A stretch of DNA of 64,000 nucleotides, from positions 10,634,209 to 10,698,208 of the forward strand of contig NW_002060943.1 in assembly GCF_000150275.1 (NCBI RefSeq), in the 5' to 3' direction. The translations under genes and the position numbers were made by a program. The DNA comes from Trichoplax adhaerens (lineage: Eukaryota; Animalia; Placozoa). How positions within the stretch are numbered: the stretch's first letter is position 1; each line of letters opens with the position of its first letter. Shown here one piece after another: positions 1 to 64,000 of the stretch. The notes beneath the pieces are model-generated. The model saw only the letters and a list, made by a program, of their open reading frames with translations. It did no database searches and was not told the origin of the DNA.

Positions 1-20
1 TTATTAATATTAAATTTTAG

Positions 21-2379
21 AGAAATTAATGAAAATCTTAATACTAAATTAAGGTAAGTAGATTAATAATGTCGATATTAGGACGTTATATTTTACAATG
101 AAGAAATTTCAGCGCTCGTAGAAGATATGAGAACACTAAAAATTGTCATGATAGGACTTATTATTATTGCCTTATCAATATCTATTATCCATCTGTTAAA
201 ACATTGCAATATAGAGAGCAAAATAGGACCATAGGATCATTAAAAGCTGAGAATGAGTAAGAGGATATAATTACGCGTTATTTCTCTAACTCACAATGAT
301 TCACTTTAATACAATTCCAGTTAAAATCATGAGTTTAGGATATATTTGATGATTTCTATTTCATAGACGATTAATGGAAGAATTAAATCTATCCCGTAAA
401 ACCCAAGTAAGCTATCAAAGGCAATTAGGTATGAAAATTTTTTTTTACAAATTGAAACTATTTCATCGATAAATAATTAATCGTTTATTTTTTGATTCCT
501 AAAGATAACAGAGGCGTAGATGATGAAAGTTATAAGGTACAGGTTATGATTGTATTTGTTAATAGTTACATAGTTGATATCTCAGGCTATATTGTATGCT
601 CATCTGTAGAATAAAGTGGTTCCAGATTCATAATGATATTAGCATAGATTTATACAGCAATTTCTATGACAGTTTTATATTCTAATCTAGTCAAGAAGAT
701 ATTAAGACTATTATGAGAGATACTGTTAATTTAGTCGTTAAACTGCTAATAACTTAACAAGAACTATATGATATTTGTAAGAAATATAAAGATAGGTTAC
801 AGTAGAAATCATGCATAGAACAGAAATTTATTTTATTTTTTCTTAGTCATTACAGTCCCATGCTACCCGTCAAAATCTAATGATTTCCAAATTGGAGAAG
901 CACATTGAGCAATTACAGTAAGAACTATACATTGATAATTAATATGCTGAATAGAAGATTAAGCAATCGTGATAATTTATATTAGAAACGAACGAAAAGA
1001 TATGATTGAGATTATTGATGATTATAAGCCGCATACTAGTTCTTACCAGGACTTGAGTCAAAAGGTTAGTTGGTTGTAGCATGGAGGTGTCGTTTTAGTC
1101 TCGCTATTTTCAATTATCTTACGCTGATTTAGAATCTATGGATTACCTAATGAAATCTAATTTGTAGGTAAATGAGCTCAATCGAGAAGTTATTCGGCAT
1201 CAGTCGCTGGCTGAACGTGAACAAGCAAATCGTAAGGTATCGTATTGGAGTAGAGTGATATTCAGAATATACCCGGACCGTTTGACGGAATAAAATGATA
1301 TTTACTCCTTCGTTAATATTAATTGCGATAGCACGCAGCATAAGGAATAAAATTTGTATATAAATTTATGTATACTTTAATTTTTTATTTGATAGATTAT
1401 GGAGGATGAGATAGAGAAGAAAGACGCTATGATTGCCGATTTACGCCATCGGATCGCTGGTATCTCAAATTACGAAGAGCGTAAATTTGACAGTAGAACA
1501 TTAAATCAACCTAATCGTTATTACAAGGAAGATTTATATTCGTCGCGATATCCAAAAGACTTGTAAGTTATTCTGCTTTAACAAAAATTCCAGATATTAT
1601 ACGTGATATGAAGAAATATCTGTATATTTTAATCTAATGGTAATATTTTATTGGATTAGGGATGGGAGAGAAAAGGTTAATACTGGACACATATATAGTG
1701 AATTATCTTCTTACTGGGTTTATGTTGAATTTAACGCCATAAATTATTCATAAGTTAATAATCGCAATAATATTTCTCTCAAGATTCAAAAAGTTATGCG
1801 AGATGCGATGGAAGAGACAGGTGTCAGTGACCCCGAAATCTTAGAAAAGTCCTATTGGATTCAAAAAGTCGGAGAGGTGAAATAGATTTCTTACTTAGAA
1901 ATTGATAAGCAATTTCTAATCGTTCGTACATTTCGCAGTTTACTTTAATCAAGAAATATCAAGTAATCTGTTGACAATAAATTCAATTTTTAGTTATATT
2001 ACAGTCTATACATGTAAAATTTATTCTATGCCTGTAAAAACATGAAATTCAAAGTTACTGTTCTATTACAACTATATACGTATAATGCGGTAGATATTAT
2101 CGATATCTAAATCCTAATTTTCATATTCATGTCTAGTACTAGCGGTTGTTATTTTTATATGGATCGACCTAAAACAGGCAAAATTATAGAGAAAATGGTT
2201 AAATTATGTAAATGTTTAATTTCGAATACTAAAGTAGCCTTATTGATCTCTAGTTATCCGTACAACTACAGAAATCGAGTGAATATTGGTCGGAGAAAGT
2301 GCGTGACCTATCATTGCAATTTAAGAATGAGCCATCACCGCGATCAGCAAGACATTCATCACCAGTTCACATGAGCTAA
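21..2379 (+). CDS. 3' part of an uncharacterised coiled-coil protein gene (5' end lies outside the window); 10 exons visible
   Basis: Phase-compatible GT-AG exons at 21-53, 367-428, 505-536, 847-917, 986-1064, 1168-1236, 1396-1562, 1660-1675, 1784-1876 and 2254-2379 join into one open frame: EINENLNTKLRRLMEELNLSRKTQ...LMISKLEKHIEQLQNERKDM...EKSYWIQKVGELSVQLQKSSEYWSEKVRDLSLQFKNEPSPRSARHSSPVHMS*. Heptad-like E/K/L composition; family not recognised. Confidence 0.8.
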
Positions 2380-3629
2380 CGACCTTACTACAATGATATA
2401 TGTATACTCTAGTTGGTACAAATTCTGTAGGCGCTACTATTTCTATATAGCATCTACGATGACAAGAAGCTTTAGATTGATTCGTTTTTCCGAATAAAGT
2501 ATGATAAGTAATTACTTGATTGTTATTTAATCATTTGAAATTAGCTTGTACAGAAACATTATAATCGAGTTATATACACACTTTATAATTATTACAGAGA
2601 AAAACTATTTACTATATTCCTATTAAATTATATGAAACATCCTTATCTAGTATTATTAATGTTAGCATAGAAATGTTGATAATATCGATCTTTATAGTCA
2701 ACTCTTTCCAAATATTTGTTCAATTTTATAATAGAGCGATCGATTAATTATATCAAAGTAGTGCTAATTGCCAATATCTTGTATCTATTTTAGTTTTCGT
2801 CGTAACTGATTATTTATTGCACTATTTGAAATTTTTGATTACTGATAGGATCTATAATTATTTCTAGAAAATTCCTTAAATACATGTTTTTACTGATAAC
2901 GTTGATATTTGTACATTTGATGGTAGTGTGGACAAATACAACTCCCTATTTAGTGTTCCAAATGAAATGTTATGATTCGATGCTGTGTCTTATATAAAAA
3001 TTATAATAAAACTATTACAGTGCAATGTTATCACTGCTATCTGATTCTTCTATAAAGTCTTAAACATTTTCGCCGTTATTCTACATTATTCCATTCCGTA
3101 ATTCACCATTATATCCAGAAAGCTGATTTTTGTAATACTTTACTTTTTGAATTAATAAGCATTACGGTAGTGAAAAGCTATACATAAACAGATCATTTCT
3201 ATTGACAGTCGATCTTAAGTTTCTAGTAGAGTAAGTTTAATTTGATGTTCCTTATTATCAGAAAATCTTTCGTAGTCTTTATTGATTTGTTACGCTTACA
3301 GATTTGTTTTAATAGCTCTATGAATTGTATCATAGAATGAATGCATGCTAGCTATAGAGCGTATACAAAACACTGTTAGACTTTTAGCATTTGTGATTTC
3401 TACGGTGAATTGCAGTGTTGCTATTATATAAAAAGCCATCACCGATAGGTAAACAAATATAAACAAAGCATCACAGCACATACGTTGGTAGCATGAAGTC
3501 TACCATTGAAAGGCCATGTAAAAATATACTTGCAACACTAATATTTAAATAATAATTTGGAATTTTTCTCTAACAGACTCTGAATTAGATCCAAATATCC
3601 CATAGACGACTATCATGAAGTTACTAATT

Positions 3630-5837
3630 CTACTTTTTCTGGTTTTCTTCCTTGATCTCTTCGCCTGCTTCCAAAGATGCACGATTTTCTTCTCGATATG
3701 CAGGAAATTGCTCCCAAGGGGTTTCTAGATCAAACTTACGAAATTCTTGAGCGAATTCGACGGGTTCGCTAACAATACGTTTTAATTCGTCATCATAACG
3801 GAGCTACATTTAGGCGAAAAGATCGATTAATTATTGAAAGTATCGATAGAAATCTATTGCAATACTGTGGTAAAAATTTAAGTCAGAATACTTCTGAGAT
3901 GCAAATTTTTATTGTAACTAGTACCTCTATTCATTACTAAAAAATATAATTAAGGGAGTGTCTTACCTCTGTATAACCAGATAACGGAAAGTCTTTCCTT
4001 TGTGGATGGCCATCGAATCCGTAGTCAGTTAATATTCGACGTAGATCAGGGTGATTAGCGAAGTAAACACCATACATATCCCATACCTATTTGACATGAG
4101 GAAGTTAATTGCTATCCACGAATAGCTATATCGATTTTACGTACGTATTATGCTGAAACAGCTGAGGCAGGTTACTAATACTGCTAAAATTGCAATTTTT
4201 ATCTGTTGTTAAGGCTAACATATGTGGAATAAAGAACATGCCCCATAGGCATGTGTAAATGACGGAAATAAATTAAAATCTCAGATACACTCAAGATCGC
4301 TTTACTAATGATACAGAAATAATGAAAATCTATTATTCTACTACTTTAAATTATACTTACTTCTCTTTCAAACCAGTTAGCACCGGGAAATATAGGTGTG
4401 ATTGACTCTATTGGTGTTAATTCATCGGTATACGTTTTAACACGAACACGAGAATTATAACGCAATGATAACAAGTTGTAGATGAGCTGCAAATAAAGAT
4501 GGCAAAGTTAACAATTTCAATACAACATTTTAAAATTTAAAATTTATATCTATTAGTTATACAATAATAACTACTGAACCACGCATAATTCAAGTTACAA
4601 ATGAATACAAGTCATCTTTTATCAATGTGTGTGCGTACTTCAAAACGATATTCTCGCTTCGGTACATCGATAGCAGTGATATCGACCAACGATTCGAATT
4701 GTGCATTCGTATGGTTACGCAAAAATATCATCGTCGGTATGAGCGCTTCTGGATATACTAATAATTCCAGCTCATCGCCAAGTGCTAAATTAATGCCTTG
4801 TAAGTACTTTGGTATAATATCCAGTAGATAACGACCATAATCAGTTAATCTGGTTTCAACTTCTTTTTTCTGATCTTGAGCATCTAATACGTATGAAGAG
4901 TTATCAGGAAGGTGAGACGTCAAGATGAAATATTTACCAATGATCGTAAGTTTATCAGGAACATAAAAAGCTTTACATATTTGTCTGAGCTTGATACATC
5001 ATATCCTTGCCCTTACGTTAGTTTATACTTGTTACGAAGGGTAATAAGTACTGTATGTATTCTTGGCTACTTTTACACTTTTATACAGTACAATCAATGC
5101 GCGAAGATTTTCAACGCTACAGCATACGTACGAGTACAGTAATATTGTACTTGTAGGGGATACATACCATAACTTAATTCGTAATTAATGCGTTTATATA
5201 GGCAAATTATAAACTCAGCATTATCTACAACCGCGTACAATAAGCAAAAGCCTTTGTCGCACTCGTGTATTACTGTTAAATCATAGTAAACTCGAATGTA
5301 TTCTACTAATGATCGATAAGGTTAAGGCATAGCTAATGTTCCCGATATTCGTAGCTGCATACTTACAGACTGTACACTGTACTGTACAGTATAGTAGCAT
5401 GGCTAAGTTCTACTATTGCGTGATTTACTGTAGTCACCATAATTCAGTCAGTACAGATTAAAATCATCAATCATAAATGTGTATTACAGTACCTATGACA
5501 GGAGATGCCGTACACAATAGTCTTGAATTCTGCCAAGTGTTAATTTTGTTTGAACCTAAAGTAGAGAGAAATCAGGCAAAATGTAGAACTTGCACTTTGC
5601 AAAATACGCGTCACTTTCTCCTCAACGATACACGAAGTAAAATTTTTCTCGACTTGGAGTAAAGAGTATCAACTAGTTTCAACGCACTAAGAAAAGGAAT
5701 TATGATTACTAATATCTACTTGACAGAACACATTAAGAATAAAAAGTGAAATTACTTGATAGTAGGCTAATGTTAGGCCATATTCTCTTATGCCTACTAA
5801 GATTCTGGATGCAACATCGCAGACCGATGGCCGCCAT
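3630..5837 (-). CDS. NDUFS3: NADH dehydrogenase [ubiquinone] iron-sulfur protein 3, mitochondrial (complex I 30 kDa subunit); 6 exons
   Basis: Exons 5837-5756, 5555-5493, 4883-4639, 4486-4361, 4086-3967, 3803-3630. Arg-rich presequence [20 protein letters not shown]; signature [81 protein letters not shown]. Confidence 0.97.
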
Positions 5838-6739
5838 ATTGCTGTTCACGTTGGACGGTGCACGACCAGTATTGATATGCAGTAATAACAACTGTTATAA
5901 GCGACGTGAGTCTGTGACGCCCGTTTGCCGATATACTGTAGTTCTCCAGTACTGTACAGTACTCAAGGTTGTGTGCCGTCCTGTTACAGTGCCGTACAGT
6001 ACGTACTGTAGTGTACAGTGTACAGTACAGTACTGTACTGTACTGTACGCAACTACAGTACAGTACTCTACTTACTGTACTGTATTACTTAACAGCAACC
6101 GGTGTACTGTACTGTACACTGTACAGTACTGTACTGTACAATATGTGTTAAGGTAAAACCCGAAATGATCGAAAACCGATTCTCGGGCTTTACAGTACTG
6201 TACTGTACTGTACAGTACAGTATAACAGTAGAAGTCTATAGTACTGCGTACTGTGCATTGTACACTATACAGTACAGTACACAGTACAAATGAGTACTGT
6301 ACCGTACACTGCTAACTGTACTGTACTGTACTGTAGAGATACAGTACTGTATCTGTTTTTCTCTGATACTGTACTGTACTGTACTGTAGAGATACAGTAT
6401 CTGTTTTTCTCTGATACTGTACTGTACTGTACTGTATTGTACTGTACAGTACGGTACAGTACAGTATACTGTAGGGGCTAATGATAACCGTAGACTGTAG
6501 GGGTTAATGATAACCTTTATATCTGAAAGGAAGATTTTGAGCCTGGATAGTCAGAACCTCAGCGAAAATAGTAAAATTAATTATATATATATAGAACATA
6601 AAAATCAAACTCGAGATATTCTCTACCCATAACGACTATCAGCACATCCGTCTAATATTGGAGATCAGCTAGAGCATCTTATTGAGTCTCACTGTGTGAT
6701 CGTAGTGCGACATTTCGGTGATTAGGCTCGTCTGCTGCA
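5838..6739. promoter_or_regulatory. Bidirectional promoter region NDUFS3 <- -> COPS4
   Basis: About 900 bp separate divergent ATGs at 5837 (-) and 6740 (+). Confidence 0.75.
5934..6473. repeat. Degenerate (TACTG/CAGTA)n array in the NDUFS3-COPS4 divergent promoter, split by a central CCCGA hairpin
   Basis: Dozens of tactg/cagta/tgtac units in both orientations. An approximately 50-bp unit (ctgtagagatacagta...tctgtttttctctgatactgtactgt) is duplicated at about 6330-6430. Confidence 0.92.
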
Positions 6740-9700
6740 ATGGCGAATATTCGTGCTTCGCTCAACGCTTTAGCCCGCAGCAATGCAGCATCTAGAGATA
6801 TCCTTGATCAGTACAAGAAAATTCTCAATACTATATTTCAAGGCAATCCTGAGGAATTAATTGATGGTACCAAGGCATTCGTGGAAAGCTGTAAGAACTA
6901 ATATTAAGTTATCTCCTATCTTGTTATGATTGTGATGTACAAGAATCAAACTCTCTTATTGCACCTACTACAGTATAGTGTTGTTGAATTACATGACACT
7001 ACCATCATGACTGACTGGATGGAGTCAAGCCATAGACTACTCAAAATTATTTTCGTACAAATTTCTAGTCGTCCATCATGTAGCGTATTGACGATACAAG
7101 TTAAACGAACATTATACCAGTTGTATTCTAATTCTTATACGTTAACTTTTATTGATATCAGCTCAAAGCTAGGTTAATGATATCATTTGTGACTCTGGAA
7201 ATTTTCTTACTGGATTGTATTTAGTTATTCGAAATCTTAACTTCATTTCATATGTCATGTTGAACTATTCTAGTAGTGGTAGATGAGCATATTGATCTCG
7301 TAACTTCCCGTCAAATGTTAGCGGAGCTTGCAGAAAAATTATCCTCGTTGCCTGATGAATCGACCAAGGAAATTTGTCATTTTATTATATCTAAAGTTCA
7401 ACCACGCGCTTTGTCCTTCGAAGATCAGGTTGGTTTAATTTGTATGGCATTCTATCATTAATCCGTTGCATTGAGACTGTCTCAGAAATTTAAATATACT
7501 TCATAAACGTAATATTTGAAATCCTTATAAGGGGTTATTCCATTCTTCTGATAACAAGCATTGTTTGTAATCTCCAAAATATCCCACTTTTGTTACTAGT
7601 TAATAACCGTTAGGCGTATCCTCTCCGGCATGTACGAAAAAGAGCAAAATTGGAACGATGCTGCTAATGTATTAGCCGGTATCCAGCTAGAAAGTGGCCA
7701 AAAGTAAGTAGAAGAAGGCCCAGTTTATAAATGAAAATGATGGCTATAAGAGTTGCCTATTTGCATTGGTATACTACGGCAATAAATATATATATATTGT
7801 AGTGATCTTTAATTTCTATGACATTAAATTCTGTTATAGGCAATATTCTACTGATTTCAAGTTAGAAATTTACCTAAAAATTGCTCAGTTATACCTAGAA
7901 AATGAAGACGCTGTTCAAGCTGAGGCTTACATTAACAGAGCTTCGGTATTGCAGCTTCAGTCTAAGGAAACCAGATTACGAATATTATATAAAGTAAGTA
8001 ATAGTAATAATGAAAATTGACTAATTGGTATTGTCCTATCGAAATGAAACGGGATGATAATCAATCGTCTGCATTGGAATTATGGCTCGTTTACAAGAAA
8101 TTGCCATCCATCCAATTAACGTTTAAGTCAAGTTCAATGTTTACCCATTTACTATATTTTCTTTATTGATATTCATTGTAATATTTTGAACTTGACCAGT
8201 GTCAAAATATTGAAGAGGATGGGTAAATAATGACTAATATTTTCTAGTAAGATCATGATTCGCAAAATAGTATCACAATAAGTTTAGGTAACATGAAAAT
8301 AGGCTATTAATTTGCCGTTGAATTTGTTCACAAAATCTTAATGCAAGATAACAATACCTGTACATTAAAATTTGGGTTCAGTCATCTTCAAGGAATTATT
8401 GGGCGTATTTTAATCTGAAAATGCTTAGTTGTAATGATCGATATCGCATTTTTGTAGGCTTGTTATGCTCGCGTGTTAGATTATCGACGTAAATTTATTG
8501 AAGCTGCTCATCGCTACATTGAATTATCATACTTCAACGACGTACATGAATCTGAAAGAATGACATCGCTAAAGTTGGCCATGAACTGTACTATACTAGC
8601 ATCTGCAGGTAGTGTAGCAGAATCTGAAATATGTTACGAAATTTGTGAATTGGAGATAGAGATAACATACTTTGGCTGACTTATGGTTAATTATGATCAT
8701 TCAACTAATCTATGCATTAGGTCAACAAAGGTCACGATTGCTGGCTACGCTATTTAAAGATGAAAGATGCCAGCATTTGCCAACTTTTGGTATACTGGAG
8801 AAAATGTAAGCTACATCAGCAACGCTTATGAGATCGTATTAGTAACGGCCCAATTGCATAAAATTCAAAATCAGTCTCGTAAATTTGTGTCTACTTATTA
8901 TTCATAGGTACTTAGATAGAATTATTCGAAAATCTCAATTACTGGAATTTGATGCAATGTTAATGTCCCATCAAAAAGCGACCACCTCAGACGGTATAAT
9001 CTTGAAATCTATTCTATATGCTTTTAATATTTCGTTTTCAACGGTCTGAATGCATATTCTTATTTATTCAAGGATCCAGTATTCTAGACCGAGCTGTGAT
9101 TGAACATAACTTGCTTTCGGCTAGTAAATTATATAAAAATATTACATTCCTAGAGCTTGGAAGACTATTAGAAATCTCTCCGGAAAAGGTAATTTTGTAT
9201 GCTATTCCTTATCTAATCTTAGATAAGATAACTTTAAGTACAGTATAGAGGCTTTCTTCTCAAAATTTGAAAAATTTTAACTTAAAATTGGTTATGGCAG
9301 GCAGAAAAAGTGGCATCACGTATGATAGGGGAAAGAAGAATGGAAGGCTCTATCGACCAAATCGAAGGTCTGGTCGCTTTTCAAAGTAAGATTCCTGTAA
9401 TTACCTTCTTTAGATAATGGATTACTATTGACGACATGATACCTTGCCTTGTACTTAATGTATGATTTAAGTTATAGGATATTATTCGTACTATGCCATA
9501 CTTATTGTTTTATTATAATTGTTTTAAAGTAACATTTACATTATTACTCTTGTACGATCGTTAAATGTTCAAAATTTGCGTCATGTGGTGAACTTAGGGA
9601 TAAAAGATTTTAGCAAAATAATGCAGTAGTTTAATGTATGTTATTTGATCACATTGTGCTGCTATGTTTGGAGCTGTAGGTAGTAATTTAATCAGATTAT

Positions 9701-9893
9701 AGGAATTCGATGAAGGAATATTCGTATTTTTCTAGGTATTCAATTTATTCTTATAATTATTTATGTAGCCCAAGATGCGTTACCAACATTCGATCAAAAA
9801 ATCAAAGGTATATGTTCTCATGCAAATAGCATTTTAGAAAAGATAAGAACTGCTGAACCTGATTGGGTATCATCTGTATCATCTACTGAATAG
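6740..9893 (+). CDS. COPS4: COP9 signalosome complex subunit 4 (PCI domain); 10 exons
   Basis: Exons approx 6740-6890, 7277-7428, 7600-7703, 7840-7993, 8458-8608, 8721-8805, 8908-8993, 9072-9188, 9301-9385, 9769-9893. Motifs [98 protein letters not shown]. Confidence 0.97.
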
Positions 9894-12800
9894 AATTGAT
9901 AATTTAATTTTAGGTAATTTATAAAGTAGTAATTACATTGATTATTCCTGTGTTTGTAATCAATAGTGCTCTATCAGCAGCTGTAGTCAAATATTTTTGG
10001 ATGCGTTGTTTCAAAAATGTATCCTATATTCGGGGAACAGTCCTTGCTACGCTTAAATATATTGTAACACTGTTATTCCTTGGTACTGAAACTCTGATTT
10101 TGATAAAAACCACACACACCATTGTTGATATAAGTATAAATATCTGAAGAATAACAATTATAATGTATGTAGTCATTAATGAAATAATTTTACATTGTTT
10201 GTTGTTACACAAATGCTGTTTGATTCTTCTATTGTTGTACTGCATTGGATGATGCTAACTATGCTAAAACGAGATATCCATATCCAAACTTTTGGTTCTA
10301 TTAAATACATTTAACAGGTATTAAACTATATATTACATTCATCGCATGTGAATCTGAGAATTATATTAGTCGTCATGATATCATTAGTATTTAGAGTTCT
10401 ATCTAAATTATCATCTTAAATATTAAGTGCATTAATGAACATGCAAATGTTAATTATACGTCAAGTATTTACCACATGATACTGTGTGAACTATAAATAT
10501 CTAGCCGTATATTTTCTGTACCGATTCTAGAAAAATCTTCTATTCTGCCTATCATATAAAACATGGAATATCACTGTGCGTGTATTCGAAGCGATAGTCT
10601 GAAAGTTTCGATAAAAAGTTGGAAAGGTTTATATTATGAGCCAATGGGTGCGGCCTCGCACTAGATAAATGACATGGAACAGATCTTGATCACGTAGTAC
10701 GAAGCCAAATTATTGACAATTTTGAGGCAGATAGTCTAATGGAAGACAATACTACGGAGAATAAAATGGTTTTATGATTAACATCTGTCGCCTTAATTAG
10801 CGTAACAATATCAAGAAATGATATTGCATATCCGTTTGCGTCAATGTCACAGTTTGTATATTATTTCATTAGAATTAAAATTTTATGGAGCAGTCGCTTG
10901 TCCAGTAATCAACTCAAAATGCCTTTACTTGACTTTGTTAACTATGCGAAAACATTGTTGTTTGGATCAAGACCATGTAAAGGCTATTAACGAGCGAAAT
11001 AATATCAATTGATGCAGCTCTTTAACCTATCGATGGCATGAATCTGATTTTAATATCTGTTCAGTTAACTGTCGTCCGCTATATGCGTACTTTGTTATTT
11101 TGATACCTTGCTTAAACTTTACAGAGGTGCCAAAATTTTGTCAGTGCAGACATAGTTAAAATTTTTACCATTGTAATGATTGTGAATGGAGTGCTAAAGG
11201 TTTTTTTATCAATAATTCCTTTTAATATACCATACGTATGATTTTACCGGTAAAAATATTTACATCTTTCCTCTTGACAGAATTGATTATGACTTATTAT
11301 TAAAAATTATAACATTATATTGTATGTTAACGTAGATTTTCTCATAACCATATTAAAACGATTCAAAAATCATAATGCATCATGCGTAGTTTATTTATTT
11401 ATGACGCTTCATCTAATATTTGCGAAAATAGAACGGATCACTTTTAATTTAATGAGGGAAAAGGATAATTATTTCATGATTCCTTTTCTGCATATTACTA
11501 AAAATAACAGTTCTGAAAATAGTAACCGTTGTCTTTGTCTATATAGAGTCAGTAAATAGTTCTACAGAGTAATTAATTAGTTAACAACTGACAACATTGT
11601 TGGGATATAGTATAATTTTAATTAGTCGAGAAGTTAGAAACACAGTAATGATATGATTTCAAGACGATAATATTTGAATGTTGATGCCATAATTTAAGTA
11701 TAATGATACTTCGCTCCTACAATCGTGGGTGTAATTTTTAAACTTGATGATTGCGCATAATAGCGTTATCGCAACCAGAAATTAAATGATTTAAATTTGC
11801 CTATACAATTTAGAGATGAGTAAGACATAAACAATAGATTAAGTTTACTTTTACTGTGATGAATACGATGAAAGATTTTAAAGATTTATGCCTACGAAAT
11901 ATTACAAAATTGTATGTACTTGTCATGAAGTAAATTTCACTACCTAATGCTGACCTTATTGACGTCAGATAATATACTTTAGTATTTATCGAAAATATCG
12001 TTATCTATGACATTACACATTCTTTTATAAATAAATGCATAGTTTATAATATTATCTAAGTACTGACAACTAATACTTACGTAGATTGGCTGTAAACTGA
12101 TTGATTCTTCAATAAAAATTTTGGTTTAGTTTGTCTAAAGAGAGACCAGTGTTATTACTGTTGCTCCTGACGAAATGAGATAGTCAGTATTTAAAGTCGC
12201 CCTATAGGCAAATATCAGGGAGGACAAACCTTACAGTAGACTCGTAATACATTATTATCTTTCTGTAATAGCTCTACTTTTCGTCGTTACAAACTTCGAG
12301 TTCTAACAGTACTATTCATAAAAGACATACGAATACAAAAGTGGGCTAGTACATATTTACAGCTATGTAGTTACCTATCCAAAAACGATAGAATAGGCGA
12401 GGGTTTCCGTAATATAACGATTCTTTGTCTAGTTCGGTTCATTCATTTCGTAAGCTTTATTTATTATCTGTCGGATAATTTAGATAAGATTAATTATTCA
12501 AGTTATTAATGATATTGATGAGAAGACTCTTTAGAAAAAATTTTGTTCTGAATTTATAACTGTTTTTAACTAACCACAATTTGAGAAGTTGCTGATTTGC
12601 GTCTATATTTTTAACTGACCGTGATGAAAAGAATTAAAGATTTGATTATTACTTCAAGAAGAAAAGAATGATCAATATTAGTGGTGATTTTAGTTAAATA
12701 CTTTAATTAGAATAACCGTAATTTATTTATAATCTTTCCGTTAAACCCAATTAACATTGTGACTTTGTCGGCCATGGCGGATGTTACAGTAATTACATTG

Positions 12801-14458
12801 ATTGAAAGTAATTCAATTTGATCACTATTAAATGAATTTTATGTGATTAATTAATTATCAGATATGTCGATAATAAGATGATGCAGCATTTTTAATTAAT
12901 TACCATATATATATATATAAGTTAGACTGTGACCTTAAATCATTTTATCGCTTATTTGAAATCTTTCATCAACGGTAAATCTTATAATTACAATACGCAC
13001 TTTACCATAGAAAGATCTGACTGAACGGATATTATCAAAAAGGTAAGCATGAAATTGGTTGTAAAATTTTGTATTAGCAGTCTCTATCGATTAGCATTAA
13101 TATCCGCTATCGTACTACAATATTTATGTTATATATGAGAAATACAATACGAAATTTCATGACTTCAGTATCTTCCAGATACGACTATATCACATGTGTA
13201 CGCGTATATACGTATACAATTGATACTTTATTGTTGTAGAGTAATAGTAAGTATCTAATATTTGAGTAACTCGAGATAGAGTAATTGGGAGATGAAGCTA
13301 CTTCATGAAATACCCAAGGCATCCAAAATAGATAGTGAGTCCTACTATTGTGATAGGTTACGAAATTATTACGGCAATAGCTATGAGTAGTAGAGTGTTA
13401 GGATTTTTTCGCTGATCTGGGTTGAAAGTGATGTTCCGAACGTATTGACCAAAAATTATGATAGGAACCAATGCTATCTAATTTCGCACCAGTTGACCTA
13501 CGATTATACAATACTTTTAAAGTGTATCAAATATTAAATGACAAGCAACAGCATATAAGATGTCACATGTAAGTAGTACAGTATTTACCCCATATCTGAT
13601 TTTCTCCTTGGCATTCTTGGCCAATGAATATAAACTGACATTGATTTCTGCATTTAAGTGACACTTTTTAAAACTTATCATCCAGTTATTATCACAATTT
13701 CACCTTTAAATTGTAAGTTTTAACAATATAATCATCTTATTTGGTTGCATATAATAAATTAGATAATTGAAAAGAGCAATTACTATGTCCCTCTCATAAT
13801 TATATAATTGACATAACAATTTCAATCGCTATCATACCTTATCACTAATTTTTATGATTGAAAAACAGGCATTGAATTAGGTAAACTATGCGTATTTTCC
13901 CTGCAGACATAGCTCTTAGTTTATTGCTAGCTCCAATTTGTTTCTATGCAAACTTCTCATATAATAGATTAAGATCATAATTAAGGGTACTTAGAATCGT
14001 AGAGTCGGATCTGCCATACTACGATATGTAATCTATATTCTGTTAACATAGTGAAGTAAAAGTTCATTAAGAGTAAGATGCTATTCATAAATTTTATATA
14101 AAAATATACGAAAGATACGATAAATACAGTACATAGATAGCTCATCGGTATCGAAAACTATTAAATATCAAAATCATAAGATATCGCTCAATACTATAAA
14201 GTACTTTAATTTGATATCGGAATATTGAGCCAATAATTTATCATAAGCAAGTGATCCTGGATAAAACACAGTATCAATAGCAGATCAGTATGGGAATTAA
14301 TCTACTGTACAGTAAATGCTTTTAGACTTGTAGTAAACACTACTGTCCAGAGATTTTTGATAAATTATTAACACTAAACGATGGAGTTTTTTGTAGCAGA
14401 AATTATGTATTCGTATCAGGTATGCCTTAACTTTATTTGCATTTCGTTTTAGTTTGGA

Positions 14459-15576
14459 ATGGCTCGAATAATGACCTTGCTTTTTGGGGCTATTTGCATA
14501 CTTTGCATTACTCAAATTACTCAAGCAGTAACAACTAAATCTGCTAAAGTATCTAAGACCATAGGCAAAGGTGCAATGAATTATTCTGCTAATGATTCTG
14601 TGGCTTTCATTACATTAGATTACCGTAAATGAACATACAGCAGTAAAGAAGATTTAGGAATACTATGTATGATATGATCAAAAATAATATATTCTTATAA
14701 TATTTGATATAGATGAACTATTTGTTCGCTACCTCGATTACTTCGCCAAAAAAATCAATGAAGCTGAAAGAAACTTAAAAGAAATGAAGGCTTTGTTAAG
14801 AACCGGGCGCGATATGATGACTAAATGCCATTCTGTATCCACTATTATGAGTAAGTGCTCCATCATTGAATTAGTTTGAATCTAATTAAGCAATACACTA
14901 TCATAAATAAATAAAGTGTGTACTTACTAATATAGGATTAGGATAGTTTTATTCATGCTGAAATCGGATTAGAATTATAGACAAGATATGATTAGAAATG
15001 TTTTAAACGACGTAAATAGTGAAGCTGTAATAAATCGTTGCGATACTGTATTTGCTGAATAGAATTAAGTTAAGATTTTATCAATGTATGAGTATATTCT
15101 TACTGTAGCAAACATGTAAACCTATACCATACAATTATATGTAAGATATTAATTAAGCAGTCACATTCTGTAATCTACATAGGAAGCAGTAAAAGCCCAG
15201 AAGAAGCCGTAGAGAAGTTAAAAGACTTGAGCTTTATTGGCTTCGATAACGTGGCAAGAGGTGAGATTATTATTTGTAAACTGTTTCTGCAGTAATAATT
15301 ATTCAAGCCTAATTACATCAAAGAATTAATACATTCATATTGACATCTATTGAAATTTATCATCAGTCTATTTATCATTCTAATTCCAGTAACTACGCTA
15401 CTCAGTGTAATATCTTTTACGAATTATAAATACACTTATCTATTAGTAATGCGCACTTATTTCCATTCTTTTGTGATCCTTTAATAAGGAGTCTGATTTT
15501 ATATTGTTTTATAACAGGCAATGAATGCAACAATCCTGATGATTGTTTCCCTTTTGCAGGATTTTTCTTCGGTTAA
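14459..15576 (+). CDS. Small secreted protein, candidate (neuro)peptide prohormone, 128 aa, 4 coding exons, C-terminal Gly amidation signal
   Basis: Exons 14459-14570, 14713-14850, 15183-15260 and 15518-15576, joined by phase-1 GT-AG introns (387 nt in total). Protein: MARIMTLLFGAICILCITQITQA|VTTKSAKVSKTIGKDELFVRYLDYFAKKINEAERNLKEMKALLRTGRDMMTKCHSVSTIMRSSKSPEEAVEKLKDLSFIGFDNVARGNECNNPDDCFPFAGFFFG*. The hydrophobic N-terminus ends in a T-Q-A (-3,-1) site. A splice acceptor at 14452 just before the ATG implies a 5'UTR intron. Confidence 0.8.
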
Positions 15577-17331
15577 ATATAAATAAAAATATTAAAGATG
15601 TTAATTCAAAATACCCATATTGCACTGGTGTCACAGTTTAAAAGTTGGATATCGGCTAAATGTCATACATCACAAGGGATGTCAGATTTCAGTAGTTAAA
15701 GTTGATAATTAAGTCATTTTTATCTGTAACAGAGTATCAATTTGCATTCTATCTCTAACATGATGGCTTATGTCTATCACGTTTAAATAGTATGATAATA
15801 AGTTTAAAAGTTTCGTTAGAGTGTACCAATAGAGGTTTTATTAACATGCTAATACTTCATTAATAAGTTGATCAAAGCATTAAAACTATAATTCATAATT
15901 TTAAATAGCATTCTTTGATTGTAATTGTGTGCTAAAAATAATTGTTCTGGATTGTAAGTAAATAAATGTCAAATCAACAGCAACTATGGATAAGATAGAT
16001 CAAAACGTCATCGGTTAATCTAGACTTTCGTGAATAGACACGTTTTAATTGAGGATAGCGAAATTTATGTAGCAACACCGGTACACTATAGCAAATTTGG
16101 CACGATGTTTGAAATAACGAGTGTATATCTCGACTAGTAAGACGTACTACTAGTCTTACTCATTAGTAGTTGCAATAATTATAGGTTACTTTTAGCAATA
16201 CACTATGCTTTAATTTGTTTATGAGGACTCAGATTTATTAGCGACACCTTAATGCATTATTATTTTTATTTAGTTCTTCTTAATCATTTATCTTTTCGTT
16301 GTAACACATTTCAATAAACCTGCGAGACCAGCTCTTATTTGTTTCATACGAATATAAAATATTCCTTTTTATAGCTATATGACACTATAATGACTCCTTT
16401 TTATACTGTACTTACTCGTAAATTTTTAGAGTATATTGTTTCCTTCTGTCAATATCCTGATAAACCGTACATTAATATCCTCGTACATATACATACTGTA
16501 ATCCAAATTTAGTATTGCAATTAATGGTATGTACGTGCCTTGGACAGAAAACCCCTCTAATTGCAGTCATTTTAGGACTGATTTTCACTGTGACTTAATA
16601 TAGATTACGTCATATTGGAATATTAATCTTATTTTATTCTCGTGCAAGCCAAAATTTAATCGATTTATATTCTAAAAACTTTGTTTTAATCTGCTATACA
16701 TCATATGCAAGCGTAATATTATTCATCATTTAGACTGAAAGTACTTTTAGGTTCAGATCCAGTATATACGAGTATACACAATATCATATCAAGTTTAGTT
16801 TAATTCATACTAAAAATTTCGATATTGCCTAATTTACTTTTATCAGTAGAATTTACTTTAGCTATGATTAGTAATAAAGCTTATTGACGGTAAGTGACTA
16901 AGTGTTTTATTCCTGTGGGCGAACTAAATTCCAATTTTAATTAATATTGTTTATCATTTAAATAAGAATAAGCATCCAGCCATATAAACTAAATTAGTAC
17001 TTAATAAGTATTAACCGCATACTTACACATATATAAAGTAAACTATTTTAATTTAAATTATTCAACAGTCTAAAGGCATTTTCTATTAGTCGAATTATTA
17101 CAAGCCTTTTCAAATTTTTTCTTATATAAGCATCGATTAAATTTAATGTACTAAAGTGCCATCTTTGCTCATCGAGTATCAATTAAATATCCATACTAGA
17201 AGAACAGTTTATATCAACAAGCTACTAGTATCCTTTTCGTCTACATTTTCTATATAGTAACGTCTTGTAACAATATGACAAAGCAAAATTATTATAATAA
17301 CAAAATGATGCTATTAGCATATCTATTGGTT

Positions 17332-17345
17332 ATTGCTATGGATAC
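17332..17345. promoter_or_regulatory. RFX X-box (ATTGCTATGGATAC) next to an inverted CCAAT box (ATTGG, 17325-17329)
   Basis: Close match to the X-box consensus GTTGCCATGG(C/A)(A/T)AC, about 325 bp upstream of the ATG at 17670. Confidence 0.6.
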
Positions 17346-17669
17346 CAACAGATAGTAAGAATGCCTTATGTATTATAGATGGACAAGATATATTCCTATA
17401 CAGGCAAGTAAAGTGGTCTTTAGTAGTTACCTTTTTAGTGGTCAAGACATCATCAAATTAAAGTCTACTTGTTGGGATCAATTGATATTTTTATTGGAGA
17501 AAAGTGGATTTTATAGTCCATTATCAGCGATAATGGTATTCTATAATCCAGCAGGGAATTTAGAGCACAGTGACGGCATGTATTAAATACCATCATTAGC
17601 ATCAATCTAGGAAGAGTTTCGTACGGCATCAGTGTTGTGTCTATATCAGTAATATGTTAGGTAATCAAT

Positions 17670-20600
17670 ATGGCCAGCTGGATACAAACAGATATAGATG
17701 AAGAAGTTGACAGCATTTATTCTCAAATCTATATTTCATTACCAACACGAGAAGTAATTACGCTATATAACGTTCCAAATCAAGTTACAATTTTACATCT
17801 TAAATCAATGATTGAATTATACAGTGGTATACCTCCTAACGTTCAAATTTTGCAATATTTAACCACTACAGATTTACAAGATTATCGTACATTAGTCTCT
17901 TATGGTATTAAAACACGAGATCAATTAACATTGACATTCCCAGTAACTTGGACAAGTTTATTTTTTGCTACATGGTATGGCGATATTCAGGAAGTTTTCT
18001 TTAGCGGTGTAACATTAACCGATCAGTATCGTTATACTGATGAAGAAATTACAATGTTAAATCGAATTATTGCAACACGCAGTTTTTTCGCTGTTATGTT
18101 GTCTGCTCGCCAAGGTCATGTTGAATTGATTAAGCAATTACATAAAAATGGTGCTGACATGAGCTGTTGTAGCCAATTTGGTAGAAATCCATTACATATC
18201 GCTGCCTGGCATGGACATATAGATTGTGTTGATTTTTTACTGCAAGTTAATTGCCCGATATTGTCCTATGACTTAAATGGTAAAACACCTATGCAATTAG
18301 CAACACAACGTCATCAAGATGAATGCCAACGTCGAATCTGGTTACATATTTGGAATTCAAGAAGCCAACTAATTCGCGCTCGGAAGCAGACAACAGATGA
18401 TAGTAAAACTATTCATTCTCAAATCACGATGATTGAAGAATTTATCACCGGGCCATCCGTGGGTAATACAGAACTTGATTATGAAAAAACACTTTTATCT
18501 AGATGGTACGATCCATTTTCTCGAGATCGAGATGAAATCGTGCTTAGATTGAACAATGTAGCTATAGATGATCATATGGATAGGCGAATCAATCATAAAA
18601 AGTTAAATCGTGTTAAAGTCAAGTTTGATGAAGCAAACACTGCAAATAATGCTGGTAAAACACGTCGACAAGTAATCTCTTTTGAACAACTGCCTGCAAC
18701 TTACCCGATATTATCTCATGATATAAGGTAATGACCATCCTTTAAATCATCTTAGTCTGTTTATTTTGATACAGAATTGATTATTCTACATTTATTTTCT
18801 TTGATTTTACGAGACTGTATCTATGCTATTAAGTTTACTTAATACCATGGTTTTAGACTAAGAGTTCCAGGTTAATTTCTTGAATTAATCTTGTATTGGT
18901 TATTTTATCAGTTTATAATTTAATTCAATGCATATAAACGATTTCATAAGTAGCGATGAACTCTTTACTAACTGAGACCAATCCTCTTCCACTTGATTTC
19001 AGAATAATTTAACTTATAGTTATTAGCACAAATTTCGTCTGGCATAACTTTAAATACTATTTGATAAGCGTTATGACCTCAAGTGATGTAGCATCTTTCT
19101 AGTTTACACGAGTATACTATCAGAATACAGGGACAGAAAAATTTTAATTTGTAACCCTAATTTCTGAGTTTCTATAATTGCATTGATTTATATTTATATC
19201 TATACATTTACAGATAGACTGCATTAACTATCTTCGTTTACGAGAACGATCGATAGCATTTGTAGTATTGTTTTTCATTCTTTCATAATGGTGTGATTCA
19301 AATATAACATTTCTATACGTAAAGATAATCCTACACAAGTACGTGATATAGAGGTAACCAATATTCATCTTTTGTTTCTATATTTTCCTACCGTCGTTAC
19401 TTTCACTCGATTCCCTGGTGTAATTTAATCTGATTTGTAATTTCTGTATTATTAATTTTCTGCCTCCACTTCGCTATATTTTTGTCGCATCATCTTTGCA
19501 CACCTATATATTTACATATCTATATATATGCATCCTTGTAATGAACGTGTTTCTTGGAATTCCCGCAAGTATTTGTCAAAAGATTGGAGTAAACAGAGTT
19601 TATTACGGGGTTTTGTTGAAAAAATTTCTGCAACAGCAAATTTTAATTGAAAAGATAATGATAGTCCTTAATGTATTGATTTAGCTACCTATTATCCAAC
19701 TTGTTTACGACTTCAAGATCATAAATGAGAGTTATAGAATCGCATCAATTAATTTATTATGCTATACAATGCCATCTATTTACGGCTTTATATCCTAATT
19801 AAACAATTTGCTAGTAAGTAGACCGCTATCAATTAAGAATTTATAACAAACCACTACATATTAATCTTAAAACACCGACGAAATTCAGTTTTCATATTTC
19901 CTTTCAAAGTTTGAATATTAGAATAAAAAGTCTTTCGCTATCTATTATCTTTCGGTATTTAGAGATGGAATTGATAGATGGTCATGTATTATATCTAGCG
20001 TATTTAAAAGATTTTAGTTTTATTTTTGATAGATATATCAAAGCTAGATACTATATCCATCTTGTTATATATTTTAATCGTTGTTAAATAATGATCATAA
20101 TGACTATATTATGGGCAGCATTTTTTTTTTCTGTGGATTACTGTACCTTTACAAGTACTATTTTGTATTATCAAGTTTTACTTCAGTAACTAATATCAAT
20201 TTCTTCTATTAGTGATTATTTGGTAATATTTGTAGCGCATTATATGATGATAATTACAAACTTTTTATTCTATTTTTCTTAACGTAGCAGTCGGCAACAA
20301 ATTGGAATCCGGTCTAAAAATTCTAATAAATTTGAAAGATGGTTTATAGCTAAAAAGAGGCAAGTTCAATACACATTAGAATGTTGCATTGACTGGAATG
20401 GGCAACGCAAACACGAAGATGTTGATTTAACATTTGAAGAGTGGCTGGAAATGAATAAAAGCTATTCTACAACAGGACGAGACCTTAATCGATCTAATAG
20501 TAATGCTCCCTATACTTATGATCTTGAGCTTGAGGATATACGAAGTGAGAGGGATTATGATCCGGTTGTATTCGCAGAGTGGTTAGAGAGGATAAGATCC

Positions 20601-21287
20601 AAAGAAAGAAAGGAAATAGAGCATCAAACTGTCCAAAGAATAACAGCTATTAAACGAAATCGCGGTATGACGTTTAGCCAACTATCGGAAGTTAAGAAGA
20701 AAAGAGATCGCGCTCGTATCATGATCTTGGAAGAAATTATCGACAGAGCTCCTACAATGAATCCTAAGCAAACTGAGAATCACAACAGGAATCAAATATC
20801 ATTTGAAGAATGGTTGAAAAGGAAGGAACTAGAATATAAACTTAAGCAATATAGGTCTGCATGGGCGAAGTTAAGGAAAAAACACGATGATAAGCGAAAT
20901 TATTCTGCTAGTAAGCAAAGTTATGATCAGTGGCTCAGTAATAAACTGTTCCAAGAGAGAGAGCAAAGGCGAAATATCGAAAAGGAGAGGATCAGAACAG
21001 ATCAATTTGAAGTTAAAAAGGATTTAGAAAAGAAAATAGAAGCTGAACAGAAATTAGTGCGATGGCGTCAGCAAAAACTACAACTTAAACAACGAGATAT
21101 AATAAAGAGAAAGCAAGATGAAATTCGTCAACAAGAGCTGAGAGAACAAGCTCTTGCAAAAAGGAAAAATATTGCTTTTGATCAGTGGTTTGACAAAAGT
21201 ATCGAAGATGAAATAACAGAAATTATCGATGCTAAGAAACATGGGAAACCTATAAAAAGGGAATCAAATACAATTATTCAAATTTAA
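17670..21287 (+). CDS. ANKRD60-like protein 1: ubiquitin-like domain + ankyrin repeats + long charged C-terminus with [FY]xxW[LF]xxK repeats; 2 exons, about 685 aa
   Basis: Exon 17670-18727 (AG|gtaatg) splices in phase 2 to 20288-21287, which is open and in frame with ORF 20451..21287. Ubl: TILHLKSMIELYSGIPPNVQILQYL. ANK: GRNPLHIAAWHGHIDCVDFLLQ. Confidence 0.85.
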
Positions 21288-22937
21288 AGTCAAACTTAGT
21301 TGATTGCTGTAATCCTCTTCGTTGGCATATGAGGCCTATTCTCATTTAGTTGATATATAATCATTTTGTTTCGAAAAGTTTTAAACAGTTATTAAACTGG
21401 AATGCTGATATAAGATATTAGCATAATTTCTGAATTGAAAAAGAGAATAACTTTCTCTTGCCCTACACTTTTTACTTTGATTGTGAAATAGCTAGGTTAA
21501 AATATGGGTTTGAAAATAATACCAATTAAATTGTAATTCAATTGATTTAAATAATGCAGTTACTGTGCTATATCCATTTGCAATTTTTTTATTAATCCCT
21601 ATGTTTCCATTGTGTATTATAATTTTAATATTGATCTACTACTGTATGTGACTATTACAATTTGATGGTAATGTGATTGCTTATGTCATATGCACAAATA
21701 CTGTTTATTTCTGTTGTATATTATTGATTTATAAGTAACCATATCAAATAATGAATTGGATTATAGTAAGTGTATTTAACTTCTTTTGGAGAAATAGGCC
21801 TAATACAGTATATCCATTTTAATGTTTGGATGAATTCTTGTTTGGTTTCAACTGCTGCACGTAAACGATACATTTGATAACCGATTTTAATTTTTTACTT
21901 GTTATCGCCATAAAGTAGTTGTTAAATAATATTTTTAGCAAATTCTAATGGCTGTTTGTTGTGATTGTCGCCAACATACAAAATATAAACTAATAAATTC
22001 ATCATTGGTCTCAGGATTTTATGGATCACTCCTATGACCTACAAACTCATGTGTATCATTATCCATTATATCATAAAACTAAAGATTGATAATCGATTTC
22101 GGTTAAGAACCGTTCACATCACTTTATCACAATCGGCAATTTTAAACCTATATATAATATACGTATATATCTTTGGTATCATCTACAAAATCTTATTTAT
22201 TAACATAGTCCTAATTCATTAAGCAATGTCTAACGAAATATTTTAAGTTAATTTGAATAATTATGAGTCCAGTCTCTTTCAAGTTTTTGATTCGCAGGTT
22301 GCAGCTGGTGGTATTAAGAGATAGGATTGTCAATTGTCTCATAGCAATAACATTGTTGCAATATAATGCTTAATTAATTATTAGCGTATGTGTCATATGT
22401 ATTGAGCATAAAATATCGAATAAGACTTCAAACTGATAGAATGTACTATGCTAATTACATGAAAAAAGTGATGGAATCGGATATACGAAGGTATACTAAG
22501 CATATACTTAGTACAGAACATCAAATAAATTATTCTTTATATGCTAATCGTAAGAATCCTAAGCTAATAGTCTTGTTCCATATTTTCTGAATTTGTAGTG
22601 TTACTCAAATTCAATCCAGAAATATAAAAGTAAAAATAAGAACATTTTTAAATTTTGTACTTTCATGGTAAATAATGAATGCAATGAAATAATATCTAGT
22701 TGTATGAGCAATAACAACATTTTAAGTAAGACTAGAGAGTTTCTCGAGGGTAAATTATCAACTACCATTATTAATATCATACTAGGATACCATGATCAAT
22801 GTATTTTATAACCATTGTTGACTTATTGAGTAATAAGATTGATGGCATGTTCTACAACATAATGTACAAAACGTATATACTATAAGGATGCCAAAGGATG
22901 ATAATTAATTCAATACGCGATTTAATGCATTGTTACG

Positions 22938-22951
22938 GTTGCCATGGCAAT
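22938..22951. promoter_or_regulatory. RFX X-box (GTTGCCATGGCAAT)
   Basis: 13/14 match to the palindromic X-box GTTGCCATGGCAAC, about 370 bp upstream of the ATG at 23322. Confidence 0.75.
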
Positions 22952-23321
22952 TACCAACATAACAGTATAGTATACACTATTATTTGGCAAATAGTTATAC
23001 TGTATCTCTAATCCGTACATTAATGCCATCCCACAGATTGCAGATACATGTAACTATAGTATACATTCTGTACGTCATTTAAAACTCTGCTTTACTGTAC
23101 CTTACCTACTTGTTAGTCCAATTTATGCTCTGATAAGATCGATCGATATTATTTATAACATAAGTTGTTGCAGTCACAAAATTACATTACTAGATTAATT
23201 ATTGTAATATTATTATTAACATCAGTGATTGGTAGAATTTAATTTCGAGGTATTTTATGTAAAGTTAGCCTTAGTGCCTTAAATCTACAATATTATAACT
23301 TATGATAGATAGTAATTCATT

Positions 23322-26300
23322 ATGGATAATCGACACGACAGGGACAAGGATAAGAAGAATGTTGCAAAACTTGATCTGTTCGTTAAATTAATTAACGGAG
23401 ATCAACGATTTCCACTTAAAGCAGTACCAGTAAATATGAAAGTTCGTCAACTCAAAAGCGAAGTTGAATTAGCCGCCGGTAAGTTTATTTGATAAATAGC
23501 TTCTTCTTAGTAGGAAACTGGAGATAGCAATGAAATGTAACGCCTTAAGTTGTTAAAAATATCAAGATAACTCGTTACAACCATAAGCTCATATATTTTG
23601 CAGTATGATGGCATAATAGCTTATCCGTACAAAGAAGCTAGATTATCTCCATAGTATTTCAATATTGCTATGTGAAAATTCACTTCAATTTAGAGATTAT
23701 GCCTATTTTTCTGAATTACGGCAAAATTTTTACATATTTTTGAGTAAGATCTTTTCTAAAACCGGGAAACATCGCTAAAGTCAATAAATACTGTCAAGAT
23801 ATCATTGCGATATCATTCACAGGGTAGACATATTTAGTAGAGTCATATAAAGATCGAGAATGTTTAGTTCCCAATCGCTAGCGATGTCTATTTTATAAGA
23901 ACTAATTTACTATGTTCGAGAGATATTTTATAATTATTTCCTATGTCGTAACGGGAAAGTAGTAATTGTAAATTGTTATTGCAATTACATAAGACATCGA
24001 ATTTGCTAGATATCCTCCTAATTCAATGAGCATTTCATAGAGTAGTATAAGATAGCGCATAAAATCAGTAATAAATTTTATTTCGATGTTATTTAGACTT
24101 TATGATCACCTAGCAGTTTTCAGATAACTGTTACTATTAGAACGTAATACCCTTAATCATTTCCTACTATAATTTCAGTTTTATTTGACTATTAACGACA
24201 TTGATAAATAATTATAATTATATAATTGACTATATTCAAACGGAATTAGTAAATTAACACAGTTTAGCATTTAGAGAATAACTGTTTAGTATCTAAGTAA
24301 ATACCTACCACATCTAAAAAGAATTGTTTGATGCGTAGCTAATTGATTAATGGCTACTCTCTGTCCTATACGCGTATTTTAATGGCTGACATGTACTACT
24401 CTATAAAGGTATACCAAGTCATTTACAACGCTTACAGTATCTTGATCAAGGTGATATGAACGACGATCACGATTTAAAGCGTCATGATGTTGTATATGGA
24501 GCAACAATCAATTTAAAGCTATGGAATATATGGGAAGGCCTAATTATGGCTGCTTTCAGGGGTGCTGAAGATGAAGTCTTTCGTCATGATATTACTATAG
24601 ATATGCAAGCTCATTTTGATTCAGTTCGAGAACGCCTAGCTCAGTCAGTTTGGGTTAAAGAAAGAGCGCTCATGGCACTCTTTGTCGCCAGCCACCGTGG
24701 TCATTTTCGTTTAGTACAAAAATTAATCGAGATAAATGCTGATGTTAACGGTAAAACACCTTCAAATCGAACACCATTACACGCTGCAGCAGTGATGGGG
24801 CATGATGATTGTGTTCAGCTTTTGTTGGAGAATGGTGCTCACCTCGATATCCGTGATTGTAATAAAATGACTCCATTGATCTTAGCTGAGAAATATGGTA
24901 GAAAAGGTTGTGTTAGACAATTGTTTTTACATAAATGGAAGATTAGGGCATCAGTAATGAATACAAAGATTCCAATCGGTGAGTAGACTCTGATATAACT
25001 TAACTATCAATCAGTCACTAAAAATATATAGAACTATCGAATTACTAATCGTGTAATTGGGTATTATTCTTCTTTTAAGTAACATTAATACCAAATATGG
25101 TTTACCTAAAATAGAGCTGCTGGTATATTGTTGTGAATTGTTTATTTCTATAAGAGATTAATTGTCGTAACTGTGAAATTTCGTGTTACTGCTATCGGTA
25201 TCTATAATATTTAGTACTGTCACAAGTATCATCCCGATACTATTCAAAAGAAATCTTTATATATGAAATGATACTATCATGTGAATCCATAGCAGACAAG
25301 AATCGCAACTTGTACTTATGACTGATGTATAATCAAGTTAGAAATGCACTTAGATATACTGTTTGATGCCTTAATTTCAAAAGTTTTGATATTCCGCAAC
25401 GCTAGGCTTGCTAAACATGTATTTGAAAGTAAAAATTTTTAGTCTTTGTAGGACAGTATCATAGCTATGCTGCTTATTGTAATTCTAATATATGATAACT
25501 AATTTGTGTTTAAACTGGTTAAGTTAATTATCAAACATGGCGATTATATTGTGATTATAATGCGATAAATCTGTTGGTAAAGCTAATTATATATTTTAAT
25601 CACTTTTGTAACTAGAGTCGTTAATGACACATCAAAAATATGATTCCGGTTTAATAACTTGGCTACGAGGTCCTGAAGGTAAAATTTATCTGGCTGATTT
25701 GCGAAATAATATTCCTGAGTCATTATTACGTGATGCTGCTAAGCCACCGGCAAAAACCAGACAAAGAAGCCATTCGACCGAAATAAATACAGATAAATAT
25801 AGTTTATATAAAAAGGTATCAACTAAAACGACAATGACCAGGGAAAAACACTTTCACGAAGCATCTATACAAGCTGATCTTAGTCGTAGAGGTCGAGAAG
25901 CGCGTGAAGCTCGTGAAAGGGAACAACGTGAGAAAGAATTGCGTGAACAAGAAGCTATGCTAAATAATCAAAACGGTGATGATGATTCTAATCAAACTAG
26001 TGGTGATGACCCAGTAAATCCCAATCGTGGACGTTCTCAATCAATTACTCACAAGACTCCAATGCCACGTATTAGTATCGCTAAATCAATGCAAAAGTCT
26101 ACGACAAATTTGAAAGGTAATAATAGAAGTGTACCTTTAAAATCAATGACTTCAGGTAACCAGATAAAATAGAACCTGTACTAACTTAATACTCCCTTGA
26201 ATGATGGCGATTAAAATAGGTGATGGGAATAAACTAAATACAAGCAGTAGTAATTTTGCTGTGAAGAGTGCTAATATCAAGGTAAGAGCAATATTGAAGG

Positions 26301-27403
26301 GGCAAAAAGGCAAAGTACCGTTTCAAAATCATCGATCAATTGTTGAAAAGCAATTGAAGATGGTCGATTCAACGTCTAGTGCCGATGACAGGTAAATAGA
26401 GCGGTATTTTTTATCGTTTTGTTAATATTTCATTTTTATTATGAAAATTAGGGGAAACATCCAAAGCCTTAAATAGACTTACTAAAGCTTTAACAAGACC
26501 TAAAAAGCAGCAACTAGCTAGAATATAATTGTTAACCAGATTGATGCAAGTTAACTTCCATCGTAATAACCACTAAATAGCTAAGATTGAATGTTAAAAT
26601 TGACTTCCTAGATGAGGCCACAAACTAAAAACTAAAACTGAAAATAGAGTCAGGATAAAGCTGCATTTTATGAATACTTCATATTATTATAAGCTGATCC
26701 AATCGAATAAGATATAATTCGCCTGAATATATTGCTATATTTGTATTGTATTAAATTATTACTATGTTTTTAACCGAAAACAGAAGGGTAAACTGCAACA
26801 AAAACGGTACACTACTGTATAAAATATTGTAAAATTTGCTAAAATCAGGTAGCTCAGAAAACTATTCTGGACTGATCCATGTATAATTAAGAGATATCAA
26901 ATGTGATGGTTCAATTTTATATCGGTCTCCAAGACCGCATTTATGAGTNTTATACGAATTTTTAAATTCTTTCGTATATTTCTTCCATTAAATGATTAAT
27001 TGAATGAATATTAAATCAATTTTTTCAAATAATGCTTTGCAGCAGCGATATCGAACACAATTTCGACATGACAAATATCGCATCGATTAGCCGATCGCCA
27101 TCGCCATCACTCAATAATTTATCTCCAAGAACTCATGGTAGGCCAAGTAGCAGTAGGCATAGCAGCAGTAGTAGAAGTAGGAGTATTAGTCCACAATCCA
27201 CGCAGTTATTAGATATAAGATTGCCAGGTGAGATTACAACCGAAATGGAAGCAAATAAGCGAAAGAGAATTGCTAAACATCGCGCCCGACGTGAATATAT
27301 GGAATTAGTAGCTCAAAAACGTAAAGAGTCTAGACCTAAGTCTTACAAAGAGTGGCTGTCTGCTAAATCATCGGTTGAAACAAGAAATAAGCTAAAACGC
27401 TAG
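23322..27403 (+). CDS. ANKRD60: ANKRD60-like protein 2: ubiquitin-like domain + ankyrin repeats + disordered/charged tail; 5 exons, 599 aa
   Basis: Exons 23322-23478, 24409-24978, 25616-26155, 26220-26391, 27043-27403 (1800 nt). The motifs [45 protein letters not shown] and ERALMALFVASHRGH...RTPLHAAAVMGHDDC match ANKRD60 as I recall it. Confidence 0.85.
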
Positions 27404-29272
27404 AATTAATCTGGACGAGTTATCCTTGCAACTGCGCCCTTTAAATAACAAGCATCATCTAAAATGGAGATATGATATCAATTTAAAGTTAAGCTTTCTA
27501 GTCCAATTTTGATGACTTTGAAATAAATTAACATTTAGTATTTTTATAGAGAAATCGTTATTTTCCTATTAGTGGATGATAACGATAGTAAACTAATTAA
27601 AGTATATTTGTGTAGCAATTTCTATGAACGAATTCAGCTTTAAGAATAATCACCTTCAATATTAAAATCCACTGTTAATATGGCAATTGAAAAAAAGATT
27701 AACGTCAGATAAAGCTAATATAATAGTATATGTAAGATCTAAGATGGTATCAATTTTGCTAATTGAGTTGTAATGTAACAAAAATGAGATATGGCTAAAC
27801 ACTAATTATGTTATAGAACAGTACAGTAGTGATATATTAGTATTTAAATTTACTGATATTTGACTAATGATAGATTAATTATCTTGAAGATACTCTATGA
27901 CTTGTATACTAATCAAAATTAATGTCGATCACTTTTTAATTCAAAATATTTGAATTATTGATATAAATTCGACAATTAACATGCCTTAGAAGACATAATT
28001 TAGCTTGATGATAGACATATTGCACATATCGCTTAAAAATATTATACATTTTGATAAAGGTCAATGATTCTTTACGTGTCTATTAAGTTGAGCTATTGGT
28101 AGAAAGGTTGAATAGATTTCGACTTGAGCAAATTATAATTGTATGGTTGATTTTATTTGATTTTATTAAATGATTACAAAGAGTATGTCCTAATTAGAGA
28201 ATTTATCAGAATAATTTTCATTACATTTTTTTGACTATTGGCTGTAGCATACATAAAATAGATAATGGGTTACTGCTATTGACCTTGCATGATTATATTA
28301 GTAATAAATTATAATAATTCCTTTACCCTATAAAGTGTTATTATAGTATGAAATATTATGTATATATTCTATTGAGTTTTAATTACATTACTATATCATA
28401 TAACTGGCCTGGTATCAAAATGATAGTCCAAACAGTTATTCATTTCTGTAGTAATATATGCTACTATACTGATAAATATCGATTAGTTATCTAAAATCTT
28501 CGAATGCTTAACTTCGGGTGAAATTTAAATTGCTAATCGTTTCTTTGGACCTCCTGATATTAGTCATAAGTTTACCGTTTGAATAATAAGATATCATGGC
28601 ATCTTATTATGATTGGACAAGGATTGATTACTTTGTACGTTACGTATTGTAGCTTTTGTCATGAAAACAATTACAATTTTGCCCTATGATGAAGTTTTGA
28701 ATCTATTATAATAACATTACTCTATATCTTCAGGGCATTACTAGGCATCATAAATTCTATTTCGGAAAGCTTGATAAGCATATACTGTAGTTCTACCCGT
28801 TTTAAGTCAACTGGTAAGGAGTGGCTTTTAATCTTTCTAGTTGCTATAACGATACTTTATTAAGATGATCAATGATCTGACCTTTTAATAGTGGACCTAT
28901 TTAAGCTACTCATTATTTTTATCATTTACTTATTCGTCTTAATTGCTTAATCCTTCCTTTCCATTTTCCCATGTTTCCAGACTGTTGAAACATTTTTAAC
29001 TTTATAGTTGCTTTACAAGTCAATCTATTAACTTTTTTTCCTTGTATAAGGTAAGAAAATGGTTTGATAATAAAAACAAATTTTAAATCAACTTTGCTTT
29101 CCGATCTGCTAATTCACTTTGAAAATTTTTACTTTTACTGAAGATAATATCGCTTATACGAGCGTATTTACACCTTACTATAGCATTATTTCTTTGACTG
29201 CGCCATGCTTGGATCACTCATTATTATATTAATATCAAATTCTAGCGACGTAGTTTGCATTTATATATAAAG

Positions 29273-32200
29273 ATGTCAGAATTATCTCCTAAGCAAAGGA
29301 AATCATTAATCGCACCGATAGTTCGCAACCCTTTTGTCCATCCTGGTCTTAATATAGGAATATGTAGAGTTTTGGAGGTAAAAATTGCTTTGATATAATT
29401 AAATTATGTTATTTATTGGTTTGTAGCATCTACACAGTATTTTGGATTACCCATTGACATAGTCGTTAAGTTTCGTTAACTACCGTATTATTAGCAAATA
29501 TCGCATAGTAAAAATATGAACTTGTCGTAGAATGTTTACTATACTATTAAATATTTTTTATGTAAGAATAATTACTGGCTTTCCTTCCATTAATTACCTA
29601 GCAAAGCAATAAACATGTAGTAGAAATACTCTCACGTGGAGAGTTGTACTTCGCCGTTTTTTTTTTTGCTTATTTTATACAAGATTCTGTAAATTTTTGA
29701 TCAAAATTCGATAGTTTATTCTCATGCCATTTCATTATGAGGATTGAATATTTCATAAATGAAATACAGTTTTAAATAGTTGTTTTTATATTAAATACTT
29801 AGATTGTGTGTTATTTACTAATCTATAGTGTCTAAAATACTTCTAAGCATAAGTACATCTTAAATTTAAAATGTATCTCAAGAATACCATGTTATCCTTA
29901 CTCCTAGCTATCTGATCTACGATTAAAAGAGATTAATACTAAGTTATTGCATGCATTATATCTATGATTCTTAGTGATCATGACGGCAATGTAATTACCA
30001 TACTTGAATTCACTTTGCACATAGTCTTACATTATTAACGTTCAACGAACCTTTATTAGAATATTATTTTTAAAACAATATTTTTCCTTTGAATCACGGA
30101 TGAAATTAGAAACATTTCGTTCCTCATAACATATAATATAGTCAATCATAGCTAAAATTTTGTAATACTATAATTCCAATAACTTTATAAGTCTTAAAGT
30201 GAGAAAATAGCCGTATCAAATAGAAGACCGCAATACTTTGAGTTGTAGTCATCCACCTAAAATCTTACTGTGAAGACATACGAGTAATTCGCTGTAATAC
30301 GGTACGGTAATCATAAAGTCTAAGATATTCCATATCTAGTGGTATTGTGTTAACATGATAAAAATTACCCACGCATTTTTCTTAATAATAATTTGATCGC
30401 AGGTTAAATTATGATACTCATCGGCTCTTTAGCTCTAACATACAGGCACGTATAGTCTATAATAATTATTTCTTAATATGCTTAATTTTGCTTTTCTCTC
30501 TTTAGTGGCTGTTTTCATTTTCAAAAAGTAGAATATTAGTTAATGCATGGTATACATAAATTTAGGGCTTTATATATTGAACTTTGGTGTCAATAAATGC
30601 AATAGTTACTCAAGCTGACAGCATAATCAGCGTTTTTCTTATCAAAACCGCTTGTTTTCTGATTGACGTAATTGACCAACTTTGTTATAATCAGCTACTT
30701 TGTACTTCCGGATATTATCCCTACATTTTTATCTGATAAACACCGATTAACTAACTATTAATATAGTGCTAGTTCATTAATACTTGGCTTAATCATTCTA
30801 CGAATCGTTGATCTAGCACTAACAACACTTATAATCCGAAATTCTGAAAAAGTTTTACAATCTTCTTACTTGATTAAAATTCATGGCTATGCTGTTCCTA
30901 AAGCATATCACAGGGCTGTTATTATTAAATTAGGCTATTTTGGAACGTGCTTTACTTAGATATATTATTCATACTACGTTTTATTACCAAAATTTAAATA
31001 ATTGGAGAACAATGTGTACCGTAACTTCTCTTAGTTTTGATGTTATTACAGAATTATATACAGTGTAGAGTATACTAACCGACTGTATATTAAGGATATA
31101 CCAGTAGCTATTGATATTGTGCTGGTTAGTATTATTTGAATTTTAGTTAGAATAGATTTCGTTCTTATATATAAATATTTAGCCATATTATCAATTAAGT
31201 TAAATATTAAAAGTATTGGATTATCAGAAAAATATAATACAGCGTACTATTAGTATTCAAACACCGATTAACTTGAATACAGTATTTAATTTAAAATTAA
31301 CAAGCATTAATTACCTCTAGCTTAAAGAATAATGCTTCATGATACTAATTTACATTCTGATAGGATTTGACTTTATTGACGTTATAATCTTATGGTTTTT
31401 ATTCTAGTTTATTCTGGTGGGGATATTTCTATTACCATTTCGTTTACTACTGCTAATATTTTGCGTCTTATTGGCTGCTTTATTAAGCAGTTGTGGCTTA
31501 TGTTGTCAATCTGGAGGAGATAATGATGAGCCTTTAGGCGGATGTGCAAAGTTAGTACGAATACTGAAGTCAATAATAATATATTAAATGAATTTGACTA
31601 CTTATCCCGACAATCTAAATTAATTTTATGACACTTTATCAATAGGGCCATGAAAGGACCTGTTCGCATCTTAGTTCGCATAATTTTATTTGCTTTTGGA
31701 TTTCACTGGGTCAAAGTAAAAGGCAAGATAGCAAGACCAGAAGAAGCACCTTTAATCGTCCTTGCTCCTCATACTTCGTTTATGGATATATTTATGCTTT
31801 CAACCGTTCGTCTCGTCTCTGGTGTATCAAGAAAAGAAAATAAATCAATCCCAATCATTGGATGTTAGTATAGGTCATTAAATTTATTTTTGGGCAATTA
31901 TGACAATTTCAGTAATATTGATATGGAAATAAAAATACTGCATATTTGTGTAACGTATTGCAGGAATATATTATTGCATTGAATTGATACAGTAAGAATG
32001 TTATTTAGTAAATTAGATTTTACGTATAATACTATGCTAGAAGGGCGGTTTGCTATCATACTGTGGAATTAATAATGTAATTGACATACTCCATTTATAC
32101 CAAATCGTTCTAACGATTTCCCAATTCATTTATTGTTAACGTTTTAGCAATCTTGGCACTTTGTGATCCTATCTATGTTTCCAGAACTAATGCAGATTCT

Positions 32201-35200
32201 AGGAAGAGAACGGTTGAATTAATCAAGCAACGAGCATATCACCCAGGGAAATGGCCTCAAACTATGATTTTTCCTGAAGGCAAGCGCTTGAATGATCTAC
32301 ATGTATTAAATAATTGTATAACTTGCCTATTGTAATGAATACTTACCCATTTATCCAATTCTATTCTATTTTCAATTTATAACTAGGAACATGTACGAAT
32401 AGACAGTGTCTAATTACATTTAAAGGAGGTAATTCCCAAAATTATCGTGTCATACAGTTTTTGAGTAAAACTGGTTTAATATAAATACCGTAATCGTTTA
32501 GTAAATCTTCTACTTCATCTGATATTCTAGGCCCATTTATTCCGGGTCGTTCAGTCCAGCCTGTCGTTATTAGATACAACAATCATATGGTGGGTTTATT
32601 TAGATATTAAGATTAATTTGAAGCTCTAACTTGCGCATATCATTGCATTCGCCACGCTAGTTTAATATACGTTCTCTTCAATGTTAGGATACTTATTCTT
32701 GGGTTCCTTCAGGTCCAAAAGCGTATGTAAACCCAAAAAATGTTTGTTATTTATGTCTTTTGATATTAATAACTATATACGGACATAATAAAGTATAATG
32801 TATCATCGGTGTATATATAGTTCTATAATAATAATTTCCATATGATACTAAGCTAAATAGGGCGATGATTACTATATAGTTTTATTTAACTTATCTTGTA
32901 CTTGGTACCTAATTCATGTGTAGTTAGTAAAAGATTAGCTCATATATTATATTATTATAATGTATTTGACAGACTCAGATACAATTTCTACCATATCTAA
33001 ATTTACCGCCTGTTAAATCGTCATTCCATAGTAAAATTTAATAAAGTCATTTGCGTTTCTTTTTGGGGGATTTTGAATATGATAACTGCAAAATAGATCA
33101 ACGCTATTTTGGTTAATATTGTTAAGATTACATCATAGTGTGGAAATTGAGGTAAGCATTTTCTCTAAGTAAAGATTATTCCATATCATACCTTACAGTT
33201 AGTGTATGTGGCTTAATGCTGTTAAAATAATAATCAAACTAATGGGTATCGATCTCATTTTAAGTTAACTGCACATTTCTATTATATACTGAAAATGATC
33301 AAATATTTTATTTTAAAATATAATCTGTAACAATTTTATGACTTTCAGTTTCTGCCCGTTTACCATCCTAACGAAGAGGTACGACTATTAAATGGCGACA
33401 AAGAAATATTTTATCCTCATTATTACGCCTCTGATATTTTAAGAATAGAGTTTTTAATTGTTTTAGTAAATAGCTATGTGTCATGACCGAGGTTGTGACA
33501 CAAGGAGATAATATCAAAATAGGTATACTCTACCTTTGTTGATCTAGCAGAACTACCTCGCAATTTAAAAATAAGTAGAGTTACTCTTCTGATAATTACT
33601 TCTGTATTGATATATTCGGAACCAGTTTAGCTTTTATCGTACAAATAACTTTACGATCAACATGTCTTTTCCACTTTACTGTTGGCTTTTAGCTCAATTT
33701 ACACAATTTGAGTTTACTATGGTCGCATCATGCAAGAATATTAATAATAGCACTATATTGAGTTAATTAGCAATCAGATGCAATGGTGCATTATCATATA
33801 TAATTTTACTATTATAAGAAAATATTCCCGTGTATAGAGATCGTATCTTCTCCTCTTGAATTATTATTATCGCAGAAAACACTTTTAGATATTATAAACA
33901 TGATTATTTAGATTGGAAATTTAAAACTATGACTGGATCATACAGTACTGGATAAGTTAGAAATTTAATTTATCTATTTACAATAACAACAGGAACAACA
34001 AAATTCGCGAATTTTCGCTGCTAACGTAAGACGGGCAATGGCAAGGTATATGACATTATATTAAACTATCGTAATTAACATGACAATGTTTCTTGCCGAA
34101 TCTTGCGTTTATTCTGTCACAATTTGGGATTACAATGTTTATAGTGCATTAAACGTGCCTATTACCGATCATACTTACGAAGACTGCCAATTGATGGTAG
34201 CTGCTGCTGATATTAATTTACCAAGAAATGCTGGAGTCATTGAATATCGTAAAATTAACGATAAATTAAGGTGAGTAATTGTGTTTACTATCGTTGATTA
34301 TAAATAATTGCATTTTGTGTTACTTGATTTTACAATTGTACACCGTAATGTAATTATTTGTAACGCCTGAAATAAGTTACCGTAACTTTTTTGATAGCAA
34401 TAACCAAAACATGTGGCACCATTATTATTAAAGTGATGAGAATCAGAATTGTACATATTGCACACTGTTGATGTTAAGCATTATTCATTATGGACATGAT
34501 TTACAACAGTTTTAAAATGTCTATATTTTACTTTAAAACATTACTTACATCCTTATATCATGTCTTAATTCTAGTTTGGATATTAAATCTGTAAAAGAGT
34601 TGCTTAAGCGATTTTCTGAAATTGATAAAAATGGCGATGGTCTTGTGAATGAAGAAGAATTTAGTCAGTTCTTGAATCTTCCACCTTGCAAAGAGGTCTC
34701 ACAGTTATTTAATCTATACGATCAGGTAAGCATTACATAACGTAAATCCAAATGGCTAGTATTCGAATTTTCAGGATTGAAAATTGTTTATACTAGGTCA
34801 TTTCTTTCATTTTCAGGACGATGATGGCTGCATTGATTTTAGGGAATATCTTATTGGTTTAATTTTGGTATCTAAACCAGCCGGTTCAGATAATACATTG
34901 CAAATAGCTTTTCAGGTTTTGAGCTTGTTATTATGATTTCATTTTTTCTGCGAGAAATAGTTATCAATATCTGGATCTAACATTGCAAGTTGGAACTTAT
35001 GATGTCAATTATTAAATTTGATAGACTTTAGATGTTGAAGGCAACGGAAAAATTAGTAAAGAATCTATGAAAACAATTATGACACGTAGCTATCCACATA
35101 TTTCCAATGAAAATGTTGAGGAACTTTATAAGCAGATTGATGTTGATAATCAAGGTTATGTCACTTACGGTAAGTGAAAGAGTCTGATTTCTGATTTAAA

Positions 35201-35546
35201 GTTAGAAAACATGTGCTTTACCGTACTGAATATAATTTAATTGCAAAATGTAATTGATATAATGGTTAGTTTTACGAATATTTTTGGTCTACTCTCTCGA
35301 TTTCAATATTCCAACATAATGTCAGATAATTTTTAATATGGTGATATCAACGTATTTCTGACAGATAATTTGCAAGTCTTTTTCCAAAAGAATCCAGAGC
35401 ATGCTAAAATATTTTCAATACGAAATGAAAGCGTTCTAGCTAAGATTAATGCTAAAAAACAAGCGGAAATTATTGCCAGTATTGCAGCAGCTGATGATAA
35501 TCTTGACTTAACACATCCTAATGTGATCATAGAAGGAGCTTTTTAA
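29273..35546 (+). CDS. Lysophosphatidylcholine acyltransferase (LPCAT1/2 family) paralog A with C-terminal EF-hands; 15 exons
   Basis: Exon 1 29273-29377 (MSELSPK...VRNPFVH), TM exon 31408-31550, HxxxxD motif APHTSFMD, WPQTMIFPEGTCTNR, EF loops DKNGDGLVNEEE, DQDDDGCIDFRE, DVEGNGKISKES, DVDNQGYVTYDN; stop at 35544-35546. One GC-AG intron at 32280-32386. Confidence 0.93.
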
Positions 35547-36144
35547 TGAGGAGTATATGATCTTGTATGCTCTTAGTACTATCCTATAACAATTTAAAAC
35601 GCAGAATAATGCTAGCATATAAAAATTGAAGATTCTTAATATTGTCTACTTTATTGCGGGAGAATTAATGATAATAATTTTTGTAGTTTTACCAAGTTAA
35701 TATTTGAAAATTCGTAATACTTAGGGGGAAAGTGTTACCATAATTACAGTAACACCGTCAGTGGTTGAAAAAGATTTCTAGGGGATGTCATGACATATTA
35801 ATGTTGTGGTCTAGATGATAACTTGATTAATGCATAGAGCTTGTTGCCAACATGTGCAATAGGATTACCAATGCATCATGGTTCTATCTTATTTTTGATG
35901 ATAAATTGTAAGAACGATCCTTCGATCAGACTCATTTCATTGTTAGGTTAATGTAAATAGATTGAATTTATTATGGTAGGATTCAATGATTCGAATTTTG
36001 TTCATTTATTCCTATTTAAATAAATATAATTTTATGAATACTCTGATAATTTTAGAAGTCTGCTTAACCGATTGCAGGCCGGCTGATGTAAAATTTTTCA
36101 ATTGATTTACACACCAAATTGTGATAGCTGATTTAAGCTGTATA

Positions 36145-36261
36145 TGTCATATACAGTAGAAATCCTTTTAGCTCCAATGATTTTAGTCAACTAGTGTTTT
36201 TTTGTCATATACAGTAGAAATCCTTTAGCTCCAATGATTTTTAGTCAACCAGTGTTCTTTT
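36145..36261. repeat. Two-copy tandem duplication of about 58 bp
   Basis: tgtcatatacagtagaaatcctt(t)tagctccaatgatttt(t)agtcaac(t/c)agtgtt occurs at 36145-36202 and 36203-36261 with few differences. Confidence 0.9.
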
Positions 36262-36546
36262 GGGTTTATTGAGAAGATGCTATTCCCTCTAGTAATATAG
36301 CAATTCTTCCAGCAGTGATTCACGAATACGCAATATAGATAATTGTCACCAATTACTTCTTTGTGAACATTTAACTCCTCTAGTAACTAATATCCTAATA
36401 CACTCGGGGTACGTATAGGTAATCAATTACTCGGAAAAGTATTCACTTTAAAATATTGATGCTATCGCTCGACGAGCCTTGACGACTACTGAATTTCCCA
36501 ACTGGTTGTGAGCTCGCTCGTTTTAGTCTTTCCCAGTTACTGCTAA

Positions 36547-36962
36547 TACTGTACAGTGTACAGTACAACTTTGTAGCGAAACAGTTTTTAGTACTGTACA
36601 CTGTACACTGTACAGTACTCTAATGGCGGACTAGTGACGTAGTGATTCAACGGCTGTAGCCAAAAATAGCACATCAAATTACAGGATGACTACCAAAACA
36701 TGCGCGTGTACACTGTGTACAGTATGGAAATTAGGGACTATTTCTGTGCTCTCTTGTAGCCACGTCATAGTGACGTTATTTTTGCTAGCGAGCGCTACGG
36801 CCAATATATCATGACAATACTTCATATAGGATATCATAGTAATGAGTAAACTTGCGGCAAAGTACTGCCGACACTGCGAATCGCTAGCAAAAATAATGTC
36901 ACAGTACAGTACATCATCTTTTTGACATCAATCGGTCTAAATACTGTAGTGTACCCTGCGTA
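36547..36962. repeat. TACTG/TGTACA-rich promoter region of ITFG1
   Basis: tactgtacagtgtacagtac (36547-36567), gtactgtacactgtacactgtacagtac (36591-36618), gtgtacactgtgtacagta (about 36706-36724) and acagtacagtac (36901-36912). Confidence 0.75.
36770..36902. repeat. 133-bp element with 22-bp inverted repeats (MITE-like or regulatory hairpin)
   Basis: GTGACGTTATTTTTGCTAGCGA (36770-36791) pairs with TCGCTAGCAAAAATAATGTCAC (36881-36902) at 21/22 positions. No clean target-site duplication seen. Confidence 0.8.
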
Positions 36963-37075
36963 CCGAAAGGCTCGGGAGCTGTGAACAATAACAAGTCCCC
37001 GACAACAACAACTGGGACTTAAGATTCTACGAGTTAGTTTTAAAGGTTAGTCATTGCTCAGGTAATCAAGACAAC

Positions 37076-40000
37076 ATGGTGGTGCTGTGCCAATGGCAAA
37101 CGGTTATTCCGATCATCATCATCGTTTTCATCACTATGAACGATATTTTACCATCTCATGGACTTTACACAGATGTTACAAATTCTGTTGGGTTAACAAC
37201 TCAACACGTACAACTACATGCTTTTGGCGATTTCAATTCTGATAATTCCGTCGATTTGTTCAGCCTTGATGAGTCTAGTAAGTCTAGTAAAGCAACTACG
37301 CGTGTTTTAAAATATAATTATGATATACTATAGTAGTGAATATCAGTAATAATATAAACCTACAATATTCAAAAACTAAAATGCAAGCCGGTAGATGAAT
37401 TGAACGGATACTTTCGTGAATAATATTCTTGATATACAAAATACAGTAGGTTGTAAACGGCCCTTTGATTGAGATGATGAGGGCTGTATTGATTCAAGTC
37501 GGGCACTATAATTCGGATATTGCTTTGTTAATGCTGTAACTTACTTATGCATGTATTCCTACGTTAGTAAAGCCTACAGGAGATTATTATCTTTATAATT
37601 AACTCAATAGAAAAGTACTTACTTGTTCTTCATACTACTGTGGTTGTACAGTAACAATATTTATAGCTTACATATTCGTGTATGCCTGCCTTTACATTTC
37701 AGCATACCTGCTCTTGGTGCATGTACATACAGTTCATAGGAACAGTAGTTGGTAATCCTCAACTGAACTTCCGATTGCAAAATGCTTACGATAACTATGA
37801 AATTATTTTTAGTAATAGCTCGAGCATCGAACTTGATGTGTACATACTCTACTGTAAATATAAATAATGGAATCATACTCTTATCTTGTATCATGTTCTG
37901 ATTAGACAAACAGTTAAGCGTGCTGCTATGGGATCACCAAGCCCTGAAATTTATCAAGGGTAAAGCCGAGATTGAAATGTAAGTTTACACTTCATTATGA
38001 TTAATTTTAATTAACTGCAAGACAATTATGGAGTCTTCCTATTCAACGTTGAAGGTGGCATTATGCTTTACTGTAATAAATAGAGCTCACATTTTTATTT
38101 TCCAAATAGTAACTTACACTAATGTTTCCATACACGATACGAGTATACCACAAACTATCAAAGAAAATTACGTACAGTATAATTGTAATAGATTCTCGCT
38201 AGTGGTTTAAGGTAGTCATACCAATTTACCTTTGTATTCATATAGCCTCGATCAAGTGCTATTACGTATTTATACCGTGATAGTGCGTCATGTATACTAC
38301 GGTGCTGTACTTATATAATTTGCTTATAAGTTAGTAATCTCGCTCAAAGTAGGTTACCCACCACGGAATTTATTATTGAATGTCAATGCCATCATCATGT
38401 CACGACTGTCGATGTAATCAATTGTTATGACATGGTTATCGATTTTAATGTTTCATTACAATATCAGCAATCATTGAGCAACTTATATAATACATGACAA
38501 TTACTGGCGTAATTAAAACCTTACATTTTTATACCATTGTATCTGTAACAGGGATAGCGATCAATACATTACTGCGGTTATTCCTGGTGACTATGATGCT
38601 GATGGAAACTTGGATGTATTAATCGCATATCAGAGTACATCAAGTACAAAAAACGCTCAAGGGCAATTGCCAACATACATGAAACTATACTGGGGCAACT
38701 CCATTAAATTCAGTAAATGATAATCATTACAGTAATATATGAACTGTTTCAATTTGTACTACTATTAATTCTGTTGATTCATTACTGGTGCTATTTCTAT
38801 AATTGATAATACGCCAATACAATCATCATTATTATAAATATGGTATTTTTAAGCTTAAATCACATTTAATTTAGCAACCTTATCAGAAAAGATTTTAATT
38901 TACGTAAATTTATTGTTGCTATAAAAAATTTACTGTCAACAGTATCTAAAGTTCCTGTTTTACGTTTTTTCATAGCGGAAGATATCAACTTCGAAGATAA
39001 GTTATGGGATCAACCTCTGGTGTTGGAGTAAGCTACAAGATAACATCCTAGAATAGATGTATATGACATCCTATACAGGATAGTGAAGTTACTATAAACT
39101 CTATATAATTTGAATAACCGATTCCTACAATCCTCACTACATTACTGTATGTTTCTTGATACCCAAATTTACAATACGATTGTACTAGCAATAATCAATT
39201 ATTACCGTATTTTATATGATATACGTCAAAGTTAAATTTACAGTATCAAACCCATATGGTAGCTATTAAGAACAAAGAGCGTTTGGGTTATTTCGAAATT
39301 TTAATTCTGTTCTTCGTATCTTGAGATGTAATGCAAAAGTTCATTAAGCATGTATTAACTTTACTCGGACTAAATGTCGTATCTTACCATGGGATTTGTG
39401 TGACTTGCATATTAAAAACAGTTATAATTTCAAAGCTATCACAAATAATTATTGCCTAATAATTTCTTTTATGGAAGGTGATAATAATTATTCATGATTT
39501 TTTTATAGTCTTAACGGCGACCTAATCCCTGATATTTTTGAAGCTAATTTTGATTCTGGGTATCGATACTTCTGGATAGCGAATGATAAAAGGTTCGTAA
39601 AACATTTAGGTACCCTATAAACTTGTTTTATTTTAAGATTGACTGTACAAATGTAGCATATTATCATTGCATTATGACTTAAAGAGACGGTCTCTAATAA
39701 TACTCTCTTTCTTTAATCGTGATTGAATAACCCAGAAACTTTACGAAACAATCAATGGAGTCTTTCACCGTAAATAATAAACCAGCATTAAATCCGATAA
39801 GAATTCCGAATTCTAATGCTTATGTTGATTTAAATCAAGACCACTTTGCTGGTTTGTGGAAACTTGTAATATCGGATGGATAGCGCCCTATTAATGTTAC
39901 TTTAGCTTTGTTCGTTTATTGTATGCGTTTGTCATCGTTGTAGATTTATTCATAACTACCACATTGCCGAATAATGATAAAGAATTCCGTTTTGAAATTT

Positions 40001-42570
40001 GGCAAAATAAGGTAGGTGTTGGATGCTCTTTTCTGTTATGTATGACAGCTGTACATCGTGAAAATATTTAGTCTATCGATACCCATCTTCCACAAAGGAT
40101 GGAAAATTTGCCCAAGACACTGTATTATCGATGCCTACTGCTAAAGTATCTGTGGTTGGACAAACATCCTTTACAGACTTTGGTCAGCCTATTATATGAC
40201 AATTTTAAATGGATATTGTATTATAATCTGATAGAATTTTATTTAAAGTACTTGCACGGTAAAAATTTTTAGATGGTGACGGCATTCAAGATCAAGTTTT
40301 ACCTGTCTGTCTTGATAGCTACTGCAAATCTAGTCAAATATATATTTATAGCCTTAAAAAGGTTAATTCTCTTATTATGGAAATTTTAATCTTTACAAAG
40401 AATCATTTTTCCTCAATTAACATTTTACCCTCATCTGCTATAGTGGCATCTTGTATTTGACAATTTTGTTATTAATGGGAAAAATTTTGGCTTTGTTTCG
40501 GATTCCTACTCCAACAATCCCAGCAAATCAGTGCCTATAACCCTTAGAATTGGTTAGTGAATATCGAACTTCTTAATATCTTTTATGGTATTTCTGATAC
40601 TTCCTTCTGAAATGCAGGAGATTACAATCTAGATGGCTTTCCCGATGCAATCGCTGTTTTAGAAAATAAGGACAGGTCAGTTTTCTTGTTATAATTCAGT
40701 TTACCGTACATGAATGGCAACATCGTAATATAAGACTTTATGCAATCTATTAGCAATATTGCCGATTAAATGAATTTTTACTTTATTTCTAATGTTATTG
40801 ATATAATATTAGCGATTAGCTATAAACTATTTGTTTTCTTTATTCTATCATTTCTTAGCGGTACGAGGGATGTTTCTACATTCTTGTTCACAAATGTTCC
40901 TTGTTTTGACTCCAAAAAATGCCACAGCTATAGCAGAATATTTTCGGTCAATGTTAATTCTATGGTATCTAAAATTTTCGAAGTTCCCATAGTAAAGAAT
41001 TTAAATTTCTTTGACTTAAACCATTGACTCAATTTTGCGATATTACCCGCTAGTTTACTGAAATAAACGACACGGCGGTAACTGCCACATTTTATGACCT
41101 TTATGGCGATGTGAGTCGAAATTTAACGTTGCTAAACTTAAATGATAGTTTTATAAACTACCACTTGTATGTTTTATTCTTACGTTTTGTAATTTCTTTA
41201 ATTTATAGGGAATTTTGGATATTCTGGTCAATTCATTCTCAAAAGATACGAACAAATTTTCGTTGCACGCGTTTAAGAATGATTTTGCGGGGGATGCTAC
41301 GTTTTTGAAAGTCACTGGTGAATTTTCTTCTTTATTCTGTAACTTTTCATTAATTCGCACGATAGAATTTCTTAAGTTGTGAATGTCATTCTTTCTTTTC
41401 ATATTAGTTATTGGAGGATATTGTCCATCTGCGAAAAATAGTAAGGTTAGTACGTTATAAATCGTACTTTTAATAATTATGTAGCCTCTTGATTGATCCC
41501 TGATCCAGTAAAACACAAATATTCTTTGTATCCATTGGGTACATTGGGTTATTACCATTAGCTATGTGGAGTAAACTTGCCAAGTTGCACACTACAATAT
41601 CAGACTGTCCAAGCTAGCGGAGAAATTATACGTGGCAGCGGTAATGAAATATCTTGTGAACTGTTATGCGTACAATCTTCCTTAGTAATGGAATTATTCT
41701 GAACCCTATCTTTGCTTCTTTGCTGCTTTAGTTACTCAATTAAGTCAAACAGCATATACCGCTTTACAGCTACCATTTATTGTCTTTGGTCTCGGGCAGA
41801 CACCAAATTTTGTTGATTACTTGTCAGTGTCGCTACCTAGAAATTCAGCACAGGTAGGCTATAAATATGCATGCATTTTTTTTTTGTAGTTAGGTTTTAA
41901 TTAATCTGCTTTAGCATTATGATACTGTCATCTATTCAGCAAATGTTGTTTTAGTCAACAGTATTGTACTCTTCATGTAATTAATTAGCTAATTTGCTCG
42001 CCTTCCTTTATGTTTTACTGTATCTGGTTAATATTCTGTTTAGAAAAGAGAACATACATGGTCTTCCATCATACCAAATTCTCAACTAATTGTCATTCCA
42101 CAACCACCTGCTGTTCCTAAAAAGTAAGCAATTGATGTTACGTCGTCTATTAATATTTGCAGTAGATTGGATTGCCTTATTAATCATCATTTACCAACTA
42201 GATGGCCCTATAAGCTTCTTCTAACTCCTAGTAAGCTTGTATTGTTGACTGCGTTGATCTTGATTGGTATTTGCTTTGTTATATCGGCTATAATTGGGAT
42301 ATTGCACTGGAAAGAAAAGGTAATTTTGTTTTCGTAATTTTATCAATGATTTAAACTTTAAATTTTACTTAACAAAGTGAATTTATAATTTCGAAGACGT
42401 AGGAGTCATATAAGCTCATTGATCTAAATAATTATGCTTTACATTTCCTACACTCTTTTCGTTATATTACTACTCATGTGTAACTCCTTTACGGGCATTA
42501 ATTCAAATAGAAAATGGATGAAAAGGAAAAAAGGGAAAATTCTCATCGCTTTCACTTTGATGCAATGTAA
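37076..42570 (+). CDS. ITFG1: T-cell immunomodulatory protein / LINKIN (FG-GAP repeats, single TM); 20 exons
   Basis: Signal peptide; FG-GAP loops AFGDFNSDNSVDLF, IPGDYDADGNLDVL, DLNGDLIPD, IGDYNLDGFPDA; QTAYTALQLPFIVFGLGQTPNFVD; WSSIIPNSQLIVIP; TM followed by LHWKEKKMDEKEKRENSHRFHFDAM*, the conserved C-terminus. Confidence 0.97.
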
Positions 42571-44713
42571 CCATAGAATTAGAAGATGAAATATATCTTA
42601 ACTTACGGACTTGATGGATATTCTTAAAGTTGTACATAATTAACATTTAGAGACAAATAGCTGATATTTATGATTTTAGCAATTTGAAATTTTAATTTCA
42701 ACAAAATTTATTTGATAGCCACAATTATTATCATTCAGTAAGAAATTTTTATTATGATTGTGATATTTTATATTTGATTACACACATATACATCCTGACC
42801 GCCGCTTTTTACTATAACTGTATTTATATGTAATACAGTAGTATATAAATGTTCTTCAAAGATATTAATTCGAGTCAAAGTTTCACACATTGTGTCAGTT
42901 ACTATTCTGTATATTATTGTACAGTTGTCAAGTCGACTTGTAAGATAGAAAAGTAATAGAAAAGAAATGTTTGAAATTTATATAATAATCTTTACAAAAC
43001 ACGTATTTCCATTATAAATAAATGTATTGGATACAATCCTACCGTATGTGATTGCTTGACTGTCTCTTACCTCGCTGCAACTACTGGCGGTATTCTCAGC
43101 GAAACTGAAATTAAACACATTATCCTCGTAACTGTAACCAATTACTCTACACCAAGGGCAAAACTGCTTTCCTCTGTTCAGGAACACAGCTGTGTATCAA
43201 CACTGACGTAGAGGTTTAGCTCTAAATGGGAAACTTTCGAGTCAACACAGTACTGTATACGTATGTCTCGCTGTCCTGAAGTTTATGGAATATAGGAAGA
43301 AATAGTAACGCAGGTAAACCTGACGATGGAAACAGCACCGTAGATATCGAGGAGAATAAAATTAACACAGTATACTCTTAATTTAAATATCTACATAACA
43401 ACTTTAGCGAAAAGCTGTATTTCAATTAAAATAAATAAATATAATATTATACCACTCCGTACGGCTACCGTAAGCCCTCAAGGATGTACTGCCGCTGCGT
43501 GCTGTTCTTCAGTAAATTCGTTAGTAAATTCACATCGCTGTATTGTAGGTTCTGTAACTTTTACATAGTTCATACACACAGTACAATGTAGATGGTCCTT
43601 ATCGACATTAATACTGCGAAAGAACTTTAATAAAAAAATCGTAACCTCTAAACTGCTAAACTCTGCACCGTCACCTATTGCTGCTATGTTATTTGTGCCT
43701 GCTCAGTGCTTTTTATTGCTTCAATTTGGTGCAATCTAGTACTATATAGAGAAATTTCTAATTTCTACATTGAGTAGTAACACACGGGTTTGTGCAAAAA
43801 GCCCAACTCCCCACGGGGTGCTTTAGACGTTAGACTGGTTAGTATTAAATTCCTATAGCCGGCCAGTCGGTATAATAGGAATAATTAATAGACTTTTATT
43901 CTAACGATAATCAACTCTGTTCTATGTTAATAAAATCATTACCGCATCTAATCGGATCGTTTACTTAATTGATGTAAAATTCGATCAATACTGGATCAAA
44001 TCGACTGATAGGTTATTAGAATGGTAAAAGCAATGCTGATGGTAGATTTGTAAGGAAGATTTCAATGAACAAATTCGATAGTCTTTCAGCAATAATCACC
44101 GTTTGAAGTGTTGATCTATTGTAATGGCCTCAGCTAATTATAGTGATACAGAAAGTGGTTAATAGTAATAGCAGGAGACTATTACTCGGCCATCATATCT
44201 ATCTATCAAAACATTTAAGGTAGTACAGTTTAATTTCTACGAGTTAACTGTATAAATAGAGGTAAAAAAGGCCAACAGTACAATGCAGTAGCATAGTATA
44301 CACGTTGATCATAAAGTTGCCTGTAGGATAAAAGGTAGACTAGTGCTAATATTTGAAGAGTGTTTCTACTTACTGTAATATTTAAGTTGCGAAGTAATTT
44401 TACTGCGTCAATGAAGGTACAATATCAACATTTCACATTATCTCCATGTGTCACAACCTCGGTCTTGACATGCGTATTCCATAAATATCTGATTGAGCGA
44501 CTACAGTCTCATAAGAGCTTGCATGTTGCGTGTGTAGGGTATTTTCTAAAATGAAGCCATAACATATTAATTATCTACTGTCATTATCTAAAAGTTATCA
44601 GTAGAGGTAGAATAGCTACGAATTGAATATTAGACTGAGATCCAATTGGAAGGATAGGCTGAAATAATTGTACTTCTAACTAGATTACTATATAGATCAT
44701 TTCAAATCGAATC

Positions 44714-47700
44714 ATGGGCCCCCCAAAAAGCCTATCTCGACCAATAGTCCGTAATCCATTCAATTACGGTGGATTCAAGAATTTGACTCTGGCACAGAAA
44801 ATAGAGGTACTATGAAAAAATTGAATTGACTTCAATAGCATACTCGTGTAGTTTAATTGAATAGCCTCGGCGAAATTTTTCGCTGAGTTAAAAGAGTACT
44901 GTATCCATGGAGTACCTATTACTGCAATTGTAACATTGCATCTGTAACACTTTAATTCTATGAATCAAATCGTTAGTGTCATGCCTTAAATTGTTCATAA
45001 TTCCTAGATATCAATCATATTACGAAATTTTTGTTTTCTTGCTCTCAATTGCCTCAACCAAAATTGTACGACAGATACATCAATTAATTACCCAATAGCT
45101 TTGTCTTCATCTTACGTGTCCGTGAATTTATTAGTGTATATCTCGGAGTTTGTGTTGGAAAGGCAACGAGTTAATTTTTCTTACTAACTGCTTTCGCATT
45201 TGTGGACAAACTCTTTTTGCCTTAGCATCTACAAGATAATATTTTACATTTTTAAATCAAAAGAAGTTATCAACAATTAAAACGAAAAATTTTAAATTTA
45301 GGCAAAATATCCTGACAATTATTCAGCTAGTACAGATTGAATGAAATGACGTAACCTAGAACGGATGATAGAATCTACTTTATTTCTGATGTGTATATCG
45401 CAGTAGTTCTTCTAGAGTTAGGGCATATTTACAGTATATGTCAGTGTAATGTAACTTAGTATTGTAATTGTAGACTGTTAGCCATGTTTAAAATAGAATC
45501 GTAAATCATGTATTAGGATATGGTTAATTCATTGTACTTTGGCTGGTGTGAATAATGTCTACGTAAATACTGTAGTCGTATCCCTATCGGATTAATGATG
45601 GTCCGCAGTAAAATAGTGCTACTAAGAATAATTTAACTACGTGTAAAATAAGGTAAAAGGTTGCCGTGCGGATTGTAGCTGCGAATGTTACGAAAAGTAT
45701 AAAAGCATGCAACTTTAGATTATTCTGTTAGTTCGTTCTAGAAGTCTTTAGTAGTAGTATTTGGCTAGAGTAGAGCTATGTGGAGTTAATCTTTGTATAA
45801 GATTCAATAAAGCCCTTATTTTTCTAAAATTTGGAATTTCGTGATCGGTATTTATCACAGTCAGCATAGAGGATGTAAATGAAAATCTTTATAAAATCGT
45901 GTTTATAATATCGAGATGATATCCGTTGATGCTGTCCACTACTGTTAATTCATTAATTTATTCATTCATACATTTAAGTAGTCTTTCGTAGTCCTGCCTG
46001 CTGGCGCTGGGTAATAATAGACCACTATTTCAGCTTGACTTATATACTGGTTGAACTGACGGTACACTTACTAGTGACTGATGGTTTGTATTAGAAATAT
46101 CAAAGAAAGAAATAACTTAATGATGCAGTAAAAATTAGACCTGCTCAAGGTTGTAGTGTATTTGTGAAACTTTAGCTAAATTTAAAGTAAATGCTTTAAA
46201 AATTAAAGACTTAATTTAGCACTACACTATATGATGAATGCACAGCATACGTACTGTATCATCTGCATTCTCTCTATATTGTCTTCTATAACTCTTAAAT
46301 TCTGTAACGTTTATATGCTTTATGGAATAATATAGGCTTATATAACACATTACATCAATCGTGAGAATTCATTCGTTGCAAGTATTGTAGTGCAGTAACA
46401 TAATTTTTCTTAACCAACTGAATTATCATTATGTCCTTAGTTTATTTTGACAGGAATTTTTCTAGGCCCTATACGCTTGATTTTGATATTGATAATCCTC
46501 TGCTTCGCCGGAATAATGAGTTCTATAGTACTCTATAACAGAGGCAAAAATACGGAGAAAGCACCACTAATAGGATGGAGACGGTAATTTCTAATCTAAT
46601 AAAATTGAGTAATACTGTTTATGCTTCCAATAAATTATAAGCCTGCATTTTCATATTGTAAGGCTTATAAAAATGGTCTAAGCTTTGAATTCCTAGTCAA
46701 TATGTCTCACTGCAATATAAAACTTCAGTAGCTAACTACATATGATTGAATCATATAGAATAAAATACTGTACATTGTACAATGCAGACTGCAATAATAC
46801 CTTAAACAAGATTTCCAGACAGTGCTGGAGGTAGCATCGGTTGGAAACACTAAATTAGAATGATCGAGCAATCTCAACTCGACATTTTAGTACTTTACGG
46901 GATGCCGCATCTCCTTCATATAAAATTATCCCATTGCATTATCAATGGTAACTTAGAATTATTTATATGAAAATGTTGTATAGCCTATTATAAATTATGA
47001 AATGACTAGCCGAACCACATACTGTATTGCAAATTTAGTAGATAACATTCTCGATCAATATTTTGATTTTTTCAATTGCCACATACTGTACTACCGTACA
47101 AGCCAGACCAAAGTTATCTAATTTTCTTCCAATCGATAGCAATTTCATGCCATTATACGGATTTGTCAAGATATTTGCTGAATTTCATAACTAAATTTTT
47201 GTATCACTTCCTAAAAATTCCTCAATCTAGGACATTTAAAGATTTTTTTTACTGCCAAGTTGCGAGATCGATTCTCTTCGTAATAGGATTTTATAAGATA
47301 AAAGTTAATGGAAAGCTAGCTGATCGGCAACAAGCACCTATTATCGTTATTGCTCCTCATTCTTCATTTCAGGACATGTTGTTTATGGATTCACTACGTC
47401 CACTGTCGGGATTATCACGAGTCGAAAATAAGAGTGCACCCATACTAGGGCGTGAGTAATCCATATAAGAAATCGGCAGTTGTTACTCGATTTAAAATAG
47501 CTCATTTAACGTGAATATAATATGAATTAGCTAATAAGTATCTTTTAATTCAGATTACTGCTAGTATATCGATATATAATATATATTAAGCTTGAAAAAC
47601 AACAGAAATTATGTTTTCCACTCTACGTTTGTGTTACAACCAAGTTTATTCATTTATAATATCTGTTTTACCTCTTACACATTAAGCTACTCTTATTATG

Positions 47701-50340
47701 ATGGAAACAATTTTTGTATCACGAATGAACCCTAAATCACATCAACAGACCATCGACGAAATTCTTAAACGTAGCACAGATACTGAATATGATTGGCCTC
47801 AAATGATGATTTTTCCAGAAGGTAATCCAGACACCAAAGTAGCAAACTTTGTAGTGCAGTTATTTGAAATAAACTTATAAAGCAAAACAGTCAATACCAA
47901 ATTAAATTTAGATAATTTATTATACAACAACGGCCAAATATAGCGAATATAAAAGCAAAGTTGAAAAGATGCCTGTATTTTCCGAATAGATTTTAGAACT
48001 ATTATTTTCGTAGTATAACTTTGTAAAACAAATAAAATTTAATCAATTTTCTATTTGAAATTACCTCTTACCTTACTCGTATTACAGGTACAGGTACAAA
48101 TCGAAAAAGTTTAGTGCATTTCAAGGCAGGTAAGTGGGTTAAGTTAGCAATATCTGAAAGACAATCGAAACCACTGTATACGGAAGATTATGCTTGATAT
48201 GCTTATTATTCTAAGAAACTAGCAACTACGAGATATCAAAATTACACTGGCTTATCATAGCCAATAAATTCGGAAATTTCTATTCATTTTTAGGTGCTTT
48301 TATTCCTGGTGTTCCAATTCAACTAGTAGCTGTTCGATTTTTGAATAAAGTGGTAAAATATGCTGCAATACTTTCAGCAAATGTTCGACTATCCTTCTGC
48401 CACTAGTTACGTTGAATAAATTCATTTATGCCCATAATCCTTTCAGGATACTTATTCTTGGGTAGCTGATGGACCTGGACCGTAAGCACAATCTTAGCTA
48501 GAAATTATATCGCATCCATTAGCTCTGCTTATCATTATTAACTTTGATGTAACGTAATTTTATTTTAGACTGATGTTGTTAATCCATTGTGTCTGTCAAT
48601 TTCGACATGAAGCAATCGTTGATGTGAGTTTTTTTGATATATTTGTCAATATTTGATTTACTTACATCACTTTTATATATATATATATTCATCGTTCTCA
48701 ATTTTTTGTAGATTTTGCCGGTTTATCATCCTACCGAAGAAGTAAGAATGTATTAGTAGCACTTAATGTCTCGACAGTTTATTAATAACCGTTCTTAAGA
48801 ACTCATAAGAGTATGTAACCTGTACTGTTATCTTCGATAATAATAATAATATAAGCATTAACAGTTTGTAATCTAACGTAATAATTGATTTTTATTAATA
48901 AAAGAATAATCTGATCGAAATAGGAAAAGAAGAATCCACGAATTTATGCCGATAATGTTAGAAAATTATTTTCAGAGTAAGTTTCCAGTACTTGCATACA
49001 TTTTAGATTGTGTATTAAATCTATAGGTTTTAAGCGTCATGATTTGTATTGAGGATCATTTGGCAGAGCTGTATTATGAATATGTTCTGTATTAGTTTTC
49101 TTTCGATGCCTACCACTGAACATACCTATGAAGACTGTTGCTTAATGGTAGAAGCTAGTAAAACTAATTTACCGTTAGAATGCGGTATAATCGAATACAG
49201 GAAAATTAATGTAGAACTTGGGTAATATTTGAAAAAATAACTTTATCACGATTAATTATATTATCCTTAACTTTATTGAAACTTGAATTAGCAGTTAAGC
49301 GTTACATTATCGAATTCGATGTTTATACTATTTTTATAATTTCTTAATGTGGATAGACTAAATTATCCTATCATCAAGAATCACCTGAAAATATTTTCGG
49401 TGATTAATACATGTAAGAGTGGCAAGGTTACTATTCAAGATCTTGCCTCATTCTTAAACGTTAACACCAGCGATCTAGAAGGAGTATTTGCTTTACTGGA
49501 CATGGTAAGTAAACTTTCTGTCTGCTTTAGTCTTTATTTTTCATGTAATAGGCCTTTCTTTACCTGAATTATATCGTGTTAATTAAATCAGTGAATAGTA
49601 GCTAGAAAATTAATTGGATTAAGTTCCTATTAAGTAATAGCCGATTAATTTATTTCATAATGACCATGGCAATCTTGACTTCAGCTATGCACTTTCGTTT
49701 TATCATTTTATTATCACTGTATTTTCCTTTTAATCAAATTATCATAAAGCAAATCAATAGAGAGGCTAGATAACATTCATCGAATCACGTTCTCCATTGG
49801 TTTATTGACTTAATGCAGGATGAGGATGGCTATCTTGACTTTAGAGAGTATTTAATTGGTATTACAATTTTAAAGGATTCCGATCAATTAAAGAATATCG
49901 TTACTCATATGGGACAGGTAAATTAACTTGGCTAAATACTCCGCTATGTCTAATTTCTATTTAATATACATGACTTATAAAAAATGATATACATGTAATG
50001 AAATAATTTTAATACATCAAGACTATGCTTGTCCAGCGTTATGACTCAAATCTTAGCGAAGAAGATTTTCGTTCAGTTATATTACGACTTTATCCTCAAC
50101 TATCTAACGAACCTATAAAAGCATTTTATATGTACCTACGTCAGAAATACGAATTTGTCAGTATAGGTAAGTAGTCAACTAAAATTTTCATCAATAAGTA
50201 CGTACGATCTAATGTTATTGCTTTAACAGATTAATTTACGATATTCAATGTGTTTATAAACAGAAACGGTAAAGAATTTTTTACTATCCGACCATGGCTA
50301 TAATACACTTTTAAAAATTTGCAATAATTCTAGAGGCTAA
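44714..50340 (+). CDS. LPCAT1/2-family acyltransferase paralog B, EF-hands largely degenerate; 15 exons
   Basis: Exon 1 44714-44806 (MGPPKSLSRPIVRNPF); APHSSFQD; WPQMMIFPEGTGTNR; same intron positions and phases as paralog A; stop at 50338-50340. Confidence 0.92.
45460..45848 (+). repeat. Diverged dispersed repeat, copy 1 (in intron 1 of LPCAT-B)
   Basis: Collinear blocks shared with 50550-51093: attgtagact(g/a)ttagccatgttta, aaaataaggta, attgtagctgc, caactttagattatt, ctagagtagagct, ttggaatttcgtgatcg. Confidence 0.85.
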
Positions 50341-50549
50341 GCAGTCGCAGCTATTTGCCATTAATACACATATACATATCTGACAGGTCTATCAAATGGT
50401 AATACTATCTGTTAAATGAGCACATTATCGTAAGCCGTCAGCAAAGCGACGGGAGTTTGCACTAGTAATCTATTAACTGTAAGTAAGTTACATACTTCAA
50501 GGATTACTAAACAAAAATATTTCTTGCCTAGTATAGAAACTTACTGTTA

Positions 50550-51093
50550 GTATTGGATTGTAGACTATTAGCCATGTTTAGTATGATTTACGTTATAATA
50601 GCTTTCTATATTTCTCATAAGCCTTATTTAGTAGCTCATAGCCATAGACTGTAATTGAAGATTCTATGTCAAAATACAGATGACTACATATAGTATGGTG
50701 TTGAATCACTATTGATACTAGAGGTAAAGATAGATATGTAATTCATATATTACGATATGTTTAGTTCATTGTTCTTTGGCTAATAGAAATAACGTCTATA
50801 TAAATACTGAAACAGTTACCATATTAGACTATAGATTGTCCGCTATAAATGTCGTTACTATTAGTAATCTGCATAACTATAAAATAAGGTAGAATGTTAG
50901 TTACTATGTGAATTGTAGCTGCAAATACTACGAAGAGTACTTAAGCAGACAACTTTAGATTATTTCAGTAGTTTAGCCTGGAAGTCCTTCTAGCAGCTGT
51001 ATTCGACTAGAGTAGAGCTGTGTGTAGATTATCTTTGAATAAAGATCTAATTAAAGTTCTAATTTTCTACGAATTTTGGAATTTCGTGATCGA
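50550..51093 (+). repeat. Diverged dispersed repeat, copy 2 (just downstream of LPCAT-B), with an extra ~150-170 bp internal segment
   Basis: Same collinear blocks as 45460-45848 in the same orientation. Confidence 0.85.
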
Positions 51094-52186
51094 TGATATT
51101 ACAATGCTGTGTGTGTAACCATGATAAAGTGTCTTCTCGATAAGAAAACAAGAACTGCAGTTTCTTATAAACTTCACATTGTTACGCAAGTTAGGTTCGT
51201 CTTATGACTACCAAGGGTTATCTAGTTGCAAGCAGACTTATCTCTATAGAGTATCTAAATTATTATAGCAATATTCACGATAAATATACAATCAGTTACA
51301 GATTGATTTTCCTTCAATATAATCATATCTTGCCAATTAAGTCACAAATCAGATCAAAATTTACTATCGCGCCAATCAATTCATAAATCGCGTTTCTAAT
51401 TAAAGCGTCACAATACAACCTTTACATTACTCACACACTTGCTACAATACGTACCATCTACAAATAGACATTTATATAAACTTACAATCTCACATTTTAT
51501 CTACTTTCATGCAATCCAACAATCTTAGTCTTAGATATAATTGGGGCTATGCTACGGTGCCTTATGCACTTGTTCTGGGTAATTCGAATTGAAATGCTAG
51601 TAACCGTTTCTTTTGATGCCAATTTACTTCAGTTTCGCGTAGTAAAATTGAAATTAGCGACTGTTTGATATTTTTTATAAGTTAGAACTAGTTTTAAGCT
51701 ATCGAAATAACCATTATTTTAAGAAGTTCAAATATTTATTATAGCCCTTGAATTATTATATTTGTTTCTACAAATTATATCAATTATACCTCGATATAAT
51801 AAGAAGCTAATATTTTCCAAAAAAGCATTAATACGTAAATGCTATCTATACTTAAGCGATTTATTATGAGTGATCGTTTCGAAGTAGCAATCAATACCGA
51901 TAAATTAATTTGCTAGAACATCATGCACATTTCTCTTAAAAGGCAGATACAAATTCATTATAAAATATCTCTCCTATATTACAATGCTAATTTGAGACTA
52001 GCACTCACTAGTGATGAATTTGATACATACGCTTTCAGTAACGCTCCATGACATTTTAAAATTTTAACATTATCTTTAATCATTGTGTTCATTGTACAGA
52101 ATACCCAAAATCGTTTATTTAAATATTCACGTTTTGTATAAATTTAAAAAAAAGGTGCCGTAACGAATGTTAGTCTCATCATATTT

Positions 52187-55100
52187 TCAGGTAATGCTGC
52201 AAGGAGACTGTTCAGTCACGGTAATACAACCTTCTAATAATTGATTTACAACGGCTCTAGCTAAAAAAGTTGTCGTACTATTTTTATCACACGGACTTGA
52301 GCTGAAGAAGTGATCTTCTTGTTCCTATAAAGTATATGCATATAGAGTATTATACATCTGTTCAATCGTTACGTTAAAGCAGATATATTTATGTCCTGAA
52401 AGTGTTTATATAATTAATTTAACCTCCAGTGTAAGTCCTTCATAATTCGGATTTGAGGCAATAAATAATTCAATAGCATTCATTACAATCTATGAGAACG
52501 AAATAAGCGTCTATTAAAAGCAAGTTCTCCGTATAGTAACATGCCATTGAAACATCTACCTTATTTAGATTAATAACTTCTTGAAAATGTAGTTCAGGAT
52601 TTCGTTCCGCGATGGTAGCAATGACAGTTAATAACTAGCAAATACATAGGAATCAATCGTTTTTATCAAGTTTTAGCAATTATTATTTAGCCAGATATAT
52701 AAAATATATTACTTCAACTGCAATCTGCCGATATTGCGGTTTAGAAATCCCAGAAAGCATCTCTTCAACTCTTAGTGCAAACCCCATTCCACGGCATGTC
52801 ATCTCCTTTATGGTTGGAGACTTAAAGTAATAATTAATGAAGTTCATATTAATAAGGCAAATCTTTGAATAGTTAATTTAAGAATAAATGCTACTTTTAA
52901 TTAGATTGTTGGTGATTGAAAGTAACTGCGTTGGTATCGGCAATTAATTTTACCCGTGGTAGAACCTTTCCTGATACGCAAATACCATCTGGTGCTTTAT
53001 ATAATACATTCCATACTATATGATGGAAGAAAAAGTTTGGTAATTATCTGTGAATATTACTAAATTGCAAAGTTGATGAATGTTTACCATTTTCATAAAA
53101 ATTTTTGGGAACTCGGTTTATAGCTCCAACTAAAATCCGATGATAAAGCCATCTCCTACGCAACCATTTAAAGATATTTATATTCAGTTCTTGCAAGAAC
53201 TTCGTGATGTAAACAGTATCTTATTAATTTTAATTCGAAGTACTTTAAAAAAAATCCCCTACTTTTCAGATTTAACTTCTGGTAATTCATGAAATTCGGA
53301 GGATAATAATTGAATCAGCAATTTTCTAATCATACTTGGGGATAAACTTTCAACACACTGACATCAAGACCGAAAGAAAAAGTTATGATTACGAAACTGT
53401 ATTTAGTATGAAATGAGTTAGAGGTAGTAGCTGTATTAATCCTGCGATAACCTTGTCTGAGTTTAGAATCAATTTCATCATTTCTCTCATCGCTTGAATA
53501 ATCCAACTGAAATATAATTTGCGAACATGTAGCATATTAAACTCTCCGACAAATTGGTAGCGTTAAATTCAAACGAAGGAGTTAATACCCAATTCGCAGT
53601 CGCAGCATCCCGGTAAAAAGATGAGAGGAAGACAATATTAAGTCCGCCAAAAATATTACTAACTAATATTGTCAGTAAAAATATATGCATTGATTAATTA
53701 TTCAGAAGTATTATGTTAATATATTGCAGTTTCTAAGGTAATTTATGTTATGCTTGACCATCATTACCTCCTGCTGCAATACGGCTTCTCTTACATTATA
53801 ACTAACGCACTTGCTATATAAAATTAACTGCAAAAGAATAATGCATCTTAAAATAAAAGTTATGTATACAATGAAAATCGACCTAAAGTACCTTAATCTC
53901 AGCGGGCGTTAAAGGGCTAGAGACAACAACTTCCTCGTGACCAAATATACCTAAGGTAACCTAAAAAGGAAGGTATTGTTACGATCAGTAGCATAAGTAG
54001 GGCAGTTACAGGTGTATACTACAATTGTGGTTAGAAATAAATTTAAATTACTGTACCTGCTTTCCTTTAACTAACATTGTAGTGATAGATGGAGCTAAAC
54101 TATCCACTACTTTATTTAGCAGACTTGCTCCGTATCGTATGGCTGACCTAATGTAGGAAATGAGAAAAAAACAAATTTGTTGGGCGAACTGAAATACTTT
54201 GTAACTTGATGGAATGATAAGTGAATGAGCAGGCTATAATATTTAAATGTCAGTTATCTGTAAATCTTACCATGCTAACACGCTGCAAGCTGTTGAATAG
54301 ACAGAGTTAACACAATCCAGGATATTTCCTGTGCAAATTACAAAAATATTCCATGTAAATAGCACTGTTAACCTTTTATTGTCAAGTTAGTATAGCTGAC
54401 CGTCAATGAAATAATGCCCAGGTCCATGATCTTTAAGAAGGATATTTAATATTGTCATTTTCTTTAATAAATTATCAGTCTCCTATATAAAACCGAATAT
54501 TACAAAGCTAAGTAAATTGCCATTACGAACTATAAAATTAAAAATTTGCCTTAAATCCTTTCTCTAAGTCTCCATACGACAATGATTTCAGTTGTTCTTC
54601 ATCAATTTCTTCCTCCGTGACTTCTTCTAAAGATAAAATTTTCTTGGTTGTCATTGAAAAACTTCTAATCTCCCTTGGCGATAGAATCTCACGAGTATCT
54701 CTTCGTTTTATTTGTGGCAATAAACTACAAAAATATGAACAGGCTTGATGAAAAGTACGTGTAAAGGAATTCGACTGGATTTGTCATTGGTTGAAGTACC
54801 AACGAAAATAACTCACATTTTGTTGATGTCTTCTTTAACAAAATCTAAGCTTGCAGTACACCCCGATGACAATAATACCTTATAATATAAGCAGATTTAC
54901 AGGGAATAATTTAGAATGTGAAATTATCAGTAACTATGACACCTAATTGCCTCATGAACAATATCAGCTAGTACAGTATATACTGTATGTGTAAATACCT
55001 GCAATTTTCCCAGTCTTATTCTAACGCCATTACATTCTCCTGTCTTTAGTGTGTAGATTAGATCAAATATTTCCCTGAAATGGCTTCTCCTATTTAGCGT

Positions 55101-58100
55101 TAATTTTCGAAAAACAACAACAATGAGGATGAATCTGGAGTATACGGGCATGCCTATTTCGTTATACTTTCTTTCATTTATACTATGATTAAAATCTTAT
55201 AATCAGCAAAGGATATGATTTCACGGTCTAAAGATATATGAATTAAGGCTATACTAAAAAGAATTTGAGTAGGGTTGTCCACCTGACATTAAAATCTCTG
55301 AGAAATACACAAACAGTTGGCCTCCCGGTCATATTCCAGTTATCATGAATAAATTTTAGGCCATTCTAACGAAATATTGAAATAAAAACATTAAGATAAT
55401 GTGAGTCTTTCCATGACGAACATGCATGGTCAGCCTTTAGTTCAGTAGCATTAGTACCTAAATCAGTATATCTACTTAATGTCACTGGCATTGCAAGAAA
55501 GTGATAGTTATAATCGAACTTGAAACGCATTATATTTTTCGCTTTAATACAAATACAATAGAGACGCATACCTTCAAATTATTTATAAAAACAGAAGAGT
55601 CCAATGACATATAAAAGTCTGTCTGATCCAACATCAAAGGATAGGATATAATCGGAATACCATGCAGACGATAGACCTAACATCAACGTTAATATGTTTC
55701 AATGTATGACTAATTATATAATTATCAATACCATAATCATCCGATACAATGTAATTAAGTTAGATTAGAAACTGCCACTTTATAATTGCCGTAGTTTATT
55801 CAACACAACTAGGTCTCTATCAATTATGGTATTATACAGTTGGTGAACCCTCGTCTGATTACCTAATTAATCAATTATTATAAATGTAACAAATATTACC
55901 TTGCTGGTTCCTAATGGTCCCATGGGACGCTTTGGTCTCCCGTTTAAGCCAAGTTTTTTATTATATCCCAGTTGCTCGAATCTCTATAAAGTTTTAAAGG
56001 TGCATCATAATTCAATCTCTTGATGGGATTATAATAAATCCCTATATCGCAATACCGTGATTAATTCATTAGGAGTCCAGATTTGCACTGGTTCTACTTG
56101 CTCTCTCGTCTGAGTATCAATTCCATATGTTGCGAGCAAAGACTGTAGGCTACAGTGGTATTAAAATTAATCTTAAGATGAAAGATCACGTTCTTATTCT
56201 CAAAATATTAAATATATTCCTCACGTTCGACTCTCTGTTATTAATGCAATTTGTACTACTACAGGTGAAGTTTGAATCTGGAAATATAAAAATTGCGAAT
56301 TGTTCAAATGAGAGAAACTAGGATTTAATTCTTAAATATTCTGAAAATTTTATTCCATATATTACTTTAAAAGAGCCGCCGCCTTTAGAACTATACTGAC
56401 GCCATAAAGAGGAAGGTGAATGACGGCCAATAACATCAATATCATCCACGGTAATCAGTTCATCAACTATCTCATTAACAATACCGCTCAAGTTACTTAG
56501 GTATTCTAACATCAATTCGCAACAGAATGAGCTTCTTTAAACATACCTAACAATTGTTGTATGTAATAAAGAGACTGCCCCTGTAAAAACAAACTACCCG
56601 GATATCTGCTACCACATATCTTTTTAGTCTGGGATTTAGGATTCACTCGCTCAGAATGGACATAATGCTTTGGTACATAGTAAAATTCTGGAACTATTTC
56701 CGCTGTGATGGATTAAAAGAGATATTATTCAGAATACCATATATTTAATTTAATTTAAATAATTTCGCACAACATTTGTACGAAACTAACTTCCATCGCT
56801 CATATATATAAGATCTTTCAGACGGTCACGATATTTTTGAGATTTTTCTTCATCACCGTTAAAGATTGCTAATGATATGAGAAAATGATTAGCTCTTTAG
56901 TGATACTATATAAACACCGCAGAAGTTAATTACTGTAGTTCTGATAAGCACTAAAGAAAATCAATTAAGGGCTGTTATACATAATATTGATCAAAATTAC
57001 CGTCTAACGATAGAAATATGAGGTATATTGGCCATTCACATTCCAAGTTTTTAGATCGCTATTTATTTATCCAAAATAACAAGACATAATAGAATGAGAG
57101 AAGACTGCAATATGACGTACGTGTATTTGTATATTCTACTGTATACTGTATATATTGTTAATAGGTCCATCAGAAACCCCAGCATGAAATTGTTCTTACC
57201 TGAGTTAGGGTATAGCCGTCATCGATACAATCTACAACTGGTACATGATAAGAATCATTGACGAAACGTTTTAAACCATAGGATCCCTAAGAATACAATT
57301 AAAATGTATTTATCTTCGGAATTAAGCGTTCCAGGAAGCGTATATACACCGGGTAAATCTGAATCAAAAATATTAACTAGAGTAATAATTAATTAATTCG
57401 GTGAATCTTACCATTAATTTATTTAAAATGACCGCTTTAGTCTTTAATTGGAGTTCTTCATCAGTCACTGCAAACGCTGGATAGCCAACGCTAGCTAATA
57501 GAGCAGCATCAGTATCCTAATCAAACATTTACAGTAACAACACTAATGAATTCTTTAATATAAGTACACCATAGAAATATTATAAGGATGGAATATTGAT
57601 ATGCTTTGTTGAGGTACTTGCTTACTCTAGTACTTGATTCCCTAGGCAGAAGAGTGTGAAAGATAGTATTATTTCGGTGATACGCATCAGGGTCGACATA
57701 AATAACTGACGACGAAGTTCCCTGATGTAAAAAATCGCATCATCACATGCTTAGTTATTATAGAAACATGTACTATTACAAGATTACTGAAAAAAATGAA
57801 ACAAATTAAGTACGCATCGTAATTCTAAAATGTATATAGGGATTTAAAAAAGGATGCATGCAAAATCTAAATTTAATGAAATGATACCGCTGGTCCAAAA
57901 ACGTTGAATCCATTAATAGCATGTAATGCAGCCAAAACCATCCCAATCGAACTATATAGAAATGTAGTACAATAGTGGTTACTTTAGGGTTAAGGCTATC
58001 TTCGTTTAACACTTCATACATACGCGTATGCATTCTACAGCATATTTTATTTCGTTGCTATAGTGTAATCGCTTAGAGGTACCTTGCGCGTAGTTCTCTA

Positions 58101-59612
58101 TTAGCATCTTTTTTATTATCAGTATGATGCATGCCGTAGTCGGGAGTCCGATAAGCTCGTTCAATATAATATACAAGATTTTGAATTAGATCTACCTCAT
58201 CGCTAGTATAAACAACCTGCGAACATAATTCAATTTATCATAAATTTAAGATTTAAAATAACTGAAAATAGTTGATTTAAAATTAGAATAATAGGATTAA
58301 AAATAAGTGAAGTACAGTACCTGTAAACCTGAACCTATCATCTGAACTAAATACAACATGTATAAGGCAACAGCGTCGATCTGTCAAGATATAAGCAAAT
58401 CCAAAAGATCAATCAATTAACTATGCTATGATATAATATTATCAATAAATGGTGTACGCTTAAAAGATTATACAAGATTGTAATACTGCAGTGATTAGTC
58501 AAGCAAATAACAATTACTTATCAATTAAATAAATAATTATATCTTTCGGATGCATTAAGGTATAACTTACTTCTAATTGACCTGCAATATCACCTATAGG
58601 GTCCCCAGTGACGATATGGTAGGTACTATAAAGAGAATCTTGCCATGATTGGGTTCTCTTAAATTTCTCCATCTATTAAAATGTGAAGTATTAGTTGAAG
58701 TTAATATGGAAATTATTAAGCTAATGATGTAAACGAAATGTCCTGATGCATCAGTTTACGATACTAAGAAGTAAAAAAATGCAAATAATCATTCTGTAGC
58801 TGTTAAGAAATAGTAAAATAAGTCGTAATTATTTTCACTTTCGAATTATTCATCGCCATCAGGGACACCATCATCGTATTTAGACATTACATATTTGTAA
58901 TAGAGCAGTATTGAGCAGTATAATTTGCACATCAATTAATGCGATATTACGTTATAACTTCAGATCTTCTCATACCCTATCAGTTTGACGCAAGTAGCAG
59001 AATAAGATTCCTCTCATGCATTTTACCGCACTTTGTTGCAATTCATAAGTTCTACCGCGATCATCATCTAATTTCCTACATAGTAATAATTAAATTCACT
59101 ATTAGGTATGAGATACACTACAACAGGCAAGGAAATTATGATGATTACAGGTAATAACTTTAGGCAAGGAGAGTAATTCTATTACAATGAATATGACTGG
59201 AGAAAACAATCCTAATTCGTTTATTCTTGATGAAAACTAGCATCAAGCAAATACAAGAGAGATTGATCTGACCATTATCATCCGCTATCATTGAATTTGT
59301 GATACAGTGTACAGTAGTACATCAGACCTATAAGCCAAGGATAGAGACCAGATAGCTGCAGCACAATAAATATTATCTCTAACATGACCACAAAGTGAAT
59401 CAGGACCCTTTATATTTGTATCCAAAGGAAATAATCCAATAGAAGGGCTTTGATATTTTAGGATCAGTTTCTTAACTAAGATACACGTATATAATATAGA
59501 AATTATGAGTCCTACTAACGCTATCATCAACATAAGCCACGGATACAGTTTTACACCTACTTGCAACGTAATAAGTGTCTAAACGCTTGCTTAATGCTTC
59601 CATATTAGCCAT
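52187..59612 (-). CDS. PHKB: Phosphorylase b kinase regulatory subunit beta (GH15/glucoamylase-like fold, C-terminal CaaX); about 36 exons
   Basis: [15 protein letters not shown]...[10 protein letters not shown]...[47 protein letters not shown]; LLPRES; [18 protein letters not shown]; [27 protein letters not shown]; [10 protein letters not shown]; ends PCSIT*. Lacks the alpha-type insertion before RWLYHR, so beta. One GC-AG intron at 54483-54549. Confidence 0.95.
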
Positions 59613-60527
59613 CTTTACTGTATATGATATCAACAATTACAGTCGAGCAAGTTTTCAATGAATGCCAATAATATTTATCAAATGTCAACACTCTTTAAGT
59701 CTTTTGGTTGCTGGCTGTACGCACATGTCAAACCATTTAATATCGTCTTTTTCTTTTTCTTTAGTATAGTAGTCCCTGTTGGAATAGATAGCTCTAGTCA
59801 ATTTGTGAGAATATTATTGAACAGATTAACTTAAGAATGTGCAGTGCAGTACCGAAAGTTCGATGCTTACTGTACATACTGTACAGTGTACAGTCTAGTA
59901 CTGTAGCAGTAGTACGGTACAGTACTGTACAGTATACTGTAGTACTGTACAGCTGCAGCTATGCATTCATACTGTACCTTTAGTAGAAGTCATCATACTG
60001 TAGGCGTACTGTACTGTACTGTACTGTACTGTATACGCGTGTACAGTATACCGTACGGTACATTACACCATAGGCTTTCAGAATTAATGCTATGCTGTAC
60101 TCCAAAAATGGAGTAAAAACCCAACCCGAACCCGATCAAACCCGATCAAACCCGATCAAATTCTTGATTTTCTAACCCGAAATGAGTGCAATCGCTATAA
60201 TGTACAAGCAGGGTATCAGTGCAGAACTACTTAACCCGAATCCCTCTCTCGAGTCAGCTTTAAATCGGGTTTCGGGTTGACTTTTATTAACCTAACCTTA
60301 AGGACACTGCACTGCACTATGCTGCACAGTGTACAGTGTGCAGTACACCATACAGTACTGTACACTGTACCACTGATCGTCACGGTACTGTACAATGTAC
60401 TGTACAGTACGTACTTTACTGTACAGTACAGTACACTGTATTGTACACTGCTGCAATGTACTGTAGGAACTTCGACATGATTTGAACGAGACTACTTGGC
60501 TGATTGCTGAACATCCCGGCTGGAGCC
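59613..60527. promoter_or_regulatory. Bidirectional promoter region PHKB <- -> GPATCH1
   Basis: About 915 bp separate divergent ATGs at 59612 (-) and 60528 (+). Confidence 0.75.
59868..60465. repeat. Two (TACTG/CAGTA)n arms (about 59868-60062 and 60304-60465) flanking an AACCCGA inverted-repeat core in the PHKB-GPATCH1 divergent promoter
   Basis: gtactgtactgtactgtactgtactgta at about 60006-60033. Core 60116-60284 carries (AAACCCGATC)-type tandem units and terminal inverted repeats. Confidence 0.9.
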
Positions 60528-63500
60528 ATGGCAGACGACGGCGGCAGCTATGTTGTCATTGGAACGCCATTTGAAGTATTAGATGAGAATGAGCCTCGTA
60601 AAAAGCCTATACCGATTCATGAACAAGTAGTGAAGGATGAAAAAGGGCGTAGGAGATTTCATGGAGCTTTCACTGGAGGATTTTCTGCTGGCTATTTTAA
60701 TACAGTTGGAAGTAAAGAAGGTAATATTGAATCAATGTAAAATGCTTTCTGTCTACTTCTTCCTTGATGTCCCTACAGTCTAGCTACAAGACGTACACAC
60801 GTAATATAGGATAGTTTATTTCTGAAATAGGATGGACACCATCTGCTTTCGTTTCTTCACGTTCTGATCGAAAGGATAAAATGCCAGTTTCCAGTAACCC
60901 AGAAGATTTCATGGATGCTGAAGTAAGTAGCATCAGTAGCACATCATCGCGCACTATGTTATGCATGCGTACAGTTGCAAATTTACTCTTTCTAGCACGC
61001 GTACTGCAGCTATGCAATGTAGCAACGAATTCAATGTATTTGAATTGTATTTTCTGCGATTAGGATTTTGAAGATTTCGGTATAGCACCTAAAAGGGTAA
61101 CTGTTAAAGAAAAATTTGCTGGTTCAGAATTGGAATTCGCTGGATTGAGGCAGCAAATCGCTTCTGAAAATAACATTCTAAGCGAGAATATTTTGCAAGA
61201 TTTAATATTACCCGCAAAGTAGGACTTGCGATAGCTTGCTGGATATTGCTTGCAATGAGATTCCTATGCTTATACGTTTTGATGCCGTAATAAACCTATA
61301 AACTTATTATTTATACTCTATATCCAAAATACTGAATGCCTATCTGACTTTGTATTTGTGATATACTCGTATAGTAGAGTAGAGAGCATTGATGTGATCA
61401 GTAATCGTGAATGACTATTTTTATACTGTATAATAACATGATGACATTCATAATTAAATAGGTTGCCTATTGGAGAGAAATTAATGAAAAAAATGGGTTG
61501 GAAAAAGAATCAAGGTGTTGGCCCTAGAGTTAATTACAAGAAAAAGACTGGTATGACAGATGAATTACCACAATTTTACCGTAAAGATTGCTTTGATGTT
61601 GTCCTGCTATTTGTAGACACACGTATTAATCACATATTTAATGTTCTGTATAATTGCGAAATGCTTTTAGGCAGTACAGATATAGGCATTGATAGCGAAT
61701 TCGATGTAAGTTATCCAAAATGTAATATATTTGATACAACCTTCGCTACAATTGTACACAAGTATTAACAATTTTTACCTTGGTATCTCAAATGAAAAAT
61801 TCAAATTACAGCATTTACAACTAATATATGACTAAAAGTACCGTATACAATTTATCATTCCACAATAATGCACGCAGAATACACTACGTGATGATCCTTA
61901 CTCGAAGGGAATATTGTTTGCTCCAACTGACACTGTCAGCGTATCTTATGAAATTAAAGATGATCAGAAAGGTCTTGGATATAAAGGATTAAATCCAGCC
62001 GATGTATTGGGAATAACCGGTGATATAAATTTATCAATCCCATATAAATCTGCAGATAAGAGAAAAGGAATCACAGGACAGGTAAATTCTACGACAAATA
62101 TCTTAGGAGTTTCGAAGTCATGGTCTAATTATGTACTTTTTATTTTCCCTTAGGCGTTTGGTGTAGGTGCACTTGAAGAAGAAGATGATTCAATATATTC
62201 GATTGATAATATGACAAATTATGATACTATTCTTAATGATGAAAGTTATAAAAATGATTCGCATCAGAAGATTGCCGTCAAGAGTGCGTAAGAGATTCAT
62301 CATATTTCTTAACTTTTATTATCGCTTTTTAGGGAGATTATGGATATTTTCTGACAATATGCTTTAGTTACTATGTCTGAAATACTTCACTAGATAATAT
62401 ACGTATGTCATCTGTTGCCAATATGTACACTGTCTTGAATACATTTTTTATAAAGTTGTGAATTTAGTTAAAAATAGATCACACGGACGGCATCAGCTTG
62501 AAGGCTTTTTACTTGCTGATCGATCACAATCTCCTACTAAGGTTATTGCTCTAGAGCCCAGCCCATCAGTCATACATTTTTTGATATTAACTGTATCGAA
62601 CTCTAACTACTAACGTAAGGAAGAAACATTTCCAATAGCTTACGCTACCTATTCTTTTCCAAATGCAGAAATTCTTACCTCCAGAATTGCCACATGAATA
62701 TAGGCCTATTCATATTTTTAAGGATGATGTTCCAGTTACTGGTTCATCAGATAGTCGACATAGCATGTTGAGCACACAAAGAGGGCAGCTTTTGGGCGAA
62801 CAACCAATTGAAGGTAACGTGCAAATTGGAAATTTGCTACGATTTATCAATAAGTCCTGTAGGAATATGTATAAAATAAAGTTTGATTTTTTACAAATTT
62901 TTATTTAATAAATCTGTTAGGTCCATCTCAATCAATAAGTGGCCTTTTATCAGAAGATGATAAAGTGCGCCTTACGAATATTAGTAAAGCGACCGCATCG
63001 ATTAACATGATGTATACTTACTCTAACCAATTTTCGGATTATTTATTTTTGCCACGCTCCAAGATATTATTTTTTGCTCGGCTAAAAGTTTTACCAAATA
63101 TTTACGCAGGAATCAGGAGATGCAATCACAGTCAGCTAACCACCGATCTCAACAGCAAGGTTTCAACTGTTTAGTTATAAATTTTATTGCATTCTCAAAT
63201 ATTTGCAAGTACGATAATAAACATAACTCCCTAAAAATATGAATACGGATAGATGACAGTAAAATTACAGAATGGGAAAAGGAGCAGGAAAAAGAAGATT
63301 TTGCTCGAACAGCTAAACGATTTGAAGTATTAGGAAAAGCTATGGCAGCACGATTTACATCGTCACGATCTTACACGTGTGGCGATGAAGAAATAACCAC
63401 TATAAGCGATCAAACTGAAGAGGTACTACGATTTAATAAGATAACACATTGACTATTTCGTTACTGCAAGGCTTTAGATTGATTTCTTAAATGTGTAAGG

Positions 63501-64000
63501 TTGTAATTAATTAAACACCTTTTTTCAGGATTCCGATTCAAGAGACCGTGCTAAAGCTGCTTCAATGAAGTTATTTGGAAAGTTAACCCGAAGATCTTTC
63601 GAATGGCATCCAGATAAATTACTTTGTAAAAGATTCAATGTTGCAGATCCATTTCCGAGGTATGAGTTCTTGTTCGTACTTACTAACAGTTATATAAAAT
63701 TTGCTGTAATACCCATAGTTGACATTACTGTTAATATTTTCCGATACGGTAACCTTATTTGTAATGGTGTTAATCAAGATCTTCGAAGATTGGTATCCCA
63801 CAAGGGAAACTAGAAAAGCTTTCCATTAAAGACACTAGTACCTTTCTACAAGCTGTATCTTTTCAACATCCATCTGATGAACTTGAAAAGCAGAAATTGG
63901 ACTCTAAACAAAGCAATGTGGATAACGAAGTAATATCGACTGATGGAAATCAGTTATCGCAAAATCCCAGCATGAGAACGGACACGGAACATGACCTTAT
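60528..64000 (+). CDS. GPATCH1: G-patch domain-containing protein 1 (3' end beyond the window)
   Basis: [51 protein letters not shown]-patch [67 protein letters not shown]. Confidence 0.96.

Follow-up and report, generated by a model that had tools for sequence, protein, structure and literature searches.

A five-exon gene of Trichoplax adhaerens for a probable secreted neuropeptide-like precursor, with a candidate Cys-looped, amidated end-peptide

The gene TRIADDRAFT_52566 of Trichoplax adhaerens is best explained as a five-exon, single-copy, TATA-led gene that probably encodes a secreted neuropeptide-like precursor giving rise to several products in the peptidergic epsilon cells. It lies in a window of 64,000 nucleotides (contig NW_002060943.1), the whole of the DNA analyzed, and positions are counted from the first letter of that window. 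The C-terminal end of the precursor plausibly supplies one candidate product, a predicted peptide with a Cys loop and an FFF-amide terminus, which appears to be undescribed. The gene itself has been annotated before, and its peptidergic-cell expression and its listing as a candidate propeptide have been published; the looped FFF-amide and an MKALLRT-amide in Trichoplax were found in none of the texts and tables searched. Placozoans coordinate their behavior without neurons, by means of secreted peptides, and the described set consists mostly of multi-copy linear peptides.

A sequence-only reading of the window had proposed four exons joining in phase into a protein of 128 residues, and this is borne out by both translation and transcript contigs. 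The four coding segments (112 + 138 + 78 + 59 = 387 nt) join into a single frame of 128 codons followed by TAA. All three coding introns have GT..AG borders (gtgcaa..atatag, gtaagt..acatag and gtgaga..taacag), and the GC content is 36–44% in the exons vs. 26–27% in the introns. The accompanying statement that no exon appeared among the listed open reading frames stands with one correction: the first coding exon does sit in a frame of 57 residues, under the usual cut of 60. The stretch or parts of it were found in 20 RNA runs from eight studies, most of them containing roughly the fraction of its words that lies in exons. Transcript contigs were examined from four runs, which come from four studies and carry three organism labels. 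The junctions 14570/14713, 14850/15183 and 15260/15518 are exact in these contigs, each with GT..AG borders, just as had been proposed, and the contigs of the four runs contain no further junction among the exons between 14570 and 15518. A chance arrangement of exon-like segments is excluded by these exact junctions.

The contigs also reach both ends of the transcript. In three of the four runs they carry up to 75 extra letters at the 5' end, which match the window solely at 13014–13040; this upstream non-coding exon is joined to 14453, and the gene thus has five exons, four of them coding. The 5'UTR of 83 nt is free of ATG, and the first AUG is the one at 14459. Downstream, the contigs continue unspliced to 15809–15983 and then pass into adapter or poly(A), one of them ending with 20 untemplated A residues 17 nt past an AATAAA. 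Onward splicing from 15571, which had been feared as a way in which the Gly and stop codons would lose their terminal position, is absent, with contigs unspliced to 15877 and 15983. Coding exons 2 and 4 each match their own locus alone in the genome and found no paralogs there, in agreement with the earlier claim of a single copy. The features of the gene, all on the forward strand, are given below.

12905–12920 (+): TATA-like run atatatatatatatata, putative core promoter, 46–61 nt ahead of the point where the longest contig begins
12966–13042 (+; start approximate): non-coding first exon (5'UTR) with donor AAAAAG/gtaagc, from the 5' letters of the contigs and the sequence
14453–14570 (+): exon 2 of the gene (the first with coding sequence), with 6 nt of 5'UTR; translation starts at 14459 and covers the signal peptide and the beginning of the pro-region, from sequence and contigs
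14459–14527 (+): signal peptide MARIMTLLFGAICILCITQITQA, from its hydrophobic core and the published wSP flag on the identical H2 protein
14713–14850 (+): coding exon 2, pro-region with KK/INEAERNL/K and E/MKALLRT-GR, from sequence and contigs; Hoilungia mass spectrometry (MS) peptides map here
14784–14810 (+): E/MKALLRT-GR, predicted internal amidated heptapeptide, from the mapping of Hoilungia MS peptides
15183–15260 (+): coding exon 3, ...SKSPEEAVEKLKDLSFIGFDNVAR, with R109 and base 1 of the codon for Gly110 at its 3' end, from sequence and contigs; SPEEAV and KMSFVGFDQA/GFDQA map here
15518–15576 (+): coding exon 4, GNECNNPDDCFPFAGFFF, with Cys113 and Cys119 (C-X5-C), Gly128 at 15571–15573 and TAA at 15574–15576, from sequence and contigs
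15558–15559 (+; tract 15543–15559): in-frame alternative acceptor AG, ttgtttcccttttgcag/GA, which would give ...VAR-GFFFG-stop; its use is unsupported by the contigs
15577–15983 (+): unspliced 3'UTR with AATAAA at 15961–15966 and poly(A) at about 15983, from contigs and sequence

The gene had been taken for a hidden one, which it is not: both Trichoplax genomes carry an annotation for it. The spliced model is letter for letter that of RDD47176.1 ('hypothetical protein TrispH2_000223', 128 residues) from Trichoplax sp. H2, and the 90% cluster of this entry includes the T. adhaerens protein XP_002108260.1 (TRIADDRAFT_52566, B3RJ45) of 143 residues. The sole difference between the latter and the spliced model is a 15-residue N-terminal extension, MEFFVAEIMYSYQFG, which derives from a predicted exon at 14381–14419 (+). 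The transcript contigs leave that exon unused and contain the exon ending at 13042, and the extension in the T. adhaerens reference model is thus without RNA support. It would bury the signal peptide, which would then be masked in signal-peptide screens of the Triad1 proteome. Relative to the window, Trichoplax sp. H2 has a 5-nt deletion (GATAT) at 14985–14989 in intron 2 and two synonymous changes in coding exon 2, at 14774 and 14798, and the RNA contigs show a synonymous G to A change at 14488. The differences between H1 and H2, about 12 per kb across 6.8 kb together with two synonymous exon changes, are too few for a test of selection.

Two observations concern the flanks of the gene. The segment ATGGCGGATGTTACAG/gtaatt at 12774–12795 (+), located some 190 nt ahead of where the transcript begins, has the look of a start codon followed by a donor site, which may be due to chance; the H2 annotation of the compared locus has no gene at this position. 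The next downstream gene in the H2 locus (6176–7113 of that locus, from about 17630 (+) in the window) encodes an ankyrin-repeat protein of 686 residues (Pfam Ank_2/Ank_4/Ank_5), which appears to be unrelated to the peptide gene.

The spliced protein has a hydrophobic core at residues 5–20 followed by the cleavage-site sequence TQA/V, and it has no TM segment other than the signal peptide. The region that follows, read earlier as a pro-region, contains 18 Lys/Arg residues, including KK50–51 and RTGR67–70, and the spliced product ends in ...FDNVAR-GNECNNPDDCFPFAGFFF-G-stop. The description of a single Arg in front of the tail holds for R109, which is locally alone, but not for the upstream part of the protein, where KK and RTGR occur among the 18 basic residues. 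Classical monobasic cleavage sites are expected to have a Lys or Arg at P4, P6 or P8, and R109 has one at none of these positions. A third Cys (C76) makes the Cys count of the proprotein odd. The AlphaFold single-sequence model (mean pLDDT 63.9, pTM 0.33) has helices at residues 2–34 and 37–85, and the last 28 residues, with pLDDT below 50, are outside any confident fold. Confidence in this model is too low to justify a fold search, and the model speaks neither for nor against an intact helical protein.

The same gene is a published candidate propeptide. In Table S5A of Najle et al. (2023, Cell 186:4676; PMC10580291), TrH2_TrispH2_000223 is listed as OG_1256, an orthogroup with members in Tadh, TrH2, Hhon and HoiH23, that is, in four placozoan species. 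The Trichoplax gene studied here is the same as OG_1256 (TrispH2_000223/Hhon_g04515.t1, peptide H2NP029 SPEEAV), and the two proteins, its own and TrispH2_000223, are 100% identical. Secretion, proposed from the sequence, and peptidergic-cell expression, suggested there as a check, agree with the published table, where the top cell type is peptidergic_epsilon (FC 22.0) and the identical H2 protein has the flag 'nosignature_wSP_nTM', based on SignalP 5 and TMHMM (PMC10580291). Candidates in that study were selected by peptidergic specificity and a signal peptide, without a TM segment and without a Pfam domain (PMC10580291). Convertase, carboxypeptidases, PAM and glutaminyl cyclase are common to peptidergic cells. 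In the examined parts of the paper OG_1256 is unnamed, and zero H2 peptides are recorded as detected from TrispH2_000223 (PMC10580291). Together with the modest FC of 22 in H2, this counts against the reading as a precursor of several products. As a separate observation, Table S5B also assigns to the epsilon cells the unnamed SPYSSNGV-amide (OG_1405) and YPSRLAM-amide (OG_2854) (PMC10580291), and this cell type may co-release several uncharacterized amidated peptides.

The Hoilungia ortholog, Hhon_g04515.t1, is expressed in peptidergic_epsilon_like cells (FC 1039) and is represented by seven MS rows: GFDQA, ISEAENHL (twice), MNSLLKS, SPEEAV, SHPKDTKPLGKDELFI and KMSFVGFDQA (PMC10580291). ISEAENHL has the flanks [R]..[R] in one of its two rows, and MNSLLKS is C-terminally amidated with the flanks [E]..[G]. 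The fragments ending in GFDQA have low DeepNovo confidence (40–60) and no reported flanks (PMC10580291). SPEEAV was curated as H2NP029 and entered the docking screen of that study (PMC10580291). Mapped to Trichoplax, the Hoilungia peptides occupy residues 30–42, 52–59, 62–68, 88–93 and 99–105 of the protein; ISEAENHL corresponds to KK/INEAERNL/K (52–59) and MNSLLKS-amide to E/MKALLRT/GR (62–68). The sequence-only reading had described the pro-region as helical-looking. Since the Hoilungia ortholog yields an amidated internal peptide from it (PMC10580291), the region is probably itself processed, and taking it as inert is probably wrong. The corresponding Trichoplax product, expected by homology, is MKALLRT-amide, cut at the RTGR site.

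We propose the following route for the precursor. Signal peptidase would cut near A23/V24. Convertases would cleave at KK50–51 and RTGR67–70, and carboxypeptidase and PAM would then produce MKALLRT-amide. Release of the tail would come from a cut at R109 or close by, or else from one following E112; N-terminal processing at acidic residues has been described for both cnidarians (PMC6909153) and placozoans. PAM would use the terminal Gly128 to leave a Phe127-amide, Cys113 and Cys119 would close a seven-residue C-X5-C ring, and the products would serve as paracrine signals, with GPCRs or DEG/ENaC channels as receptors. We put the final form of the tail forward more tentatively than the precursor itself: at somewhat below an even chance, it is a disulfide-cyclized amidated signal, GNECNNPDDCFPFAGFFF-amide or, with a cut after Glu112, CNNPDDCFPFAGFFF-amide, made together with MKALLRT-amide in epsilon cells. 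The computed monoisotopic mass of the predicted cyclized, amidated 18-mer is 2036.78 Da; for MKALLRT-amide, 830.52 Da is expected.

A different view of the precursor is that activity resides in its internal peptides (MKALLRT-amide, INEAERNL and pieces containing SPEEAV) and that the Cys tail is a by-product, being either unreleased at R109 or uncyclized or unamidated. Every ortholog MS peptide lies upstream of R109, one of them amidated, and it was SPEEAV, not the tail, that was docked by Najle et al. (PMC10580291). The RTGR site moreover fits the R-X-X-R convertase pattern, and R109 has no upstream basic partner. In the examined part of Table S5 there is no peptide from the C-terminal exon for either H2 or H13 (PMC10580291). 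However, the MS search behind these data considered no modifications other than amidation, pyro-Glu and Met oxidation (7 ppm, enzyme 'None'; PMC10580291), and a looped tail would have escaped it because no disulfide or other Cys modification was included. The terminal Gly directly after three Phe residues has the form of a PAM substrate, and two mapped ortholog fragments finish beside the residue preceding R109, which suggests that the tail is cut off there. On this evidence we consider it unlikely that the internal peptides are the only active products. If the same gene instead encoded an intact secreted helical protein of about 105 residues, for instance one with a role in the granule matrix, in sorting or as a protein ligand, the MS peptides would be degradation fragments. 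The long helices modeled at 37–85, the non-canonical ends of several MS fragments in a search with the enzyme set to 'None', the absence of a repeated peptide motif and the 'nosignature' flag all fit that description (PMC10580291). The helices, however, belong to a model of low confidence (pLDDT and pTM as given above), the amidated MNSLLKS needs specific Gly-directed processing, ISEAENHL has Arg on both flanks and expression peaks in cells with peptide-processing enzymes (PMC10580291), all of which make an intact protein quite improbable.

The remaining alternative concerns splicing of the tail. A minor isoform made through the in-frame acceptor at 15558/15559 would carry GFFF-amide in place of the looped peptide. 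The strong polypyrimidine tract and AG at 15543–15559 and the preserved frame favor such an isoform, but its junction is absent from the contigs of all four runs; contigs drop rare variants, and this absence is weak evidence. We regard the isoform as very improbable. The preferred reading remains that of a precursor with several products, in which the looped tail is a candidate next to MKALLRT-amide.

Searches for relatives returned the protein itself. With HMMER, coding exon 2 matched only its own product among 1.84 billion representative proteins, and the whole protein RDD47176.1 matched only itself in a collection of 5.8 billion proteins; in these collections, which do not include the Hoilungia, Cladtertia and cnidarian proteomes, no homolog outside Trichoplax was found. 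The ESM Atlas gave no usable match or neighbor, a PDB sequence search gave no relative, and none of 600 pattern matches in JGI metagenomes codes for one. Neither the exons nor the whole protein matched any Pfam family above the cut-off, and no match to PF00214 (calcitonin) appeared at E values up to 10. In the literature, the peptide strings and accession numbers are absent from the main texts searched, and 'FFFamide' was not found as a named peptide in the publications covered, the list of Nikitin (2015) being outside this comparison. Neither the Cys-looped amidated end-peptide nor a Trichoplax MKALLRT-amide is listed or predicted in the examined text and tables of Najle et al. (PMC10580291). 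The suggestion that the find was possibly undescribed thus fails for the gene, which is annotated and was published as candidate propeptide OG_1256, and holds for the looped amidated end-peptide, which is apparently undescribed. Such products may have been overlooked because of the masked signal peptide in the reference model and MS settings blind to disulfides. No earlier report of a cyclic amidated neuropeptide-like molecule from Placozoa was found; if the prediction is correct, the tail would be the first, and it would provide a concrete ligand for the poorly characterized epsilon cell type.

The twelve placozoan preprohormones described by Nikitin include, according to a review, those for FFNPamide, SIFGamide, PRWamide, WPPF and ELPE. 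The precursor resembles this set in its probable secretion from peptidergic cells, in its predicted amidation at a Gly with a basic residue behind it and in its Phe-rich end; N-terminal processing next to acidic residues is likewise common in the set and a candidate route here. In those preprohormones, however, short linear peptides are repeated many times in tandem, whereas TRIADDRAFT_52566 has one copy of each of its heterogeneous peptides, a motif with two Cys residues and a Gly-stop end. Scripts based on repeats would, we infer, miss it.

Calcitonin, CGRP and DH31 share with the Trichoplax tail the C-X5-C spacing and a C-terminal amide. Calcitonin and CGRP have the ring at residues 1/2–7, followed by about 25–30 residues, in peptides of 32–37 residues. 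The Trichoplax peptide is 18 residues long with eight residues after the ring, and its ring is in another position unless the precursor is cut after E112. It also differs from the calcitonin type in having a Phe-amide after a hydrophobic tail, no dibasic flanks and no helix after the ring. Lacking a PF00214 match and deviating in both length and ring position, the peptide was rejected as a member of the calcitonin/CGRP family, and the likeness is architectural only, as the sequence-only reading had maintained.

The nearest analogy outside Bilateria is offered by the cyclic FRamides of cnidarians, CXGQMCWFRamide and CXSPMCWFRXamide from cubozoans and scyphozoans, in which a short, aromatic and amidated tail comes after a cystine ring and the rings are presumed only (Koch and Grimmelikhuijzen 2019; PMC6909153). 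These peptides are preceded by G, N, D, E or S and not by basic residues (PMC6909153), to which the position of the Trichoplax tail can be likened. No sequence similarity to them was seen. They have a C-X4-C ring, a WFRamide tail and several copies per precursor, as against C-X5-C, FPFAGFFFamide and one copy in Trichoplax, and membership in the cnidarian group was rejected on the ring, the FFF-amide end and the single copy. If the tail is indeed a ring-closed amide, the design of a cystine ring plus an amide, known from bilaterian hormones and presumed for some peptides of jellyfish, would extend to placozoans.
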